DNA from: a virus
Taxonomy: Duplodnaviria; Heunggongvirae; Uroviricota; Caudoviricetes
IMG/VR virus record: IMGVR_UViG_2563366870_000004
Coordinates: 1-42,584 of that record
Length of the DNA stretch: 42,584 nt
Reading direction: 5' to 3' (one strand)
In this document: piece by piece, positions 1-42,584 of the stretch
How the letters are laid out: every line of letters begins with the position of its first letter
How positions within the stretch are numbered: position 1 is the stretch's first letter
Notes under the pieces: model-generated
What the model was told of the DNA's origin: nothing
Seen by the model: only the letters and a program-made list of their open reading frames with translations
Database searches by the model: none
Program-made: the position numbers and the translations under genes

Positions 1-8994: not shown

Positions 8995-9107
8995 TTTACA
9001 TCGCACTCCTCTTGTGCCATAGTAATCGAGCACTGGCAAAATCCAGTGCCGGGATTTGCACCCCGGATTACTAAAAGGCGCATACCACGCCAGACGTGGT
9101 TTTTTTA
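8995..9107 (+). ncRNA. Candidate small structured RNA / leader element upstream of the anti-repressor gene
   Basis: Three successive hairpins (CACTGG..CCAGTG, CCGGG..CCCGG, CCACG..CGTGG) ending in a T-run; overlaps a low-plausibility ORF 8905-9243. Confidence 0.3.
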
Positions 9108-9255
9108 TGCGTATAGCACAGTCATGCCAGAATTATGGTGGGACGTGCAGGGGCACCGAAAGGTGCGCCGGGTCCTTTTAGCCGGTAGTGCAAACCCTGT
9201 ACGTCTCACCACCAACGAGATTTGCACCTCAGGTGGTGATTAACCATACTAAAAG

Positions 9256-9951
9256 GTGATTGCCATGACTGCTAACGTAACCCCATCTGTTTTTCATTTT
9301 GAATCAGAAGCAACCATTCGAGCCATTGTTATTGATGGAAATCCTTGGTTTGTTGCCAAAGACGTTATTAAAGCTCTTCAACTGACAAACCCCACCATGT
9401 CAATCAAATCTCTTGATGATGATGAAAGGGCTAAATTTAACTTAGGTCGTCAAGGCGAAACCAATATTATCAGCGAGTCAGGCCTCTACACACTGATCCT
9501 CCGCTGCCGCGATGCGGTGACACCAGGCACTATCCCCTACCGCTTTCGTAAATGGGTTACAGGTGAGGTTCTTCCTCAGATCCGCCGCACCGGAAGTTAC
9601 ATTAAAAACTCGCTCCCGCAGGAAGAACGCATAAAGATGGTTGCCGACCAGGTAGCCAACGCCACAGCATCAGCAGTGATGCAGGCGATGAAGATAGAGA
9701 ACAAAACCTACAGTGCCCCGCTGAAGCCCGGCTACCGCAGCCTGATTCACTCGCCGTCTGGTGTTCTCGGCCTGACGGAGAACTCACTGCTGATGAATCT
9801 GCTGAACCAGTTACAGGAAGACGGGCACGACGTATCGGGCGCGGCGGCGGAGCTGACCACCATGTTCTGCTACATCGTCGGTGTGAGCAAATGCCTGCGT
9901 GATATCCAGACGCACGCGGAGTATATCAACGACAAAGCAGGGTTCTTCTGA
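9256..9951 (+). CDS. Anti-repressor with Bro-N-type N-terminal domain
   Basis: Bro-N-like motifs IRAIVIDGNPWFVAKDV, SESGLYTLI, FRKWVTGEVLPQIRRTGSY; C-terminal domain shared with 7842-8114. Confidence 0.7.
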   Translation: MIAMTANVTPSVFHFESEATIRAIVIDGNPWFVAKDVIKALQLTNPTMSIKSLDDDERAKFNLGRQGETNIISESGLYTLILRCRDAVTPGTIPYRFRKWVTGEVLPQIRRTGSYIKNSLPQEERIKMVADQVANATASAVMQAMKIENKTYSAPLKPGYRSLIHSPSGVLGLTENSLLMNLLNQLQEDGHDVSGAAAELTTMFCYIVGVSKCLRDIQTHAEYINDKAGFF

Positions 9952-10015
9952 CGGCGGCGGCACAGGGATGTGCCTTTAAAATAATCATTGGCGATGTGAT
10001 GTAGATTCGCGTAAT

Positions 10016-10032
10016 ATTACCTTAAAGGTAAA
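10016..10032. promoter_or_regulatory. Operator-like palindrome ATTACCT-TAA-AGGTAAA (1 mismatch)
   Basis: Located 25 bp upstream of the ATG at 10058; GAGGAGGAG ribosome-binding site follows. Confidence 0.55.
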
Positions 10033-10057
10033 CCATGTGTTTACATGAGGAGGAGAT

Positions 10058-10267
10058 ATGGGATTTTGGTTCGCTCGTACAAAAACGAGGGATAATGCAC
10101 CCAGCCCTCAGGCAAAAAATGCAGAAGTTCCGGCGTCAGCGCAGGTTAACAAGCGTGGTGGAGTATATATCTCATCACAGCAAATTTCTGAGCTTCCTGA
10201 GGTTAAGGAGATGCGTCGTCTCGCTGCTGCAATTGTTAAACAGGATCTTGCCACTGTAAGGAAGTAG
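10058..10267 (+). CDS. Small hydrophilic protein (69 aa), unknown function
   Basis: Strong ribosome-binding site; stop overlaps the start of the downstream membrane protein gene. Confidence 0.45.
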   Translation: MGFWFARTKTRDNAPSPQAKNAEVPASAQVNKRGGVYISSQQISELPEVKEMRRLAAAIVKQDLATVRK

Positions 10268-11133
10268 TGTTGCTAGCTCTTCTAATTATCCCAATCCTGG
10301 TTAGCGGTTATATTATGATAACCGCTAACCAGTATCATTATTTCCGTTTATACCGACACGAAGGCCAGCTTCTTTATATGAAAGTAGCGGCACTAGGTAC
10401 ATATTGCCTTGTTGCATCAGTAATAATTGCAGCCGCTATAAAATATAAATGGCCTGATTTTCACCTAGTTCACGATATGGTGGAAACTTTTAATGTAACA
10501 TCAAAACCAGAAACAGATAGAATTTACATGTGGCTGCTTCTTCTCTCAGCCACATCCATTTGCTTCTCTTTGTGTTATGTGTCTGTTGTGTGGGTGAAAG
10601 ATTTTCTTCTTGGTTGTTTTTATAAACGTGATATTTACGAGCAAAAAACAGAGGCAATGAAGGCCAGAGTACTGCGAAAAACTTACTCGCAAGGTTCTTT
10701 AGACTTACTATTGCTTGATGCGATTGAATCGGATCCTAAACGACCAATGCTGATTACTTTATCATCAAACAAAGTGTATGTTGGAATAATAAATGGTTCT
10801 GGTGAACCAACGGAAAATCAGGGTCCGCATCAGCACATATCTTTTGTTCCTTTAATGTCAGGATACAGGAACAAAGAAAACTTATCTGTCACATTCACTA
10901 ATGCTTATCCAGGAGAAATACAGGTCAAGCGGACTGCAGCAATAAGAGGAATTAGCAGAAAGAAAGTGCCAGGACTTGAGATCATGGTGTCTATTGACGA
11001 AATAAGTTATATATCATGGTTTGATTTTGAAGTATATAAAGCAACAAATAACAAAGTAGAATCCAGGGGGCACGTTATTCGTGTTACCAAAAATGGAAGA
11101 AATATATATCAAAGAAATAGCAAAAAAGAATAG
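10267..11133 (+). CDS. Membrane protein, 3 N-terminal TM helices plus about 170-aa soluble C-terminal domain, unknown function
   Basis: 288 aa; AT-rich codon usage unlike neighbouring virion genes; TAGTG stop-start overlap with the upstream small ORF. Confidence 0.55.
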   Translation: MLLALLIIPILVSGYIMITANQYHYFRLYRHEGQLLYMKVAALGTYCLVASVIIAAAIKYKWPDFHLVHDMVETFNVTSKPETDRIYMWLLLLSATSICFSLCYVSVVWVKDFLLGCFYKRDIYEQKTEAMKARVLRKTYSQGSLDLLLLDAIESDPKRPMLITLSSNKVYVGIINGSGEPTENQGPHQHISFVPLMSGYRNKENLSVTFTNAYPGEIQVKRTAAIRGISRKKVPGLEIMVSIDEISYISWFDFEVYKATNNKVESRGHVIRVTKNGRNIYQRNSKKE

Positions 11134-11225
11134 CCCGCGCTGCTGGCTTTTTTGTGGACGAAACAAAAGTCAGTGCTACACTCATTGACGCCACATTGAG
11201 GTGGCTTATAGATGGAAATTTCACA

Positions 11226-11387
11226 ATGAAAAAAGCATTTGCTGCACTGTTCGTTTTGTTGTCTCTGGTAGCTTCAACTCAGGCCTTTGCCGGTCGTTGT
11301 CAGCACGACAGCGATACTGCCGCTGACGGCTCCCGCTGCGGTGGGCGTTCTGCGGATTCCCACCCGGGCGGCGGTGGCATTCGTTAA
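11226..11387 (+). CDS. Small secreted Cys-containing, Gly-rich peptide (about 53 aa)
   Basis: Internal ATG gives signal peptide MKKAFAALFVLLSLVASTQAFA then mature GRCQHDSD...RCGG...GGGGIR; putative TTGACG-N16-TATAGA promoter upstream and terminator downstream. Confidence 0.35.
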   Translation: MKKAFAALFVLLSLVASTQAFAGRCQHDSDTAADGSRCGGRSADSHPGGGGIR

Positions 11388-11392
11388 AAACA

Positions 11393-11414
11393 AGGCCGCG
11401 AAAGCGGCCTGTTT
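11393..11414. terminator. Bidirectional rho-independent terminator
   Basis: AGGCCGC-GAAA-GCGGCCT hairpin plus T-run between convergent genes. Confidence 0.5.
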
Positions 11415-11416
11415 GA

Positions 11417-12268
11417 TCACTGTGCAGTTTTCGCTGATCGATTTTCAGCTCTAAATTCAAGAACCGTTTCAATATTTCTTTCCTTCAGCATATCAATAAC
11501 ATTTTTATTCATTTGACTATCACTGGTTAATAACTGGTAAACGTTGCTTCTCTCTTTATCAGAATTTTCTTTAACAGCTGCTTTGCATGCCAAATGCTTA
11601 TTGAAATTTTCTACATCGCTAGTACAGGAATTTACGGCTGCTGATGAAATATCAGACGCTGAAGAAACACCATCATCCAAACGTTTTATAGCATTTTCTA
11701 TACATGAGTTAAGGGAATAAACGACAACTGAGCGATACCCTTCAGACGCACACCATTCTAAATTTCTTGAAGGATCGAGTGGTTTTACTTCGCTGGATTG
11801 AATTAACTTGTCAAAAACTGACTTATATTCAATCTGTTTTTTATCTATAGCCCATACTTCAGTAGCTGATTTATAATTCCCCGTATGCCTATTAACATCA
11901 AATCCATGTTTTATAAGCAAATCTGCCCATGAAAGATTTATTGATTCATTGTTATGAGGCCATTTTCCTGTCAGAACCGCCCCCATAGACCCCATATATC
12001 CGCCATATGATGGTATAGCACCATGGCTCAGTAACTTCTCAGCAACCACAGGGCAATTAATTACATAAGAGGCGTAAAGCCCATTCCATAAAGCCCCTCT
12101 ATAGTAATCGCCACGATTAGGTTCTTTTAAGTCGATAGCCTTTGATAATTGTTCACACGTTTTGCATGCATCAAAGTTATCCTTATTGCATTGCAATGAA
12201 CTGGCGGCTGTAGGATTTACAGAGACTATTGAAAGCACTATGCCAAAAAACAAATTTATTTTTTTCAT
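11417..12268 (-). CDS. Secreted protein with possible ankyrin-like repeats, unknown function
   Basis: 283 aa; cleavable-looking signal peptide; AT-rich; start lies within 2 nt of the stop of the upstream internal virion protein gene. Confidence 0.5.
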   Translation of the reverse strand: MKKINLFFGIVLSIVSVNPTAASSLQCNKDNFDACKTCEQLSKAIDLKEPNRGDYYRGALWNGLYASYVINCPVVAEKLLSHGAIPSYGGYMGSMGAVLTGKWPHNNESINLSWADLLIKHGFDVNRHTGNYKSATEVWAIDKKQIEYKSVFDKLIQSSEVKPLDPSRNLEWCASEGYRSVVVYSLNSCIENAIKRLDDGVSSASDISSAAVNSCTSDVENFNKHLACKAAVKENSDKERSNVYQLLTSDSQMNKNVIDMLKERNIETVLEFRAENRSAKTAQ

Positions 12269-12269
12269 C

Positions 12270-15200
12270 CTATTTCATCTGCTCTTCAACTTTATTTAGT
12301 AATGGTGATATCGCCCACAGATTCTGAAAAGGTAGCATTTTACGGACAGCGTGGGTTTGCTGGCTGTCAAATTCTCCGTTAAGTACACCATTTGCAACCG
12401 TCGCGGCATCACCGCCAAGATCAAAGGTAGGACCAAGTAAAGCACCAATAGCATTACGACTCTGAAACCTTGATACCGGAGGCGCACCAAACATCGCGCC
12501 AAGACCAAACCTACCGCCGCTTATGTTCTCAACGGTATTCAGCGGCTCAGAGAGCCAGCCAAGCATTCCGCCCCGGTCGATCCCCTCTTTCACAAGGTTA
12601 TTCCAGCTGTAGTCGATATCGCGACCGCTTAACTTCTGTTTCATCATATAGACCATTGAGCCAAGCGCAATCGTGCCAAGCGCACCAAGATAGAATGAAG
12701 CATCGCCCTGCTGGATACCAGATACCAACACCCTGTTATGCTGTGCGAAGATAAACGTTTTGAACTGCGTGATCATCTTCCAGCCTTCTTTACTAAAAAA
12801 CAGCGGTGTATCACCTACGCCAGGCGTTACAATCACTGAGTCTACATCTTTCAGCACTGCAGACTGGAAAATCTCTCTAGCGAAACGGTCATCCCACAGA
12901 TGACTATGCCCGGTTAACAGCCCGTCCATATCCTCTCCGTGCTTCCCGAATTGCTCCCCGATTCGGCGCAGAACATCTTCATTGATGCCGACCTGTGCCA
13001 TCTTCCGCATTTCACTTTTGGCGAGCGTGCCACCAGCAGAAACCTGGCGAGCCGCGTCAAGTATCCTCGACTGCACTATCATCCCGGACCATGATTTAAG
13101 TGCGCTGTTCCACTGATTCATCAGCGTCCAGTTACCGAATTTCTGCGTCATCCAGTTCAGGCCTCGCTCAGCGGCGCTTCTCCGGCTATAGGGGTCAGTA
13201 AGATCCGCTATAGCCTTTGTACGCGTAGACAGGACATAATCAAGCCCAACGGCCATTTCTCGCAAATCCCTGGTTGCAATTTTCACTGAGTCCATATTTT
13301 TAAGCATGCTTACCATTGGTCCGAGAGATTTTCTCAGGCCATGCTGCATCATCGGTCGCATCAGATCAGTTGCAGCGGAGACGGTCATTCCACCAAGCAA
13401 ACGGAGGAAGTTAATATTCCTAGCAACTCGCCCGGCACGAACAAAGAAACTGCGTGGATCTTGAGGTGCGCCGTAAGTACCAAGCAGTCGGTCACGCATA
13501 GCCGTAATATCCCTAATATCAGCCTCCCGTTGCTTCTCAAGAGCTGCACGTCGTTTAGGTGTTTTAGCCTCTTTTATTAGCCTGGTATATTCCTCACTAA
13601 CCTGACGGATTTGCTCCCCCATATCTTTACGGCCAAACTGCGCAGTCAGCTCAATTTCTGGTGCCACCTGCCGGAGATAACTTTCCATGATGTAGTTAAC
13701 ATCTGATTCAAGAAAATCTTCTATACGCTCATCAGGAATAAGCAGCGTTCGGCTTTTAGTGAAACCAGCCCGACCAACGAGTCTCTCTGGGATAATATCG
13801 GCTGGTACAAGCCCGGAAGGTGCGCCTATTATTTTATTCACGATCTCGTCAGCAGCGTCCTCTGCTTCCTCTCGGGATAGAGGCTCCATCTGCTTCAGTG
13901 CTCGCTCGCGGCTTGCATTCAGCCTTGTGGTTGAATTTGCCCGTTTTTGCAGTCGGCGAAGCTCAGAACGATATTTCCGTGGATTATCCAGCAACTCCAT
14001 ATGGCGCTGATAGACAGGAAGCTCACTCTTTGCCTGCGCTATATCATCAAGGCGTGTTTTAAGGTCAGAGCTTTCTTTCATCATTCTTGCCTGAAGTTTT
14101 TCTGATGAAGTCTCGGCCAACTCTTTTTCTATTCTTGTAAGACGCGCCTGTGTGTCAGTCTCCTGAGATATAAGCTTATTTCGTTTATCCAGTTCTTCCA
14201 TGAGTAGAATTTTTTTACCAGACCATTTCTCCGCTTCAGCGATTTCACTAGCGAGAGCATCAGCGCGCGGTGCTGATTCCTCTGCAGTTTTTAGCAATGA
14301 ATTTATCTTTTCAATTCGCTGACCTGCTTTGTCAGCACCTTTGGCACTAATCCCTTGTATCCAGTTGGCAATTCGCCCTCTGAATTCAGTGCGGTCGGAA
14401 AGTATCTTATCGAACTTATAAATGCGGGGAAGATAACTTTTCGCCGTCACGACATCGATATCCTCAGGAAGGATCCCCAGTTCCTGCATACGGGCTTTTG
14501 TGGTCTCAAAAATGGGGCGGATTCTGGCGGCTGCTTGTGAAACCTCTGGAATATCACTCTGATCACCACGGCGCATAGCCATGCCAACAGCTTCATTGAA
14601 ATCAATAAAGTTCATCCTCTTCACGCCGCGGGCGCTGACAGATTTGCTGTACTGCTGGTAAGCATCACGAGTGGCTTCCATCTGCTTATAAAGCATGGCG
14701 TCGTATTGCTTAATCTTAGTCTCGACTGCCGTAAACGTAGCCAACCCCTCATCATTTTTGGCGAAGAAATAGTTATTTTCGGCAAGCTGCTGGTTAATCT
14801 GACGGGAGACAAGAGATGGTGATTGCGCCAAGCGGCCAGCAGGAGTGACACTCAACGTTTTGTTAGCAAGTCCAAGTCCAGCGAGCTGTTCCTGATCGAG
14901 TGTGGTATTGAAAACCTGAGCTGCACCAATGCTTTGAGGAGAATCCATACCTCGCAAATGATTACCTACTGAGTTAACCACTGCCTCGCGCGCGCTAGGT
15001 CCAGCAAGTAGCTGTGCACCAGCACCAAGGATCCCACCAACGAGAGCATCAACAACAACGTTCGATACGCTCTCCATCGGTGAGCGAGCTTCCTGAGTGG
15101 CCTGCAATGCGGCCTCTGAAGCAACACTGCCAGCAGCATTGGCTAAAGCAAAACGTCCGGCTGTTTCTGCAATACGACCGCCACGAACGACAGCGCCGAA

Positions 15201-15659
15201 CGGAATAAACATAGAAATCGCATTGAATGGATCTGCTAATCTCATTGCTACAGAAGAGACTGTACCAGCAAATCCCAAGCCTGAATTGTATTCCATGTCA
15301 GCTCTCTGCTGATCGATTCGATGTTTAATTGCCATTGTTTCTTCAGGCGAACCGGAGTTGATAAACGAATCTGCAAAATCTTCATAGCCTTTAATATCTG
15401 CTGCATCGTTATCAAATGGGTTATATCCTTCAACCCTGTCAAACTGACTGAAAGGAGCACTGGCAATAAAGCTACCCAGCGTGTTATCTATACGAAATGC
15501 TGCTTGTCTAGACCTTTGAACGCGTTGATCACTGGTAAATGGGTTCACAGCAGAAAGCAAAGAAGGTGTTTCCATATAGAAATTACTGTCATCAGGTGCT
15601 GCTATTTGCTGAATATCCTCGCCAAGCAACTCTTTAGGATTCTGTTCATATATCGGCAT
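12270..15659 (-). CDS. Large internal virion / ejection protein (T7 gp16-like position)
   Basis: 1129 aa, last and largest of three consecutive core-type genes downstream of the tail-tube genes. Confidence 0.7.
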   Translation of the reverse strand: MPIYEQNPKELLGEDIQQIAAPDDSNFYMETPSLLSAVNPFTSDQRVQRSRQAAFRIDNTLGSFIASAPFSQFDRVEGYNPFDNDAADIKGYEDFADSFINSGSPEETMAIKHRIDQQRADMEYNSGLGFAGTVSSVAMRLADPFNAISMFIPFGAVVRGGRIAETAGRFALANAAGSVASEAALQATQEARSPMESVSNVVVDALVGGILGAGAQLLAGPSAREAVVNSVGNHLRGMDSPQSIGAAQVFNTTLDQEQLAGLGLANKTLSVTPAGRLAQSPSLVSRQINQQLAENNYFFAKNDEGLATFTAVETKIKQYDAMLYKQMEATRDAYQQYSKSVSARGVKRMNFIDFNEAVGMAMRRGDQSDIPEVSQAAARIRPIFETTKARMQELGILPEDIDVVTAKSYLPRIYKFDKILSDRTEFRGRIANWIQGISAKGADKAGQRIEKINSLLKTAEESAPRADALASEIAEAEKWSGKKILLMEELDKRNKLISQETDTQARLTRIEKELAETSSEKLQARMMKESSDLKTRLDDIAQAKSELPVYQRHMELLDNPRKYRSELRRLQKRANSTTRLNASRERALKQMEPLSREEAEDAADEIVNKIIGAPSGLVPADIIPERLVGRAGFTKSRTLLIPDERIEDFLESDVNYIMESYLRQVAPEIELTAQFGRKDMGEQIRQVSEEYTRLIKEAKTPKRRAALEKQREADIRDITAMRDRLLGTYGAPQDPRSFFVRAGRVARNINFLRLLGGMTVSAATDLMRPMMQHGLRKSLGPMVSMLKNMDSVKIATRDLREMAVGLDYVLSTRTKAIADLTDPYSRRSAAERGLNWMTQKFGNWTLMNQWNSALKSWSGMIVQSRILDAARQVSAGGTLAKSEMRKMAQVGINEDVLRRIGEQFGKHGEDMDGLLTGHSHLWDDRFAREIFQSAVLKDVDSVIVTPGVGDTPLFFSKEGWKMITQFKTFIFAQHNRVLVSGIQQGDASFYLGALGTIALGSMVYMMKQKLSGRDIDYSWNNLVKEGIDRGGMLGWLSEPLNTVENISGGRFGLGAMFGAPPVSRFQSRNAIGALLGPTFDLGGDAATVANGVLNGEFDSQQTHAVRKMLPFQNLWAISPLLNKVEEQMK

Positions 15660-18406
15660 TATTTGCCCCCTGCGTATATATTGCTCGGAAGGTAATTGGC
15701 TGAACCATAACCGAATGGTTTGGTCAGATCTGGAGGAGTATATCCATCTTTATTGCTGAACTGCGGCAGCGGATTGCCTTCTCTCCGCACTCTAGCCTCA
15801 TCAACACGCTGTTGCTGTAACTGAATGGTTTGCCTGTACATTGGAGATGTCAGTTGATCCGGCTTGAAACGAACAGGGAGACCATTTTCTCCAATATAAT
15901 TTCTCGGTTCTATCGCTCCGTTTGCGTCAGGCTGTAAAACCATAACAGCATAACTCCTATCCCTTGCCGTAAGGCCATCAGAAACAAGTATTAAGTCCGT
16001 ATCACTGCGAGGACCGCCAAAGGATTTTGATTTAAGCTCGCGTTTTTCCTGCTCCCACTGCCCCTGTATCCAGTTACCAGCACCATTATTTACTCCGTAC
16101 AATGCCTCAGGTGCATACTTCATAACCTCTGCTTTGCCATTAACCGTAGAAACTCCCCAGGTGGTTCTGATCATGGCATTGGTCATTTTCTCAGCCTGTT
16201 CTGCATCGCCACCTGTCTGTACAAAGTTAGCATCGTAAATTGTCTGGTAATCTCGCTGATAGGCCGCATTTGATTTTCCTGGATCGGTAATATCCGGAGA
16301 CCACGAACCAAAGGAAGTCAGACTGCTGGCGTTATTTTGTGCAGCAGTTGCCCTCGCCGCGACATATTTTTTGTCTCGCATGGCAGTGGAAAGCATCTGT
16401 TTCATTCGGTCATCCTGTTGGAACACCTGGCTGTAAGCCATATCAACAGCCTTATCCTCCGGCACGCCAGCGCGGGAATAATCGTAAACCTTGCCGTAAA
16501 ATGCCATCGTACTTTTATCAAGTGTTGCCGCTGCCGCCGGATTATTATCGAATAACTGACCGTAGAATTTTGCCATCGGGACAACCAGCGCAGGATCTCT
16601 TGATGTTGCTCCACTGTTAAGCATTGTTTTAACCTGAGTTGGTATCATGCCGCTTTTAGTTGTGACGGTGACCAGTGTATTGATGCTCTGCGGATCAGAT
16701 ATGGAAAACGAAGGCGCGATATCCTGCGCGAAATAACGGTCTACCGCTGCCTGATTGTTTTTGTCGTTCGTGTCCAGCGGGAAGTTATTTTGCATTGAAG
16801 ACACGAACCTGTTTCTTCCCTGCTGAATCTCCCACTCCCTATCCATCTCTTTAAATTTGGCCTGCATTTTCTCCCAGCGTTGCTGGTTAGCAGCAAATCC
16901 AGGAGCGTTTGGATCCTGTGGACGTAAACGTTCAAGAATGTCTTGTCGTCCTTCTGGAGTGAGGTCTTTAGCGGCACCAATGACACCTCCATATTGTATC
17001 TGCGCCTGCATATCCTTCCACTTCATAGCGCCAATGCGCGGACCATTGGCCCGGATAAAATCGTCCTCAGAAGGTAACTTCTCAGGTTTCAATCCTTCAT
17101 CAAGGGCTGAATATGCATCTTTAACTACGGTGCTAAGCTGGTCCGCATACTGCTGGCGGTACTGATTTCTCAGCTCATTAGCCTGCCTCAATGCCTGTAT
17201 TTGCATTTGAGGGCTCATAGCATCAAATGCCGCATTGCCCGTATAACGCTTAGGTGAATCAAGGTTAGTTAGACCAAGGGCTGCCGAGATACCAGTTTCA
17301 AGCTGTTCGGTGCTATAAGGCATACTGCCATTTTCGTGTTTAATAATCCCAGCACATAAAGCAGCTAGTGTCTTTGGGTTAGAGATATCAAGCTGATCAT
17401 TCTCCCCAACACCAAGCTCACCACACAATGCCCTAATATAAGCATCAGTATTATTACCATCACTAGCCGGAGCATAGCGATTAACAATCTCGCTAACGGT
17501 GTCATAGCCTTGACGCTGGTAAGACAACATATTTTTACCCAACGCGCGGATTCCATGCTCAGGGGTAGCAAACGTTGCAAAACGTCCATCGCTACCGATC
17601 TGACCTTCCCACGGGTTAGATTTGCTCGCTTCAATATTACCAGGGTTATTATTACGTAAACCACGAGCATCCAATGAATTACCATGTGATATTGCACGAC
17701 TCACACCACCAAGATCCCCTGGCTCTCCATTAACCTGAAGAAACTCGTTGTATTTTTGAGCGATATTTCCTATCCATGCTTGCTGCCCCATTTGTTCCTT
17801 GAGCTGAGTTTTCTGCTGAACACGCCACTCATCAGGAAGCCCATGCGCATCAGCGTATTGATCAATAGATTCAAATCGCTGCTTGGCTAAATCGACAAAT
17901 GCTTGGTTATCGCTATATAGCCCCGCAGACTGAGTGACAGCCAATGCATTTCCTGACAAATACGTTTGATCTTGGAATTGCTGAAACTGCCCAACTTCAT
18001 ATCGACGTGCCTGATTGTAATAAGACTGCATAGACTGCTGGAGTTGAAAGGATAATTTATTCCTTTCCTCACTTTCAGGGATTGAGCCTAATAATGCCTG
18101 AGCCCTTTCCTGCATATTTTTCATAACAGCGTCACTCTGACCAAGAGCGTTTTTACCCTGTTTAGAAATCAGCCCATTTTCAGGGTTGTTAATCTGGTCA
18201 TCTGCAAATTGGTTAAATTGCAGTAACGCCTCCTGGGCCATAGCAACATTCGCTTTCTGCCTGGCTTCACCATATGCCACCGCATACTGATCTGCGACAT
18301 TCGCCAGCACCTGACCTGCTTGAGGAACATCGAAGGTCTGAAAACCACCGGTTTGCACACCACGACTTTGCACCTGGCGTCCGGATGTAGTAGGAACAAC
18401 AGGCAT
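15659..18406 (-). CDS. Internal virion protein (T7 gp15-like position), possibly with a cell-wall-degrading domain
   Basis: 915 aa; central motif GLRNNNPGNI...YAPASDGN; enzymatic assignment is tentative. Confidence 0.65.
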   Translation of the reverse strand: MPVVPTTSGRQVQSRGVQTGGFQTFDVPQAGQVLANVADQYAVAYGEARQKANVAMAQEALLQFNQFADDQINNPENGLISKQGKNALGQSDAVMKNMQERAQALLGSIPESEERNKLSFQLQQSMQSYYNQARRYEVGQFQQFQDQTYLSGNALAVTQSAGLYSDNQAFVDLAKQRFESIDQYADAHGLPDEWRVQQKTQLKEQMGQQAWIGNIAQKYNEFLQVNGEPGDLGGVSRAISHGNSLDARGLRNNNPGNIEASKSNPWEGQIGSDGRFATFATPEHGIRALGKNMLSYQRQGYDTVSEIVNRYAPASDGNNTDAYIRALCGELGVGENDQLDISNPKTLAALCAGIIKHENGSMPYSTEQLETGISAALGLTNLDSPKRYTGNAAFDAMSPQMQIQALRQANELRNQYRQQYADQLSTVVKDAYSALDEGLKPEKLPSEDDFIRANGPRIGAMKWKDMQAQIQYGGVIGAAKDLTPEGRQDILERLRPQDPNAPGFAANQQRWEKMQAKFKEMDREWEIQQGRNRFVSSMQNNFPLDTNDKNNQAAVDRYFAQDIAPSFSISDPQSINTLVTVTTKSGMIPTQVKTMLNSGATSRDPALVVPMAKFYGQLFDNNPAAAATLDKSTMAFYGKVYDYSRAGVPEDKAVDMAYSQVFQQDDRMKQMLSTAMRDKKYVAARATAAQNNASSLTSFGSWSPDITDPGKSNAAYQRDYQTIYDANFVQTGGDAEQAEKMTNAMIRTTWGVSTVNGKAEVMKYAPEALYGVNNGAGNWIQGQWEQEKRELKSKSFGGPRSDTDLILVSDGLTARDRSYAVMVLQPDANGAIEPRNYIGENGLPVRFKPDQLTSPMYRQTIQLQQQRVDEARVRREGNPLPQFSNKDGYTPPDLTKPFGYGSANYLPSNIYAGGK

Positions 18407-18984
18407 CAGTAACCTCCTATTTTGAATCGGGAGTCAGAATTCATAAAACCTGAGTTAGATAGCATTGGCGTCCCACCACCAGATGTACTTCCTTTAGAGA
18501 ACGGGCTCCACGTTCCGCCGCCCATCTGGTATGCACCGTATGCTTTTAGTGGTGCCGTTAACAAAGTGCTGGTCATCGATGATTTAGCAGCCGACTGAGC
18601 AGCAGCCCCCTGTGCCTGAGCATTCATTCCCTGAACCTGATACCCATATGCCTCACGCTGAGCATTATTCACTGTCGTTAACGCATCAAGAGTGCCGAAC
18701 TGAGCATTATCCGCAAAAACGTCAAGAGCTGTTCCGCTACTTAATTCCGCACCGGTAGCCCCCATAGTGGCCGCCGCAGTACCTGAGCGTTGACGCATTT
18801 CACGACGACGCTGATCCGCTTCAATATTCCCACGATTGATTGAATCCTGTGCCTGAGCTTCAGCAATTTCAGCATTCCGATCAGCTATGGCTGACTGGTA
18901 TTTTGCCTGCTTGCTCTGGCTGTACATTGACGCGGCTGTGGATGCCACTGTGACGGCAACCAAAGCGATGGCTGGGTTACACAT
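18406..18984 (-). CDS. Small internal virion protein (T7 gp14-like position)
   Basis: 192 aa, N-terminal hydrophobic segment, Ala/Gln/Gly-rich. Confidence 0.5.
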   Translation of the reverse strand: MCNPAIALVAVTVASTAASMYSQSKQAKYQSAIADRNAEIAEAQAQDSINRGNIEADQRRREMRQRSGTAAATMGATGAELSSGTALDVFADNAQFGTLDALTTVNNAQREAYGYQVQGMNAQAQGAAAQSAAKSSMTSTLLTAPLKAYGAYQMGGGTWSPFSKGSTSGGGTPMLSNSGFMNSDSRFKIGGY

Positions 18985-19448
18985 TATTTTCTCTCCATGT
19001 GAAATCTGTGGAAATTAAGACCAAGAGCACCATAAGGCGCGGCTTCTTCAAGCCTGAATCCAAGCCAGTGCAGCCATGATTTGGCAACATGGTTTCGCTC
19101 GTCGACGTAGTTTTCCAGGCGCGGATAAACTGCCAGCATCTGGTGCAATACAGGGCGGCAGTGGCGCAGAAATGTCTTCTGATATTTTTCAATATGGCTG
19201 GTACCGACCAGCCAGGGCGTACCATTGCCACCGATCATTGACGCCGGAGATACACCAAACATGGTTACCAGTTCTCCGTTCGCGAACCCTGACCAGGCCA
19301 TAGTCGCAGTGCGAAGACCAACACGCAGCGCATCTTCGGTAGTCATCAGTGATACCGCATACAGTTCGTCAATATCAGCTTGACGAACATCCGGCAAAAT
19401 CATCTGAAGATGCTCTTCGGTAGCGGGAATAATTTGAACGTCGATCAT
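18984..19448 (-). CDS. Hypothetical virion-associated protein
   Basis: 154 aa in gp13-like position between tail-tube B and core genes. Confidence 0.4.
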   Translation of the reverse strand: MIDVQIIPATEEHLQMILPDVRQADIDELYAVSLMTTEDALRVGLRTATMAWSGFANGELVTMFGVSPASMIGGNGTPWLVGTSHIEKYQKTFLRHCRPVLHQMLAVYPRLENYVDERNHVAKSWLHWLGFRLEEAAPYGALGLNFHRFHMERK

Positions 19449-21919
19449 CAGAATCCCCCAACAGTAAGGCGAGGAATAACGGCAAGAACAGACAGCGGCA
19501 ACGGGTCAAGCTGACGGATTTTTACACGTCCGTTTTTGCCCCAGTTACTGTCCAGTTTCACTTCTACTTTTCCGGTAGCATCATCAACAGGATCATCGTA
19601 GAACTCGAATTCACGCTGTGGATATTCGTACCATTTACCGCCGGGCGTAGTCGCCCAGATGCCGCGACTGGCATTCACAACCAGAGTAACGGACGGGATC
19701 ACCTGTTTTTTGTCCAGCAGCGTTTCCTGTCCGTTAATGTTGATATCCAGTGTTTCGAATTCAGCAGTTATTGGCAGGCCGATGTGCACTACAGCCCCCG
19801 GAGATTCCAGCGTGACGGCACCTCCGGAAACCACTTTCTGTGGCTCCACGTTCGCATCAGAGAGAATGTTTACGGTCTGGCCTTCAAGATGAGACAGGCC
19901 TCCAAATGTCCGGCGCGCCATCTGCCAGTTCGTGGTGGCCACATTCCTGAGGGATGGCGGGACGTTCCTGTTAGCACGAACCACTACAGCGGTATTGCTG
20001 GTTACAGAAATAATGTCGCAACGTAATTCTTTTGACACTTCATCGCCAGTATCAGGATCAGTTCCGACATAAGGGAACTGTAGTTGCGCGCCGACATCAC
20101 TACTGGTGAAGTACGCACCACCAGAAACACTGATTGTATATTCCGCGCGATAATCCCATTCGCCAGAACCACCAGTGATGGTCATCGTTCTGTCAGACGT
20201 ATTTCTTCCATCATAGCTAAGGCCAGAATCAACAAAGAAAGCATCTTCATCGCTGGTAAATAAACGGCTAGACAGTCTCTCGATGTATCTCACTGTTTGC
20301 CCGTTAACGGTTCGGTTAACGACGAAATACACCGCATCTTCATTGCCTTCGCTGATACTGCATGTGCTTTCATATTTTCCGGTACTGGACTGTGGTGCCC
20401 ATGCAAAAACCTGTTGATCACGCAAATAGGTCATCACCAGTAATTTACCGTCATCACGGATGCAGAAGGCGCTGGAGTAAGGGACTATCGAGAAGCACCA
20501 GTCAACAATGCTGTGCTTCTGAAAAAGATGATTGGCAAGGATGGTCAGGTCGTTCCCCTGATAGCCGTCAACATCGAATGAGTAGGCCAGATCACGGACA
20601 ACGCTGCCTTTCTCCTGGACAAACAGAGCAATATTCGCCACAGCAATTGGTGGGACGTTGCTTGAGCCATTTGATCCCTGAGAGCTGAATGCAAATGATG
20701 ATGGGGTTAACACTTTGTTCTGGTCGCCGGTGATGACGTACTCACCTCCGGAAGTCAGCGCCACCAGCGAACCGACATCAATCAGGTGGCGGATCTCATT
20801 AACCTGACGTCCGGCATAGGTGTAGATAATTCTGTCGTCATCCTGCGTAGGATTGCTTTTGCCAAAATCCTTATAATCCCCGGTACGGCTGGCCCAGATA
20901 GTCTGAGGGAACGCAGTCGATGCGGCGAAGTAAAGACGTTGTTGATAATAAACAACAGTGCCAGGATAACCATTAACACTGTTCCAGGCATATTTAGCCC
21001 ATTTATAGCTGGCATTATCCTCGCCAACGACCTGCGAAGGGATATAGGAAATCACCTCGGCAGTTGCAGTAGTGCCGTTTACAGCAGTGATACGGGCAAT
21101 GCCAAAACCACTGTGCAGATACTCCCACTCAATGCCAGTATCATCATCACCGGATCCGCCCCAGCCATCCCATGATGTGCCTTCTGTATGCGAAGGGCGC
21201 AAAGTGCCTGTTTTGCCTGCTGTAACGGCGCGATAGTAGTTACTGTCTGCACGGCGAATATCGCCAATCGACGTACTCTTACTGGTTTCCCATACCGGCA
21301 CTGAATCCACTGCAGGCTGTTCCAGATAGAACAATTTGCCTACCTGCTCCGCGCCAAAAATAGAGGCGCTTGCCGTTAACGTAATTGTCCCGGTGCTGGC
21401 GCTGGCATAAACCGTCACTGACTCGTCAATATTGATATCTTCAAATGGCCCGTTCTTCGTTACCACATCAACCAGTTGCCAGTTGTCATGCGCATAGCGG
21501 CGCAACTCTTTCGGCGGGTATGCCGGGTGAACCAGCGTAAGCACGTCGGCGCTTTGCGTAAATTTAATTCGGAACAGATCGGCTTCAGTATATGGCGTGG
21601 CAATTTCATAAATAACATTGCTGCTGTTCAGCACCAACGCACCATCTTTGATAACGCGCATGTACTGGTGTCCGAACTCCAGAGCATAGGTCTGAACAGT
21701 CGAGAACTGGAACGGGATCAGGCGGCATTTCCGATTTGGGTATTTGGCGGCACCGACAAAACGCGTACCAGGTCGATTCTCAACGCCGCCATACTGCCGC
21801 ACGATAAAGTTATCGCACTTGCGCAATGCCACCTGGTACTTCGCCATGTCGATACGACCGTACAACGACGGTCCAATCTCACCACCGGCAAAGCTGGGCT
21901 GGATCCAACTGATAGCCAT
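19448..21919 (-). CDS. Tail tubular protein B-like (nozzle)
   Basis: 823 aa directly downstream of the gp11-like gene; size and synteny match T7 gp12. Confidence 0.6.
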   Translation of the reverse strand: MAISWIQPSFAGGEIGPSLYGRIDMAKYQVALRKCDNFIVRQYGGVENRPGTRFVGAAKYPNRKCRLIPFQFSTVQTYALEFGHQYMRVIKDGALVLNSSNVIYEIATPYTEADLFRIKFTQSADVLTLVHPAYPPKELRRYAHDNWQLVDVVTKNGPFEDINIDESVTVYASASTGTITLTASASIFGAEQVGKLFYLEQPAVDSVPVWETSKSTSIGDIRRADSNYYRAVTAGKTGTLRPSHTEGTSWDGWGGSGDDDTGIEWEYLHSGFGIARITAVNGTTATAEVISYIPSQVVGEDNASYKWAKYAWNSVNGYPGTVVYYQQRLYFAASTAFPQTIWASRTGDYKDFGKSNPTQDDDRIIYTYAGRQVNEIRHLIDVGSLVALTSGGEYVITGDQNKVLTPSSFAFSSQGSNGSSNVPPIAVANIALFVQEKGSVVRDLAYSFDVDGYQGNDLTILANHLFQKHSIVDWCFSIVPYSSAFCIRDDGKLLVMTYLRDQQVFAWAPQSSTGKYESTCSISEGNEDAVYFVVNRTVNGQTVRYIERLSSRLFTSDEDAFFVDSGLSYDGRNTSDRTMTITGGSGEWDYRAEYTISVSGGAYFTSSDVGAQLQFPYVGTDPDTGDEVSKELRCDIISVTSNTAVVVRANRNVPPSLRNVATTNWQMARRTFGGLSHLEGQTVNILSDANVEPQKVVSGGAVTLESPGAVVHIGLPITAEFETLDININGQETLLDKKQVIPSVTLVVNASRGIWATTPGGKWYEYPQREFEFYDDPVDDATGKVEVKLDSNWGKNGRVKIRQLDPLPLSVLAVIPRLTVGGF

Positions 21920-22524
21920 CAGGACAACCTCGCAATGGTAAACTCGTCAACCGGTGGCTGTGGTTCCTGTGATTCATTCTGGCTATGCGAGCCAGCACTA
22001 AGAATCACGCGATTGTACATATTGAGGGCAAACGTACCGAGGTCTGCATTCCCAGTCAGCGCCATGTTAATAGCTGCCGCAAGACGCCAGGCCAACGCCT
22101 CCATAAAAATGGCATCAAACATGTTCACATCTGAAACGCGAGATACATACTTGAGCCATGCCTGCGGCTGGTCTGTGTAGATCAACTTTCCTGTTCCGTT
22201 GGTGTCTGCACCAACTTCGTACTGAACGCGCATTGCTGCTGTTGGATTGCGTACACCAGGAAGCATAATTTCAGTAATGCGCAGACAATCGGACGGGTAC
22301 TGGTACGCATATTCCCAGTCAGGCGGTGGATTGCTCGTATCTGCAAGCGCCACGCGTTTGGTAGCAAAGTTCCAGTCAAAATCAGAAAGCACAGCATCAC
22401 GGCAGGCCTCAAAGTGCAGCGAACATTCCCCCGCTTCCTTGCTGGCTTCCGTCAGGCTGTTAATGCTGCGGCTGTTGCCAATATTGGACAGCGCACGATT
22501 GCAGATCTCTACTACAGAGGCCAT
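21919..22524 (-). CDS. Tail tubular protein A-like (adaptor)
   Basis: 201 aa; N-terminal NRALSNIGNSRSINSLTE resembles the T7 gp11 N-terminal pattern. Confidence 0.5.
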   Translation of the reverse strand: MASVVEICNRALSNIGNSRSINSLTEASKEAGECSLHFEACRDAVLSDFDWNFATKRVALADTSNPPPDWEYAYQYPSDCLRITEIMLPGVRNPTAAMRVQYEVGADTNGTGKLIYTDQPQAWLKYVSRVSDVNMFDAIFMEALAWRLAAAINMALTGNADLGTFALNMYNRVILSAGSHSQNESQEPQPPVDEFTIARLS

Positions 22525-22853
22525 TACTCACCCCCATTGCCGTACAGAGTTTCAGCCGCTGATTTTTCTACATCACCGGAAACAGGAGCGATTGCCATAT
22601 CAGTGATCTGCAGATCGGCGCTGCGATTAACACCATCGTCAGTTTCTCTGGCAGACAGGCCTCGAATAACAGCCTTTGCAGTTATCATCACTTCTGTTCC
22701 GACGCCCTGAGGTTGCGCCTTCAGCTTATTCAATGTGTCGTTATTAAGAGTGATGCACAGCCCCCACGGGTATTCATCGCGAGTTCTGGTTTCTCCGCTC
22801 TCATCCTGGTAGCTGTCAGTGCCGGTTTTGAGGTTTACGAGTTCCATATACAC
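22524..22853 (-). CDS. Hypothetical head/tail structural protein
   Basis: ORF in the structural operon, translationally coupled. Confidence 0.4.
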   Translation of the reverse strand: MYMELVNLKTGTDSYQDESGETRTRDEYPWGLCITLNNDTLNKLKAQPQGVGTEVMITAKAVIRGLSARETDDGVNRSADLQITDMAIAPVSGDVEKSAAETLYGNGGE

Positions 22854-22897
22854 TCCTGCAATAAAGGGGCCGAAGCCCCTTGTCTGATCCGCGAGGC

Positions 22898-23242
22898 TTA
22901 CACGCCCAGTTCTTTACGCTTATCTGCGATCTTCTCGCGGAGCGTTTCGGCTTTGGCGTTATGGTGTGGCTTCTCGTTAAAGAGCAATTCGTACTCTTCA
23001 CGGAGCTTATCCAGTTCACCATCATCTGACACATCGTTGATGATTTTGGTGCTGGTTGCTGCCATTGACACTTTTCCTGCAACTTTTGCTTTTGCCTGTC
23101 TGGCTGCATCGTTAACAGGTTCCAGTGCGCTACCAGGCTCACCTTCGTATTCGATTTCTGCCCCCTCCGGCCACAGAGTGTTATGGATATGAGAGAGGCG
23201 CAGAACGCGGTATCTTGGTTTCTCACCTGACATCGATATCAC
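22898..23242 (-). CDS. Hypothetical structural-module protein
   Basis: ORF in the structural operon. Confidence 0.4.
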   Translation of the reverse strand: MISMSGEKPRYRVLRLSHIHNTLWPEGAEIEYEGEPGSALEPVNDAARQAKAKVAGKVSMAATSTKIINDVSDDGELDKLREEYELLFNEKPHHNAKAETLREKIADKRKELGV

Positions 23243-23243
23243 C

Positions 23244-23681
23244 TTAACCAGTTACTTTTGAGCGGATCGGATACGGCGTATTGGCATCAACATCAAGACT
23301 GATACCAGCAGTGAATTCGCCAGCCGTTAGTGGGCCAGTTGCGACGGAGTAGTTAACACGCAGATATCGCTGAACACCGGCAGGCACCTTTGCAGAAACA
23401 ACTCGTTTACCTGCTGTCAGGGTGGTCTTTGCCAGTGCACCACTATCATAAATAGTGGTCCATGAGCTGTTATCCTCACTCGTCTGCAACTGGATGTTTA
23501 CAGTTGCATCACCGCTTGCTGCGGCAGCTGTGTTAACCAGCGCCCAAAACTCAAGCGGGTAACCCACGCCGATATCACGACGTTTTCCGTCAATTGGACC
23601 GAGATCGATTACGTCAGTAGAAGCCGCGGTATCAGTTACCGCCTGTGCTTCGGAGAACATCAACAGTTTGTCGGTGATCAT
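23244..23681 (-). CDS. Hypothetical capsid-associated protein (possible decoration protein)
   Basis: 145 aa immediately after the major capsid gene. Confidence 0.4.
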   Translation of the reverse strand: MITDKLLMFSEAQAVTDTAASTDVIDLGPIDGKRRDIGVGYPLEFWALVNTAAAASGDATVNIQLQTSEDNSSWTTIYDSGALAKTTLTAGKRVVSAKVPAGVQRYLRVNYSVATGPLTAGEFTAGISLDVDANTPYPIRSKVTG

Positions 23682-23732
23682 CTTCTTTCTCCATTAGTGG
23701 GTCTGTTACGACCCACAGGTTAATAACAGGCG

Positions 23733-24725
23733 TTACACCACGCGGGCTTCTGTTTCCAGAAGCGCATCAGTTTCACGGATTGGTACACCACGGAATGAAG
23801 TCCACCACTCGCCTTCAGTCTCTTTTACGCTGATAGCCAGAGATGTTTTCTCCAGAGACTGCAGATCAAGAGCCTGGCCTACAGTGCGGTTCATGTAGAA
23901 CACCGGGCGGCCCATGCCACGGTTTGGAATGCGATGCAGTGCTTTAACCATCAACTTCGCAATATTTGCGGCAGAGGAAGGTTCTGAAAGATTGCTGACA
24001 TCGATGTTTGCAATGCGAACAACATAACGCCAGTCACGCAGAGCAAGTCCGTTATCCCATTTGTAATGGGTGCGATAGCCTTCGTACTTGCCGCCATTAG
24101 CATCTTCCAGTGTCACCTGGCCTTTATCTTCCATCTGGATGCCAGCCTTCTGCCCTTTCGGGAAGATGCCATGCACGGTGTTTTCGCCCCACACCACTAA
24201 CCAGATTGAGGTGTTATCTGTACCCGTGCCACCAGCATCAATGATGTTCTGAGCATTACCCGCAGACAGGCTGGAATAGCGGGAGGACAGTCCCATAAAC
24301 TGCTGAGGGTTAACGCTGGAATCACCATAAAACAGCGTCTGCGCCATCTGCTGATTCATCGCTTCAATAAATGCGCGGTCTTCAGACAGGCGGAATTCGG
24401 CGGTATTACCGTTCAGATCAGCCAGTGACTTATCGACTTCAGCATAGGTTTCCAGCATGCCAACGGAGTCGGTGACCTGCACTGTGGTTGATTTGCTTGG
24501 CTGTACGCCATAGTTCAGCAAACGCCAGGTAGCTGAAGGTAAACCAGAACGAATGGTGGTTCGGTGTCCGGTAGGAAGGTTCCCTTCGACAAAAGGCATA
24601 TCCTGAAGGATCGGGTTAGTTTGACCGAGAAGCTCGATAATCTTATCGACTTTCCCGTTTGGATCGACGCGCTTACCCCAGTCAGCCAGCGTTAGCGCAG
24701 TTAAGCCTTTAACAGCCATTGTCAT
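23733..24725 (-). CDS. Major capsid protein
   Basis: 330 aa, follows the acidic scaffold gene, downstream of portal. Confidence 0.7.
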   Translation of the reverse strand: MTMAVKGLTALTLADWGKRVDPNGKVDKIIELLGQTNPILQDMPFVEGNLPTGHRTTIRSGLPSATWRLLNYGVQPSKSTTVQVTDSVGMLETYAEVDKSLADLNGNTAEFRLSEDRAFIEAMNQQMAQTLFYGDSSVNPQQFMGLSSRYSSLSAGNAQNIIDAGGTGTDNTSIWLVVWGENTVHGIFPKGQKAGIQMEDKGQVTLEDANGGKYEGYRTHYKWDNGLALRDWRYVVRIANIDVSNLSEPSSAANIAKLMVKALHRIPNRGMGRPVFYMNRTVGQALDLQSLEKTSLAISVKETEGEWWTSFRGVPIRETDALLETEARVV

Positions 24726-24733
24726 TTCCTCTC

Positions 24734-25447
24734 TTATTTGCCATAGAGCACTTCGGCCGCACTACGCTGGCCTTCATTACCACCGGTGACCATGCCATCT
24801 TCAGACATCGCCTTTCCGATTTTCACGAACGTTTTGACCAGATCAGGGTGATTACCCAGCCCGGTGGTGTTCAGATATTCTTTGAGTTCAGGTGTCCCGA
24901 ACTGGTCAAGCGCACGCTGTGCGGCGCTAAGGTTAGAAATCAACTTGTCGCCACCGATTTCTTTGTCAGCTTTTACATCCGCAGCCCACTGCTCGGTTGT
25001 TTTCTGCCAGGCTTCTGCCTGGCGCTGCTGAACACCTGCCAGAATCTTCGGATAAGCATCAACCAGCTTTTGCGCTTGCTCGTTGGTCAGGTTAAGTTCT
25101 CGCGCCACCGGCTCGAATTCCTTCAACGCTTCTGTATCCAGCTCTACGCCTTCGGCAGCCTGAAACTCGTACTTCTCAGGCGCACCCTCTGGCTTCTTAT
25201 CCTTTTCTGCTTCTTCGGTATTGGCTTTTTCAGCAGCAAGCTCTCCCTCAGTTTTCTGAGCTTCAGAACCTTTCTCAGAGTCAGTCCCCTGGGAGTTATC
25301 CTGCGACTGGGTTTGCTCCTGCATTTCACCCGAGCCCTGAGTGGTTTCAGTTGCTCCCGTTGAAGCTGTATCTGCCTGGCCACCTTCAGTGGATTGCTCA
25401 TTGCAAAGACGGCGATACAGCAAACGCTCAAATAAATTCATGATCAC
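24734..25447 (-). CDS. Scaffolding protein
   Basis: 237 aa acidic, helical low-complexity protein between portal and capsid genes. Confidence 0.55.
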   Translation of the reverse strand: MIMNLFERLLYRRLCNEQSTEGGQADTASTGATETTQGSGEMQEQTQSQDNSQGTDSEKGSEAQKTEGELAAEKANTEEAEKDKKPEGAPEKYEFQAAEGVELDTEALKEFEPVARELNLTNEQAQKLVDAYPKILAGVQQRQAEAWQKTTEQWAADVKADKEIGGDKLISNLSAAQRALDQFGTPELKEYLNTTGLGNHPDLVKTFVKIGKAMSEDGMVTGGNEGQRSAAEVLYGK

Positions 25448-25740
25448 TCCTGTTCACTGGCCTCTTTGGCCATCTTCAAATACTGTTCAGGGCAATGCGC
25501 CATAACGCGCTGAAACAGCTCCAGCGCCAGATTGCGTTGCCCCTCATAAAATGCCATTGCCATAGCGTCCATCGGAGAGATAGCGGAAAACACCCGGCCT
25601 TTCTCCAGCACAGACCAGACAACGCGACGCCCCTGTTCACTGCTCATGACAAAGCGAATGTCATCAATTTCACGCTGCGCCATGTCACGTTGCTTACGGG
25701 CGTTTTCTTCTTTCAGTTGATCGTCTTCGTAATCTGTCAT
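25444..25740 (-). CDS. Hypothetical head morphogenesis protein
   Basis: 98 aa, overlaps portal stop and scaffold start by 4 nt each. Confidence 0.45.
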   Translation of the reverse strand: MTDYEDDQLKEENARKQRDMAQREIDDIRFVMSSEQGRRVVWSVLEKGRVFSAISPMDAMAMAFYEGQRNLALELFQRVMAHCPEQYLKMAKEASEQE

Positions 25741-27416
25741 TGTGATTGCCCACCCTGACCACTAACTGCATTCGCCATAGCTGACAAAACACTCGGATCC
25801 GAAGTTTTAGCTTCGCTTAGCGTCTTGGCACCCTGTGCCGCCGCCATCCCCATCTCCATCATTTGTTGCTGCTGTTGTTGCTGTGCCCGTTGCTGGCGAG
25901 CCTGCTCAACCTGTTCCTGCGGAACAATGACGGTTGGAGACACTCCGGACATATCAGCGAATGCATCGATCGCCTGATCAACGTTGAGTTTGTCGAGAGC
26001 TTCTGGTTTCGCTTGCGCAAGTTGACCAATGAAGTTGACCGTAGACGCCAGACTGGACAGGCCGATAGACTTCTGCGCCTGAGCCATGACGGAAATGTAT
26101 TCGACCTTCAGGGGCATACCTTCCATCGCGTCAGGCGGTGGCGGCAGCATGTTTTTACGCACCATCATCGAGAAAGCGCGGTCAATGAGAGGATTAAGAC
26201 ATTCGTCGTTCAGACGCTCCAGAACCGGCCCCAACATCAGAAGTTTTTCTTCTTTCATTTCGATCACCGCTTCAACAGGCATCGAGCGGGTATTGATGTT
26301 CTGCAACATCATGAACAGATCGACAAAGTAGGCGCTGTTAATGATTTGACGAGTGTCCTGAATGTCTGCCACCAAATCTGCTGTACTGGGGTTAACCAGA
26401 TAAGCAGGCCTGAAACCATCATGACCAGTAATCTGATCGATATACGTGATGTCGCCAGGAAGAAGGGAGGCGCGCTGATTCTTGAGGGAAGTCGGAGCAA
26501 CCATCGGCGGATTGGTGGCTTTATCAATCAACTGCGACTTGCGCTTCTGGAGAAGCTGCAATGCCTTAACAGGTCCAAGCGCCAGCATACCCGGGCATGA
26601 TGATCCATAAACATCTTCGCCGTTAACTTCCCAGCGCGGAGCCATAATTGGAAACTCATCGAATCCGGACTCACGCAACAACTTGTCGTTATCGCCACCA
26701 ACCTCGTAATAAACCGATTTGAATGGCTTGTTCTTGCTATCCAGCTTCGATGTATCGCGGTCAATGTTCGGGTAAACCGAATGCATCACTTCAATCCACT
26801 TCTCGTAGGTGCCGCTTTCCCACATGCTTTTTACGGATTCGCTGACGTTATTTAGCCCGAACTCCTGAACAAGCTGACGAACAGTCATAGAGAACTTGCG
26901 AAAACAGGTGTCCACACTGCCACGAGGTGAGTTAGCCAGGTAGTAACTTCCTATCGGGAATGGCATTGTGCGAATGATGTCCTCGTCATCCTCCAGCACT
27001 GCCATTGCACCAGTGCTGTATGTGCCGAGGCTTCCGTATAACTGCGGCAGCGACTGATAGAGATTCGACTTATTGAACATATCGTTCATGCGGTTCTGCA
27101 CCGCCTCAAGCCACAACTTAACAGGGCCATAATCCATCATTTCAGGATCTGGCGTAGCCAGGCGAAACCACGGACGCGCGGGGCTTGTGATGCCTGACAT
27201 CATGCCGCTGGCGAGAGTGCGCGCCGCCATAGTCCCGGTCGAATCAATAATGCGTGTATTGCGTCGATCGTTACGGTTGACCTCAGAAGTCAGAAAGCGG
27301 GAACCACGCGGGTTGATGTAATCACTCAACTCGCGCCAGTGCGGCTCGAACGACTGACGCTCGCTTTCAAGTTGTGCGAACTGTTTGTTCAATCGCTCTT
27401 TAGTTGTTTCCGCCAT
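25737..27416 (-). CDS. Portal protein
   Basis: 559 aa, downstream of terminase; size and position typical of podovirus portal. Confidence 0.8.
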   Translation of the reverse strand: MAETTKERLNKQFAQLESERQSFEPHWRELSDYINPRGSRFLTSEVNRNDRRNTRIIDSTGTMAARTLASGMMSGITSPARPWFRLATPDPEMMDYGPVKLWLEAVQNRMNDMFNKSNLYQSLPQLYGSLGTYSTGAMAVLEDDEDIIRTMPFPIGSYYLANSPRGSVDTCFRKFSMTVRQLVQEFGLNNVSESVKSMWESGTYEKWIEVMHSVYPNIDRDTSKLDSKNKPFKSVYYEVGGDNDKLLRESGFDEFPIMAPRWEVNGEDVYGSSCPGMLALGPVKALQLLQKRKSQLIDKATNPPMVAPTSLKNQRASLLPGDITYIDQITGHDGFRPAYLVNPSTADLVADIQDTRQIINSAYFVDLFMMLQNINTRSMPVEAVIEMKEEKLLMLGPVLERLNDECLNPLIDRAFSMMVRKNMLPPPPDAMEGMPLKVEYISVMAQAQKSIGLSSLASTVNFIGQLAQAKPEALDKLNVDQAIDAFADMSGVSPTVIVPQEQVEQARQQRAQQQQQQQMMEMGMAAAQGAKTLSEAKTSDPSVLSAMANAVSGQGGQSQ

Positions 27417-27430
27417 TTCAATGACTCCGG

Positions 27431-27637
27431 TTACTGACCAAGCAGCGTTTTACCGCTGGTATTAGCGGTTGATGTGTCGCCCTGAGAACCGGTAAGCAGC
27501 GTAGAACTACGACCAGCAGCAGCGCGACGGCGACGAGTTTCTTCGTCGCGGGCATCAACAACGGCGGCATCCTGCTCCTGTGGTGCTGCCTGAACTTCTG
27601 GTGTTGCAGGCACTGATGGTGAGCTACCCATGCACAT
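27431..27637 (-). CDS. Small hydrophilic protein upstream of portal
   Basis: 68 aa; ribosome-binding context GGAGTCATTGA-N2-ATG is nearly identical to that of the portal gene. Confidence 0.35.
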   Translation of the reverse strand: MCMGSSPSVPATPEVQAAPQEQDAAVVDARDEETRRRRAAAGRSSTLLTGSQGDTSTANTSGKTLLGQ

Positions 27638-27664
27638 ATCAATGACTCCGTACGCAATTAAATT

Positions 27665-27687
27665 ATTACCAATTTAACCACATATGA
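27665..27687. promoter_or_regulatory. Conserved box ATTACCAATTTAACCACATATGA
   Basis: Second copy of the AAAACCACATATG-type box; 63 bp upstream of the palindrome at 27727. Confidence 0.4.
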
Positions 27688-27726
27688 TTTATTTATCGTA
27701 GACAGTTGACATTTAACGCACGAATT

Positions 27727-27743
27727 ATTACCTTTCAGGTAAC
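27727..27743. promoter_or_regulatory. Operator-like palindrome ATTACCT-TTC-AGGTAAC (1 mismatch)
   Basis: Intergenic, between the portal-upstream region and the tRNA; TTGACA hexamer 15 bp upstream. Confidence 0.55.
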
Positions 27744-28064
27744 CAAAGAGTTCATTCCGGTTACTAACCTGACTGGCTTGTCGTTAAATTGAACAGGTGG
27801 AGTGAGCTTTTATTTTGAGCAGTACGGCGTATGGCACATGCGCCGATAGCGGTCTGGATACGTTTAAGGGGCACCCTCCCTTGCTCGGGCAAACGAACCA
27901 GGTAGCCGGAATGTGCAAGTCGAGCGGTTTTATTCCGCGCACGGGGATTCACCATCCAGGCGATTCGGTGTGACACCTCGGAAGAGACGAGGGTACAACG
28001 ATGAGAGCATTTATGGAGCCGCGACAAAGTGTGGCGCCTTAACAGGCTAAGTGCTCTCAGCGTT

Positions 28065-28141
28065 GTGGCATTAGCTCAGCTGGACAGAGCAACCGCCTTC
28101 TAAGCGGTTGGTCGCAGGTTCGAATCCTGCATGCCACGCCA
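28065..28141 (+). tRNA. tRNA-Arg (anticodon UCU), phage-encoded
   Basis: Cloverleaf by hand: acceptor GTGGCAT/ATGCCAC, D-stem GCTC/GAGC, anticodon stem ACCGC/GCGGT with loop CTTCTAA, T-arm GCAGG-TTCGAAT-CCTGC, discriminator G, CCA. Confidence 0.85.
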
Positions 28142-28185
28142 GAATCACGCCTAAGGACCGTGATGCCAGAAGTTCCAGGGGGCTT

Positions 28186-28229
28186 GGCGGTGATGGTTTC
28201 CCTTGAAGGACTATCACCGCCCTTTTTAC
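28186..28229 (+). terminator. Hairpin plus T-run downstream of tRNA
   Basis: GGCGGTGAT...ATCACCGCC stem followed by CTTTTTAC. Confidence 0.45.
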
Positions 28230-28305
28230 AGCAGGACGCCATTGCGATGACTTCATGCTGTAAACCAGTACAGCCACGGAAGGCATAACTCATTGCTTCC
28301 AGTTC

Positions 28306-28329
28306 GCCCGGTTCGCCGGGCATTTTTTT
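28306..28329 (+). terminator. Hairpin plus T-run immediately before the accessory gene at 28341
   Basis: GCCCGG-TTCG-CCGGGC then ATTTTTTTA; could act as terminator or attenuator. Confidence 0.5.
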
Positions 28330-28340
28330 AAGGTGAGATT

Positions 28341-28763
28341 ATGAAGACAATTGATATGTTGGCTAAGTATCTAAATGAATGGCCATTAAAATATTCTCGT
28401 ATCGTTCAGGCTGAAGACTGCATTTTTTATGGCGTTTTTGCTGGTAATGAAATGCATTACGAAGTAATTCAGAGTGAGGGGCTGACCGGGTTAACTCTTA
28501 GAGAAGACCATGGTACTAGCGTTACGTTCCATGACTGGATAACAGCACAACGTTCTGAAATGGAAAAAGGCGATGTGTTTGATATTTCTCGCTCTGTTTG
28601 CGCTAAAGCAAAAAGTGATAATGATTACATGAGCGAACACTTATACAACATGAAGCTACAGTGCCTTGCCGAGGTGCTTGGTAAAAAAGCTATTGTCGAT
28701 AAACAAGGCGCCATTAGCGAAGCAAAGGCAATAAATGCTGCATTTGATGAAATTATTTTCTAG
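28341..28763 (+). CDS. Hypothetical accessory protein, opposite strand to the flanking virion genes
   Basis: 140 aa, AT-rich, AAGGTGAG ribosome-binding site, followed by a bidirectional terminator. Confidence 0.5.
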   Translation: MKTIDMLAKYLNEWPLKYSRIVQAEDCIFYGVFAGNEMHYEVIQSEGLTGLTLREDHGTSVTFHDWITAQRSEMEKGDVFDISRSVCAKAKSDNDYMSEHLYNMKLQCLAEVLGKKAIVDKQGAISEAKAINAAFDEIIF

Positions 28764-28853
28764 CTCTGTGACATGTCACAAACAGCCAGCCGATGAGCTG
28801 GCTTTGTTTTATCCTCATCAGAGGATATCAACGACATTATCCCCACCAGCGGA

Positions 28854-30329
28854 TTAATCATAGGGATCGTAATCTGTGATGGCCTTGCCTTGCTGGTTCT
28901 GCTGCCCGGGAATTCGCAGACACTTCGACACAGGGAAAGCAAACGTCAGCAGTAGCGCATCGCCTTTACCCGGCGAGCGCCCAAGCCGCTCCTTGATATC
29001 TTCCTTCGGTTCGATAACGATTTTACCGTCCACTCGAACTTTGTACTCTGCCGCCGACAGGTCGTCCGCTGTTTCCTGGTCATCCAGCATGCCGCCCAGC
29101 CTCAGCCATGTCTTGCATGAGTTGAACATCTCCCCGCGCTTATTGAGCATCTGCGGGTCAGTAGACGCGCCACCGAACGGAACAAGTTGCCATGTACGAC
29201 CCCAGCCGTCACCGATTGACTTCAGACCAGTTCCGTAACCGAAGTCGATGAACACTGCGTCAGCCTGGTACTGGTCTTCAAAGTCAGCGATACGCTTCGC
29301 CATAATCAGATCGTCAGTAGTCTTGTTGCCAGTCCACAGCACCTTACTGTGCAGCCCCTGCCGCAGGTATATCACCGCGTCATCAACGCCTGAGTATGCC
29401 GGGTCAACGCCGATTATCACCGGAGCATGTGCAACCTGCGCAGCGGTTACCACCCGTTTCATTGCCTCATCAGTAAGACCGGTAGGGATAAACTGCAATT
29501 CAGATGCATCAGGGAATATGCCGCGCACACGGATTTTAACGAAGTCGCTGTCTTCCCCGTAGTCATCAACCCATTTCTGCAACTGCTGTTTGTTAGTGCC
29601 TTCCACCGTCCGGCTGTCAATCTGCGCACACTTCCAGCGGTGTTTGTACTTGCGGAAACATTCACGGAAACGCCCGGTGTTACGCGTCGGGTTCCCGAAC
29701 GCCACCCAGATGATTTCGGTGTCTTCGTCCGTCAGCGCACCCTCTGCTACCTCCCACACAAGATCGGCAATATTCGACGCTTCATCGAATACCACGATGA
29801 TGCGTTTGCGCTCGTTGTGTAGTCCGGCGAATGCCTCAGTGTTGTGCTCAGACCAGGGGATTGCGTCAGCTCGCCACCGCTTGTCGTGCCCAGGGTCATT
29901 GCTGTACATCGCGGTAGCGGTACAGGTAAACCAGTCTTTCGTGATAGCAAGGTTTGACCACTTGATAATTTCCGGCCAGGTCTTCGTTCGTAGCTGGTTG
30001 TCGGTGTTGGCGGTCACCACGACCTTACAATCCTCGCAAGTGGACATGCCCCAGTTGATCAGCATTGAGATAAATGCGGATTTACCAATACCGTGACCAG
30101 AAGCGCGTGCCAGCATAAGCGGCTGATAGCGCGTCTCTGGATTCTGCAGGTGATCACGTATCTCTCGGAACGCATCAGCCTGCCATTGACGTGGGCCGGT
30201 AGCATGTGCCAGTTCAGTCCCCTCTTCCCCCCACGGGAACGCATAGAGAGCATAGCCAAGCGGATCGTGAGTGAACCCTGCAATATCCTCGATCAACTGC
30301 TCTTCAGGAGATAACGCTGTATCTGTCAC
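28854..30329 (-). CDS. Terminase large subunit
   Basis: 491 aa; Walker A-like GHGIGKS; C-terminal nuclease-type acidic motifs. Confidence 0.9.
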   Translation of the reverse strand: MTDTALSPEEQLIEDIAGFTHDPLGYALYAFPWGEEGTELAHATGPRQWQADAFREIRDHLQNPETRYQPLMLARASGHGIGKSAFISMLINWGMSTCEDCKVVVTANTDNQLRTKTWPEIIKWSNLAITKDWFTCTATAMYSNDPGHDKRWRADAIPWSEHNTEAFAGLHNERKRIIVVFDEASNIADLVWEVAEGALTDEDTEIIWVAFGNPTRNTGRFRECFRKYKHRWKCAQIDSRTVEGTNKQQLQKWVDDYGEDSDFVKIRVRGIFPDASELQFIPTGLTDEAMKRVVTAAQVAHAPVIIGVDPAYSGVDDAVIYLRQGLHSKVLWTGNKTTDDLIMAKRIADFEDQYQADAVFIDFGYGTGLKSIGDGWGRTWQLVPFGGASTDPQMLNKRGEMFNSCKTWLRLGGMLDDQETADDLSAAEYKVRVDGKIVIEPKEDIKERLGRSPGKGDALLLTFAFPVSKCLRIPGQQNQQGKAITDYDPYD

Positions 30330-30922
30330 TGATTACCATCCTGACGTTCTTTGAGTCGCTTCCTGGCTGCTGCTATGCGATCAGCAATTGTCACATTCAC
30401 ATTAACATCCAGGCGTTCTTTGAATGCGTTGACGTCGACGTGCTTACCAATCAGTTCGAGGTTCTTCACCTTGTCAGGCCATTTAATTTTTTTGAGGATT
30501 GTCTCTATCGAATCCTCGTTCATGTTCATGATGGTCGATGACAGATCAAAGCCGCTAAGCGTAGTGCGCCAGATTTTCGGCCACTCGCGGATTGGCTTAA
30601 GGCTCCCATCGTCGTTGAGGATGTCGATCACGTCCATCTGGTCGATCTCCACCAGGCGCATGAGAACGTAATCAGCACTGACGCGCATTCGTTTGTTGCG
30701 CTCTTCCATCAGCTCGGCAATCCGTTTTTGAATGCGTTCATCGCGCATCATGACACTGGCTTTAACTGCCGCTGTATTTGGGGAGAATCCTGCGTTAATC
30801 GCTGCCTGAGTCTGGTTTTCAGGCGTTTTGATGTATGACTGGCAATAAGCCTCCTGCATTGCTGTTAGTGGCTTAAATTGCGTTGATTTGCGTTTATAGG
30901 TTTTAGGTTCAGCAGGCATCAT
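30326..30922 (-). CDS. Terminase small subunit
   Basis: Directly upstream of and overlapping the large subunit; start placed at internal MMPAEP with GGTGG ribosome-binding site (track ORF extends to 31000). Confidence 0.6.
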   Translation of the reverse strand: MMPAEPKTYKRKSTQFKPLTAMQEAYCQSYIKTPENQTQAAINAGFSPNTAAVKASVMMRDERIQKRIAELMEERNKRMRVSADYVLMRLVEIDQMDVIDILNDDGSLKPIREWPKIWRTTLSGFDLSSTIMNMNEDSIETILKKIKWPDKVKNLELIGKHVDVNAFKERLDVNVNVTIADRIAAARKRLKERQDGNQ

Positions 30923-30996
30923 AACCACCGTGGTAATAGTTACCGTTGTGGTAATAGTACCATGCAAAATAAAGCCGCCATAGTTGGCGGCAGTAT

Positions 30997-31209
30997 TCAA
31001 AGTCCATCAAATTCATCGTAAAAACTCTCGTCAAGATACCCTTCCCATTTACCGCGAATGAAAATTACATCCTCGCCGCAAGGGTGCTGACTGTCGATAA
31101 CTATATCCCTCCTGGCGCAACCATACTTATGCATGAGAAATTTAACCTCTTTCGGAAAATTTGCTGAGTTATCTCTCATATCTTCAAGGTCGTAGCGTAT
31201 TTTTGGCAT
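30997..31209 (-). CDS. Hypothetical protein
   Basis: Track ORF 30997-31230; start placed at internal Met (MPKIRYD). Confidence 0.35.
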   Translation of the reverse strand: MPKIRYDLEDMRDNSANFPKEVKFLMHKYGCARRDIVIDSQHPCGEDVIFIRGKWEGYLDESFYDEFDGL

Positions 31210-31226
31210 AACACCTTCGTGACATG

Positions 31227-31568
31227 TCACACTATTAATTTCGTTTCATGCCAGCCTTTGGTTACCCAGCATTGCGAGTCACCATTACACGGGCATGAAT
31301 TCACAGGAACTCTCTCGCCGCACTTACCGCAACGTTTTCTGCTGATCGATTTTATACGCCCGCGCACGCGTGCATCATCCTGGCGGATCAGTAACGCTAT
31401 ATACTCACCAAATTCGTAAGGCGCACGCCCGGGGCGACGTGTGGCACAGTTACGCTCCAGCATTTCAATTTCCTGAGCATCAAGCACAATCTCCAGCTTA
31501 CGTACACCAGATGCAGCTTGTCTGGCTCTCTGAGCGGCTTTGCGCTCTGCTGCTGATTTAGCCATCAA
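31227..31568 (-). CDS. Hypothetical protein with C-terminal Cys-rich putative zinc-binding motif
   Basis: 113 aa; CGKCG...CPCNG...C cluster. Confidence 0.4.
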   Translation of the reverse strand: MMAKSAAERKAAQRARQAASGVRKLEIVLDAQEIEMLERNCATRRPGRAPYEFGEYIALLIRQDDARVRGRIKSISRKRCGKCGERVPVNSCPCNGDSQCWVTKGWHETKLIV

Positions 31569-31839
31569 TATTTACCTTTATCGCGTATACCTTTACCGGT
31601 TTATCGCCGAAGTGCGGATGTGTGATTGTCTTGATTTCATAGCCGCCATACGGAACGTCAATTCTGCGGCTGGAATCGTCACGCTTCGGATATCCCTTTG
31701 TGATAATCAGGCGGTCATATTCCCGGAACATAATTCGCTTTTCCCAGTAGTCATTACACAGGCGATACTCTTCCGTTTTATCTCCGCGAATCATGGCATC
31801 GAAGTATTCACCTTTGACGGCAAGTTGCAGGTTAGCCAC
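31558..31839 (-). CDS. Hypothetical protein (ASCH/DUF3850-like fold suspected)
   Basis: 93 aa; GEYFDAMIRGDKTEEYR-type motif. Confidence 0.4.
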   Translation of the reverse strand: MANLQLAVKGEYFDAMIRGDKTEEYRLCNDYWEKRIMFREYDRLIITKGYPKRDDSSRRIDVPYGGYEIKTITHPHFGDKPVKVYAIKVNIDG

Positions 31840-32641
31840 GGTTAACCTCCTGCGGCGGTTCTGGTAGCGGCATCCAGAACAAGGCGTTCCCTAACCACGA
31901 TAAAGTGCCGTCGCTCAACTCCACGTATTCCCCTTGTACCTGTCCTGCCATATACTCGCCGTGCTTTGAATAAATTAAAATCCAATCATCTTGAGGGGGC
32001 ATTCGCTCACTACAGCTTATCCAACCATCCGGAGTTACCGGAGAATTGCCATTTACCAAGTCAGCTCGAACATATAGCGTGTCATCATGGTGCTGATTGT
32101 GGCTGCACCACGTTAATTCGCTTAACTCGCCATCTTCTGGCCATACTCCAGCTGTTTGCAGCCAGATATGGGCTGGCGCATCCTGGCAAGGTGTATTAAC
32201 TGGAAACTTGTAAGTTTGGCTTACAGGTTGGCTACCCTGAAGCATGGCAGCGTGGCAGGCATCCTCTACGCCCTTAACTGCATCTGCGCAGTAGTTATAG
32301 CGATTGCATTCCACTAACTTCTGCTTGAGATTTTCAATTGCCTGCGCGACATCAGCCTGCATTACCGGCGCTGGCGGTGCGGTATAAAACTTCGTCCCCA
32401 ACGGCAACAACTTCATCGCTTTTTCTCCCTTAATGATGCGATAAGTTGATTTCCCGCCAAGGTCTACCGTTCCATCCATAACAAGGCCATATCGCTTCTC
32501 TGAAACTTCACCAATAGGCTCTGCTTCCAGCGATGCCAGAGCAATTTCATAAGCCCGACGCTCAATATTGTCTCGGACGTCCAGGCTGCCTATACGCTCT
32601 TTGATTTCTTTAATCAGTTCTTTGTCGGTGAACGTTGTCAT
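31832..32641 (-). CDS. Ead/Ea22-like protein with DUF551-like C-terminal domain
   Basis: 269 aa; C-terminal WISCSERMPPQDDWILIY pattern typical of DUF551. Confidence 0.5.
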   Translation of the reverse strand: MTTFTDKELIKEIKERIGSLDVRDNIERRAYEIALASLEAEPIGEVSEKRYGLVMDGTVDLGGKSTYRIIKGEKAMKLLPLGTKFYTAPPAPVMQADVAQAIENLKQKLVECNRYNYCADAVKGVEDACHAAMLQGSQPVSQTYKFPVNTPCQDAPAHIWLQTAGVWPEDGELSELTWCSHNQHHDDTLYVRADLVNGNSPVTPDGWISCSERMPPQDDWILIYSKHGEYMAGQVQGEYVELSDGTLSWLGNALFWMPLPEPPQEVNRG

Positions 32642-32644
32642 GTG

Positions 32645-32932
32645 TTAGTCCTCATCCACTTCAACGCCATCTTTCAGCGTGATGCCGTGCCAATCATCAG
32701 CCCAACTGGTTAGCCCTGGCGCATCAATGCTAGGCATATAGACGCTTGCAGTGTGGTAGCCCTTATCGTTATCAATGCTGGCAACGTGCTCGCCGTTGTA
32801 TGCGCTCAGCGTGTCCAGGACGCTATAAAACTTTCCTCCGGCTGCCCTGAAATCCTTTACAGCCTTCACAAGGCGATTCCACGCTTTTTCCTGTTCTGGC
32901 GTCAGGTCGATTAATTCCTGCAAAGTTGCCAT
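32645..32932 (-). CDS. Hypothetical protein
   Basis: 95 aa ORF in the leftward early/middle operon. Confidence 0.4.
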   Translation of the reverse strand: MATLQELIDLTPEQEKAWNRLVKAVKDFRAAGGKFYSVLDTLSAYNGEHVASIDNDKGYHTASVYMPSIDAPGLTSWADDWHGITLKDGVEVDED

Positions 32933-32933
32933 A

Positions 32934-33296
32934 TCACTCTCCTTTGATGCGAATGCCAGCGACGCGTAGTGCGTGTTCTAAGTCAATCAGGCAAAGCCAA
33001 CTGCCATTTTCTTTAGGTATCATGACATGCCGCTTATTAGCATTTATTGGGTGCCCATATCGAAGGTCGTAGCGAGTCGGTAATTGAACTTCCCTCGCTT
33101 CCAGTTCTGTAATGCGTTTGTTTTTAGCTTCTAGTTCATCCAGCAGCGCCAGCACAACCTGCGGTGTGACTTTCATACGAAATGCCAGCAATTTTTGTGG
33201 TGTGGCTACTATTTTTATTGCTTCTGCCGCCTCACGCAGTGCCTGATAGTCAATCTTGCTCACTGGTTGCCTCCTTTGCGAAGCTGTTCCGCACAA
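32934..33296 (-). CDS. Hypothetical protein (start uncertain)
   Basis: Track ORF overlaps the upstream gene by 37 nt; true start probably an internal Met. Confidence 0.35.
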   Translation of the reverse strand: MCGTASQRRQPVSKIDYQALREAAEAIKIVATPQKLLAFRMKVTPQVVLALLDELEAKNKRITELEAREVQLPTRYDLRYGHPINANKRHVMIPKENGSWLCLIDLEHALRVAGIRIKGE

Positions 33297-33820
33297 TGCA
33301 GCAGGGCGTCCGTCGCATATTTAAGACTCACTAGCTCACCATCATCCATTCCCGCGAGATTCGCGTGTTTAACGAACGCCGAGCAAAGGTCATTAAACGC
33401 CTGCGCCCGTACTTCAGCCAGAAAAGCATCGGTGGCTGGGGTTTCCGGCAATGATCCGTCAACCAGTTCTATTGTTGTTCTGAATCGGGAATTCGACACA
33501 ACGCGATAAGTCAGGTTCGGCATTCTGGCTGCCACTTGCATCTCAAACTCCTCTCCAGATTCCAGCCCGGCTGCACGGGCGTAATCAAGCGGACTTCTGA
33601 CAGCCCCTGAATCTTCGCCGCCCCAGTAAATCAGGTTCGACTTCAACGCCTCATTCTCCGCCGCCATCGCATTAGCACGCACCAGTTGCACTTCCAGTTG
33701 CGTTGCCAAATCGCTGATCAGCTTTGCCACACTACGCATATCAACGGCACCACATTCTGCTTTCAGTTCCGAAGCCATCTCATGCCCGGCGGAAACTAAC
33801 CCTTTGATATTACTTTCCAT
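33260..33820 (-). CDS. Hypothetical protein
   Basis: 186 aa ORF in the leftward operon. Confidence 0.45.
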   Translation of the reverse strand: MESNIKGLVSAGHEMASELKAECGAVDMRSVAKLISDLATQLEVQLVRANAMAAENEALKSNLIYWGGEDSGAVRSPLDYARAAGLESGEEFEMQVAARMPNLTYRVVSNSRFRTTIELVDGSLPETPATDAFLAEVRAQAFNDLCSAFVKHANLAGMDDGELVSLKYATDALLHCAEQLRKGGNQ

Positions 33821-33881
33821 CTTTACCCTCGCTTATCCACATAACTTATTGATTACATTGATAACTAAAAAGATCGTCGAT

Positions 33882-34226
33882 TCAGAACTCTTCGATGTTC
33901 CAGCCACCACCTGCTTTCTTTGGTTTAACCGTTACCCCGATGATTCGGAACGGATACTGATCTGCGGCGACTTTGGTTTTCACCCTGGCGTCGTCGGTCC
34001 AGAAACCTTTCACTTCGTGCAGTTCAATCTCGCCGGTGGCGAGCATCACAGCAAAATCGGGCGTATAGAACGTGCTGTCAGCTAACCGCAGCTTGATACC
34101 CTCGAATCGATACCAGGCTATTTCCCCTGCACGTTTACGCAGCTCAAGGTGCTGGCAATACGCAGATTCTGTTTTGTTCATCTGGCCTGTTTTGAGTCGA
34201 CCAAGAGCCTGTATCTGTTTTCTCAT
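33882..34226 (-). CDS. PD-(D/E)xK-type nuclease-like protein (possible junction resolvase)
   Basis: 114 aa; YTPDF...IELHEVKG matches the D...E.K nuclease motif. Confidence 0.45.
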   Translation of the reverse strand: MRKQIQALGRLKTGQMNKTESAYCQHLELRKRAGEIAWYRFEGIKLRLADSTFYTPDFAVMLATGEIELHEVKGFWTDDARVKTKVAADQYPFRIIGVTVKPKKAGGGWNIEEF

Positions 34227-34238
34227 GATTTACCCCTG

Positions 34239-34261
34239 AGGTAATTAAAAACCACATAAGA
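34239..34261. promoter_or_regulatory. Conserved box AGGTAATTAAAAACCACATAAGA
   Basis: Third copy of the AAAACCACATA-type box, 55 bp from the palindrome at 34291. Confidence 0.4.
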
Positions 34262-34290
34262 CACGAAATCAATAGAATTTAGAATATTTT

Positions 34291-34307
34291 ATTACCTAGC
34301 AGGTAAT
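34291..34307. promoter_or_regulatory. Operator-like palindrome ATTACCT-AGC-AGGTAAT (perfect)
   Basis: Perfect 7-3-7 palindrome between the P-like gene and the nuclease-like gene; TAGAAT hexamer just upstream. Confidence 0.6.
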
Positions 34308-34343
34308 TATTAAGGCGTAAAAAAATGCGCTATCGCGCTGGTA

Positions 34344-35144
34344 TTACTTGATAAATCCTGCCGCCTTTCCCCGCCTGTATTCCTCCATCAGCCACTGCGC
34401 CGGTGTTATTCCCCCAAGGGTGGCGGCGTTAGGCATGCACCCGAAACTTCGCCCTGGTGGATGGTAAACGTCTCTCCCTGTGTCCGGAGGTGTACTCATG
34501 GGCTCTGGCTTTGCCTGTATGCTGATCACCGGATCGGGTATCTGCTGTCCGGAAGCCACCTTTTTCGCCCAATCATCGAGCAGCCTGCGCGCGTGTTTCT
34601 CAACCTCAATCTCGCTAAGCTGGCGCTGATACATTGCACGGCGGGTATCACATACGACCCAGTACATAACCGGATGCCGCCACGGGAATCTCTCGGGACC
34701 ACCTGGATATAAACTTTTTTCCTTGCTGTACCGGTGAAACTCCGCCATCACATCGTCAATGGTGACGCCAAGAACCATCTTGCTGTCTTTACACCACTTG
34801 ATGAATTGCCCAGGCGACGGCCAGAACGGAGATTCACTGGAGCGGGCGTGGCGCATACCAGCAGAAACCTGTTCACGGGTTCGGATCCCCCCTTCGGCAA
34901 ACGCAGCTATCCACTGCTGTTTTGCAGCAACTTCCTGCTCTGGCGTCTTCAGGTTGGTTACCACTGCCGCCGGAAACAGTTGTTTCAGCTGTTTGAAAAG
35001 GGCATCAACAAGCCTCTCTGCTGACATGTTCACCACGTTGTCATTGTTGGTGTACTGATGCTCATAACCTGACATGCGAGAAAGGGCTTCTCCGTCACGG
35101 TTTTGTATCGCGGTAAAAACGTTGTTCACAAGAAATCCTCCCAT
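34344..35144 (-). CDS. Replication protein P-like (helicase loader)
   Basis: Core motif QQWIAAFAEGGI...EQVSAGMRHAR...PFWPSPGQFIKWC matches my recollection of lambda P (RRQWVLAFRENGI...EQVNAGMRVARR..PFLPSPGQFVAWC). Confidence 0.7.
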   Translation of the reverse strand: MGGFLVNNVFTAIQNRDGEALSRMSGYEHQYTNNDNVVNMSAERLVDALFKQLKQLFPAAVVTNLKTPEQEVAAKQQWIAAFAEGGIRTREQVSAGMRHARSSESPFWPSPGQFIKWCKDSKMVLGVTIDDVMAEFHRYSKEKSLYPGGPERFPWRHPVMYWVVCDTRRAMYQRQLSEIEVEKHARRLLDDWAKKVASGQQIPDPVISIQAKPEPMSTPPDTGRDVYHPPGRSFGCMPNAATLGGITPAQWLMEEYRRGKAAGFIK

Positions 35145-35917
35145 GCTTCAGGGCTGTTCCAGTGCGGAACGTTGTTATCAGGTAATGTTGATTGCTTCTG
35201 TCTGCTAATCTGCAGCCGCCTTGCCAGCTTCTGCTCCCACTGTGCCTGATGGTATGCCTTACCCTCAGCCATCCAGTAAATTCTGAACTCTGCAAGTTCC
35301 TGTGCCGTTGGCAGACTATCCAGGTAGATTCCCTGCAATGAGCTTTTCCGAAGAAAGTCATCTGATGGCTGCCATTGTTCATGCATGACAAATTTGCCTA
35401 ATTGCCCTGGCCCACCAGGAGGAACAAAGTTATTCATCACGGCGTTGTTTGCGCCGGGGTCATTAGGCACAGAATCCCCGCTTTTTGTCCTGCTCTCCCT
35501 CTCTTGGTTAAATGACTGGTTATATGACTGGTTCTGGATCCCGTTTTTGGGATCATTCAACATCCCGTTTTTGGGTATATTCCCGTTTTCGGTAACATTA
35601 CCGTTTTCGGGTTCATTACCCACTTCCCGGTTGCCTTTAATGTTCCCGTTTTTGGTTATATTAAGAGAGAAAACCCGCACTCTTTTCGTCGCTCCCTTTC
35701 TCTCTCCGGTATCTGAAATAAGCCCCATTTTCATGAGCGATATAAGCCCGGCCTGCACGGTTTTTTTATTCAGGCAAGTGTCTTTAACGAGGCGTTCTAT
35801 GCTGGGGTAGCAGAGGTTATATTCATCGGCTCTGTCAGCCATCGAGAGCAGTATGAGCTTTAATGATGAGCTGCCTGGATCTGTCTCCCAGGCCCAATCT
35901 GTTGCATGTCTGCTCAT
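35126..35917 (-). CDS. Replication initiator O-like protein with internal iteron-encoded repeat
   Basis: N-terminal winged-helix-like domain; central NGN-rich low-complexity region encoded by DNA iterons; position upstream of the P-like gene. Confidence 0.65.
   Translation of the reverse strand: MSRHATDWAWETDPGSSSLKLILLSMADRADEYNLCYPSIERLVKDTCLNKKTVQAGLISLMKMGLISDTGERKGATKRVRVFSLNITKNGNIKGNREVGNEPENGNVTENGNIPKNGMLNDPKNGIQNQSYNQSFNQERESRTKSGDSVPNDPGANNAVMNNFVPPGGPGQLGKFVMHEQWQPSDDFLRKSSLQGIYLDSLPTAQELAEFRIYWMAEGKAYHQAQWEQKLARRLQISRQKQSTLPDNNVPHWNSPEAWEDFL
35539..35657. repeat. Origin-type iterons (about 5 copies of TCCCGTTTT(T/C)GGG) inside the O-like gene
   Basis: Copies at about 35539, 35563, 35581, 35599, 35644 plus a degenerate copy near 35624, spaced 18-24 bp. 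Confidence 0.6.
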
Positions 35918-35932
35918 GATTAATCTCCGCTA

Positions 35933-36133
35933 TCAGCTTGAATGTTGTGGGGAGGAATTAATCATGATCTGCTTAATCTCTGCCCTGATGCGACGGTTTG
36001 ATTCCATGGTGCACTCAACACAGTGTCCGTTGTAAACCCAGCGCTCACTGTCATGTCCGTGCTTACATGTTTTTCCGGTGTAGTAGCGTTTAAGTCCGCG
36101 CTTTGCGGCATCAATACGTGTAATGATTTCCAT
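35933..36133 (-). CDS. Small Cys/His-rich protein (putative zinc-binding regulator)
   Basis: Start placed at internal MEIITRID; CKHGH...CVEC motif; track ORF extends to 36196. Confidence 0.4.
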   Translation of the reverse strand: MEIITRIDAAKRGLKRYYTGKTCKHGHDSERWVYNGHCVECTMESNRRIRAEIKQIMINSSPQHSS

Positions 36134-36212
36134 GGTAAGCCCTGTTATTAGTATTGGGATTACGGTTATTTTGTGCTGACACAAAAAAAAGATCAACCAG
36201 ATTTGGTTTTTT

Positions 36213-36229
36213 ATTACCTTTAAGGTGCG
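36213..36229. promoter_or_regulatory. Half-conserved operator-like site ATTACCT-TTA-AGGTGCG
   Basis: Left half perfect, right half degenerate; between 35933-36196 and the Cro-like gene. Confidence 0.3.
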
Positions 36230-36283
36230 AATAGATATGAAAAGACCGCCGGATGGCGGCCTACAGAGGGTTGTGGCTGGATA

Positions 36284-36514
36284 TCATGAGTAGAAGAAGT
36301 ATGCCAGTTCTGCTTTTGAGCGCAGCCATTGTCTTGTTTTACAGGCTTTAAAAAGCCCATTCATCAATACCTTACCTGGCATTTTGCGCTTACCTGTTAA
36401 GTGAGTCTGGATATAGTGACTCGTCGTTCCGGCTTCCTGTGCGAAGGCTTCACGCTCATCCGGAGTAAGTGCAAGCCAGTGCTTTTTGAAATCGAAATGT
36501 CCGTTATCGCTCAT
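36284..36514 (-). CDS. Cro-like HTH DNA-binding protein (first gene of the leftward operon)
   Basis: 76 aa; HTH-like AFAQEAGTTSHYIQTHL; divergent from the repressor gene. Confidence 0.5.
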   Translation of the reverse strand: MSDNGHFDFKKHWLALTPDEREAFAQEAGTTSHYIQTHLTGKRKMPGKVLMNGLFKACKTRQWLRSKAELAYFFYS

Positions 36515-36597
36515 AGCTATTGCCTGATATTTATTTCAGATAATAAATATTCACCCATAAGGTAACAAAAATCAAGGATAGTTACCTATGGGGTGCA

Positions 36598-36614
36598 TTT
36601 ACCTGTTGGGTAAT
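36598..36614. promoter_or_regulatory. Operator-like site TTTACCT-GTT-GGGTAAT in the cro/repressor intergenic region
   Basis: 2 mismatches to consensus; additional half-sites AGGTAAC (36560-36566) and GTTACCT (36581-36587) nearby. Confidence 0.5.
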
Positions 36615-36668
36615 ATTGCTTTAAATTGAATCATCTACTGATTCATATATGAGGCGATTTTCCAGAAA

Positions 36669-37253
36669 ATGAAAAGTATCCAGGACGTCCGCAGGCAAAA
36701 TCTCAACGACTTGATCGACCGTGAATTCAATGGTGTTCAGACGCGGATGGCAGAAAAACTTGGAACTCAGGCAAATCTGGTAAACCGCTGGGCTCTTGGC
36801 AAGAAGGTTATCGGCGACCAGGTTGCGCGAAAAATTGAAGCTGCCGCCAATAAACCCCGTAACTGGCTTGATATCGATCGCTCGCTTTCTCAAGAAGGTT
36901 TTCAGCCTGTCGGACCAAGCGACATTGGTCAGCTGGCGGCTCACAACCTGGAACGTTGGATGAGCGAAAGCCGAGACCTTTCAACGCAGGGAAAACTTCA
37001 CCGCGCATCCGGTGTCGCCCAAGTGACAATCAGCCGCCTGTTAAACAATGAGGTCAGCGTTTCCATTTCCACCCTGGAGAATGTTGCATCCGCATTCGGG
37101 CGTCACGGCTATGAATTACTGATTCACCCGCACGACCCTGCGACTATCAACTATGATCGCTCGCGCTACGCATTGTTACCTGAAACAGAGAAGGCAAAGA
37201 TCGAAAGTTACATTGAATTTGTCATCAACCAGAACGAAAAAAGCAAACAATAA
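36669..37253 (+). CDS. Prophage repressor candidate, dual HTH (XRE-type) domains, no S24 peptidase domain evident
   Basis: 194 aa; HTH-like segments QTRMAEKLGTQANLVNRW and LHRASGVAQVTISRLLNNE; flanked on both sides by the palindromic sites. Confidence 0.6.
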   Translation: MKSIQDVRRQNLNDLIDREFNGVQTRMAEKLGTQANLVNRWALGKKVIGDQVARKIEAAANKPRNWLDIDRSLSQEGFQPVGPSDIGQLAAHNLERWMSESRDLSTQGKLHRASGVAQVTISRLLNNEVSVSISTLENVASAFGRHGYELLIHPHDPATINYDRSRYALLPETEKAKIESYIEFVINQNEKSKQ

Positions 37254-37273
37254 AACTATAGTTTTCAGAAAGT

Positions 37274-37299
37274 AAGCCGCCTCATGGCGGCTTTTTTAT
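37274..37299 (+). terminator. Rho-independent terminator after the repressor gene
   Basis: AAGCCGCC-TCAT-GGCGGCTT followed by TTTTTTATT. Confidence 0.6.
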
Positions 37300-37309
37300 T
37301 GCCCATGAA

Positions 37310-37326
37310 ATTACCTTACGGGTAAT
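37310..37326. promoter_or_regulatory. Operator-like palindrome ATTACCT-TAC-GGGTAAT (1 mismatch)
   Basis: Upstream of the rightward early operon. Confidence 0.55.
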
Positions 37327-37371
37327 TTTTTTAACTCATATCTATTGACAACAAACCAAATACGCATAATT

Positions 37372-42584: not shown

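What the first reader, a model, noticed from the sequence alone, without database searches (positions are those of the whole stretch)
8995..9107. Structured RNA-like element with terminator in the anti-repressor leader
Three consecutive perfect hairpins ending in a T-run lie between the operator sites and the anti-repressor start. Small antisense or processed RNAs control anti-repressor expression in P22 (sar) and P1 (c4); this element could play the analogous role.
Basis: inference. Interest (0 to 1): 0.5.

Follow-up and report, generated by a model that had tools for sequence, protein, structure and literature searches.

The report
IsrK-type leader RNA of c4–ant module
The three hairpins are a real small RNA of a known family (IsrK / c4-a1b1 / P4 seqA); it is not the antisense repressor but carries copies of that repressor's target sites, and the true c4-type antisense RNA lies just downstream, so this is an ordinary, unannotated member of a well-studied phage immunity circuit.

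Summary
Window 9030-9106 (+) folds into three hairpins ending in a U-run and scores 67.4 bits against Rfam isrK (cut-off 50).

The IsrK-like RNA carries UUUGCAC in the loop of hairpin 2 and CUAAAAGG in the linker. Both recur in the same sense at the ant ribosome-binding region and are complementary to two exposed segments of C4. It therefore carries P1-style a1/b1 copies of the target and cannot pair with the ant RBS.

Across 106 unique related loci the three a sites and three b sites change together. Close relatives of this prophage differ almost only at these six sites.

Rfam models link the element to the Gifsy-1 IsrK locus, the P1 c4 leader and P4 seqA, and this equivalence is already published.

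The likely function, inferred from those homologues, is a terminated leader RNA that attenuates read-through and competes for C4. The circuit is known; this copy is uncharacterised and unannotated. Interest is low.

The parts
8886..8900 (.). Operator-like palindrome TTACCTTAAAGGTAA, lying between the divergent 242-aa gene and the ant operon
   Evidence: Pattern TTACC-N5-GGTAA gives 11 perfect copies plus 3 with one mismatch in the window, against 0.81 expected. It is conserved in close relatives. Binding by a repressor is inferred.
8950..8979 (+). Distal promoter-like site (TTGATT, 18 nt, TATCAT), placed like P1 P2c4/P51a
   Evidence: Consensus scan only; the comparison of position with the P1 annotation is inference.
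8979..8993 (.). Operator-like palindrome TTACCTTTGCGGTAA; it overlaps the start region of the distal promoter and abuts the -35 of the proximal promoter
   Evidence: The arrangement resembles operator Oc4 with P2c4 and P1c4 of P1.
8995..9023 (+). Proximal promoter of the IsrK-like RNA: -35 TTTACA 8995-9000, 17-nt spacer, TG, -10 CATAGT 9018-9023; predicted transcription start near 9030
   Evidence: A -10-like hexamer (at least 4 of 6 matches) sits at the same distance from hairpin 1 in 94 of 114 related loci. Gifsy-1 (TATATT, 6 nt, then the first base of the isrK match) and P1 P1c4 (TATAGT) have the same geometry.
9030..9106 (+). IsrK-type / c4-a1b1-type leader RNA, 77 nt: hairpin 1 9030-9049, hairpin 2 9050-9065, linker 9066-9083, intrinsic terminator 9084-9106
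   Evidence: Rfam isrK 67.4 bits (gathering 50), full length. Rfam c4-a1b1 36 bits, E = 1.5e-7, over 9017-9069. Covariation in hairpin 1. Terminator scan.
9055..9061 (+). a1 site UUUGCAC in the 8-nt loop of hairpin 2; identical to a2 and complementary to a' of C4
   Evidence: The a1/a'/a2 sites covary in 106 loci with 23 loop classes. Site names follow the P1 GenBank annotation.
9071..9078 (+). b1 site CUAAAAGG in the single-stranded linker; identical to b2 and complementary to b' of C4
9131..9216 (+). C4-type antisense RNA (the homologue of P1 c4, Gifsy-1 STnc1160/'orf45' and P4 CI)
   Evidence: Rfam C4 77.8 bits (gathering 45). The C4 fold is retained in the minimum-energy structure of the read-through transcript.
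9174..9181 (+). b' CCUUUUAG in the loop of C4 hairpin 2
9188..9194 (+). a' GUGCAAA in the unpaired segment 3' of C4 hairpin 2
9221..9227 (+). a2 target site UUUGCAC in the ant 5' untranslated region
   Evidence: With its flanks, 10 nt are identical to a1.
9249..9256 (+). b2 target site CUAAAAGG, overlapping the ant Shine-Dalgarno sequence (AAGGUGA 9253-9259)
9265..9951 (+). ant: a 228-aa protein with a Bro-N domain (putative anti-repressor)
   Evidence: Pfam Bro-N, E = 1.5e-19. RefSeq CDS at this position in an identical E. coli locus.

Best explanation
Window 9030-9106 (+) is the 5' leader RNA of a P1 immI-type anti-repressor operon in an epsilon15/phiV10-like E. coli prophage. It belongs to the RNA class called IsrK (Gifsy-1), c4-a1b1 (P1/P7) or seqA (P4).

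Shown here:
- It has three hairpins and an intrinsic terminator.
- It exposes two short motifs: a1 in the loop of hairpin 2 and b1 in the linker.
- These motifs are exact same-sense copies of the two sites a2 and b2 at the ant ribosome-binding region.
- They are complementary to the two exposed segments a' and b' of the C4 antisense RNA encoded about 25 nt downstream.

Inferred from the homologues:
- Transcription starts near 9030, and most transcripts stop at the terminator to give a roughly 77-nt RNA.
- Read-through yields the C4 precursor and the ant mRNA.
- Processed C4 pairs with a2 and b2 and blocks ant translation, which maintains lysogeny.
- The leader acts as an attenuator and as a specificity-matched competitor (target mimic) for C4. 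It could act in cis on the nascent transcript, and in trans as a short RNA that titrates C4 and so lets Ant be made when promoter activity rises, as reported for IsrK in Gifsy-1.
For: Family and neighbours:
- Rfam isrK 67.4 bits, and C4 77.8 bits immediately downstream. Rfam c4-a1b1, E = 1.5e-7, overlaps hairpins 1 and 2.
- Reference systems: the Gifsy-1 locus scores isrK 79.3, c4-a1b1 48.1 and C4 69 bits. The P4 seqA region scores isrK 60.8 bits and P4 CI scores C4 74.9 bits. The P1 leader scores c4-a1b1 51.0 and isrK 35.1 bits.

Sites:
- In 106 unique loci (23 a classes, 81 a/b combinations), a1 has a 7-nt or longer perfect complement downstream in 104 loci, against 42 of 530 mismatched controls. 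A same-sense repeat of 8 nt or more occurs in 101 loci, against 3 of 530 controls. The b sites behave likewise.
- Close relatives with near-identical backbones differ almost only at the six sites, and the changes are concerted.

Structure and promoter:
- Hairpin 1 shows covariation.
- The promoter is conserved at a fixed distance.

Gifsy-1 experiments:
- The base pairs validated by compensatory mutation, G28:C162 and G31:C159 (PMC4825925), map exactly onto a1:a' when the Gifsy-1 sequence is numbered.
- IsrK supplied in trans raised anrP translation more than 100-fold.
- IsrK and STnc1160 are highly transcribed in lysogens (PMC7067206).

Published equivalence and annotation:
- PMC10111431 states that the Rfam C4 and isrK profiles detect relatives of P4 CI and seqA.
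- The P1 GenBank record annotates a1, b1, c4, a2 and b2 in the same order.
Against: - No expression data exist for this locus. The transcription start, terminator efficiency, C4 processing and any trans activity are all inferred from homologues.
- The minimum-energy fold of the read-through transcript keeps the IsrK and C4 domains separate. The cis 'structure A' described for Gifsy-1 is therefore not predicted here.
- The orf45-anrP translational coupling of Gifsy-1 cannot apply as described. The ORF that starts at the homologous AUG (9135) stops after 17 codons inside C4, and the length of this ORF is not conserved across loci.
- In P4, pairing of CI with seqA promotes termination rather than de-repression, so the sign of the leader's effect may differ between systems.
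- The c4-a1b1 model scores below its gathering cut-off (36 against 46.7).
Confidence: 0.75

Rival explanations
1. The a1/b1 leader works in cis only. It pairs with C4 sequences within the same nascent transcript to control termination, folding or processing of the C4 precursor (as in P4 seqA/CI immunity and Gifsy-1 'structure A'). The short terminated RNA is then a by-product with no trans function.
For: P4 CI acts with seqA to cause early termination (PMC10111431). Gifsy-1 structure A is an intramolecular IsrK:orf45 helix supported by compensatory mutations. The P4 seqA region matches the isrK model.
Against: In Gifsy-1, short IsrK supplied in trans activates anrP translation 114- to 171-fold. 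The minimum-energy fold of the read-through RNA in this window does not pair the two domains. A strong intrinsic terminator follows the a1/b1 sites in nearly all of the retrieved loci, which favours release of a discrete RNA.
Confidence: 0.18
2. One reading: the element is itself the antisense or processed repressor RNA (the analogue of c4 or sar) that pairs with the ant ribosome-binding region.
For: It is a structured, terminated RNA in the ant leader.
Against: Its exposed motifs have the same sense as the ant RBS sites, not the complementary sense. Its duplex with the ant initiation region is no better than shuffles (103 of 300). A separate C4 homologue with the complementary motifs lies downstream. 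No sar match reached Rfam's threshold.
Confidence: 0.02
3. It is a plain transcriptional attenuator or terminator in the ant leader. The hairpins have no RNA-RNA recognition role, and the repeated motifs are incidental.
For: A canonical intrinsic terminator lies at 9084-9106. Hairpin 2 was fixed by the search pattern, so its conservation among the retrieved loci is not independent evidence.
Against: The loop and linker motifs covary with two sites in C4 and two sites at the RBS across 23 loop classes and 81 combinations, far above mismatched controls. Close relatives differ specifically at these sites.
Confidence: 0.05

Closest known systems
IsrK sRNA of Salmonella prophage Gifsy-1 (Rfam RF01394; Hershko-Shalev et al. 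2016, PMC4825925)
   Same: The three-hairpin, roughly 77-nt architecture with a GCAAAAUC loop and an intrinsic terminator is the same. Each has its own promoter 7 nt upstream. A C4-type RNA (STnc1160/'orf45') and then an anti-repressor gene follow directly. The loop of hairpin 2 is complementary to the unpaired segment of C4. The a2 and b2 copies lie at the anti-repressor RBS.
   Different: The recognition sequences differ (UUUGCAC/CUAAAAGG here, UUGGCGU/UCACCG in Gifsy-1). No orf45-like ORF reaches ant: the ORF is 17 codons here against 45 codons overlapping the anrP start in Gifsy-1. The host phage is an epsilon15/phiV10-like podovirus prophage of E. coli rather than a lambdoid one, and no Q-like antQ gene lies upstream.
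a1/b1 leader of the c4-icd-ant (immI) operon of phages P1 and P7 (Rfam c4-a1b1, RF03163)
   Same: The order of parts is the same: operator, two promoters, a1, b1, terminator-like hairpin, c4, a2, b2, regulated gene. The a1 site lies in the loop of hairpin 2, the b1 site in the linker, and b2 overlaps the Shine-Dalgarno sequence.
   Different: Here C4 targets the ant RBS directly; in P1 the target is the RBS of icd, which is translationally coupled to ant1. The window scores below the c4-a1b1 gathering cut-off (36 against 46.7), while the P1 leader scores below the isrK cut-off (35 against 50), so they are diverged branches of one class. The operator is a palindrome, not a P1 C1-type asymmetric site.
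seqA of satellite phage P4 (CI RNA immunity: seqA, seqB/CI, seqC)
   Same: The Rfam isrK model matches the P4 seqA region (60.8 bits) and the C4 model matches P4 CI (74.9 bits). The three-site logic is the same, with a copy upstream, the antisense RNA in the middle and a copy downstream. The equivalence is stated in PMC10111431.
   Different: In P4 the outcome is premature termination of transcription of the replication operon. The CI RNA lies about 100 nt further from the leader. The gene context also differs (eta/kil and alpha rather than a stand-alone ant gene).
sar antisense RNA of phage P22 immI
   Same: Both are small RNAs that control an anti-repressor gene placed among late genes near the tailspike or tail-fibre gene of a podovirus.
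   Different: sar is transcribed from the opposite strand across the ant RBS (my own knowledge). The element here is co-oriented with ant, has its own terminator and shows no complementarity to the RBS. No sar match reached Rfam's threshold.

Membership tests
isrK (Rfam RF01394) | Covariance-model score at or above the family's gathering cut-off, over the full length | tested here: met
   67.4 bits against 50, model positions 1-77 of 77, window 9030-9106 +
isrK (Rfam RF01394) | Three hairpins, the last an intrinsic terminator, with pairs supported by covariation | tested here: met
   Folds. Six of the 7 pairs of hairpin 1 show changes on both sides in 25 sequences. Terminator scan. Hairpin 2 could not be tested because the search pattern fixed it.
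isrK (Rfam RF01394) | Genomic context: own promoter, followed by a C4/STnc1160-type RNA and an anti-repressor gene | tested here: met
   C4 at 9131-9216. Bro-N gene at 9265-9951. Promoter. Gifsy-1 has the same layout.
isrK (Rfam RF01394) | A discrete, stable roughly 77-nt transcript; Hfq binding; trans-activation of anti-repressor translation | not testable with these tools
   This needs RNA-seq or Northern analysis, Hfq co-immunoprecipitation and reporter fusions.
c4-a1b1 (Rfam RF03163), the P1/P7 immI leader | Covariance-model score at or above the gathering cut-off | tested here: not met
   36.0 bits against 46.7 (E = 1.5e-7), window 9017-9069. The Gifsy-1 leader passes (48.1) and the P1 leader passes (51.0).
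c4-a1b1 (Rfam RF03163), the P1/P7 immI leader | Carries a1 and b1: same-sense copies of the a2/b2 target sites, complementary to a'/b' of the adjacent C4 RNA | tested here: met
   a1 9055-9061 equals a2 9221-9227 and is the complement of a' 9188-9194. b1 9071-9078 equals b2 9249-9256 and is the complement of b' 9174-9181. Family-wide covariation.
c4-a1b1 (Rfam RF03163), the P1/P7 immI leader | Promoter region controlled by the prophage repressor (Oc4/Op51 in P1) | tested here: inconclusive
   Over-represented palindromes flank the promoters and also flank an HTH gene at 36669-37253. Binding was not tested.
P4 seqA | Homology to the P4 seqA region, paired with a CI-type RNA | tested here: met
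   The same isrK model matches the P4 seqA region at 60.8 bits, and the C4 model matches P4 CI at 74.9 bits. P4-like loci were retrieved by the same DNA pattern and show the same three-site covariation.
P4 seqA | CI-dependent premature termination of transcription | not testable with these tools
   This needs transcription assays.
   The motifs have the same sense as the RBS sites. The duplex of IsrK with the ant initiation region is no better than shuffles (103 of 300). The C4 model matches the neighbouring 9131-9216, not this element.
P22 sar (Rfam sar family) | Transcribed antisense across the ant RBS; match to the sar model | tested here: not met
   No sar match reached gathering score, and none had an E-value up to 10 in 8850-9320. 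The element is co-oriented with ant.

The most novel reading that the evidence does not exclude
The short terminated leader could act as a specificity-coded 'anti-antisense' sponge. It is made from the same promoter as C4 and ant but in excess, and it would titrate C4 through a1/b1. Ant synthesis would then respond as a threshold to promoter activity. The two independently swappable recognition sites (23 a classes and 81 a/b combinations in 106 loci) would form a combinatorial hetero-immunity code shared by podovirus, lambdoid, P1-like, APSE and P4-like elements. On this reading the Gifsy-1 'orf45' results would be reinterpreted as IsrK:C4 (a1:a') titration rather than as control of a small ORF.
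Probability: 0.4. Interest if true: 0.35.

Novelty: new member of a known kind. Interest (0 to 1): 0.2.

Why it matters
The finding mainly matters for annotation. RefSeq leaves both RNAs unannotated in identical E. coli loci, and 490 of 5,426 complete E. coli genomes carry related sequence.

It also shows that Rfam isrK and c4-a1b1 describe one homologous element. The a1/a'/a2 and b1/b'/b2 motifs can be read directly from sequence to predict which prophages and satellites would cross-regulate each other's anti-repressors. No new principle is involved.

Tried and rejected
1. Outer stem. The minimum-energy fold of 8995-9107 adds an outer stem, UAGUAAUC (9020-9027) with GAUUACUA (9066-9073). I rejected it as part of the main RNA because 8995-9023 is the conserved promoter and transcription should start near 9030. 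Relatives show no clear compensatory changes there. It could exist only in transcripts from the distal promoter-like site and remains unresolved.

2. A small protein. ORFs overlap the element (9056-9181 with a TTG start; 8979-9083 on the minus strand). The orf45-like ORF from the conserved AUGG of C4 (9135) is 17 codons here, and its length varies widely across loci. I did not pursue these as coding.

3. Minus-strand RNA. The minus strand also folds well (z = -4.0). However, the Rfam matches, the U-run terminator, the G-U pairs in hairpin 1 and the gene orientation all indicate the + strand.

4. Failed or misdirected steps. The first collection pattern had too few specified bases. Locus L107 was tried as a stand-in for Gifsy-1 but did not fit the published numbering. 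The Gifsy-1 record itself did fit.

5. Site labels. I first labelled the loop site b1 and the linker site a1, and corrected this to the P1 GenBank nomenclature after reading the P1 record.

6. Duplex energies. The RNAduplex energies ignore intramolecular structure and served only as a rough control.

Full report
**Observation.** The interval 8995-9107 contains three consecutive hairpins ending in a run of T.
- Hairpin 1 is GCACUGG/CCAGUGC (9030-9049).
- Hairpin 2 is CGGG/CCCG (9050-9065) with the 8-nt loop AUUUGCAC.
- Hairpin 3 is ACCACG/CGUGGU (9084-9100), followed by T's through 9106.
- As RNA the interval folds at -41.7 kcal/mol (z = -4.7; none of 200 shuffles folds as well).
- The terminator scan finds the third hairpin on the + strand.

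**Identity.** A scan of the whole window against Rfam at curated thresholds gives three matches:
- isrK (RF01394) at 9030-9106 +, 67.4 bits (cut-off 50), over the full model.
- C4 antisense RNA (RF01695) at 9131-9216 +, 77.8 bits (cut-off 45).
- A tRNA at 28065-28138.

A permissive scan adds c4-a1b1 (RF03163, 'a1, b1 targets of C4 antisense RNA') over 9017-9069 at 36 bits, E = 1.5e-7, below its cut-off of 46.7. The finding is therefore an IsrK-family RNA.

The downstream gene starts at ATG 9265 and ends at 9951. It encodes a Bro-N domain protein (RefSeq CDS in an identical locus).

The window is an epsilon15/phiV10-like podovirus prophage next to yfgI in E. coli. Its closest phage is TL-2011b. 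RefSeq annotates neither RNA.

**Boundaries.**
- In 114 related loci a -10-like hexamer (at least 4 of 6 matches; mostly TATAGT or CATAGT) sits at exactly this distance from hairpin 1 in 94 loci. A -35 with at least 4 of 6 matches is present in 79.
- In Gifsy-1, TATATT lies 6 nt before the first base of the isrK match, and numbering from that base reproduces the published positions. In P1, TATAGT of promoter P1c4 (P51b) lies 6 nt before the homologous hairpin.
- The RNA therefore most likely starts near 9030.
- Two copies of the palindrome TTACC-N5-GGTAA lie at 8886-8900 and 8979-8993. The pattern has 11 perfect copies in the window, against 0.81 matches (one mismatch allowed) expected by chance.
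- A distal promoter-like site (8950-8979) lies just before the second palindrome. This resembles the P1 arrangement of operator Oc4, P2c4 and P1c4.

**Anatomy of the module.** Site names follow the P1 GenBank annotation; coordinates are.

| Site | Sequence | Coordinates | Location |
|---|---|---|---|
| a1 | UUUGCAC | 9055-9061 | loop of leader hairpin 2 |
| b1 | CUAAAAGG | 9071-9078 | single-stranded linker of the leader |
| b' | CCUUUUAG | 9174-9181 | loop of C4 hairpin 2 |
| a' | GUGCAAA | 9188-9194 | unpaired segment 3' of C4 hairpin 2 |
| a2 | UUUGCAC | 9221-9227 | ant 5' untranslated region |
| b2 | CUAAAAGG | 9249-9256 | overlaps the ant Shine-Dalgarno sequence (AAGGUGA) |

The primed sites are complementary to a1 and a2, or to b1 and b2. 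They are unpaired in the predicted fold. With flanking bases, 10 nt are identical between a1 and a2 and between b1 and b2.

The leader thus carries same-sense copies of the C4 targets and cannot pair with the ant RBS. Its best duplex with the ant initiation region is matched or beaten by 103 of 300 shuffles. C4 against that region is matched by 19 of 300, and C4 against the leader by 12 of 300.

**Comparative test.** They gave 106 unique usable loci.
- The loop of hairpin 2 falls into 23 sequence classes, and there are 81 distinct a/b combinations.
- The loop has a perfect complement of at least 7 nt downstream in 104 of 106 loci. Leaders taken from loci of another class reach this in 42 of 530 trials.
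- A same-sense repeat of at least 8 nt follows in 101 of 106 loci, against 3 of 530 controls.
- The linker has a complement of at least 6 nt just 5' of a' in 77 of 106 loci (57 of 530 controls). It has a same-sense repeat of at least 6 nt after a2 in 94 of 106 loci (81 of 530 controls).
- Close relatives that share this window's operator, promoter, hairpin 1 and terminator differ almost only at the six sites, and always in concert. L008 and L039 change only a; L025 and L029 change both a and b.
- In 25 diverse sequences, 6 of the 7 pairs of hairpin 1 show changes on both sides, and the G-U pairs fit only a + strand RNA.
- The stem of hairpin 2 was fixed by the search pattern, so its conservation is not independent evidence.

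**Link to characterised systems.**
- Gifsy-1: the locus between antQ and anrP scores isrK 79.3, c4-a1b1 48.1 and C4 69 bits. When the Gifsy-1 RNA is numbered from its start, the pairs validated by compensatory mutation (G28:C162 and G31:C159; PMC4825925) fall exactly in a1 (U26-U32, UUGGCGU) and a' (A158-A164, ACGCCAA). The orf45 AUG at position 107 is the conserved AUGG at the foot of the C4 stem. Copies a2 and b2 lie at the anrP RBS.
- The Gifsy-1 paper reports that short IsrK in trans raises anrP translation 114- to 171-fold. It calls IsrK a structural homologue of P4 seqA, and it describes a processed RNA, STnc1160, downstream. IsrK and STnc1160 are abundant in lysogens (PMC7067206).
- P4: the isrK model matches the seqA region (60.8 bits) and the C4 model matches CI (74.9 bits).
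- P1: the leader scores c4-a1b1 51.0 and isrK 35.1 bits.
- PMC10111431 states that the Rfam C4 and isrK profiles detect CI and seqA relatives. APSE phage records annotate both RNAs upstream of a Bro-N gene.

The equivalence is therefore already in the literature.

**Mechanism.** The architecture, the site relationships and their covariation are shown here. The following steps are inferred from P1, P4 and Gifsy-1.
1. Transcripts from about 9030 mostly end at the terminator and give a roughly 77-nt RNA.
2. Read-through supplies the C4 precursor and the ant mRNA.
3. Mature C4 pairs with a2 and b2 and occludes the ant RBS.
4. The leader attenuates read-through and competes for a' and b', in cis and probably in trans, so the ratio of leader to C4 sets Ant output.

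Differences from Gifsy-1:
- The ORF from the homologous AUG (9135) ends after 17 codons inside C4. The length of this ORF varies widely between loci, so orf45-type coupling is not a general feature and cannot operate here as described.
- The minimum-energy fold of the read-through RNA keeps the leader and C4 domains separate.

In P4 the analogous pairing promotes termination, so the direction of the leader's effect remains the main uncertainty.

**Verdict.** The element is an uncharacterised and unannotated member of a known, experimentally studied RNA class. Its recognition sequences differ from those of the studied members. Interest is low (0.2).

Noticed in passing
window 5872-5886, 8886-8900, 8979-8993, 10017-10031, 27728-27742, 30940-30954, 34230-34244, 34292-34306, 36599-36613, 37311-37325, 37373-37387 (plus one-mismatch copies at 3429, 30922 and 36551): The palindrome TTACC-N5-GGTAA occurs 11 times perfectly, against 0.81 matches (one mismatch allowed) expected by chance, and the copies are scattered across the prophage. 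Pairs of copies flank a 194-aa HTH_3 gene (36669-37253), the likely repressor. This suggests a dispersed operator regulon like that of P1 C1, in an epsilon15-like prophage.
   Followed up: partly
window 7842-8114 (+): A 90-aa ORF just upstream of the divergent gene is 42% identical (E = 7e-17) to residues 143-220 of the Bro-N Ant protein. It looks like a free-standing paralogue of the Ant C-terminal domain.
   Followed up: partly
window 9135-9188 (+): The conserved AUGG at the foot of the C4 stem, which is the start codon of 'orf45' in Gifsy-1, opens only a 17-codon ORF here. The ORF length at this position ranges from 20 codons or fewer to more than 60 across related loci, which argues that the conservation of the region is at the RNA level.
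   Followed up: yes
Rfam families RF01394 (isrK) and RF03163 (c4-a1b1); loci L123 34240-34329, L125 3218-3312, L124 8615-8692: The two Rfam families overlap on the same two hairpins and cross-match each other's reference loci (Gifsy-1, P1, P4). Even so, isrK is listed without a clan, while c4-a1b1 shares clan CL00128 with C4.
   Followed up: yes
window 6574-7794 (+) and 6037-6555 (+): A 406-aa ORF whose translation reads like an IS transposase, and a 172-aa ORF, lie where the closely related E. coli EC21Z-144 locus has only tail-fibre and adjacent genes. This is probably an insertion specific to this window's strain.
   Followed up: no
window 8137-8865 (-): The gene divergent from the ant operon encodes a 242-aa protein with an N-terminal hydrophobic segment, a Cys-rich C-terminus and only a sub-threshold Stc1 match. 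Its function is unknown. It shares the operator-bearing intergenic region with the IsrK promoter.
   Followed up: no
window 28065-28138 (+): A tRNA gene lies inside the prophage (Rfam tRNA, 71.7 bits). RefSeq annotates a tRNA-Arg at the corresponding place in the related locus.
   Followed up: no

Follow-up and report, generated by a model that had tools for sequence, protein, structure and literature searches.

Which genes of this prophage form one accessory module, and what might that module do? The window analysed here, the whole stretch of 42,584 nucleotides, carries a two-gene cargo cassette at 10058–11133, in a variable slot of an epsilon15/phiV10-like prophage of E. coli. An earlier note on this DNA had proposed a larger unit, in which an anti-repressor, a 69-aa protein and a protein with three transmembrane (TM) helices stand under a palindromic operator; the arrangement of small partner and membrane effector was said to match many superinfection-exclusion and abortive-infection systems. 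The open reading frames concerned (9256/9265–9951, 10058–10267 and 10267–11133) are all present (Table 1). Moreover, both cassette ORFs are real genes, given that their products match PHROG families and that the pair is conserved across phyla.

Table 1. Features of the cassette and of the region upstream of it, in positions of the window.
Feature	Position	Strand	Basis or remark
isrK RNA upstream of the Bro-N gene	9030–9106		Rfam
C4 antisense RNA upstream of the Bro-N gene	9131–9216		Rfam
Bro-N/Ant-type anti-repressor gene, neighbour outside the module	9265–9951	+	Pfam Bro-N, 1.5e-19
Phage-backbone expression signals before the slot, not cassette-specific	9988–10031	+	
Swappable cargo cassette	10034–11124	+	stretch without homology to phage TL-2011b (blastn)
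Shine-Dalgarno sequence GAGGAGGAG of the small gene	10047–10055	+	sequence reading; 2 nt before the ATG
Small partner gene, 69 aa	10058–10267	+	PHROG 5739, 7e-52
Internal Shine-Dalgarno sequence AAGGAAG for the large gene, within the end of the small gene	10258–10264	+	sequence reading
Large gene, three-TM inner-membrane protein with cytoplasmic Sm-like domain (predicted)	10267–11133	+	PHROG 3630
TM1, residues 1–22	10267–10332	+	hydropathy, AF2 helix 2–20, conservation
Perfect 15-bp inverted repeat with 6-nt loop, codons 11–22 of the large gene	10297–10332	+	
TM2, residues 35–60	10369–10446	+	hydropathy, AF2
TM3, residues 86–116	10522–10614	+	hydropathy, AF2; runs on as a long helix into the cytoplasm
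Cytoplasmic Sm/LSm/Hfq-like domain (predicted)	10699–11076	+	helix 145–154, strands 161–251, helix 254–270

Extent of the cassette and its upstream region

The borders of the cassette were defined by blastn against phage TL-2011b, whose homology with the window ends at 10033 and restarts at 11125. At the same place TL-2011b is annotated with a 59-aa ORF and a YafO-family toxin. Among ~500 E. coli genomes that have the flanking backbone, the slot holds either the present pair, a small ORF with a YafO toxin, or cargo of the TacA, DUF2335 or DUF4760 type; the pair itself was present in 28–30 of 5,426 complete E. coli genomes, a share of 0.5%. The slot is thereby defined in epsilon15/phiV10-like prophages and could be mined for further systems. 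As for base composition, the pair had been described as AT-rich, which is true of the large gene (GC 0.36–0.39, compared to 0.56 directly upstream and ~0.50 in the structural genes) but holds only mildly for the small one (~0.45). In the window, lysis genes are found a few kb from the cassette, and an immunity/anti-repressor unit adjoins it.

The product of 9265–9951 contains a Bro-N domain (PF02498; 70.8 bits against a gathering cut-off of 25.6) and matches PHROG 130, 'anti-repressor Ant' (1.6e-56), an activity that is thus predicted. Lying behind C4/isrK-type RNAs, this gene is, judging by sequence, part of an immI-like unit. It occurs in ~480 E. coli genomes, ~30 of which also carry the pair, and in every other lineage examined the pair was found without any Bro-N gene.

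Upstream of the cassette, a consensus scan did not call a sigma-70 promoter; a candidate seen by eye (TTGGCG at 9988–9993, an 18-nt spacer and TAATAT at 10012–10017) matches the consensus at 8/12 positions, which is under the scan threshold. The palindrome TTACCTTAAAGGTAA at 10017–10031, a perfect 7+7 with arms TTACCTT and AAGGTAA around a single A, overlaps the candidate -10/+1. The palindromic site reported earlier thus exists, but it is not specific to the cassette: TL-2011b, which has other cargo, shares the promoter/palindrome region, and in it both palindrome arms keep their outer 5 bp. Promoter and palindrome therefore belong to the phage slot, and for the same reason we ruled out the palindrome as an operator of the small protein's own. 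A three-gene module under its own operator would have neighbouring genes in one orientation and a palindrome over the candidate -10/+1, and both are seen here. Nevertheless, given that the Bro-N gene has its own C4/isrK control region, that it persists together with promoter and palindrome beside different cargo, and that the pair is Bro-N-free elsewhere, we consider such a module highly improbable and take the unit to be the two genes.

The two proteins and their junction

The small gene begins with an ATG behind the strong ribosome-binding site that the earlier note had pointed out (GAGGAGGAG). Its product matches the PHROG 5739 HMM over its full length (residues 1–69). Residues 1–25 are disordered and include a short hydrophobic/amphipathic N-terminal motif; residues 28–38 are predicted, from AF2 and alignments, to form a beta-hairpin with a conserved R-G-G turn, followed in the AF2 model by predicted helices at 40–44 and 47–68 (pLDDT 71; core 81–91). 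Pfam matched none of 74 homologues, all of them labelled 'hypothetical', and no DNA-binding domain was recognised in the Pfam searches, the 74 homologues or the AF2 model.

The stop codon of the small gene and the GTG of the large gene overlap in TAGTG (10265–10269), which, with the internal Shine-Dalgarno sequence, bears out the translational coupling claimed for the two genes. An alternative TTG start at 10270 matches the family's N-terminus better than the GTG at 10267, giving a protein of 287 aa rather than 288 aa; the start of the large gene is non-ATG in 11/20 loci. In some genomes PGAP shortens the gene to 251 aa. No stretch is better conserved in the family than LLIPILVSGY at the N-terminus; the long form is accordingly the correct one, the PGAP call falls short, and these gene models should be corrected. 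The inverted repeat within the start of the large gene is possibly an RNA hairpin or attenuator. It is retained in diverged E. coli alleles with a single G-U change, and in Symbiopectobacterium with one both-sides change from C-G to U-A, one wobble and one mismatch.

The large protein matches the PHROG 3630 HMM over its full length (1e-113, residues 4–288); the functions of both PHROG families are unassigned. Hydropathy and AF2 agree on the three N-terminal TM helices that had been claimed, and these, together with a K/R-rich stretch after TM3, predict an N-out/C-in topology. In TM1, residues P9, S13, G14 and Y15 are nearly invariant, and an invariant motif, G33-Q-L-L-Y37, occupies the cytoplasmic loop before TM2. 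Given that TM1 and this first loop are the most conserved parts, the membrane region is likely functional and not a mere anchor.

The remainder had been described as an uncharacterised soluble domain, a description that no longer holds, as its predicted fold (an alpha helix and five bent beta strands) can be assigned as Sm/LSm/Hfq-like. K169, Y171, S198, G199, R201 and Y214 are invariant across the family, and residues 214–238 form a low-confidence insert. A BFVD structure search returned weak matches, to uncharacterised Sm-like phage proteins only, and a profile search of PDB sequences gave chance-level matches alone (E 0.46). Neither Pfam LSM/Hfq (Sm1/Sm2 motifs) nor Pfam MS_channel (PF00924) matched the window protein or 76 family members, and when the family profile was compared by hhalign with the E. 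coli Hfq and MscS sequences, the probabilities were 0.13% and 0.10%, respectively. At the level of sequence, the protein is therefore not a member of either family. It differs from Sm, LSm and Hfq proteins in that its domain is membrane-tethered, has invariant residues of its own and is interrupted between the last strands by an insert of 25 residues.

MscS, a heptameric protein of 286 aa, has three TM helices and, after them, an Sm-like beta domain. Hydropathy and AF2 give the large protein the same order of parts, an architectural resemblance only; by analogy, an Sm-like ring may organise a pore.

Family, pairing and genomic contexts

A profile search with the large protein (E≤1e-3) yielded 2,346 representative clusters at 50% identity, spread across phyla, and a related-loci search from an 18-sequence alignment yielded 7 loci. 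At all 23 evaluable independent loci, which span Enterobacterales, Turneriella (Spirochaetota) and an Acidobacteria MAG, a small ORF lies directly upstream of the large gene, at a distance of -1 to +72 nt. Nineteen of these ORFs match the small-protein HMM, and the other four, of a divergent 'SKDG' subtype, share the hairpin-helix pattern. Small partner and membrane protein thus make up a conserved, translationally coupled unit; fusions of the two were not found among 146 representatives.

The pair does not always decay evenly. Sodalis and an Arsenophonus endosymbiont have an intact small gene but a frameshift in the large one; in E. coli Ecol_542 a DUF2335 gene stands in place of the large gene next to a small gene of 98% identity, and E. 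coli strain 4/4 shows a truncated match over the small gene with a DUF2335 annotation at the locus. The reverse, a large gene without a small one, was not seen among the loci examined. Part of this asymmetry could be a matter of size, as in the decaying genomes of endosymbionts a gene of 860 nt is a larger target than one of 210 nt.

Pfam, NCBIfam and PADLOC contain no family for either protein, and no defence protein model of PADLOC-DB v2.0.0 (2023 models) matched either at E≤1. The large product had earlier been left without a family; these empty scans agree, the function-unassigned PHROG being its only match. We found no paper on Sm-like, Hfq-like or membrane-anchored defence proteins that describes the family of the pair, and neither the P2-hotspot paper (PMC9122126) nor DefensePredictor presents such a system in its main text.

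The genomic contexts of the pair were as follows. It is carried in the gpA-portal (gpA-Q) hotspot of P2-like elements in Yersinia, Salmonella phage SEN5 and Klebsiella phage ST15-OXA48phi14.1; this hotspot has been validated as a reservoir of defence genes, and it also holds non-defence cargo such as partition systems and toxins (PMC9122126). Elsewhere the pair lies between int and attP or at prophage ends. In a Pantoea integrative island it sits between GajB (2e-208) and bSEFIR (1e-48), that is, with Gabija and bSEFIR, and bSEFIR (7e-103) adjoins it in the Klebsiella phage as well. It is also carried by IncC conjugative plasmids, and one homologue lies among housekeeping ilv genes with no marks of a mobile element within 7 kb. 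Overall, the P2 hotspot, the int/att moron sites, the Gabija and bSEFIR island and the slot shared with YafO and TacA are typical of exclusion, abortive-infection and toxin-antitoxin cargo, in support of the earlier suggestion. In other phages the cassette is mostly far from lysis or immunity genes; with lysis genes distant in most phages, we ruled out a holin/antiholin reading of the pair. A Citrobacter prophage with the pair has a separate SieB gene elsewhere.

Proposed function and alternatives

We propose, with about an even chance of being right, that 10058–11133 is a self-contained, toxin-antitoxin-like phage-exclusion module of the abortive-infection type. The effector would be the large protein, held N-out/C-in in the inner membrane by its three TM helices, which are unusually well conserved. 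Through its Sm-like domain it would form a ring, as Sm/Hfq proteins and the MscS beta-domain do, and such a ring would gather 18–21 TM helices, causing an ion leak or other membrane damage. The 69-aa protein would bind the effector and hold off its action. Given that its gene has an ATG and a strong Shine-Dalgarno sequence whereas the large gene has a coupling-dependent GTG/TTG, it would be made first and in excess. Infection would then free or trigger the effector, either by loss of a labile small protein or, alternatively, through a phage molecule or nucleic acid that engages the Sm-like pocket. For the ring and the pore we extrapolate from the predicted fold, and oligomerisation, damage to the membrane, an inhibitory small protein, the trigger and an anti-phage phenotype of the cassette are inferred.

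More tentatively, and with less than an even chance, the pair may found an undescribed, phylum-spanning family of mobile immune modules, in which a membrane-tethered Sm-like ring would act as switch and pore organiser and a 55–90-aa hairpin-helix protein as its keeper. In this reading the Sm-like pocket (K169, Y171, S198-G-Y-R201 and Y214) could sense phage nucleic acid or a nucleotide. If the pair is an exclusion system, a large unannotated family, 'hypothetical' in every record examined, joins the phage-defence catalogue. A membrane-anchored Sm/Hfq-like domain serving as effector switch would be an architecture new to immunity; it would put the Sm fold to a new use and add a class of abortive-infection effector. 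As the family occurs in E. coli (including ST131-type), Klebsiella, Salmonella IncC resistance plasmids and Yersinia and Pseudomonas phages, it would also bear on phage therapy, and at 1.1 kb the module can be cloned directly.

Several known systems resemble the pair in part. Lambda RexAB, whose accepted model is abortive infection via loss of membrane potential, and RexAB-like pairs are likewise two-gene prophage units of a polytopic inner-membrane protein and a cytoplasmic partner; however, RexA has ~279 aa against the 69 aa of the partner here, and RexB is without the 170-aa Sm-like cytoplasmic domain predicted in the large protein. Cap15-type effectors consist of TM helices and a small cytosolic beta-barrel, and N-terminal TM helices with a compact cytoplasmic beta-barrel are a likeness, by analogy, to the TM effectors of Cap15-type CBASS and of Pycsar. 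By the same analogy, the cytoplasmic barrel could be a ligand-sensing, oligomerising switch, as in signalling-defence effectors. Here, in contrast, the barrel has a predicted Sm fold and the dedicated small partner is always present. TIR-family (bSEFIR) genes adjoin the pair at two loci, a further likeness to signalling defence, but in the window and at most loci the pair is without a cyclase or TIR gene. Phage AC1 carries the Rst 2TM-1TM-TIR system.

The pair also has the layout of a type II toxin-antitoxin locus, a small and a larger gene that are adjacent, co-oriented and coupled, carried on prophages, plasmids and islands. With such cassettes, the small ORF and YafO of TL-2011b being one, it shares the slot, the small gene in first place, a tight or overlapping junction, a similar total size, carriage by mobile elements and orphan 'antitoxin' copies. 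It differs from the YafO cassette in that the presumed toxin is a membrane protein and not a ribosome-dependent RNase, and its proteins have no homology to YafO or its partner. This raises the question of whether the pair is purely an addiction system, which would stabilise mobile elements by post-segregational killing and have no anti-phage role. The pair has the canonical gene order (antitoxin first), junction (start-stop overlap) and size ratio for it, YafO and TacA-type cassettes occupy the same prophage slot, large IncC plasmids carry the pair, and orphan small genes occur. We nevertheless regard it as unlikely, as post-segregational killing is of little gain to integrated prophages, the small protein, unlike most type II antitoxins, has no recognisable DNA-binding domain, and the recurrence of the pair in the P2 gpA-Q hotspot and its Gabija/bSEFIR neighbours point to defence.

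Exclusion need not be abortive, as is illustrated by SieA, T4 Imm and HK97 gp15, which block genome entry. The pair might similarly block entry at the inner membrane, the small protein being a cofactor for assembly or targeting. This would suit a predicted inner-membrane protein of temperate phages at moron sites; the best-known members of the Sm-like fold bind nucleic acid, and the conservation of TM1 fits contact with a conserved membrane component of host or phage. However, conjugative plasmids, an integrative island and an ordinary chromosomal site carry the pair as well, and the phyla in which it is found differ greatly in their phages and envelopes. With such diverse hosts and sites, a generic effector fits better than a block of one injection machinery. 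Furthermore, an entry block leaves the asymmetric retention of the small gene without explanation, and SieB and other Sie models (Pfam, PADLOC) did not match, so that we assign it a small probability. A role outside conflict seems improbable too, whether as a regulated membrane channel or sensor that changes the physiology of the host, be it ion or osmotic homeostasis, tolerance of stress or signalling at the envelope, or as a means by which the phage tunes its own choice between lysis and lysogeny. Consistent with such a role would be the layout at the core of MscS-type channels, the position of the window cassette near lysis genes and beside the anti-repressor unit, and the homologue embedded among housekeeping genes. 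Against this stand the missing sequence relation to MscS, an obligatory small partner that such a role leaves without explanation, the distance of the cassette from lysis and immunity genes in other phages, and a distribution in E. coli that is patchy and accessory.

Gene pair and exchange slot

The window comes from an E. coli chromosome and holds an epsilon15/phiV10-like prophage that lies next to yfgI; its best full-length matches are E. coli chromosomes, and TL-2011b, phiV10 and the O157 typing phages are related to the prophage. Lysis genes and the tailspike gene are followed by an ISL3 insertion, two small ORFs, the gene for a Bro-N/Ant-type anti-repressor (the Bro-N gene), the small gene (69 aa) and the large gene (288 aa), past which the order continues with the gene for a 53-aa signal-peptide protein, an oppositely oriented AT-rich gene (283 aa) and the large internal virion genes.

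The earlier note had placed the anti-repressor and the two genes behind it in one module under a palindromic operator. The elements it described are present: the small gene starts at ATG 10058 behind a strong Shine-Dalgarno sequence and ends in a TAG (10265-10267) whose last base is shared with GTG 10267 of the large gene, a palindrome precedes the pair, and the large gene is AT-rich (GC 0.36-0.39 versus 0.56 immediately upstream). The three-gene grouping, however, is contradicted by the comparative data. Homology to phage TL-2011b spans 7829-10033, covering the Bro-N gene but not the pair, and resumes from 11125; between these breakpoints TL-2011b carries a 59-aa ORF and a YafO-family toxin. 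Since homology lies on both sides of a different cargo, the Bro-N gene, a candidate promoter (TTGGCG-18-TAATAT, an 8/12 match read by eye and under the threshold of the promoter scan) and the palindrome, whose outer five base pairs in each arm are conserved in TL-2011b, belong to the phage backbone, and the palindrome is not the pair's own operator. Moreover, isrK and C4 RNA matches lie directly 5' of the Bro-N gene, and these three elements are an anti-repressor control unit of a known kind (P1 immI / Gifsy-1 isrK-anrP-like), separate from the pair. The cassette thus comprises two genes, not three.

A query built from the two flanks located the slot in about 500 of the 5,426 complete genomes of E. 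coli, with YafO-toxin cassettes, DUF2335, DUF4760, a TacA-type antitoxin and unnamed ORFs among its cargos; the pair itself is present in only 28-30 of the 5,426.

For the large gene, the N-terminus typical of the family (M-L/F/I-A-L-L) agrees slightly better with a start at TTG 10270 than at GTG 10267, and AAGGAAG is a suitable Shine-Dalgarno sequence. In some genomes PGAP/RefSeq calls the gene as 251 aa (e.g., locus L001:13148-13903), starting at an internal ATG that drops the first TM helix, and in others as 287 aa (e.g., E. coli locus L033:528-1391); the long form is right because the N-terminal LLIPILVSGY is the most conserved stretch of the family. The start codon is TTG or GTG in 11 of 20 loci, against ATG behind a strong Shine-Dalgarno sequence for the small gene. 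Diverged E. coli alleles retain a hairpin just inside the large gene, altered by a G-U change; the Symbiopectobacterium version has one pair changed on both sides (C-G to U-A, each change synonymous), a wobble and a mismatch. The hairpin is a candidate attenuator, translation brake or RNase site.

Features of the pair and its surroundings (window coordinates)
Feature	Position	Strand	Remarks
ISL3-family transposase (406 aa) behind a DUF1706 passenger gene (172 aa)	6037-7794	+	insertion between tailspike gene and accessory region
90-aa ORF	7842-8114	+	
isrK Hfq-binding RNA	9030-9106	+	Rfam gathering-level match, 67.4 bits
C4 antisense RNA	9131-9216	+	Rfam gathering-level match, 77.8 bits
Bro-N gene	9265-9951		
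Slot	9952-11412		
Palindrome TTACCTT-A-AAGGTAA	10017-10031		7+7 arms
Shine-Dalgarno, small gene	10047-10055		GAGGAGGAG
Small gene	10058-10267		69 aa
Shine-Dalgarno, large gene	10258-10264		AAGGAAG
Large gene	10267-11133		288 aa
Hairpin in large gene	10297-10332	+	perfect 15-bp inverted repeat, 6-nt loop; codons 11-22, 30 nt inside gene; flagged terminator-like
53-aa signal-peptide gene	11226-11410 (with the hairpin after it)		
G+C-rich hairpin after 53-aa gene	11393-11410		flagged terminator-like on minus strand
283-aa ORF	11417-12268	-	GC 0.35-0.42; signal-peptide-like N-terminus
tRNA gene	28065-28138	+	within prophage; Rfam tRNA, 71.7 bits

Family, partner gene and genomic contexts

Neither protein can be assigned to a described family, as had been noted from the sequence for the large one: Pfam, NCBIfam and PADLOC (2023 models) scans gave no match, and the only hits were to PHROGs of unknown function (3630 for the large protein, 1e-113; 5739 for the small, 7e-52). 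Close relatives of the large protein form 28 clusters in Enterobacterales, and a profile built from these retrieved 2,346 representative clusters at E<=1e-3, 923 at E<=1e-10 and 126 at E<=1e-30. Among the family matches listed, most are full-length (240-350 aa); all source names seen read 'hypothetical protein', and 76 diverse members share no Pfam domain.

An upstream ORF of 55-90 aa, on the same strand and -1 to +72 nt from the large gene, was present in all 23 independent loci with a readable upstream region. The small-protein HMM matched 19 of these ORFs, with the core motif R-V-V-G-R-G-x-h-x-h-D-x-x-E-h...A-x-x-I-V. In the remaining four, from Salmonella phage SEN5, a Klebsiella P2-like phage, a further P2-like prophage and an Acidobacteria MAG, the same pattern takes the form of a divergent subtype, h-S-K-D-G-x-V-S-h-D/N-h-x-x-x-E-V. 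Pairs reach as far as Turneriella (Spirochaetota) and Acidobacteria, and no fused protein occurs among 146 representatives. By these comparisons, the pair is a conserved module.

Its decay is asymmetric. The small gene is intact and the large gene frameshifted in Sodalis and an Arsenophonus endosymbiont, while E. coli Ecol_542 keeps the small gene (98% identity) and has a DUF2335 gene in place of the large one, the breakpoint being the gene junction (such loci are L014:5779-6878, L015:5742-6818 and L032:4019-4966). In E. coli strain 4/4 the match is truncated likewise, and the locus carries a DUF2335 annotation. A large gene lacking the small gene was not seen among the loci examined.

The pair occurs in the gpA-portal hotspot of P2-like phages (a Yersinia prophage, Salmonella SEN4/SEN5, Klebsiella ST15-OXA48phi14.1), a locus shown to be a reservoir of anti-phage systems (PMC9122126). 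It also lies between integrase and attP or at a prophage edge (Citrobacter, Pectobacterium, Cronobacter phage phiES15, another P2-like prophage), in a Providencia epsilon15-like prophage and, at one site, adjoining umuDC. On Salmonella IncC conjugative plasmids it sits beside a RecD-like ATPase matching candidate-defence models. In a Pantoea integrative island it stands between Gabija (GajB, 2e-208) and a bSEFIR gene (1e-48), beside an integrase, and in a Klebsiella phage a bSEFIR gene (7e-103) follows it. The small partners at these two loci are of different subtypes, and the adjacency may reflect hotspot crowding or a functional link.

Predicted structure and possible working

Hydropathy gives three TM segments in the large protein, the number proposed in the earlier note, at residues 1-22, 35-60 and 86-116; because a K/R-rich stretch follows TM3, the C-terminal domain should be cytoplasmic. 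An AlphaFold2 model built with a 76-sequence alignment (pLDDT 87.5, pTM 0.77) shows these helices at 2-28, 34-61 and 81-118 and adds a short helix (67-75), helices 127-139 and 145-154, strands within 161-251 and a helix at 254-270. The soluble domain, previously called uncharacterised, is predicted to have an Sm-like fold, and it is by fold only that the protein belongs to this superfamily. No PDB entry matches the whole protein, and MscS and Hfq show no sequence-profile similarity to the family. Outside the membrane, the invariant residues (K169, Y171, S198, G199, R201, Y214) and the nearly invariant ones (G173, P181, E183) all map to the barrel, a pattern suggestive of a binding pocket. Conservation is no lower in TM1 (P9, S13, G14, Y15) and cytoplasmic loop 1 (G33-Q-L-L-Y37); the membrane part is therefore more than an anchor. 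In the small-protein model (pLDDT 71, core 81-91) a disordered N-terminus is followed by a beta-hairpin round the conserved R-G-G turn and then by a long helix at the C-terminal end.

Gene pair, coupling, topology, fold, distribution and asymmetric decay are either observed or well-supported predictions. The gene-loss asymmetry, the start codons and Shine-Dalgarno sequences and the hairpin are consistent with a small protein that protects and is produced in excess, and with a large one that is harmful and tightly limited. By class, we rate the pair as a mobile-element conflict module with a membrane effector, and we give about even chances to a toxin-antitoxin-like exclusion or abortive-infection module, its details being less certain than its class. 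We infer that the Sm-like domains would form a ring below the membrane, as in Sm/Hfq rings and the MscS beta-domain, bringing together 18-21 TM helices as a leaky or lytic assembly, which the small protein would keep off until infection releases it.

Rival readings take the large protein as an entry-blocking superinfection-exclusion protein, or the pair as a pure addiction module or a physiological channel or regulator. In its presumed working, the pair comes closest to RexAB-type pairs, to type II toxin-antitoxin cassettes and to membrane effectors such as Cap15, and the layout of the large protein recalls MscS; because PADLOC, Pfam and profile searches gave no match, it cannot be counted among any of these, and by sequence it belongs to PHROG 3630/5739. 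A distant copy (72 aa + 354 aa, L038:6762-8065) sits in a stretch of ilv housekeeping genes, flanked by a peptidase S9 gene and ilvC, with no mobile-element gene within 7 kb. No description of the family was found in the searchable literature. The family is large, unannotated, found in clinically relevant hosts and on plasmids, and directly testable, and is hence of moderate-to-high interest.

Neighbouring features and allelic variation

The slot is a cargo hotspot bounded by the anti-repressor gene, which varies among E. coli genomes (Bro-N, Ant, ORF6N), and by the gene for the 53-aa signal-peptide protein, its conserved right flank, whose TL-2011b homologue is annotated 'putative transmembrane anchored protein'. 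In the 90-aa ORF the C-terminal half is similar to that part of the Bro-N protein which matches PHROG 450, its C-terminal domain; the ORF may be a remnant or a paralogous module. The 283-aa ORF adjoining the slot, for which Pfam and PADLOC gave no match, is probably another moron.

At two loci, the Pantoea island (L021:5883-7022) and the Klebsiella P2-like phage (L026:5062-6495), the gene just 3' of the pair matches PADLOC model PDLC03957 (bSEFIR). Finally, one accession (WP_000508164.1) covers the small protein of the window and that of E. coli loci L033, L034 and L035, while whole-cassette DNA identity to 10058-11133 is only 89-92%; the divergence therefore lies in the large gene.

Follow-up and report, generated by a model that had tools for sequence, protein, structure and literature searches.

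The stretch of DNA analysed here (the window, 42,584 nucleotides at its full length) contains an epsilon15/phiV10-like prophage located in an E. coli chromosome, where it adjoins yfgH/yfgI. A preliminary description had placed two secreted accessory proteins beside the virion genes of this prophage, and both open reading frames were found at positions 11226-12268, each with the features of a signal peptide. The features of the region, and of the virion genes that precede it on the - strand, are as follows.

11174..11212, + strand: candidate promoter elements of the small ORF, read from the sequence (TGcTACACT at 11174-11182; TTGACG at 11185-11190, a gap of 16 nt and TATAGA at 11207-11212)
11226..11387, + strand: small ORF of 53 aa, phrog_14503 (ORF confirmed)
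about 11226-11291, + strand: predicted signal peptide of the small ORF (sequence features)
11292-11384, + strand: predicted mature 31-aa peptide of the small ORF, GRCQHDSDTAADGSRCGGRSADSHPGGGGIR, with two Cys
11393..11410, both strands: bidirectional intrinsic-terminator hairpin GGCCGCGAAAGCGGCC between the two convergent genes (folding and phiV10 annotation)
11417..12268, - strand: 283-aa two-domain protein, predicted to be exported, phrog_6118 (unannotated; ORF confirmed, start at 12268)
11420..11776, - strand: C-domain of the 283-aa protein, residues about 165-283, helical (pLDDT above 90; stand-alone homologues)
11789..12196, - strand: N-domain of the 283-aa protein, residues about 25-160, divergent ankyrin-like, with four Cys (stand-alone homologues and ankyrin similarity)
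about 12203-12268, - strand: predicted signal peptide of the 283-aa protein (sequence features)
12270..15659, - strand: IVP-D, 1129-aa internal virion protein, homologue of T7 gp16 and epsilon15 gp17 (phrog_342, E=3e-233)
15659..18406, - strand: 915-aa internal virion (ejection) protein (phrog_1044, phrog_873, phrog_7182)
17222..17689, - strand: Enc34-type (PHA02564) peptidoglycan-hydrolase domain, residues about 240-395 of the 915-aa protein (profile matches)

Sec (SPase I) export was assessed heuristically, by a basic n-region, a hydrophobic core of 10-15 residues, small residues at -3/-1 and the lack of a lipobox, and this combination was found in both proteins and in almost all of the aligned homologues. 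The 53-aa protein begins with MKK, followed by AFAALFVLLSLVAST and QAFA/GRC (the slash marks the predicted cleavage point), the AXA site following residue 22. Its n-region contains two basic residues, and Kyte-Doolittle hydropathy over stretches of 10 residues peaks at 2.9. The N-terminus of the 283-aa protein reads MKK, INLFFGIVLSIVSV and NPTAA/SS, and almost all of its homologues have a signal-peptide-like N-terminus, though identity in this part is low. Neither sequence fits the lipobox [LVI][ASTVI][GAS]C, the first Cys of the small protein lying three residues past the AFA site with Arg before it and that of the 283-aa protein being preceded by Gln. Eight Cys residues of the 283-aa protein are invariant (27, 35, 38, 72, 173, 189, 215 and 228), and from the signal-peptide features together with the invariant, even number of Cys we infer that both proteins are Sec-exported. 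No family match for either protein was obtained in Pfam, NCBIfam or PADLOC; the NCBIfam matches of the small ORF to HxsA3 (E=0.031) and MarB (E=0.16) fell far under the cut-offs and were dismissed.

The small ORF is a full-length member of phrog_14503 (E=1.8e-39) with 54 homologue clusters, and was on these grounds accepted as a real gene. Entries from E. coli shared 91-98% identity with it, and the remaining aligned members of the family 66-89%; C25, C38 and the DGSRCGGRSADS core are invariant across 24 members, and the copy in the window has His where at least 90% of the family has Arg46. Comparison of the mature region between E. coli, Klebsiella and Pectobacterium copies gave a pS of ~0.7 and a pN of 0.05-0.11 (pN/pS ~0.1), values indicating strong purifying selection on the mature part. 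The family is common in Enterobacterales prophages, and the NCBI name given to it, 'transmembrane anchored protein', is based solely on the predicted hydrophobic N-terminus; a literature search on this name found nothing. An Excalibur/EF-hand-like calcium-binding motif was considered for the small peptide (DSDTAADGSRC) and rejected, the spacing being unlike DxDxDGxxCE and no Pfam match being found at E<=1.

The preliminary description had credited the small ORF with a putative promoter, a signal peptide and a terminator of its own. The signal peptide was recovered; the promoter is putative, the elements listed above being weak and a promoter scan upstream of the ORF giving none above the consensus threshold. 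A hairpin at 11190-11205 (GCCAC...GTGGC) is conserved, an A-T pair having become G-C in Pectobacterium through compensatory changes in the alignment, and folds weakly (z=-1.3). With folding energies of -17.5 and -16.5 kcal/mol for the two strands (z ~-3.7), the terminator hairpin at 11393-11410 is stable on either; it is annotated as a terminator in phiV10 and is conserved in Klebsiella, but its T-run is good only on the - strand, and it would therefore mainly terminate the late operon and the 283-aa gene. The two genes are independent modules: ~427 of 499 E. coli genomes have the small ORF but not the 283-aa gene, and the small ORF also occurs in other phage types. The small ORF may be a separate, self-contained moron with its own candidate promoter elements and a terminator in common; its product would be a 31-aa disulfide-looped peptide, either released to the periplasm or kept anchored through an uncleaved signal.

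The ATG of the 283-aa gene lies 1 nt past the TAG of the gene for the 1129-aa protein, the homologue of epsilon15 gp17, which has been assigned as IVP-D (PMC4819975). The gene has a GC content of 0.367, lower than that of the neighbouring gene (0.482) and of the window (0.480). The AT-rich composition and abutting position that had been claimed were thus both confirmed, and co-expression with the late genes is likely, because the 283-aa gene translationally abuts the last internal virion protein gene; a promoter scan detected no separate (lysogenic) promoter for it. The gene was present in 72 of 5426 complete E. coli genomes (about 1.3%), as against ~499 with the neighbouring region. With this accessory distribution an optional exclusion function fits better than a morphogenetic one. 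The capsid is put together in the cytoplasm, and a Sec-exported, disulfide-bonded protein would not be expected within it.

Comparison with homologues showed two fused domain families in the 283-aa protein, both predicted to be exported and neither having a Pfam model. Stand-alone homologues of the N-domain are about 160-170 aa long and have signal peptides, and the domain is characterized by the motif GDYYRGAxWNGLYxAYVxNC...GAxPxxGG...KWPHNNxxINxxWAxLL. The profile search for ankyrin repeats that had been suggested earlier gave a divided result: among 14 family members none matched an Ank model or any other Pfam model at E<=1, and at the level of profiles similarity to canonical ankyrin repeats was detected, the family profile matching proteins in which Pfam finds 11-20 Ank repeats (P0115, E=5.5e-9) and the N-domain profile matching ankyrin and designed ankyrin-like proteins in the PDB (E=3e-4 to 2e-3). 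This similarity is weak but consistent, and suggests that the N-domain is a divergent relative of the ankyrins, not a classified member. Searched with the single 283-aa sequence, the PDB returned only sub-threshold DARPin matches, and Foldseek against BFVD and PDB gave nothing significant.

The C-domain has the motif W..C....LDDG[IV]SPASDIA..V...C and occurs alone in prophages as predicted exported proteins of 110-155 aa, one of them from a gene that immediately follows that of a CI-like repressor (L022) and another from a moron region (L021). These are positions occupied by exclusion genes, and were counted in favour of an exclusion role. A distant homologue, P0132, has a lipobox-type LYG/C. 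No Pfam or PDB relative of the C-domain was found, and an identity as a lysozyme inhibitor of the LprI/DUF1311 type was discarded after ten stand-alone members gave no Pfam match and the PDB no match.

A candidate target for the 283-aa protein is encoded two genes upstream. The 915-aa ejection protein carries an Enc34-type domain, which was present in just 812 of 50,697 phage records and whose profile matched the PDB entries 7Q47, 'Endolysin' (E=1.7e-29), and 9VVP, Gp29 (E=3e-45). The domain has an RNNNPGNI motif with conserved Tyr and Glu, and Y88, E123 and the RNxNPGN motif are invariant in the alignment of this domain type; single-sequence structure prediction gave a pLDDT of 64. In the Enc34 endolysin, Tyr95 and Glu131 are catalytically important, and the catalytic domain breaks down Gram-negative peptidoglycan (PMC8943055). 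Y88 and E123 are probably the counterparts of these two residues, a correspondence drawn from the motif. The same domain forms a 158-aa endolysin encoded behind the holins in a Morganella prophage.

Two-domain homologues of the 283-aa protein were found down to 39-41% identity (Morganella and Providencia), and the loci examined comprised nine from genomes and phages (L001, L003, L005-L009, L024-L026, some of them near-duplicates), the window and 30 from IMG/VR. At every one of these loci an Enc34-type domain was present two genes upstream, in the internal virion protein. As all of these copies belong to one phage lineage, this perfect co-occurrence counts as a single evolutionary event. The reverse does not hold, since many epsilon15-like phages with an Enc34-type internal virion protein are without the 283-aa gene (SPN1S and phiv142-3).

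The stand-alone N-domain genes provide further instances. Of ~15 loci with usable flanks, seven, from unrelated genomes and metagenomes, have the N-domain gene adjoining a gene for an Enc34-type hydrolase. In four of these (L014, L015, L016 and L061) the immediate neighbour encodes an Enc34-like domain with DUF3892, in varying orientation, and in the other three (L062, L067 and L068) an Enc34-type protein with a His-rich tail; the L068 cassette lies 1.3 kb from a T6SS tssH/ClpV gene (1274 bits). At an eighth locus, L017, the N-domain gene lies in a prophage tail operon together with a tape-measure protein that carries an Enc34-type domain. The Enc34-type partner thus occurs in four architectures and in differing gene orders, and in the stand-alone cassettes the hydrolase is without a signal peptide and the N-domain partner has one. 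The stand-alone N-domain genes and their hydrolase neighbours thus share the conserved adjacency across unrelated genomes that is expected of effector-immunity pairs. Stand-alone N-domain genes were also found in Bdellovibrionota MAGs, beside a wall-hydrolase-like gene. No Enc34-type gene was found near the stand-alone N-domain gene at L019, L027, L028, L060 and L063-L065, which is about half of the loci with usable flanks.

The preferred interpretation of these data, given slightly less than an even chance of being correct, is that the 283-aa protein acts in the periplasm as an inhibitor of, or immunity protein against, the Enc34-type hydrolase carried by the virion. Produced alongside the late virion genes, the protein would be exported by Sec, lose its signal peptide and fold in the periplasm, probably with four disulfides, and the ankyrin-like N-domain would bind and block the Enc34-type domain of the 915-aa ejection protein in epsilon15-like virions; the fused C-domain would be a second periplasmic module. 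Virions adsorbing to a cell that is already infected or induced would then be unable to open the cell wall, and the outcome would be superinfection exclusion and protection from lysis from without, as with T4 Spackle and gp5 lysozyme. Protection against the Enc34-type toxins of competitors may be an added effect. Expression from the late operon only would mean that a quiescent lysogen shows no exclusion, which is a point against an exclusion function. Of the roles suggested in the preliminary description (lysogenic conversion, or outer-membrane and exclusion proteins), an exclusion-type role is the best supported, and a generic pair of conversion or outer-membrane factors is disfavoured by the independence of the two modules and by the 283-aa gene having no detected lysogenic promoter. 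The data indicate a specific target in the periplasm, namely the muralytic domain of Enc34 type, and do not indicate receptor masking or O-antigen conversion.

To our knowledge, T4 Spackle is essentially the only case in which the molecular basis of superinfection exclusion through direct inhibition of a virion's muralytic enzyme is understood. Spackle is a 97-aa single-domain protein, made early by a lytic myovirus, and targets a T4-lysozyme-type domain. The 283-aa protein differs in being an ankyrin-like domain fused to a second domain, encoded in a late operon of a temperate podovirus, with an Enc34-type ejection protein as its presumed target, and no sequence or fold homology to Spackle was found. 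The likeness lies in a phage-encoded, all-helical, disulfide-containing protein with predicted Sec export, and in the proposed logic of a phage inhibitor matched to the muralytic domain of its own virion. As in the Spackle class, a periplasmic phage protein (here by predicted export) and a virion-borne muralytic domain are found in the same phage; Spackle, in the periplasm, inhibits T4 gp5 lysozyme (PMC7677548, PMC7650644). A second precedent is Bd3460, a periplasmic ankyrin protein that sterically blocks Bdellovibrio DD-endopeptidases and is encoded beside the peptidoglycan hydrolase that it blocks (PMC4686830). The stand-alone N-domain genes resemble it in encoding a signal-peptide ankyrin-type protein beside a peptidoglycan hydrolase. 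Bd3460 has six canonical ankyrin repeats and DD-endopeptidase targets, whereas the N-domain has ~2-3 very divergent repeats, four conserved Cys and no Pfam Ank match, and the hydrolase domain associated with it is of the glycosidase (lysozyme-fold) type.

An alternative is that the 283-aa protein is an orphan interbacterial immunity or lysogenic-conversion factor, shielding the host from Enc34-type toxins of T6SS competitors or predators, in which case its connection with the ejection protein of the phage itself would be incidental. Small exported proteins that neutralize specific peptidoglycan hydrolases in the periplasm are well represented by Tae/Tai, Tge/Tgi, Ssp1-Rap1a, Ivy, PliC/MliC and PliG, with bicistronic cassettes and orphan copies on mobile elements; the 283-aa protein belongs to a different family and matches none of these. 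The cassettes of N-domain and Enc34-type genes resemble effector-immunity pairs, one of them beside tssH, and N-domain genes are also found as orphans in unremarkable chromosomal surroundings. Among T6SS effectors, Enc34-like domains paired with exported immunity proteins have been described (PMC13340143); the known immunity protein of such an effector, Tai5a of S. rhizophila, was considered as a member of the N-domain family and proved unrelated in sequence, which counts against the preferred interpretation. A Rap1a-family T6SS immunity homologue (PF18602) also occupies the equivalent slot, after IVP-D, in a Klebsiella epsilon15-like prophage. However, the 283-aa gene is positioned, and apparently expressed, with the late genes, and a matching hydrolase domain is present in a virion protein of every phage that has the gene, including the unrelated tailed prophage L017, which would be unexpected if only foreign toxins were targeted. 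This alternative is considered improbable.

A second alternative is that the 283-aa protein is generic exported cargo, such as an adhesin, a stress protein or a host-interaction factor, and that it is found with Enc34-type domains through a common ancestry on mobile elements and not through function. There is no significant structural or family match that would give the protein a function, and the hydrolase is absent from half of the stand-alone loci. The slot after IVP-D also houses unrelated cargo in other phages: Klebsiella phage ST512-KPC3phi13.3 has an unrelated, non-exported 204-aa protein there although its internal virion protein is Enc34-type, which, with the Enc34-type phages that are without the 283-aa gene, marks the slot as a general cargo hotspot. 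The same phage weakens the proposal that the slot always houses an inhibitor matched to the hydrolase type of the internal virion protein. Common descent alone would hardly explain the recurring immediate adjacency, with four partner architectures and varied gene orders, and there is direct precedent for ankyrin-type periplasmic inhibitors of wall hydrolases, so that generic cargo is regarded as unlikely. That the protein instead tunes lysis timing or guards the envelope late in infection (antiholin-like or endolysin-buffering), with no action on incoming phages, is suggested by its likely late expression and predicted periplasmic location, by the T4 periplasmic lysis regulator, the RI antiholin, and by the Morganella and related prophages in which an Enc34-type endolysin and a 283-aa homologue occur in the same phage, but is very unlikely, as the endolysin in the window and in Klebsiella is GH19 and not Enc34-type, so that endolysin inhibition cannot be the common function, and as most related prophages dispense with the gene.

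If the 283-aa protein does inhibit the Enc34-type domain, temperate podoviruses would possess a second inhibitor family, unrelated to the first, and the Spackle strategy would prove to be a general one. The protein would also be the first inhibitor known for Enc34-type hydrolases, a recently defined class that is explored as an enzybiotic, so that a natural resistance determinant on E. coli and Klebsiella prophages would be of practical relevance. A testable function would be provided for a 'hypothetical protein' of the E. coli genomes counted above, and for a widespread, unannotated exported domain pair. A broader proposition, which is possible but doubtful, is that the N-domain defines an undescribed periplasmic immunity family specific to Enc34-type (PHA02564) hydrolases and common to temperate phages (against the hydrolase domains of their own ejection or tape-measure proteins), T6SS-type cassettes and Bdellovibrio-like predators. 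Phage-phage exclusion and interbacterial immunity would then be linked through a common protein family, and one pool of inhibitors would serve both virion muralytic domains and interbacterial toxins. The slot after IVP-D would be a swap site for periplasmic neutralizers, holding either the ankyrin-like domain with the C-domain or a Rap1a-like protein plus a C-domain-like one. A search for phage relatives of the Rap1a-like slot protein found none that were informative; the 134-aa protein of L011 gave a weak match to the C-domain (hhalign probability 37%).

Both open reading frames (ORFs) are sited at the junction between the cargo region and the 3' end of the virion operon of an epsilon15/phiV10-like prophage, which is entered in the window from the yfgH/yfgI side. 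The layout is as follows.

485-1558, start of the window: yfgH/yfgI, E. coli chromosomal genes
1755-3576: Rz-like, GH19 endolysin and holin genes
3659-5767: tailspike
After the tailspike and before the virion operon, both strands: cargo region, ISL3 element included
After the cargo region, minus strand: virion operon
41334-42584, far end of the window: integrase

The 283-aa ORF was present at 12268-11417 on the minus strand, as given in the preliminary description, starting 1 nt past the TAG of the gene for the 1129-aa internal virion protein (IVP-D), and its reported AT richness was borne out (36.7% GC against 48% around it). The product, a phrog_6118 protein annotated by NCBI as 'hypothetical protein', has the signal-peptide-like N-terminus ascribed to it, from which we infer export; a lipobox was not found in this N-terminus. 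Homologues (39-100% identity) were confined to the Enterobacterales (E. coli, Klebsiella, Serratia, Morganella and Providencia), and in all contexts read the gene lay directly after the IVP-D gene (~1130 aa; 937 aa in one locus) of an epsilon15-like prophage. Eight cysteines in the mature part, which may form disulfides, were invariant across the homologues. An AlphaFold model from 14 sequences was all-helical with a mean pLDDT of 76, and of >90 over the C-terminal 110 residues. When 1.84 billion representatives were searched exhaustively by profile, the protein resolved into two families, each also found alone, and nearly all stand-alone members carry a signal peptide.

Residues ~25-160: N-domain, four Cys
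Residues ~165-283: C-domain, LDDGxSPASDIA motif between two Cys

Pfam has no model for either domain. The ankyrin relationship raised earlier held in part: canonical multi-repeat ankyrin proteins were reached by the whole-protein profile (E=5.5e-9) and the N-domain is, judged by sequence, a divergent ankyrin relative, but there was no Pfam Ank match and the protein is therefore not classed as an ankyrin-family member. One stand-alone C-domain gene follows immediately on a CI-like repressor gene (L022) and another lies in a moron region (L021); such sites are typical for exclusion or conversion genes.

The first functional lead came from two Bdellovibrio-like MAGs, in which a stand-alone N-domain gene adjoins a gene with an RNxNPGN motif. 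The region of this motif and residues 243-395 of the 915-aa ejection IVP of the window, whose gene is the second one upstream of that for the 283-aa protein, match the same part of phrog_873; the domain is of the Enc34 type (PHA02564). The PHA02564 domain has been shown by experiment to hydrolyse peptidoglycan and has a lysozyme-like alpha-lobe fold, in which Glu131 is catalytic and Tyr95 also important (PMC8943055); one Glu and one Tyr were invariant in our alignment. The domain is the endolysin of many phages, among them a Morganella prophage with a 283-aa homologue. Morganella and Providencia prophages (L005-L007, 10247-10723 and 1-2574; L057, L058) use it twice, as a 158-aa endolysin behind two holins and within an internal virion protein, and also encode a 270-aa homologue of the 283-aa protein.

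All two-domain gene loci, namely nine genomic or phage loci, the window and 30 IMG/VR loci, had an Enc34-type domain in the IVP, with identity of the homologues to the window protein down to 39-41%. Stand-alone N-domain genes directly adjoin Enc34-type genes at L014, L015, L016, L061, L062, L067 and L068, and at L017 the N-domain gene is in one prophage tail operon with the gene for a tape-measure protein bearing the domain. The partners are therefore of four architectures (podovirus IVP, tape-measure protein, small DUF3892 fusion and small protein with a His-rich tail), and gene order varies among loci. The small partners are without a signal peptide and their N-domain proteins have one, which is the pattern of an effector-immunity pair; a bona fide T6SS tssH is 1.3 kb away from the L068 cassette. 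No hydrolase gene was found nearby at ~7 stand-alone N-domain loci, which limits the strength of the functional inference; orphan immunity genes are commonly without a cognate toxin nearby.

In the two-gene cassettes of L062 (9938-11031), L067 (4141-5171) and L068 (9778-10807) the gene for an exported N-domain protein comes first and that for an Enc34-type hydrolase second; the C-terminal tail of the hydrolase is His-rich (HEDRSHHHHH...). These cassettes look like undescribed effector-immunity pairs. The DUF3892 fusions to a small Enc34-like domain (L014 5267-5926, L015 6395-7180, L016 4842-5507, L061 72-830) adjoin an exported N-domain gene in Bdellovibrio-like MAGs and, for L061, in one metagenome contig, in tandem or convergently according to the genome.

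Guilt by association suggests the hypothesis that the exported 283-aa protein would act in the periplasm, binding and neutralising the Enc34-type muralytic domain. Phages adsorbing to an already infected cell would thus be kept from breaching the wall, giving superinfection exclusion and protection from lysis from without. A role like that of Spackle (PMC7677548) is the simplest, because the phage's own ejection protein bears the domain. The proposed action also resembles that of T6SS immunity proteins and of Bd3460, which shows that steric block of a wall hydrolase by a periplasmic ankyrin protein is possible (PMC4686830), but the 283-aa protein belongs to none of these families and is unrelated to Tai5a, the described immunity protein of an Enc34-like effector. 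No inhibitor of PHA02564 enzymes was found in the literature searched, and the proposal gives an unannotated family a concrete hypothesis that is cheap to test. The exclusion reading is weakened by the promoter scan, in which the late operon was the sole apparent expression route for the gene, and by the many phages that have the same hydrolase domain without it.

It is possible, though rather unlikely, that the protein is instead an orphan immunity factor against Enc34-type toxins of competitors; T6SS effectors of this type exist and the same slot holds a Rap1a homologue in one Klebsiella prophage. That it is exported cargo unrelated to the hydrolase is doubtful. A structural role in the virion is not expected of a protein predicted to be Sec-exported and disulfide-bonded, and, since the endolysin in the window is GH19, lysis timing is unlikely to be a common function.

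The slot after IVP-D has other occupants. In the Klebsiella epsilon15-like prophage L011 (6238-7094) it is filled by two signal-peptide proteins, a homologue of the Rap1a family (T6SS amidase immunity) and a protein of 134 aa in which a motif weakly resembles that of the C-domain (hhalign probability 37%), and the ejection protein has an SLT domain in place of the Enc34-type. In Klebsiella phage ST512-KPC3phi13.3 (L074 8380-8994) it is occupied, despite an Enc34-type IVP, by a 204-aa protein that is unrelated and has no signal peptide, which marks the slot as a general hotspot for cargo.

The small ORF was confirmed at 11226-11387 on the plus strand (53 aa). Its described signal peptide was recognisable as a canonical N-terminus (MKK, a 15-residue hydrophobic core and AFA|G) that would direct export of a mature part of 31 aa with two cysteines. 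It matches phrog_14503 (E=1.8e-39) and has homologues in 54 clusters, from E. coli, Shigella, Salmonella, Klebsiella, Citrobacter, Cronobacter, Pectobacterium and Dickeya; their NCBI name, 'transmembrane anchored protein', derives solely from the hydrophobic N-terminus. In an alignment of 24 members C25, C38 and the core DGSRCGGRSADS were invariant while the signal peptide drifts. Between E. coli, Klebsiella and Pectobacterium synonymous change in the mature region was saturated (pS ~0.7) and pN only 0.05-0.11, so this is a translated, constrained gene. The window copy has His46 (codon 11361-11363) where at least 90% of the family have Arg (DSRPGG).

The small ORF is an independent module. Some 499 E. 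coli genomes matched a 1.3-kb query covering both genes and just 72 matched most of it, and these 72 therefore carry the 283-aa gene. It adjoins Ant/Arc in TL-2011b and Rap1a-like genes in Klebsiella, ends a siphovirus-type tail operon in Pectobacterium, and at every occurrence converges on the late operon, with which it has a terminator in common. That terminator, already proposed, is a hairpin that separates the two convergent genes (11393-11410); it is stable on both strands and is annotated as a terminator in phiV10. The promoter attributed to the ORF fared less well, as a candidate exists at 11174-11212 but falls below the promoter-scan threshold. Our best guess is an envelope-acting peptide, possibly expressed in the lysogen. 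Between candidate promoter and ORF sits a further, small hairpin (11190-11205 and its L010 and L011 equivalents; GCCAC-6 nt-GTGGC), kept as a G-U variant in Klebsiella and through one compensatory change, A-T to G-C, in Pectobacterium; it may be a 5'-UTR element or operator.

Elsewhere in the cargo, a DUF1706 gene (6037-6555) adjoins the transposase gene of the ISL3 family (6574-7794), both of them located between tailspike and Bro/Ant genes; the region 6037-7794 is probably an IS insertion, possibly with a passenger gene. A 242-aa protein (8137-8865, minus strand, phrog_6762) has C-terminal repeated zinc-ribbon, endonuclease VII or Lar-like motifs. A perfect palindrome with a 15-bp stem (10297-10332; CTGGTTAGCGGTTAT ATTATG ATAACCGCTAACCAG) falls in the first 25 codons of a 288-aa membrane ORF (10267-11133, phrog_3630), and could be an operator, a terminator for upstream transcription or a hint that an internal ATG is the true start.

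Follow-up and report, generated by a model that had tools for sequence, protein, structure and literature searches.

What a tRNA gene is doing on the strand opposite the late genes of a phage, between terminase and portal, and what is held in the 320 bp ahead of it, are the questions raised by this locus. The analysis covered the window, i.e. the whole stretch of 42,584 nt, whose phage is 99% identical to phiV10. ARAGORN called one tRNA in the window, a tRNA-Arg of 77 nt with anticodon TCT, and the same gene matched RF00005 of Rfam over its full length with 71.7 bits (gathering score 29). The 3' CCA is encoded in the DNA, the anticodon UCU (34-36) is seen as CTTCTAA in the anticodon loop, and the arginine identity elements A20 and C35 are apparently present when positions are numbered manually. 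AGA usage was 7.7 per 1000 codons in the phage, compared with roughly 2 per 1000 codons in E. coli K-12. The usual AGA-codon explanation fits, and the gene is an ordinary phage tRNA serving this rare codon. It is also already known from sister phages of the phiV10/epsilon15 group, the same tRNA being annotated as tRNA-Arg in O157 typing phages 9 and 10, phiv142-3, SPN9TCW and SPC32H. Taken alone, it changes nothing: it is exactly such a tRNA, canonical and with CCA, as the argU-like tRNA-Arg(UCU) and other rare-codon tRNAs of Stx, P22-like and epsilon15-like phages. Its sole oddity is fusion to the 3' end of a structured RNA, the first 2-3 nt of the tRNA doubling as the last pairs of a helix (P6) of that RNA.

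The locus is a small transcription unit controlled by the prophage repressor, on the strand opposite the late genes, and consists of promoter and operator, an 80-nt leader, a 245-nt structured RNA, tRNA-Arg(UCU), two terminators and one accessory ORF, in that order (Table 1). In agreement with the original prediction, which had placed a complete tRNA-Arg(UCU) opposite the late genes, with a TTGACA hexamer and an operator-like palindrome ahead of it and two hairpin/T-run elements on its 3' side, ARAGORN and Rfam both called the tRNA on the + strand, the portal, gp3-like, TerL and TerS genes are all on the - strand, and the promoter, palindrome and both terminators were recovered. The transcription start, near 27741, and the choice of -10 were both deduced from the sequence; a consensus promoter scan reported the overlapping TAGACA-18-AATTAT (27699-27728) instead. 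The palindrome TTACCTTTCAGGTAA belongs to a motif, TTACCT-N3-AGGTAA with up to 2 mismatches, found 16 times in the window with an expectation of 0.97. None of 100 shuffles reached that number, and the epsilon15 counterpart of the palindrome is annotated as a repressor binding site ('repressor / lysogeny'). This recurrence, far beyond chance, argues that the palindrome is a true multi-copy repressor site. The leader is alignable among epsilon15-like phages only, not with lambdoid or P1 copies, and lies outside the conserved element. On the 3' side, the hairpin of T1 has an energy of -22.8 kcal/mol in a second scan, and the T-run of T2 abuts the ribosome-binding site of the accessory ORF, the sole protein gene of the + strand module; the epsilon15 stem-loop equivalent to T2 is annotated as a rho-independent terminator.

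Table 1. Features of the tRNA-Arg(UCU) transcription unit and of the neighboring late genes (window positions).
Feature	Position	Strand	Basis or detail
Portal (head-tail adaptor) homologue	25737-27416	-	ORF list; phiV10 and epsilon15 annotation
gp3-like gene	27431-27637	-	ORF list; phiV10 and epsilon15 annotation
Putative sigma-70-type promoter	27706-27734	+	-35 TTGACA (27706-27711), 17-nt spacer, -10-like TACCTT (27729-27734)
Operator palindrome TTACCTTTCAGGTAA (prophage repressor)	27728-27742	.	Overlaps the -10 region
Lineage-specific 5' leader, ~80 nt	27743-27823	+	Inferred start to conserved element
Conserved structured RNA, undescribed family	27824-28068	+	Covariance model R1, 210.5 bits, E = 4e-60, full length
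Helix P1	27825-30 / 27840-45	+	Part of the structured RNA
Pseudoknot PK1	27834-39 / 27911-16	+	Part of the structured RNA
Helix P2, with variable insert	27850-56 / 27899-27908	+	Part of the structured RNA
Helix P3	27919-21 / 27959-61 and 27944-47 / 27955-58	+	Part of the structured RNA
Pseudoknot PK2	27950-53 / 27967-70	+	Part of the structured RNA
Helix P5, loop GAAGAGA	27976-80 / 27988-92	+	Part of the structured RNA
Helix P6, variable apical insert	27994-28012 / 28049-28067	+	Part of the structured RNA
tRNA-Arg(UCU)	28065-28141	+	ARAGORN; Rfam
Intrinsic terminator T1	28186-28230	+	Terminator scan; 14-bp stem (hairpin 28186-28221) plus CTTTTTAC
Intrinsic terminator T2	28306-28329	+	Terminator scan; GCCCGGTTCGCCGGGC (hairpin 28306-28321) plus ATTTTTTT
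Accessory ORF, 140 aa, PHROG 4846	28341-28763	+	ORF list; PHROG E = 6e-88
Terminator-like hairpin	28784-28813	+	Ends the + strand module ahead of the convergent TerL gene
TerL	28854-30329	-	ORF list; phiV10 and epsilon15 annotation
TerS	30326-31000	-	ORF list; phiV10 and epsilon15 annotation

The structured RNA, rather than the tRNA, is the notable part of the locus. The stretch upstream of the tRNA (27744-28064) had been predicted to be non-coding, GC-rich and hairpin-rich and perhaps to contain another RNA gene or a leader that is processed. This view was upheld: the GC content is 54-56%, compared with 41-47% in the adjoining intergenic DNA, no reading frame is preserved, helices are conserved, and 245 nt (27824-28068) form a conserved RNA whose structure is supported by covariation. 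Folding of the single sequence gave a z-score of -2.4 over all of 27744-28064 and of -3.2 when confined to 27824-28068, values that are suggestive at most; the structure is held to be real because of comparative evidence, not single-sequence folding. Pairing was determined in a MAFFT alignment of 19 non-redundant copies that was not fitted to any structure. Partners were paired in 98.3% of 1002 pair cells, against 30-42% when they were slid by 1-3 columns, both-sided (compensatory) change was seen at 17 of the 53 pairs, and none of 500 shuffles reached any of the five pairing measures. RNAalifold also showed covariation, and the abundant G-U pairs are compatible with the + strand only. Six helices and two pseudoknots make up this conserved, highly structured RNA. 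Variable-length inserts, of 20-250 nt in P6, separate its conserved blocks, and loop and single-stranded nucleotides, those of the P5 loop among them, are invariant. In most copies the 3' strand of P6 reads AGUGCUCU(C/U).. and then GUUGUGG. Some P6 inserts carry T-arm-like hairpins; a tRNA hidden in them was considered and rejected, as ARAGORN called none.

A protein-coding reading was weighed on either strand, the candidates being the hypothetical ORFs of some depositors (mEp460 gp37 over the element and phiV10p04 nearby) and two ORFs of the window, 27764-28027 (-) and 27815-27973 (+). It was rejected on the grounds that the spacing between conserved blocks varies, with length differences in all three classes modulo 3, that the variation is compensatory, and that PGAP predicts no gene over the element, with one exception among the approximately 60 E. 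coli matches listed. In almost all records neither PGAP nor the depositors annotated anything in 27744-28064, and in every record examined the element is unannotated as RNA.

The family is apparently undescribed. Rfam 15 at the gathering threshold found tRNA, C4 and isrK in the whole window and nothing on the element; the C4 RNA, a true one, lies elsewhere (9131-9216). At E <= 10, the 801 nt around the element gave no credible match, including none to GOLLD or ROOL, and at E <= 1 the loci of five other members gave chance-level hits at most over the element. No description was found in the literature searched, with subscription journals outside its coverage and an earlier description possible. 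The covariance model detected no second copy in the window, and a tandem pair occurs in one locus only (L029). An antisense regulator like P4 CI or P1 C4 was also considered and set aside: elsewhere in the window there is no complementary site of at least 12 nt, and four 11-mers are at chance level.

Homologues of the element are present in 2163 of 5426 complete E. coli genomes (about 40%; 1472 with coverage of at least 80%), in at least 120 IMG/VR contigs and in 92 phage records. Among species-representative genomes 25 loci matched the pattern, 23 of them in Enterobacterales, and the covariance model confirmed 24, all except one MAG. Three unrelated groups of temperate enterobacterial phages, lambdoid, P1-like and epsilon15-like, carry the element, with identity of about 80% and invariant blocks across unrelated lineages. 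The 145 non-redundant contexts comprised 72 in which a gene for a CI-like repressor precedes the element in the same orientation, 40 epsilon15-like, 12 P1-like and 21 of unclear class, and every classifiable context is a phage or prophage.

In the lambdoid contexts the element lies just downstream of the PL-type promoter adjoining cI, and all 72 show it in the same orientation and the same leader position. The CI-like repressors belong to three unrelated families, and the distance from the end of their gene to the element is usually 110-170 nt. In cdtI the cI stop is followed by a terminator, the promoter TTGACA-16-CATAAT with its palindromic operators, a gap of 52 nt, the element, an intrinsic terminator and then the early-left genes. 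The P1-like copies sit in the ban operon, which C1 controls, with tRNA-Ile2 on one side and ban on the other; in P1 the element starts 14 nt after tRNA-Ile2, 2.3 kb from the operon promoter, and has no helix P6. The epsilon15-like site is behind an operator-bearing promoter, with tRNA-Arg on the 3' side. In all three groups, the family is always sense-oriented within early transcripts under prophage-repressor control. About one context in three has a promoter-like site 6-125 nt upstream of the element, and most have a strong terminator 100-280 nt downstream; some have no terminator within 700 nt. The downstream genes differ completely between contexts. About half of the copies, including the lambdoid ones, have no tRNA nearby, which rules out an obligate tRNA partner; the element is independent of the tRNA, because many homologues have none adjacent.

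We tentatively propose, on the basis of position only, that the element is an early-leader RNA acting in cis to carry RNA polymerase through the terminators that follow. The nascent element would act in cis on its own RNA polymerase, or on the access of Rho or a terminator to the untranslated leader, and early transcription would thereby continue past the following intrinsic terminators. In the window, read-through of T1 and T2 would be the only visible route to expression of the accessory ORF, because the promoter scan found no + strand promoter-like site between T1/T2 and this ORF; in cdtI-type lambdoids the terminator read through would be the one before yfdP/yfdQ. This would be the same job as that of lambda N/nut and of the HK022 put RNA, done by an unrelated, much larger fold, one three times the size of put. 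In the window, RNase P, on trimming the tRNA at its 5' end, may also free the element as a discrete RNA.

The succession of element and terminator behind a PL-type promoter where no N-like protein is encoded counts for cis-acting read-through. An N/nut system was itself rejected, since no N-like ORF was found downstream of the element: the first ORFs are YfdP-like or belong to PHROG families of unknown function and do not have an arginine-rich N-terminus, and mEp460, a carrier of the element, has no annotated or recognizable N. Other observations count against cis-acting read-through. HK022 has two put copies, putL and putR; the element, in a covariance-model scan, is present once per phage, with none in the PR-side operon. 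It is also dispensable: epsilon15 keeps just its first ~58 nt, yet has T2 and the ORF, and SfV shares cI, PL, the downstream terminator and the early-left genes with cdtI and carries unrelated DNA in the element's place. Relatives lacking the element were checked for N instead; SfV has neither, and functional equivalence is unsupported. Finally, P1, with its distant promoter and missing P6, fits poorly, terminators are not universal across contexts, and a 245-nt double-pseudoknot fold with invariant loops seems oversized compared with the 70-nt put RNA.

The size of the fold, its adjacency to tRNAs and its portability suit a processed trans-acting RNA about equally well. Almost as likely as cis-acting read-through is that the element is a discrete, stable, moron-like accessory RNA. 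It would be excised from the early transcript, in this window by RNase P where it joins the tRNA and in other contexts by different nucleases, and would bind a host or phage protein or complex early after induction, serving, for example, host takeover, counter-defence or exclusion. Its invariant loops and the P6 inserts are typical of tertiary structure or of a binding partner, and some inserts resemble T-arms. It moves between unrelated phages with sharp boundaries and wholly different downstream genes, and epsilon15 and SfV do without it or have other DNA in its place. In the epsilon15-like phages an own operator-promoter, the element, a trans-acting tRNA and then T1 make up a unit resembling an RNA gene, and tRNAs adjoin it on the 3' side there (tRNA-Arg) and on the 5' side in P1-likes (tRNA-Ile2). 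On the other hand, the lambdoid and P1 copies are embedded in mRNA leaders with neither promoter nor terminator of their own, orientation and leader position are fixed in the lambdoid contexts, there is no Rfam likeness to GOLLD, ROOL, 6S, Y RNA or similar families, and this phage offers no antisense target of at least 12 nt.

It is unlikely that the element is a leader sensing a ligand or a factor, in the manner of a riboswitch or as a loading site for Nus factors, which would tune the early operon to the state of the host as an input to the lysis-lysogeny decision. The 5' leader site, pseudoknotted core, invariant junction nucleotides, variable peripheral stems and terminators that follow agree with such a leader. 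The P6 3' strand, AGUGCUCU(C/U).. followed by GUUGUGG, may be akin to the boxA and boxC found in rrn and in lambda nut sites, and the P5 loop GAAGAGA may be similar to the lambda nutL boxB loop. Moreover, mEp460, which has the element and no recognizable N, is named from a collection described as Nus-dependent (PMC11893012). However, the terminators are 100-280 nt away, with a whole tRNA between in the window, and there is therefore no expression platform overlapping an aptamer; the boxA-like stretch is base-paired with covariation and lost in some members (e.g. GAGCUAC in L010), and no metabolic theme unites the genes downstream.

A role in processing or stability, with a folded 5' or intercistronic domain that shields the early transcript or guides the maturation of a neighboring tRNA and regulates nothing, is improbable. 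The element abuts tRNA-Arg directly, P6 overlapping tRNA nucleotides 1-2, and in P1 it closely follows tRNA-Ile2; an RNase III site was proposed by the epsilon15 annotators in the homologous region. Nevertheless, about half of the copies have no tRNA nearby, bacterial tRNAs require no helper of this kind, and the loops and pseudoknots are conserved far above the need of a protective hairpin. The reading that nothing special is present, an ordinary tRNA being preceded by plain intergenic DNA or by a small protein gene in either orientation, has the depositors' hypothetical ORFs and the modest folding z-score in its favor and is already refuted by strong compensatory covariation and an unpreserved frame, along with the ~80% identity with invariant blocks across unrelated lineages and the near-complete absence of PGAP genes.

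The element is complex and common and was apparently overlooked in well-studied material, such as the P1 ban operon, Stx-converting phages and common E. coli prophages. One contributing reason may be that it is absent from the homologous early-left region (yfdP/yfdQ) of the CPS-53 prophage, the part of K-12 that was examined. Because it stands first behind an early promoter controlled by the prophage repressor, it would be among the earliest products when the prophage wakes. It is conceivable that the element founds a new class of phage RNA, with members in phage P1 and in prophages of about 40% of sequenced E. coli. It would be either a self-sufficient nascent RNA that reprograms host RNA polymerase to pass terminators, a second answer, unrelated in structure, to the task of HK022 put, or an ornate early RNA with a new target, for instance in host takeover or counter-defence.

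Among known systems, the antisense RNAs C4 and P4 CI are processed by RNase P out of an early leader. The element similarly comes from the leader of a repressor-related operon and may have an end made by RNase P, but it has no match to Rfam C4 and no complementary targets of at least 12 nt in the phage. The lambda nut site shares with the element the position after PL; P5, a short hairpin with an invariant purine-rich loop, and a GCUCU-containing stretch in P6 may be counterparts of boxB and boxA. It differs in that no N-like protein is encoded downstream of the element, whose size is about 8 times that of a nut site and whose boxA-like stretch is base-paired and not universally conserved.

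The put RNAs suppress terminators in cis without a phage protein and are blocked by mutations in the zinc-binding domain of rpoC. Those of HK022 and HK639 lie in the early-left leader, in a position analogous to that of the element, and are about 70 nt long with two stem-loops (PMC9378689). The element too is found in a repressor-controlled early-left leader, after PL and before terminators, in N-less lambdoids. This placement was seen in cdtI, in the 72 lambdoid contexts and in the order of the window. Both RNAs are portable, non-coding and active from the sense strand only, as predicted for the element. The element, in contrast, has ~245 nt, six helices and two pseudoknots, is present once per phage where HK022 has putL and putR, and also occurs in non-lambdoid phages (P1 and the epsilon15 group). 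Homology was rejected, the covariance model giving at best 3.5 bits, no match, in the annotated putL-like region of HK639. If the element acts on RNA polymerase, it would account for early-left expression in many N-less lambdoid phages and offer, next to put, another natural model of how RNA alone can control elongation.

GOLLD and ROOL are large, ornate prophage RNAs that often adjoin tRNA genes (PMC12286853). The element differs from them in having no Rfam match to either, in being 2-3 times smaller, in belonging to phages of Enterobacterales rather than to Lactobacillales, rumen or lake bacteria, and in being embedded in early mRNA leaders. It resembles them in being borne by phages and prophages, often beside tRNA genes (in the epsilon15-like and P1-like subsets), in its complex conserved fold with variable insertions and, judging from position, in expression tied to the lytic program. 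If it acts in trans, it would be an enterobacterial counterpart of the unexplained GOLLD and ROOL in a genetically tractable host, and both this and action on RNA polymerase are directly testable with standard E. coli genetics.

The notable part of this region is not the tRNA but the RNA upstream of it, a 245-nt structured element that is widespread, supported by covariation, outside Rfam and without a description that we could find. The original prediction had placed a complete tRNA-Arg(UCU) on the strand opposite to the late genes, with a TTGACA hexamer and an operator-like palindrome upstream, two hairpin/T-run elements downstream and, between palindrome and tRNA, 320 bp of structured non-coding DNA that might hold a second RNA gene or a processed leader; all of these features were found and its interpretation is supported (table).

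Features of the tRNA-Arg region and flanking genes
Feature	Position	Strand	Location or partner	Basis
Terminase small subunit ORF	30326-31000	-		same ORF as phiV10/epsilon15
Terminase large subunit ORF	28854-30329	-		same ORF as phiV10/epsilon15
Terminator-like hairpin T2	28306-28321		3' of tRNA-Arg	terminator scan
Terminator-like hairpin T1	28186-28221		3' of tRNA-Arg	terminator scan
tRNA-Arg(TCT)	28065-28141	+	sole tRNA called in the 42.6-kb window	ARAGORN
Pseudoknot PK1			P1 loop GCACAU with AUGUGC	sequence
Pseudoknot PK2			P3 loop CACC with GGUG	sequence
Palindrome TTACCTTTCAGGTAA	27728-27742		upstream of tRNA-Arg	sequence
TTGACA hexamer	27706-27711		upstream of tRNA-Arg	sequence
gp3-like ORF	27431-27637	-		same ORF as phiV10/epsilon15
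Portal/head-tail adaptor ORF	25737-27416	-		same ORF as phiV10/epsilon15

Around the tRNA and the element the window is 98-99% identical to the Escherichia phages HEMP4, phiV10 and TL-2011b, and along the conserved flank 81% identical to Salmonella phage epsilon15 (genus Uetakevirus); the flanking minus-strand genes were identified from the phiV10 and epsilon15 annotation. The tRNA-Arg gene scored 71.7 bits with the Rfam tRNA model and encodes CCA at its 3' end. It is ordinary and not new, the same tRNA being already annotated in O157 typing phages 9 and 10, phiv142-3, SPN9TCW and SPC32H. AGA makes up 7.7 per 1000 codons in the phage ORFs compared with roughly 2 per 1000 in E. coli K-12, so the usual codon-supply explanation fits. 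When ORFs 23244-31000 were set against the rest of the window, no AGA was found in the major head, protease, portal and terminase genes, the codons lying mostly in tail/injection and early genes (12 in ORF 3659-5767, for example). The phiV10 record leaves the tRNA without annotation and carries an antisense CDS over it (PhiV10p04, 3672-3923, minus strand) which is probably spurious.

Allowing up to two mismatches, the window contains 16 copies of TTACCT-N3-AGGTAA where about one is expected, and the epsilon15 counterpart of the palindrome upstream of the tRNA is annotated as a repressor site; this palindrome is a repressor operator. The copies are dispersed over the whole genome (e.g. 5872, 8886, 10017, 27728, 34292 and 36214-37387) and not confined to one immunity region, recalling the dispersed C1 operators of P1. 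Copies at 8886, 8979 and 10017 flank isrK (9030-9106, plus strand, 67 bits) and a C4 antisense RNA (9131-9216, plus strand, 78 bits), both above the Rfam gathering score, which amount to an RNA immunity module of the P1/P7 immI type (c4/ant-style) carried by an epsilon15-like phage.

Diverse copies of the element aligned as invariant blocks with inserts of variable length between them. RNAalifold predicted 46 pairs from 19 non-redundant copies, with compensatory double changes in 16, and two pseudoknots were added from the sequence. Pairs were counted on a MAFFT alignment fitted to no structure, in which standard pairs occupied 98.3% of 1002 cells, compared with 30-42% when the partners were slid by 1-3 columns, and both sides had changed in 17 pairs; none of 500 column shuffles reached the observed value on any of five measures. 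PK2 shows covariation, with A-U in place of C-G in three sequences; the PK1 pairs are invariant in the alignment and hence give no covariation signal. G-C alternates with G-U at many positions, a pattern that is intelligible only if the RNA is encoded, like the tRNA-Arg, on the plus strand. Taken modulo 3, the distances separating the blocks give every possible remainder, so no reading frame can have been conserved and a protein-coding explanation is ruled out. The RNA family is almost certainly real.

A covariance model derived from this alignment gave the window copy 210 bits over 27824-28068, found no second copy in the window and recovered about 150 copies among the loci examined. One IMG/VR contig (L029) carries two, at 3940-4153 and 4736-4958 (minus strand; 113 and 150 bits), about 580 nt apart. 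The long closing stem, P6, has an apical insert that may be as short as about 20 nt or reach 250 nt and more, and its final two or three pairs are built with the first nucleotides of the tRNA-Arg. T-arm-like hairpins (GGTTCGATTCC and similar) were seen in this insert in L106 (3520-3783), L102, L009 (1503-1792), L008 and L015; that of L106 is almost tRNA-sized, yet ARAGORN called no tRNA there. A variant subclass (L016, L017, L040, L049, L120 and L140) shares the 5' two-thirds, from P1 to PK2, and has another 3' domain, in which P5 is altered and the closing hairpin is short (CACAAC...GUUGUG).

No Rfam 15 family was matched over the element at gathering thresholds across the whole window, at E <= 10 in the local region, or at E <= 1 in five other family members. 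In L012, deposited as a Stenotrophomonas phage, a below-threshold RprA-like match (1631-1750, plus strand; 50 bits against a gathering score of 70, E = 6.5e-4) has its start within the 3'-terminal part of the element, itself at 1443-1671, and runs about 80 nt beyond it. The element was undescribed in the full-text literature searched, most subscription journals being outside this scope, so that a prior description is possible; this literature covered prophage Pas sRNAs, the survey of ten thousand viral RNA motifs, EHEC anti-sRNAs and, on the phage side, put RNA, the mEp phages and the lambdoid Chi phages. The element has been lost from the K-12 cryptic prophage CPS-53, where the corresponding early-left genes yfdP/yfdQ persist, and this loss may partly account for its having been overlooked in K-12-centred RNA discovery. 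A repeat-rich stretch (GATTTTGACGGGTCA-type repeats, 9248-9604 of L160) stands there in place of repressor, PL and element.

Sensitive BLAST with 27744-28064 matched about 240 nt, at roughly 80% identity, to unannotated DNA of unrelated temperate phages: lambdoid (cdtI, mEp460, Stx2c and some Stx2a phages, 2H10, Ayreon), P1-type (P1, P7, D6, SJ46, RCS47) and further Klebsiella, Enterobacter and Salmonella phages. The element was present in 2163 of 5426 complete E. coli genomes (coverage of at least 80% in 1472), 554 of its places there lying on plasmids, and PGAP had no annotation over it in nearly all of the matches listed. An exact 18-mer of the element, GTAGCCGGAATGTGCAAG, occurred in at least 120 IMG/VR contigs. 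In species-representative genomes a two-block pattern found 25 loci, 23 in Enterobacterales and two in MAG contigs; the covariance model confirmed 24, including a short Bacillota MAG contig (155.8 bits), but not the Stellaceae MAG locus.

Neighbours were extracted for 145 non-redundant contexts. In the lambdoid ones (n=72) the upstream same-strand gene encodes a CI-like repressor (by PHROG check, three unrelated protein families are represented) and usually ends 110-170 nt 5' of the element. The order in cdtI is cI stop, intrinsic terminator, promoter, 52 nt, element, about 120 nt, strong intrinsic terminator and early-left genes; the near-consensus promoter (TTGACA-16-CATAAT) lies within palindromic operators at the PL position, and the early-left genes are yfdP-like, yfdQ and so on, as far as xis in mEp460. 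No N-like protein is encoded in this region. In epsilon15-like contexts (n=40) the element occupies, as in the window, the strand opposite to the portal and terminase genes between which it lies, and tRNA-Arg(UCU) follows it frequently but not in every case. In P1-like contexts (n=12) it lies 14 nt past tRNA-Ile2 and ahead of ban, within the C1-repressor-controlled ban operon, and the P1 copy lacks P6. Promoter-like sites occur 6-125 nt 5' of the element in about a third of contexts, the -10 ending 6-7 nt short of the first conserved nucleotide at four loci, and strong terminators 100-280 nt 3' in most, not all. Thus, in three unrelated phage lineages the element is on the sense strand at the head of an early transcript turned on by removal of the prophage repressor.

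This is the position of nutL in lambda and of putL in HK022 and HK639 (PMC9378689). In the window the sole protein gene of the plus-strand module, ORF 28341-28763, lies behind T1 and T2 with no promoter-like site detected in between, and the T-run of T2 adjoins its ribosome-binding site. Because of these positions we tentatively prefer antitermination, in which the nascent element would act in cis to make early transcription resistant to termination. Against this, there is a single copy per phage, the P1 copy is far from its promoter and the fold is far more elaborate than put and, by the covariance model, unrelated to the put-like RNA of HK639. Moreover, the element is an accessory: a deletion in epsilon15 has taken most of it along with the tRNA and T1, yet T2 and the ORF are kept. 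SfV has a cdtI-type cI, PL, terminator and early-left genes but unrelated DNA for the element and no visible N. What is left in epsilon15 is the first 58 nt or so (P1 and the 5' half of P2; 3548-3605 of L003). In SfV about 680 bp including orf33 (1540-2262 of L161) replace it, and only the 3' boundary AGCGTTGTGGTGAATG remains, pointing to a recombination junction at that end.

The points against the cis model, together with tRNA adjacency and module-like mobility, are about equally compatible with an early RNA that is processed and acts in trans, a possible but similarly doubtful reading; no antisense targets were found within the phage. A sensing leader or Nus-loading site is unlikely, although the element has a AGUGCUCU...GUUGUGG tail which, with its GAAGAGA loop, presumably recalls boxA/boxC/boxB, and a processing or stability element is slightly less probable still.

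If trans-acting, the element would be an enterobacterial analogue of the large phage RNAs GOLLD and ROOL in habit only. The novelty is at the level of the family; the class of mechanism may prove to be the known one of RNA-mediated antitermination.

Follow-up and report, generated by a model that had tools for sequence, protein, structure and literature searches.

Among the accessory genes of temperate phages are the morons, such as lambda bor and lom and the HK97-type inserts made up of a promoter, a gene and a terminator. Other phage genes are preceded by a terminator, as in lambda, where pR', the 6S RNA and tR' stand ahead of the late genes and operate with Q, or in HK022, where PL is followed by putL and by terminators. 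A further group comprises the sponges Tad2 (PF11195), Acb4 (PF13876) and Sequestin (PF21825), which are small phage proteins that are often modular or fused to one another. PF11195 is the Tad2 family of Thoeris anti-defence proteins. PF13876 is the Acb4 family, a sponge for cGAMP and cUA (10.1101/2024.12.30.630793), and the Sequestin sponges were discovered through their fusion to Tad2 or Acb4 (10.1101/2025.07.12.664507).

The window analysed here is a whole stretch of viral DNA of 42,584 nucleotides (IMG/VR record IMGVR_UViG_2563366870_000004), in which a sequence-only reading had pointed to a gene for a protein of 140 aa, called ORF140 in the following. Like a moron, ORF140 is an extra gene between conserved genes, with a deviant GC content, a downstream terminator of its own (T3) and a position that is variable among close relatives. 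It differs from the morons in that it has no promoter of its own but, instead, a terminator (T2) and a shared Shine-Dalgarno sequence (SD) immediately upstream, and in that its likely promoter is controlled by a repressor, which predicts lytic expression. With the lambda Q and HK022 layouts, the locus shares the succession of a promoter, a short or structured RNA, one or more strong intrinsic terminators and a coding gene, and in mEp460, BUCT708 and other phages the upstream RNA lies, like put of HK022, just downstream of an early promoter. On the other hand, the annotation of PAS61, a close relative, includes no Q- or N-like protein, the RNA is unrelated to put, ORF140 is directed against the late operon, and antitermination is hypothetical here.

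As to the sponges, Tad2-like and Acb4-family alleles are found in exactly the slot of ORF140 in sister phages, and in one of these alleles, E. coli PF9285, the Tad2-like domain is fused to the N-domain of ORF140. However, ORF140 itself matches none of the Tad2, Acb4 and Sequestin profiles, even at E<=10, and has no fold match. The resemblance to Sequestin, based on a C-domain that is predicted to be a helical hairpin and occurs alone beside an Acb4-family gene, is one of context and not of sequence, and the part of ORF140 that is fused to the Tad2-like domain is the N-domain, which is not helical only. PhiV10p03 of phiV10 and ABK13674 of epsilon15, both of the Acb4 family, share with ORF140 the slot, the left flank formed by T2 and the SD, the right flank with palindrome and terminator, and a similar size (about 120 aa), but they belong to PF13876 and PHROG 322 and are unrelated in sequence to PHROG 4846, the family of ORF140.

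Results

Gene neighbourhood and the cargo slot

Sequence comparison identified the window as an epsilon15/phiV10-like E. coli phage or prophage of the genus Uetakevirus. The 1.46 kb surrounding ORF140 is 98.6% identical, across its full length, to HEMP4 and 92% identical to PAS61, and in phiV10, ZX5, TL-2011b and others the match consists of two pieces and extends to no more than about 70% of it. ORF140 and the tRNA-Arg sit between TerL and the 68-aa ORF, antiparallel to the packaging and head operon (Table 1), and ORF140 and TerL are convergent with T3 between them. The opposite-strand gene between a tRNA and the terminase that had been described earlier is thus found as described, with the tRNA-Arg(UCU) and TerL on either side.

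Table 1. Coordinates of the genes and signals around ORF140 in the window.
Feature	Position	Strand	Basis
TerS	31000-30326	-	
TerL	30329-28854	-	
Terminator T3, AGCCAGC-CGATGA-GCTGGCT, tail TTGTTTTAT	28784-28812 (hairpin 28784-28803)	+	terminator scan
Perfect palindrome TGTGACATGTCACA, between stop codon and T3, conserved right flank	28767-28780		alignment
ORF140, 140 aa, ATG start, TAG stop, PHROG 4846	28341-28763	+	ORF call, homologues, AlphaFold2
Shine-Dalgarno sequence AAGGTGAG, conserved flank common to different cargo genes	28330-28337	+	alignment
Terminator T2, GCCCGG-UUCG-CCGGGC then A+U7	28306-28329 (stem-loop 28306-28321, tract 28322-29)	+	scan, conservation
Inverted repeat, 18-nt arms, between T1 and T2	28225-28264	+	repeat scan
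T1, terminator-like, 14-bp stem, tail CTTTTTA, just after tRNA	28186-28228 (hairpin 28186-28221)	+	terminator/hairpin scan
tRNA-Arg, anticodon UCU (tct)	28065-28141	+	ARAGORN; Rfam tRNA 71.7 bits
Conserved structured RNA motif	27825-28058	+	alignments, covariance model
Helix P1	27825-45	+	RNA motif helices
Helix P2	27853-57/27898-902	+	RNA motif helices
Helix P3	27919-21/27959-61	+	RNA motif helices
Helix P4	27944-47/27955-58	+	RNA motif helices
Helix P5	27976-80/27988-92	+	RNA motif helices
Helix P6 (optional)	28003-09/28052-58	+	RNA motif helices
Loop pseudoknot	27950-53/27967-70	+	RNA motif
Invariant 19-mer GGTAGCCGGAATGTGCAAG	27901-19	+	RNA motif
Operator-like palindrome ATTACCTTTCAGGTAAC, overlaps -10	27727-27743		palindrome family
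Promoter-like site TAGACA-18-AATTAT (putative function)	27699-27728	+	promoter scan
68-aa ORF	27637-27431	-	
Portal gene	27416-25737	-	

When the window was aligned with PAS61, phiV10 and TL-2011b, the flanks were near-identical in the four phages, and the coding cassette was swapped wholesale. The left breakpoint falls after the T2 hairpin, its U-tract and the SD (in TL-2011b, right after the U-tract) and the right breakpoint just before the palindrome and T3. Between the same flanks, unrelated genes are present in phiV10, TL-2011b, epsilon15, Tyrion, BUCT554 and a Klebsiella phage, and at 10 of 12 related loci the first cargo ATG is immediately preceded by T2, its run of seven Ts and the SD, whatever the cargo. 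We are highly confident that the slot is hypervariable and has conserved terminator and SD flanks. It is a genus-wide cargo slot of the epsilon15/phiV10-like phages (Uetakevirus), situated between TerL and the portal operon, in which ORF140 takes the first position. The exchange of unrelated cassettes between fixed flanks, seen in the four-phage alignment and at 12 junctions, bears out the earlier proposal that ORF140 is an accessory gene in a cargo slot.

The same reading had seen in this position the tRNA-adjacent slot of lambdoid phages. This framing had to be given up, since the phage is a Uetakevirus and since epsilon15, Tyrion and BUCT554, in which the tRNA-Arg is absent, keep the slot. 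As the slot is present in these tRNA-less relatives, the tRNA-Arg is a second, optional passenger of the + strand unit, and the slot is not defined by it.

Conservation and selection of ORF140

The GC content of ORF140 is 39.2% (GC3 35%), compared to 48% for the window, 54.5% for TerL and 51.5% for the portal gene, in agreement with its earlier description as the gene of an AT-rich 140-aa protein. Pairwise comparisons with homologues of about 72% identity gave a dN/dS of 0.14-0.18, at a dS of about 1, and ORF140 is therefore under clear purifying selection. The protein matches PHROG 4846 from end to end (E 6e-88), a family with the function label 'unknown'. Its 80 homologues, which show 38-99% identity and are all annotated as hypothetical, come from Escherichia, Salmonella, Citrobacter, Enterobacter and Klebsiella, and their length is kept at 134-146 aa over the five genera. 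A profile search against 1.84 billion representative proteins found 32, all of which belong to the family itself or to relatives with swapped domains; therefore, the family is small. In all genomic contexts that were fetched, ORF140 lies in a Uetakevirus-type prophage, with TerL on one side and the portal operon on the other, and is the first + strand gene after the T2 hairpin. In addition, the SD is strong and its spacing to the ATG is correct.

It is practically certain that ORF140 is a real gene. A lack of conservation had been named as an argument against it, and this was looked at: with 80 homologues and the dN/dS values given above, ORF140 is conserved. The family is already catalogued as PHROG 4846, and what is new here is a testable functional hypothesis together with the anatomy of the transcription unit.

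Predicted domains and homology searches

The AlphaFold2 model of ORF140 has two domains. The N-domain (residues 1-75) consists of an alpha helix, four beta strands and another alpha helix and, when modelled alone, reached a pLDDT of 81.5 and a pTM of 0.71, while the C-domain is a predicted helical hairpin (residues 93-137) connected to the N-domain by a low-confidence linker. The protein is acidic (pI 5.0), its GRAVY is -0.22, and no hydrophobic or signal-like segment was evident by eye.

No match at E<=10 was obtained in Pfam with the full protein or with each domain separately. This holds for the Tad2-like profile PF11195, with ORF140 and with its separate domains, for the Acb4 profile PF13876 (Phage_gp49_66) with ORF140, and for the Sequestin profile PF21825 with the C-domain, the N-domain and the proteins of 61-74 aa in which the C-domain stands alone. 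None of the 5,027 defence models of PADLOC matched ORF140, the sequence profile search of the PDB gave nothing credible, and Foldseek against BFVD yielded only weak matches to uncharacterised proteins, so that no fold match was found. The accessory protein of unknown function that had been postulated is supported. Homology to a structural phage protein, which the sequence-only reading had set against its own claim, was not detected either. Phages that are otherwise about 98% identical have unrelated genes in place of ORF140, which is therefore dispensable for packaging and assembly, and a structural or packaging role was discarded.

Sponge alleles and domain shuffling in the slot

The slot allele of phiV10 is a PF13876 Phage_gp49_66 protein (E 6.3e-35), and for that of epsilon15, ABK13674, the record notes a similarity to PhiV10p03. 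According to annotation and precomputed Pfam matches, PF13876 is present as the second slot gene in BUCT554 and in an Enterobacter prophage. PF11195 'Tad2-like' was found in the slot of the Klebsiella phage ST512-KPC3phi13.3 and of three E. coli prophages (E 4e-26 for ST512-KPC3phi13.3 and 1e-23 for E. coli PF9285), and in one of these alleles the PF11195 match (E 1.2e-23) is restricted to residues 78-167. The slot also houses DUF551 and other uncharacterised genes.

The PF9285 allele is a chimera in which residues 1-73 of ORF140 (70 of 73 identical, with 97.7% DNA identity across 221 nt) are followed by the Tad2-like domain, and its junction coincides with the boundary between the N-domain and the linker of ORF140. 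Other combinations exist as well. In BUCT554, a 61-aa protein encoded just ahead of the Acb4-family gene consists of the C-domain alone, and in Tyrion gp53, P0096 and P0099 the C-domain is attached to N-domains that are unrelated. P0100 and P0109 combine the N-domain with another C-terminal domain, and variants of 201 aa have both ORF140 domains followed by an extra domain of the P0100/P0109 type. This modular shuffling of both domains is consistent with an arms-race gene.

Among 5,426 complete E. coli genomes, the conserved upstream module, for which a coverage of at least 80% of its length was required, is present in 502 (about 9%). DNA of the ORF140 type was found in 62 genomes, 41 of which share the first 326 nt only and thus have an alternative C-terminal allele. 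DNA of the Acb4-type allele was found in 445 genomes, not necessarily in this slot in all of them, the TL-2011b-type allele in 11 and the N-Tad2 chimera in three.

Hairpins flanking ORF140

As had been noticed before, ORF140 is bracketed by hairpins, with T2 upstream and T3 past the stop codon, and the upstream hairpin does lie directly before the ribosome-binding site: the stem of T2 ends about 9-11 nt 5' of the SD, and its U-tract abuts the SD. T2 has a 6-bp stem composed entirely of GC pairs, a UUCG loop and a folding energy of -12.7 kcal/mol, followed by A+U7, and there is no T-run after the hairpin on the - strand. It therefore has the properties of an intrinsic terminator, that is, a GC-rich stem-loop with a direct U-tract on the transcribed strand and a structure that has been maintained in evolution. 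The count of terminator-like sites (four, versus 1.7 +/- 1.3 in shuffles) is not beyond chance, and the fold z-score of this short hairpin is only -1.2. T2 is credible because it is conserved with compensatory changes in its stem, not because of the site count: in the 10 of 12 loci and in further genomes, two pairs change together (GCCCGG/CCGGGC to GCCCAC/GTGGGC), and the loops vary. This comparison of sequences shows that the T2 hairpin is real. In the record of epsilon15 the T2 hairpin is annotated as a rho-independent terminator, and in that of phiV10 the T3 hairpin is annotated as a terminator on the other strand.

Promoter, operator and read-through

The promoter-like site at 27699-27728 is the only one on the + strand upstream of the cassette, from which it is separated by 640 nt. 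The palindrome that overlaps its -10 belongs to an ATTACC-N5-GGTAAT family with about 11 sites in the window, nearly all of them intergenic (nine matches versus 0.04 expected by chance), and sites of this family are located on both sides of the putative repressor gene (36669-37253). The arrangement of -10 and operator (AATTAT/TACC) is common to the promoter-like site at 27699-27728, to a PL-like promoter downstream of the putative repressor gene (about 37345-37373, TTGACA-17-AATTAT/TACC) and to a - strand promoter at about 34229. In the epsilon15 record, the site homologous to the palindrome at 27727-27743 is annotated as repressor-binding.

T2 and the SD are contiguous, and the scan placed no promoter-like site between them. 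In the stretch from the tRNA to T2 nothing scored above threshold, and only sub-threshold hexamers could be seen by eye. In PAS61, 33 bp upstream of T2 are deleted and the gene is kept. A promoter between the tRNA and ORF140 was rejected on account of these weak hexamers and of the PAS61 deletion, which removes part of the stretch. Since there is no promoter between T2 and the SD, expression of ORF140 would most likely need read-through from upstream, and on balance we favour the operator-controlled promoter at about 27700 as the origin of this read-through. As the only candidate promoter overlaps a repressor operator, lytic rather than lysogenic expression is predicted. From the operator geometry, the repressor-binding annotation in epsilon15 and the absence of a nearer promoter, we infer a single repressor-controlled + strand unit comprising promoter/operator, RNA, tRNA-Arg, T1, a hairpin, T2, SD, ORF140 and T3.

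Control by attenuation or read-through had been suggested for ORF140. Of these two, read-through is plausible, with a junction of T2, U-tract and SD that is conserved throughout the genus, whatever the cargo, and no promoter-like site between hairpin and SD. A 42-codon ORF (28160-28288) spans T1, epsilon15 differs there by indels as judged by eye, and this comparison with epsilon15 revealed no conserved leader peptide upstream of ORF140. Likewise, no obvious alternative pairing with the 5' arm of T2 was seen in a non-exhaustive look. Because neither a conserved leader peptide nor an alternative pairing was found, read-through control would seem to fit better than classical attenuation. The ZX5 paper contains neither RNA-seq data nor any mention of terminators.

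The upstream structured RNA

The stretch 27824-28064 shows about 72-84% identity to unannotated DNA in several phage groups. These include the lambdoids mEp460, cdtI, Stx2c and Stx2a phages, mEp390 and CPS-53-like prophages, the P1-like phages or plasmids P1, P7, D6 and SJ46, in which the RNA is located between trnI and ban, and also Klebsiella phages and phage BUCT708. In the E. coli set, 665 records matched the RNA at 80-90% identity, and 274 matching places were on plasmids. The invariant 19-mer is present in 24 species-representative genome stretches, most of which are enterobacterial; one match, on an Oscillospiraceae contig, looks like chance.

A structure with helices P1-P5 and a loop pseudoknot was drawn by hand for 30 distinct copies. 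Standard pairs make up 96.3% of the cells in this alignment, and compensatory changes were observed in 12 of 30 pairs (67 cells), which was not reached in any of 500 shuffles, while slid controls gave at most five pairs. The strand is the + strand, since it is fixed by G-U pairs. P1, P4 and P5 were also obtained, with covariation, in an independent RNAalifold prediction, and a covariance model built here gave a single match in the window (27803-28015, 166.7 bits). Searching Rfam 15 at E<=1 with the window stretch and six other motif-bearing loci returned tRNA matches only and thus gave no Rfam identity for the upstream RNA, and its conserved strings are not mentioned in the searchable literature. 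In HK022 (24000-31000) nothing was found by nhmmer (E<=10) or by the covariance model (E<=1), and homology to put was discarded for this reason.

In mEp460, Stx2a_1447, mEp390, BUCT708 and a CPS-53-like prophage, the RNA comes right behind cI and the cI terminator, and its position in the N-less lambdoid phages is that of the PL leader. Promoter-like sites lie just upstream of it in mEp390 and BUCT708, and in BUCT708 a promoter, the RNA, a strong T2-like terminator and the early-left genes follow one another. About 19 of 36 loci, namely those of Uetakevirus type and BUCT708, have a T2-type terminator (GCCC..GGGC+ATTTTTTTA) after the RNA, while in the lambdoid and P1 contexts neither a T2-type nor another intrinsic terminator was found within 900 nt of it. 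In epsilon15, which keeps T2 and the cargo, the RNA is reduced to a degenerate remnant (40 bits with the covariance model). The RNA may act as an antiterminator similar to put, serve as a leader or processing element, or be a stand-alone ncRNA with T2 as its terminator. The sequence-only reading had mentioned neither the operator-controlled promoter and the structured RNA heading the unit nor the sponge alleles in the slot.

Discussion

Because the sister alleles of the slot are immune-signal sponges and the N-domain occurs fused to a Tad2-like domain, we tentatively propose that ORF140 may be a counter-defence cargo protein of the lytic phase. What we infer for it, that is, the timing, the read-through, the anti-defence activity and its target, would be as follows. 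ORF140 would be a cytoplasmic protein, small and acidic, with two domains, and would bind or sequester a component or a signal of host immunity. It would be made in lytic development, after the loss of the repressor, and not in the lysogen, its transcript would start at the operator-overlapped promoter at about 27700, with ORF140 in the distal part of the unit of RNA, tRNA-Arg, T1 and T2, and its level would be set by the share of transcription that passes T1 and T2. The slot is probably a counter-defence slot of Uetakevirus, and ORF140 would serve the lytic phase rather than lysogenic conversion. It is very unlikely, however, that the locus is an RNA-gated counter-defence operon, in which the RNA would represent a new class of cis-acting antiterminator, and ORF140 a new family of immune-signal sponges or defence inhibitors. 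Such an antiterminator would be common to N-less lambdoid phages, P1-like phages and Uetakeviruses, would take RNA polymerase past T1 and T2 after repressor loss and would thereby turn on the cargo, and the sponge or inhibitor activity would be exerted via the N-domain and/or the helical C-domain.

A moron expressed from the prophage, made in the lysogen by leaky read-through or from an unrecognised promoter and beneficial to the host by, for example, superinfection exclusion, defence against other phages or an effect on fitness or virulence, would also explain the low GC content (39% versus 48-54%), the downstream terminator, the orientation opposite to the late genes and the occurrence as prophage cargo in 62 of 5,426 complete E. 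coli genomes. We consider this unlikely, as the interval from T2 to the SD is without a promoter-like site and the sole candidate upstream overlaps the repressor operator. Furthermore, there is no match among the 5,027 PADLOC models, a hydrophobic or signal-like segment is not evident by eye (GRAVY -0.22), unlike in many exclusion proteins, and the sister alleles encode anti-defence sponges, whose action in infection benefits the phage. ORF140 could as well be a lytic accessory protein with no relation to immunity, for instance one that modulates host metabolism, replication or transcription or assists in packaging or assembly, and the sponge alleles in its neighbourhood would then be a coincidence. 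The missing fold match, the presence of DUF551 and uncharacterised genes in the same slot and the vicinity of TerL can be quoted in its favour. Nevertheless, this has a low probability in our view, given that phages otherwise about 98% identical have unrelated genes instead of ORF140 and that its N-domain is physically fused to a Tad2-like domain. Finally, annotation as a hypothetical protein only and the small size of the family could be expected of a non-functional or decaying ORF or of an annotation artefact, but this is essentially refuted by the signature of selection (dN/dS 0.14-0.18 at dS of about 1), and the length of 134-146 aa over five genera, the strong SD at the correct spacing and the confident AlphaFold2 model of the N-domain (pLDDT 81.5, pTM 0.71) make its probability negligible.

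With regard to expression, the alternative to partial passage through T1 and T2 is that the upstream RNA is a cis-acting processive antiterminator, functionally like put of HK022, so that RNA polymerase would ignore both terminators and the cargo would be expressed in full once the operator-controlled promoter fires. In its favour, the RNA is located past the promoter and ahead of the terminators and, in N-less lambdoids, exactly at the position of nutL/putL; promoter, RNA, strong T2-like terminator and early-left genes stand in this order in BUCT708, and the junction of T2 and SD is conserved as though read-through were required. However, the RNA shows no similarity in sequence or structure to the HK022 immunity region with putL and putR, and, with about 170-240 nt and 5-6 helices, it is unlike put, which has about 70 nt and two stems. 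Moreover, its lambdoid and P1 contexts are without an intrinsic terminator within 900 nt, epsilon15 keeps T2 and the cargo with a degenerate remnant of the RNA (40 bits), and an RNA followed by T2 also resembles an ordinary stand-alone RNA gene with its terminator. An antiterminator of this kind is thus rather doubtful.

If the counter-defence reading of ORF140 is true, it would add a new, structurally unassigned family to the anti-immunity repertoire of phages, and the natural variants, in which the N-domain is combined with a Tad2-like domain, the C-domain stands alone or both are followed by extra domains, would help to dissect the roles of the two domains. The slot itself is a compact and sharply bounded anti-defence slot that can be mined for further inhibitors. 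The junction of T2 and SD, together with an unannotated structured RNA, offers a tractable system in which the timing and dosing of cargo genes of temperate phages can be studied.

Conserved structured RNA upstream of the tRNA gene

Upstream of tRNA-Arg, the window carries a conserved structured RNA motif (Table) of about 170-240 nt, built of 5-6 helices and a pseudoknot and including the invariant 19-mer GGTAGCCGGAATGTGCAAG. Its covariation is strong, with compensatory changes at 12 pairs and 96% of cells paired, a level reached by 0/500 shuffles. The motif had no match in Rfam and was not found in a literature search. It occurs in Uetakeviruses, Klebsiella phages, N-less lambdoid phages, where it occupies the PL-leader position, and P1-like phages, where it lies between trnI and ban. 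As to its role, it may be an ncRNA, a leader or an antiterminator.

The motif begins 15 nt 3' of trnI in P1, and in the window it ends 7 nt 5' of tRNA-Arg. Since this adjacency to tRNA genes is recurrent, it suggests that tRNA-processing enzymes generate the ends of the RNA. In SPN1S (L022:1660-1740) and Stx2a_1447 (L016:2180-2250), the 3' helix P6 is swapped for a sequence common to both phages, which contains the tRNA T-arm-like GGTTCAATTCC.

In phage BUCT708, the motif is followed by a terminator (GCCCGGGCGCCCCGGGC+ATTTTTTTAA) resembling T2, the hairpin abutting the SD of the 140-aa cargo gene ORF140; thus, the terminator type of window T2 also lies downstream of this RNA in a phage whose backbone is unrelated. 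Between the two, a sub-threshold RprA-like Rfam match was observed (L020:1631-1750; 50 bits versus a gathering score of 70).

Table. Features of the window and corresponding annotations in related phages
Feature	Position	Strand	Remarks
Conserved structured RNA motif	27825-28058	+	Covariation; covariance-model match 27803-28015
42-codon ORF	28160-28288	+	Begins just 3' of tRNA
Stretch corresponding to 'hypothetical protein' of relatives	28057-28323	-	Annotations in phiV10, TL-2011b, BUCT554
Annotated 'hypothetical protein'	L002:2172-2423; L003:2172-2423; L005:1968-2219	-	phiV10 (PhiV10p04), TL-2011b, BUCT554
Perfect 14-bp palindrome TGTGACATGTCACA	28767-28780		Between cargo stop codon and T3 (hairpin after ORF140 stop)
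Operator-like palindrome ATTACC-N5-GGTAAT	5871, 8885, 8978, 10016, 27727, 30939, 34229, 34291, 36598, 37310, 37372		

Doubtful reading frames around the tRNA gene

The PhiV10p04-type gene overlaps the opposite-strand tRNA gene and terminator hairpins, and was probably annotated in error. As a leader ORF there is just one candidate, the 42-codon frame, which starts with GTG at 28160, has an ATG one codon in and is preceded by an SD-like TAAGGA. It crosses T1, the hairpin after tRNA-Arg, and the following hairpin, and stops 18 nt 5' of T2. Inspection by eye revealed indel differences in this stretch in epsilon15. In PAS61, the region with the stop codon is lost in a 33-bp deletion, and the frame is then open across T2, to a TGA inside the SD (by eye). 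This ORF is probably non-coding.

An additional domain in the ORF140 family

Some family members (P0047, encoded at L007:5001-5606, P0088, P0100 and P0109) have an extra domain at the C-terminus, which spans about 45 aa, shows the motif ..P.I.WL..N..PH......T.AEL......T..YL.D. and is placed either after the N-domain alone or after both ORF140 domains. It gave no match in Pfam and is thus a third, uncharacterised shuffling module of the family.

Palindromes and putative regulatory sites

The right-flank palindrome is kept in PAS61, phiV10 and epsilon15 irrespective of the cargo, and may be a protein-binding site. In the window, it doubles as the -35 of a minus-strand promoter-like site (GTGACA-16-AATAAT; 10/12), which would read into ORF140 in antisense. 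The operator-like palindrome gave 9 matches in the window versus 0.04 expected. Its sites are dispersed, mostly in intergenic regions, and several overlap the -10 of promoter-like sites with fixed geometry. This dispersal and fixed overlap suggest that a single repressor controls many promoters genome-wide, one of them inside the morphogenesis region.
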